Below, piece after piece: positions 1 to 11,884 of a DNA stretch of 11,884 bases. The notes under the pieces were generated by a model. The model was not told the DNA's origin, made no database searches, and was given only the letters and a program-made list of their open reading frames with translations. Numbering within the stretch: the first letter of the stretch is position 1; each line of letters starts with the position of its first letter. The position numbers and the translations under genes are program-made. The stretch is from a virus (lineage: Duplodnaviria; Heunggongvirae; Uroviricota; Caudoviricetes): IMG/VR virus record IMGVR_UViG_2541047849_000001; one strand, 5' to 3'.

Positions 1-7385: not shown

Positions 7386-8762
7386 ATGGATTTATCCTCA
7401 TTTCCCACCCGACCTTCATTACTTTCGTCGTCTTCAGGCTGGCGTGACAGACTTCAGGACGCGTCATTTCGCGGCGTGCCGTTTAAGGTTGAAGAAGAAA
7501 GTGCGGGAACCGGTCGCCGTGTGGAAACACATGAATACCCGAACCGCGACAAACCCTATACCGAAGACCTGGGGAAAATCACTTTTCGCCCGTCCATCAC
7601 GGCTTATGTGGTGGGAGATGACTGCTTTGACCAGCGCGATCGCCTGATTGACGCGCTGAATAAACCCGGTCCCGGCACGCTTGTCCATCCGACATACGGT
7701 GAGCTGAAAGTCTGTGTTGACGGAGAAGTTCGGGTCAGCACATCGAAGAGTGAAGGGCGTATTGTCCGCTTTGACCTGAAGTTTGTCGAAGCGGGAGAAC
7801 TCTCTTACCCCACTTCAGGTGCGGCGACGGCGCAGACGCTGATGTCATCCTGTTCTGCACTGGATGACTGCATCAGTGACAGCTTCAGAGGTTTCAGTAT
7901 CGATGGCGTGGCGGATTTCGTGCAGAACGACGTCGTTGGTAATGTCAGCACAATGCTTGGGTATGTTTCTGATGCGATGAAAGTGGTGGATTCTGCCGTA
8001 TCGGATGCTGCCAGGCTGTTGCAGGGGGATATCTCGGTACTTCTGCCGCCACCATCGTCAGGCAAAAATCTCGTTGAGCAGGTGCAGAAAATGTGGCGTA
8101 CCGGGAAACGCCTTTATGGTAACGCCAGCGACCTGGTCACCATGATCAAAACGCTTTCCGGTGTCAGCCTCGGCAGCGATCTGCAACCGCGCGGCGTCTG
8201 GAAAACGGACAGTAAAACCACCGCCACGGCTACGCAGCAGCGTAATGTGGTTGCCAGCACCCTTCGTACGACCGCAATCAGTGAAGCGGCGTATGCCGTC
8301 ACCCGATTGCCTGCGCCAACAACTTCCGCGGTGATGCAGAATTCCGCAGTGGGGCAGGCAACAACACCTGCGCAGAGCACTGGCTGGCCTTCCGTCACGC
8401 ATCCGGCACTGAACAATGCACCGGCGGTGAAAAACACGGTTGACCTGCCGACGTGGGAAGAACTGACTGACATTCGCGACACACTGAATACGGCAATTGA
8501 TAAGGAGTTGTCCCGTACAACCAGTGATGCGCTGTTTCTGGCGCTGCGCCGGGTGAAAGCAGATCTGAATGCGGATATCAACACGCGCCTTGAACAGTCT
8601 GCACGGATCATTCAGCGCACACCGGATGAGGTTTTACCCGCGCTGGTGCTGGCGGCGACCTGGTTTGATAACGCGGCGCGTGACGCGGACATTATCCGGC
8701 GTAATGCCATTACGCATCCCGGCTTTGTGCCGGTGATCCCTCTGAAGGTGCCAGTGCAATGA
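7386..8762 (+). CDS. Mu gpN-like DNA circulation protein (tail/baseplate-associated)
   Basis: 458-aa ORF with N-terminal region (...DASFRGVPFKVEEESAGTGRRVETHEYPNRDKPYTEDLG...) that I recognise as the DNA circulation protein N-terminal domain; GAGGT RBS; position after the tape measure. Confidence 0.88.
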   Translation: MDLSSFPTRPSLLSSSSGWRDRLQDASFRGVPFKVEEESAGTGRRVETHEYPNRDKPYTEDLGKITFRPSITAYVVGDDCFDQRDRLIDALNKPGPGTLVHPTYGELKVCVDGEVRVSTSKSEGRIVRFDLKFVEAGELSYPTSGAATAQTLMSSCSALDDCISDSFRGFSIDGVADFVQNDVVGNVSTMLGYVSDAMKVVDSAVSDAARLLQGDISVLLPPPSSGKNLVEQVQKMWRTGKRLYGNASDLVTMIKTLSGVSLGSDLQPRGVWKTDSKTTATATQQRNVVASTLRTTAISEAAYAVTRLPAPTTSAVMQNSAVGQATTPAQSTGWPSVTHPALNNAPAVKNTVDLPTWEELTDIRDTLNTAIDKELSRTTSDALFLALRRVKADLNADINTRLEQSARIIQRTPDEVLPALVLAATWFDNAARDADIIRRNAITHPGFVPVIPLKVPVQ

Positions 8763-9838
8763 ACGACAATGTCACGCTACGGGTAAATGGCCGGGAGTGG
8801 AATGGCTGGACATCGGTGCGCATCGGTGCCGGTATTGAACGGCTGGCGCGGGATTTCAGTGTGGAGATCACTCGCCAGTGGCCGGGAGATGAGGGTATCA
8901 CCACGCTTCAGCCGCGCATTAAAAACGGTTCAAAAGTGGAAGTGCTGATTGGTGATGAGCTGGTGATCACCGGCTGGGTGGAGGCGACTCCCGTTCGTTA
9001 CGATGCCCGTTCGGTCAGCACCGGTATTGCCGGACGTAGTCTGACGGCTGACCTGATTGACTGTGCAGCCGAACCGACACAGTTTAACGGACGCTCGCTG
9101 GTGCAGATTGCGCAGGCGCTTGCTGCGCCTTTCGGCATTGATGTGGTGAACAGCGGTGCGCCGTCGGGTGTTATTCCTGATGTTCAGCCTGATCACGGTG
9201 AAACGGTGATTGAGGTAATCAACAAAATACTCGGTCAGCAGCAGGCACTGGCTTACGACGACCCGCACGGCAGGCTGGTGATTGGCGGTATTGGCTCAAC
9301 GCGGGCACATACTGCGCTGGTACTCGGGGAAAACATCCTTTCCTGCGATACGGAGAAGAGTATCCGGGAGCGATTTTCTGTTTACCAGGTGGCGGGGCAG
9401 CGTGCCGGGAACGACGATGATTTCGGTGAGGCCACCACCACCGCGCTGCGGGCCCGCAAAGAGGACGCATTTATTGCCCGTTACCGTCCGATGTATATCA
9501 GGCAGACAGGGCAGGCCACGGGGGCAGGCTGTATTGCGCGTGCTGACTTTGAAGCCCGACAACGGGCGGCGCGGACGGATGAAACCACCTATTTGGTGCA
9601 GGGCTGGCGACAGGGTAACGGTACGCTGTGGCAGCCCAACCAGCGGGTGATTGTCTTCGATCCGGTCTGTGGTTTCGACAATACCGAACTGCTTGTCTCG
9701 GAAGTCACGTTCACTCAGGACCAGAACGGCACCATGACGGAAATCCGTGTCGGCCCACCTGATGCTTATCTGCCTGAACCCGAAGCCCCCGGCGCGCGGA
9801 AAAAGAAAAAAGCCAGAGTACAGGAGGACCCGTTCTGA
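8759..9838 (+). CDS. Mu gpP-like tail protein / baseplate hub
   Basis: 359-aa ORF, start overlaps gpN stop (ATGA); size and position match the Mu P family that follows gpN. Confidence 0.85.
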   Translation: MNDNVTLRVNGREWNGWTSVRIGAGIERLARDFSVEITRQWPGDEGITTLQPRIKNGSKVEVLIGDELVITGWVEATPVRYDARSVSTGIAGRSLTADLIDCAAEPTQFNGRSLVQIAQALAAPFGIDVVNSGAPSGVIPDVQPDHGETVIEVINKILGQQQALAYDDPHGRLVIGGIGSTRAHTALVLGENILSCDTEKSIRERFSVYQVAGQRAGNDDDFGEATTTALRARKEDAFIARYRPMYIRQTGQATGAGCIARADFEARQRAARTDETTYLVQGWRQGNGTLWQPNQRVIVFDPVCGFDNTELLVSEVTFTQDQNGTMTEIRVGPPDAYLPEPEAPGARKKKKARVQEDPF

Positions 9839-10251
9839 TGAGGACGATTGAAGCCATGCAGCGACAACTCCTCGGCCTGATTGGGCGGGCAGTGGTGAAA
9901 AGCATCAGTGCCGCCACGAAATGTCAGACCGTGGATGTGTCCCTGATTGCCGGTGAACCCAAAGCCGGGGTTGAACATCTTGAACCCTATGGTTTTACCG
10001 CAAGGGCAAACAGCGGTGCGGAAGCGGTGGTGTTGTTTCCGGATGGTGACCGTTCTCATGCGGTGGTTGTTACGGTGTCGGACCGGCGCTACCGCCTGAA
10101 AGGGCTGCAGACGGGTGAGGTGGCTGTCTATGACGATCAGGGGCAGTCCGTGACGCTGGCCCGGGAGGGGATCGTGGTGGACGGTGCAGGTAAAACGATC
10201 ACGTTTCGCAATGCGCCTATATGCGCTGGGAAGGTGTCAGCGATGGCCTGA
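9838..10251 (+). CDS. Baseplate spike protein, gpV family (Mu gp45-like), probably C-terminally truncated
   Basis: 137-aa ORF, start overlaps gpP stop (TGATG) with AGGAGGA RBS; contains a gpV-like region (EPYGF...VVLFPDGDRS...) and the start of the beta-helix, but ends short of the full length I recall for gpV/gp45 proteins (about 200 aa). Confidence 0.65.
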   Translation: MRTIEAMQRQLLGLIGRAVVKSISAATKCQTVDVSLIAGEPKAGVEHLEPYGFTARANSGAEAVVLFPDGDRSHAVVVTVSDRRYRLKGLQTGEVAVYDDQGQSVTLAREGIVVDGAGKTITFRNAPICAGKVSAMA

Positions 10252-11003
10252 AGGTGACTGCCGGGAGTGTTATTCAGCGCGATGACCTGGTTCAGTACAC
10301 GGCAACTGCCGATGCAACCAGCTCCGGTGGTGTCCTGCGCGTGCCGATCGCCTGCTCAACTGCAGGCGCGGTCGGTAACGCTGACGATGGTACGGCATTA
10401 ATCCTGGTCACGCCGGTGAATGGTCTGCCGTCTTCCGGTGTGACTGACACCCTGACAGGCGGATTTGATACAGAAGATCTGGAAACGTGGCGCGCCCGCG
10501 TCATTGAGCGGTATTACTGGACGCCGCAGGGCGGGGCTGACGGGGACTATGTCGTCTGGGCTAAAGAAGTGCCCGGCATTACCCGCGCATGGACATACCG
10601 TCACTGGATGGGAACGGGAACTGTCGGTGTGATGATTGCCGGCAGTGACCTGATTAATCCCATTCCGGAAGAATCAACGGAAACGGCGGCAAGACAACAC
10701 ATTGAGCCACTGGCCCCGGTGGCAGGCTCTGATTTGTATGTGTTCAGGCCGGTGGCGCATACGGTGGATTTTCATATCCGCGTGACGCCGGACACACCGG
10801 AAATACGGGCTGCCATCACCGCCGAGTTGCGTTCGTTCCTGCTGCGTGATGGTTATCCGCAGGGAGAACTGAAGGTGTCACGTATCAGTGAAGCGATTTC
10901 CGGTGCGAACGGGGAATATAGCCATCAGTTGCTTGCACCGGCGGACAATATCTCCATTGCAAAAAATGAGCTGGCAGTTCTGGGGACGATTTCATGGACG
11001 TGA
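10221..11003 (+). CDS. Baseplate J family protein (Mu gp47 / P2 gpJ-like), apparently lacking its N-terminal region
   Basis: 260-aa ORF with baseplate-J-like central and C-terminal sequence (...[34 protein letters not shown]...); in-frame stop at 10191 upstream; overlaps the spike ORF out of frame. Confidence 0.7.
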
Positions 11004-11578
11004 CAAACGATGATTATATCCGTCTGTTGTCGGCACTGTTGCCGCCCGGTCCGGCGTGGTCAGTCAGCGATCCGGCGATTGCCGGTGCAGCACCGTCATT
11101 AACCCGTGTTCATCAGCGTGCGGATGCCCTGATGAGGGAGCTGGATCCGCGCACCACCACCGAACTGATAAACCGCTGGGAGCGTCTGTGCGGCCTGCCG
11201 GATGAATGTATTCCCGCAGGGACACAGACCCTTCGCCAGCGTCAGCAACGGCTGGATGCGAAGGTTAACCTGGCGGGCGGCATCAACGAGGATTTTTATC
11301 TTGCACAGCTTGCTGCCCTGGGCAGACCAGATGCCACCATCACGCGATACGACAAAAGCACCTTCACCTGCTCATCGGCCTGTACTGACGCGGTGAATGC
11401 GCCGGAATGGCGGTATTACTGGCAGGTCAACATGCCAGCTGCCACCAACACCACCTGGATGACATGTGGTGATCCCTGTGATTCCGCACTGCGTATCTGG
11501 GGCGACACCGTTGTCGAGTGTGTGCTTAACAAACTCTGCCCTTCGCATACCTACGTAATTTTTAAATATCCGGAGTAA
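10994..11578 (+). CDS. Mu gp48-like baseplate/tail protein (YmfQ-like, DUF2313-type)
   Basis: 194-aa ORF overlapping the J stop; length and sequence match what I recall of the YmfQ/gp48 family that follows baseplate J and precedes the tail fibre in Mu-like modules (including prophage e14). Confidence 0.8.
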
Positions 11579-11581
11579 TCC

Positions 11582-11884
11582 ATGCATCGTATAGACACGA
11601 AAACCGCGCAGAAGGATAAGTTCGGCGCGGGTAAGAACGGTTTTACCCGTGGTAACCCCCAGACCGGCACACCTGCCACCGATCTGGATGATGACTACTT
11701 TGACATGTTGCAGGAAGAACTCTGCAGCGTGGTGGAGGCATCCGGTGCCAGCCTGGAGAAGGGGCGGCATGACCAGCTGCTTACTGCGCTTCGTGCGCTG
11801 CTGTTAAGCCGCAAGAATCCGTTTGGCGATATCAAATCTGATGGCACGGTGAAAACGGCTCTCGAAAACCTTGGTTTGGGAGAA
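11582..11884 (+). CDS. Tail fibre protein, conserved N-terminal domain (partial; runs off the window end)
   Basis: Open frame from ATG 11582 (GGAG RBS 5 nt upstream) to the window end with no stop, so not in the ORF track; translation [53 protein letters not shown]... is the conserved N-terminus of Mu S / Stf-type fibres. Confidence 0.8.

Follow-up and report, generated by a model that had tools for sequence, protein, structure and literature searches.

A probable scar of a single 853-bp deletion among the baseplate genes of an SfV/SfIV-type prophage at thrW in E. coli KOEGE 7 (16a)

Gene content and lesions of the thrW element

The window (the whole stretch of DNA that was analysed, 11,884 nucleotides long) runs from proA across thrW into phage DNA, and its features are collected in Table 1. 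The thrW gene, next to proA, is the integration site of the Shigella serotype-converting phages SfV, SfI, SfII and SfIV (PMC3636060). We found a tyrosine integrase beside the tRNA-Thr(CGT) gene downstream of proA, together with att/int DNA homologous to that of the SfV group, as expected of an SfV-like prophage at thrW. The element, which combines lambdoid early genes with a Mu-like tail, is a dead SfV-like prophage and not a complete inducible genome, since head and lysis genes are lacking between int and the tail genes.

Table 1. Features of the window, with the evidence or remark that belongs to each.
Feature	Position	Strand	Evidence or remark
proA	1-1254		upstream of thrW
tRNA-Thr(CGT) thrW, attachment site of SfV-type phages	1369..1444	+	ARAGORN; SfIV attP/int homology from 1399
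Tyrosine integrase, 387 aa, left end of the remnant	1459..2622	-	PF00589; 97.9% identity to SfIV int region
Second, much larger deletion junction; up to 6 bp (TACCCG) common to both flanks	4438..4443	.	ends of SfIV homology and of left-flank homology
Amber codon TAG splitting the tape-measure gene (5454-7361) into 458- and 175-aa ORFs	6828..6830	+	SfIV comparison
Mu gp44/P-like baseplate hub, intact, 359 aa	8759..9838	+	Pfam GpP-like_1st, Gp44-like_2nd, GpP_4th; length as in SfV and SfIV
Mu gp45-like central spike, 5' part, codons 1-127 of 182	9838..10219	+	PF06890; 98.2% identity to SfV, SfII and 689R6 up to 10218/10219
Deletion junction, TA common to both parental flanks, 853 bp missing	10218..10219	.	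base-by-base comparison
Tail of the fused ORF, out of frame: gp47 DNA translated in the wrong frame for 10 codons, up to a TGA at 10249-10251	10219..10251	+	translation compared with intact gp45
Mu gp47/Baseplate_J, 3' part	10218..11003	+	PF04865; protein alignment
Mu gp48/YmfQ-like wedge gene, intact, 194 aa	10994..11578	+	PF10076, E = 3e-26; length as in SfV and SfIV
Tail fibre gene, start only	11582..11884	+	cut by scaffold gap

Two lesions lie upstream of the baseplate genes. At the larger junction, the DUF1317/Dam genes of the early region run directly into what is left of the tail sheath gene, its last ~88 codons: the SfIV homology of the tail module begins at window 4438, which corresponds to SfIV 9014, within the sheath gene (7773-9269 in SfIV) and 256 bp before its end, and the homology of the left flank ends at 4443. 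The lysis, terminase, portal and head genes, as well as most of the sheath gene, are missing at this point, and the junction was found in none of the 5,426 complete genomes. In addition, the tape-measure gene, which is intact in SfIV (1908 nt), is interrupted; SfIV and 13 of the 13 related loci that share a 21-nt anchor have CAG at the position of the amber codon. That the tail fibre gene, on the other side of the baseplate genes, looks truncated is due solely to a 2,015-N gap in the source scaffold, which begins right after the window (11666 of L005, window 11886).

Within the baseplate operon, we found the two short ORFs at the coordinates given by the original prediction, a spike ORF of 137 aa (9838-10251) and a J-like ORF of 260 aa (10221-11003), which overlap out of frame at 10221-10251; the in-frame stop that had been placed at 10191 is a TAA at 10191-10193. 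The products are recorded in GenBank as ERB09986.1 and ERB09987.1 (scaffold KE701198.1, assembly GCA_000459575.1). In the 137-aa ORF, PF06890 (Phage_Mu_Gp45) matches residues 17-84 over profile positions 1-68 of 68 (E = 7.9e-25), and the N-terminal hub-binding/OB-fold domain is kept. Spike residues 128-182 of 182 are replaced by 10 out-of-frame residues, and the complete C-terminal beta-helical/apex part is missing. The 260-aa ORF corresponds to gp47 codons 93-352 of 352 and begins at the internal Met93; the first 92 of the 352 codons are deleted, and the native start and the N-terminal region are gone. PF04865 (Baseplate_J) matches this ORF at profile positions 34-255 of 255 (E = 3e-48, 164.7 bits against a gathering cut-off of 21.1), compared with positions 2-255 in the intact gp47 of SfV, and PF07409 (GP46), which a Pfam search detects in SfV with E = 5.9e-33, is absent from the window. 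Neither ORF covers the full protein, in agreement with the original prediction. The 20 nt that precede 10221 show nothing resembling a Shine-Dalgarno sequence.

Structure of the gp45-gp47 junction

We compared the region with the intact phages SfV, SfII, SfIV and vB_EcoM-689R6, by pairwise BLAST, and with the prophage that E. coli GF3-3 carries at the same locus. Window 9600-10219, which holds the gp44-gp45 genes, and window 10218-11884, which holds the gp47-gp48-fibre genes, are each colinear with the intact relatives at 96-99% identity (96-98% for the four phages) without internal gaps; the stretch lost between them measures 853 bp. Likewise, a 1,601-bp query over the region matches 12 phage records as two pieces that span 2,454 bp. 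The gene order in SfV, SfII, SfIV and 689R6 is gp44 hub, gp45 spike (182 aa), gp46 (141 aa, PF07409), Baseplate_J/gp47 (352 aa) and gp48, and the gp44-gp45-gp46-gp47-gp48 order is retained in the GF3-3 prophage at the thrW/pao locus. Measured against these four phages and the same-locus prophage, the window shows a single clean gap, which bears out the proposal of an internal deletion fusing a truncated spike gene to a truncated J gene, and the loss that had been put at about 0.9 kb amounts to 853 bp.

The deletion takes away spike codons 128-182, the entire gp46 gene and gp47 codons 1-92. As 853 is 3 x 284 + 1 (853 mod 3 = 1), the spike frame is shifted, and the gene runs through 10 junk codons to a stop. 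A tblastn search of the window and of 20 kb around it with gp46 and the other two deleted protein pieces returned noise only (E > 0.6), while all three missing pieces were recovered at 96-100% identity from the GF3-3 prophage, which served as a positive control. Hence, the gp25-like gene that had been reported as missing between spike and J is present neither there nor elsewhere in the window or in the 20 kb searched around it.

A base-by-base comparison places the ends of the deletion exactly. In the following, a slash marks the point of joining. The parental gp45 site reads GCAATGCGCCTA/AGGCACG (in short, ...GCGCCTA/AGG), an allele that is present in SfIV, SfII and GF3-3, and the parental gp47 site reads CCAGCGGGTA/TATGCGCTGG (in short, ...GCGGGTA/TATGCGC). 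The junction of the window is GCAATGCGCCTA/TATGCGCTGG (in short, GCGCCTA/TATGCGC), in which the TA is kept once; the junction-spanning sequence in KOEGE 7 (16a) is GCAATGCGCCTATATGCGCTGGG. There is no filler or IS DNA at 10218-10219, where the two flanks follow each other uninterrupted.

The original prediction had also pointed to a direct repeat, ATGCGC, as possible microhomology at the junction. Both copies are present, one at 10211-10216 in gp45 and one at 10221-10226 in gp47; the microhomology, however, is the TA at 10218-10219. Slippage between the ATGCGC copies should leave one copy, and both are retained, one coming from each flank, with the crossover in the TA between them, so that the pair was not the substrate of the recombination. 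Direct repeats of six bases whose copies are offset by 6-15 bp are frequent in the window (47, or about one per 250 bp, compared with about 30 in shuffled sequence), so that the ATGCGC pair is no more than chance would give.

In summary, the gp45-gp47 region is very probably the scar left when an SfV/SfIV-type prophage at thrW in KOEGE 7 (16a) spontaneously lost 853 bp from its baseplate operon in a single event, as judged from the comparison of sequences. The event is best described as an illegitimate deletion with a 2-bp microhomology, in which gp45 codon 127 was linked to gp47 codon 92/93 at the shared TA. The joining may have occurred by replication template switching or by microhomology end joining, both of them routes of illegitimate recombination that are suggested by the junction itself.

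Occurrence of the junction and alternative explanations

The junction is known from one draft assembly only, an Illumina-era scaffold of E. coli KOEGE 7 (16a). A 200-bp query centred on it is spanned in none of the 5,426 complete genomes of E. coli; in 1,384 of these, the two halves lie apart. Searched with two polymorphic bases made degenerate, the exact junction was found neither among the GTDB species representatives nor among the JGI metagenome contigs, and it occurs in none of the more than 120 IMG/VR contigs that carry the right flank. It is also absent from the phage records, where all 12 matching records have the intact three-gene arrangement. None of the related phages or genomes searched shares the arrangement of the window.

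The exact 137-aa product is encoded on a single contig, and an ORF identical to that of 260 aa is encoded on two further contigs, L006 and L007, which we considered as second carriers of the deletion. L006 continues upstream into intact gp47 sequence until the contig ends, and L007, which begins only 2 nt upstream of the ATG, gives no information; the deletion is seen on neither. Matches of 13-15 kb at thrW in many complete genomes, considered as similar remnants, turned out to be intact prophages whose attR matches window 1399-1444.

The cryptic prophage e14 of E. coli K-12 also carries a gp47 gene with a deleted 5' end. Like the element described here, it is a decayed SfV-like element in which gp47 (jayE) is cut at its 5' end and is followed by an intact gp48 (ymfQ); it contains the beeE'-'jayE pseudogene junction, ymfQ, stfE/tfaE and pinE. 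It differs in lying at icd and not at thrW, and in a deletion of ~12.75 kb that starts from the portal gene (beeE') and has a 4-bp overlap, GGTA. The e14 junction reads GGCTGTGTGGTA/TATGCGCTGG (in short, GTGTGGTA/TATGCGC), and junctions of the e14 type are present in 284 of the 5,426 complete genomes, whereas the junction of the window is private. The gp47 homology starts at SfIV 15645 in e14, compared with SfIV 15647 in the window, and both starts fit a crossover in the same TA.

This coincidence raises the possibility that the scar arose by recombination with an e14-type remnant (homology-facilitated illegitimate recombination), in which pairing would have stopped at the beeE'-'jayE boundary and the free end would have been joined to gp45 at the TA. 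Such an origin would account for the resolution of the K-12 e14 and window junctions to one gp47 TA, and a remnant of this type is a common one in complete genomes. However, the gp47 fragment of the window and K-12-type e14 disagree at 30 of 784 positions (96.2%), which makes the fragment no closer to e14 than to SfV; its nearest relative, on L006 (100%), has intact gp47 upstream; and the portal-derived bases of e14 are absent at the window junction. An e14-type donor of the right flank was rejected on the SNP pattern, and we give recombination with e14 very little weight. The deletions in e14 and in the window are independent events: they have different left partners, their gp47 alleles are distinct at these 30 positions, and the closest relative of the window has intact gp47 upstream.

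An assembly artefact, by which a strain that really has intact gp45-gp46-gp47 would have lost 853 bp in draft assembly or scaffolding, appears improbable to us, if marginally less so than recombination with e14. The source is a draft scaffold whose 2,015-N gap lies 1.7 kb downstream of the junction, and the junction is found in one assembly only, both of which are compatible with an artefact; yet the junction lies inside contiguous sequence without Ns, the flanks share the TA alone, so that the assembler had no repeat to collapse, and the remnant carries two further independent lesions, which are typical of real decay. Taken on its own, the 31-nt out-of-frame overlap of the two ORFs can look like a recoding site or translational coupling, and would fit a naturally compact baseplate or a programmed frameshift that yields a functional spike-J fusion without a gp25-type protein. 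The intact three-gene type is found in over 1,300 genomes and in each of the 12 phage records that match, and none has the window arrangement. Further, 55 residues are gone from the C-terminus of the spike, the wedge of Mu includes gp46 as a conserved and essential component (PMC11915804), and the head and sheath genes are missing from the prophage, all of which leaves either reading with a negligible chance of being correct. A single spontaneous deletion is the reading that we prefer, and the 853-bp loss is ordinary strain-private prophage decay in an already well-known phage family.

A breakpoint shared with e14, and comparison with known systems

The dinucleotide shared with e14 is the sole point of wider interest in this locus. 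By a rough estimate, which assumes about two dozen endpoint comparisons in a 40-kb genome, an endpoint match within 2 bp would arise by chance a few times per thousand. A real hot spot at the gp47 TA is plausible, though supported by no more than two events; that the TA in GGTATATG of SfV-type gp47 (SfIV 15647-15648) is a recurrent breakpoint of illegitimate recombination is a tentative suggestion from these same two events, and one that we hold to be somewhat doubtful. If true, the hot spot would reflect a site-specific fragility (for example, hairpin-loop or topoisomerase cleavage) that helps to shape the decay of this prophage family.

In intact gp47, the site forms the loop of a 6-bp inverted repeat, CCAGCG-GGTATATG-CGCTGG (N8 loop). 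A hairpin as the explanation of the shared breakpoint is unconvincing, as the fold is only marginally better than that of shuffled sequence (z = -1.9 for one strand and -1.4 for the other). We also looked by eye for a Pin/Hin-type invertase quasi-site at the breakpoint and found almost no match to the consensus. A scan of IMG/VR, the JGI metagenomes and the GTDB representatives for a third junction type at or near the gp47 site, using right-flank patterns that exclude the intact and the e14 upstream bases, returned nothing but intact sequences carrying SNPs and junctions of the e14 type.

The consequences for the baseplate can be read from phage Mu. There, gp45 forms a trimeric spike built of an OB-fold, a beta-helical and a metal-binding apex domain; gp46, the wedge protein BW1, is seated on the tube initiator and serves to nucleate the sheath; and the wedge is made up of one gp46, two gp47 and one gp48 (PMC11915804). 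In terms of the wider families, gp46 (BW1) is of the T4 gp25 type and gp47 (BW2) of the P2 J/T4 gp6 type, and gp48 is BW3 of Mu. Hence, a truncated spike and a truncated gp47 without BW1 would probably be unable to build a baseplate or a Mu-type wedge heterotetramer, and the products would be without function. These consequences are moot, because the element has no heads and no sheath and its tape measure is broken. The junction would thus be a scar without function. It belongs to a set of at least three lesions that inactivate the prophage remnant, which has lost the ability to make heads, sheath or tape measure. ERB09986.1 and ERB09987.1 are better called pseudogene fragments than 'phage tail protein' and 'baseplate J/gp47 family protein'. 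The importance of the finding is small: it resolves, to the base, one further decay step of a common E. coli prophage family and explains two oddly short ORFs.

Among the closest known systems is the Mu baseplate. Mu gp45 (PDB 9ki1, 9ki1_V) matches the intact SfV spike with E = 3e-14 (Mu residues 14-125, SfV residues 5-116), and Mu gp47 (9ki1_H) matches the intact SfV homologue with E = 4e-39 (Mu residues 4-359, SfV residues 7-351). Pfam searches detected each of Phage_Mu_Gp45, GP46, Baseplate_J and Phage_Mu_Gp48; the window copy lacks gp46. Compared with the SfV group, the window is without the 853 bp (the gp45 3' end, gp46 and the gp47 5' end) and without the stretch from the early region to the sheath C-terminus, it has the amber codon in the tape measure, and the gtr genes are not within it. 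The element shares with SfV, SfII, SfIV, SfI and 689R6 the gene order and the attachment site beside proA, and it matches them at 96-99% nucleotide identity both in the integrase/att region and throughout the tail module, from sheath to tail fibre.

Further lesions of the thrW prophage

Besides the loss between the spike and gp47, the window carries a second deletion, at which early-region genes are fused to the tail sheath gene (see the table). The genes for lysis, terminase, portal and head, together with most of the sheath gene, were lost through this deletion, and its two flanks have up to 6 bp (TACCCG) in common. None of 5,426 complete E. coli genomes has this junction. The tape-measure gene, in turn, is interrupted by an amber codon at a position where all 13 relatives compared have CAG, and this is a third inactivating lesion of the prophage.

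The early-region segment upstream of the sheath junction is unlike both SfIV and SfV and instead matches other lambdoid phages, for example phi458 and PhiR30_1, at 96-98.5%; this non-SfV-like segment reflects the mosaicism usual for the phage group.

Features of the prophage and of two relatives
Feature	Position	Content
Early-region segment, xis to sheath junction	window 2849-4437	DUF4222, TraR/DksA zinc-finger, Dam methyltransferase and DUF1317 genes
Second deletion junction, far larger	window 4438-4443	Early-region DUF1317/Dam genes fused to last ~88 codons of tail sheath gene
Amber codon TAG	window 6828-6830	Tape-measure gene 5454-7361 cut into ORFs of 458 + 175 aa
gp47 breakpoint shared by the window and e14 deletions	window 10218-10219; K-12 e14 (L009) 3999-4002; SfIV (L004) 15645-15648	

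The window stops (11884) at a 2,015-N scaffold gap of the source assembly (L005 11666-13680), and hence the tail fibre gene is cut by the assembly and not by biology. This gap falls in the tail-fibre/invertase region, a segment that is both repeated and invertible.

gp47 in other assemblies

In a prophage of another E. coli, located at the icd/e14 locus (GCA_030936295.1, contig ABLSFV010000031.1, 1-800), the 3′ part of gp47 is 100% identical to the 784 bp of the window, and the upstream gp47 sequence is intact. The same tail-gene alleles are therefore in circulation among prophages integrated at thrW and at icd.

Two assemblies that carry the names of unrelated Gram-positive taxa also contain E. 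coli gp47 sequences of the e14 and SfV types. One is Brevibacterium sp. UMB10442 (on a 265-bp contig with a coverage of 0.9), the other a Bacillota MAG; the presence of these sequences there is almost certainly due to contamination or mis-binning.

The gp47 breakpoint and e14

The same TA of gp47 forms the end of both the window deletion and the beeE'-'jayE deletion of e14, a cryptic prophage of K-12, and this breakpoint lies in the loop of an inverted repeat (CCAGCG-N8-CGCTGG). A search for a third junction type at this gp47 site found none. The TA may be a recurrent site of illegitimate recombination. The e14 and window junctions differ in their left partner, which in e14 is the portal gene, and the gp47 allele of e14 is distinct from that of the window.
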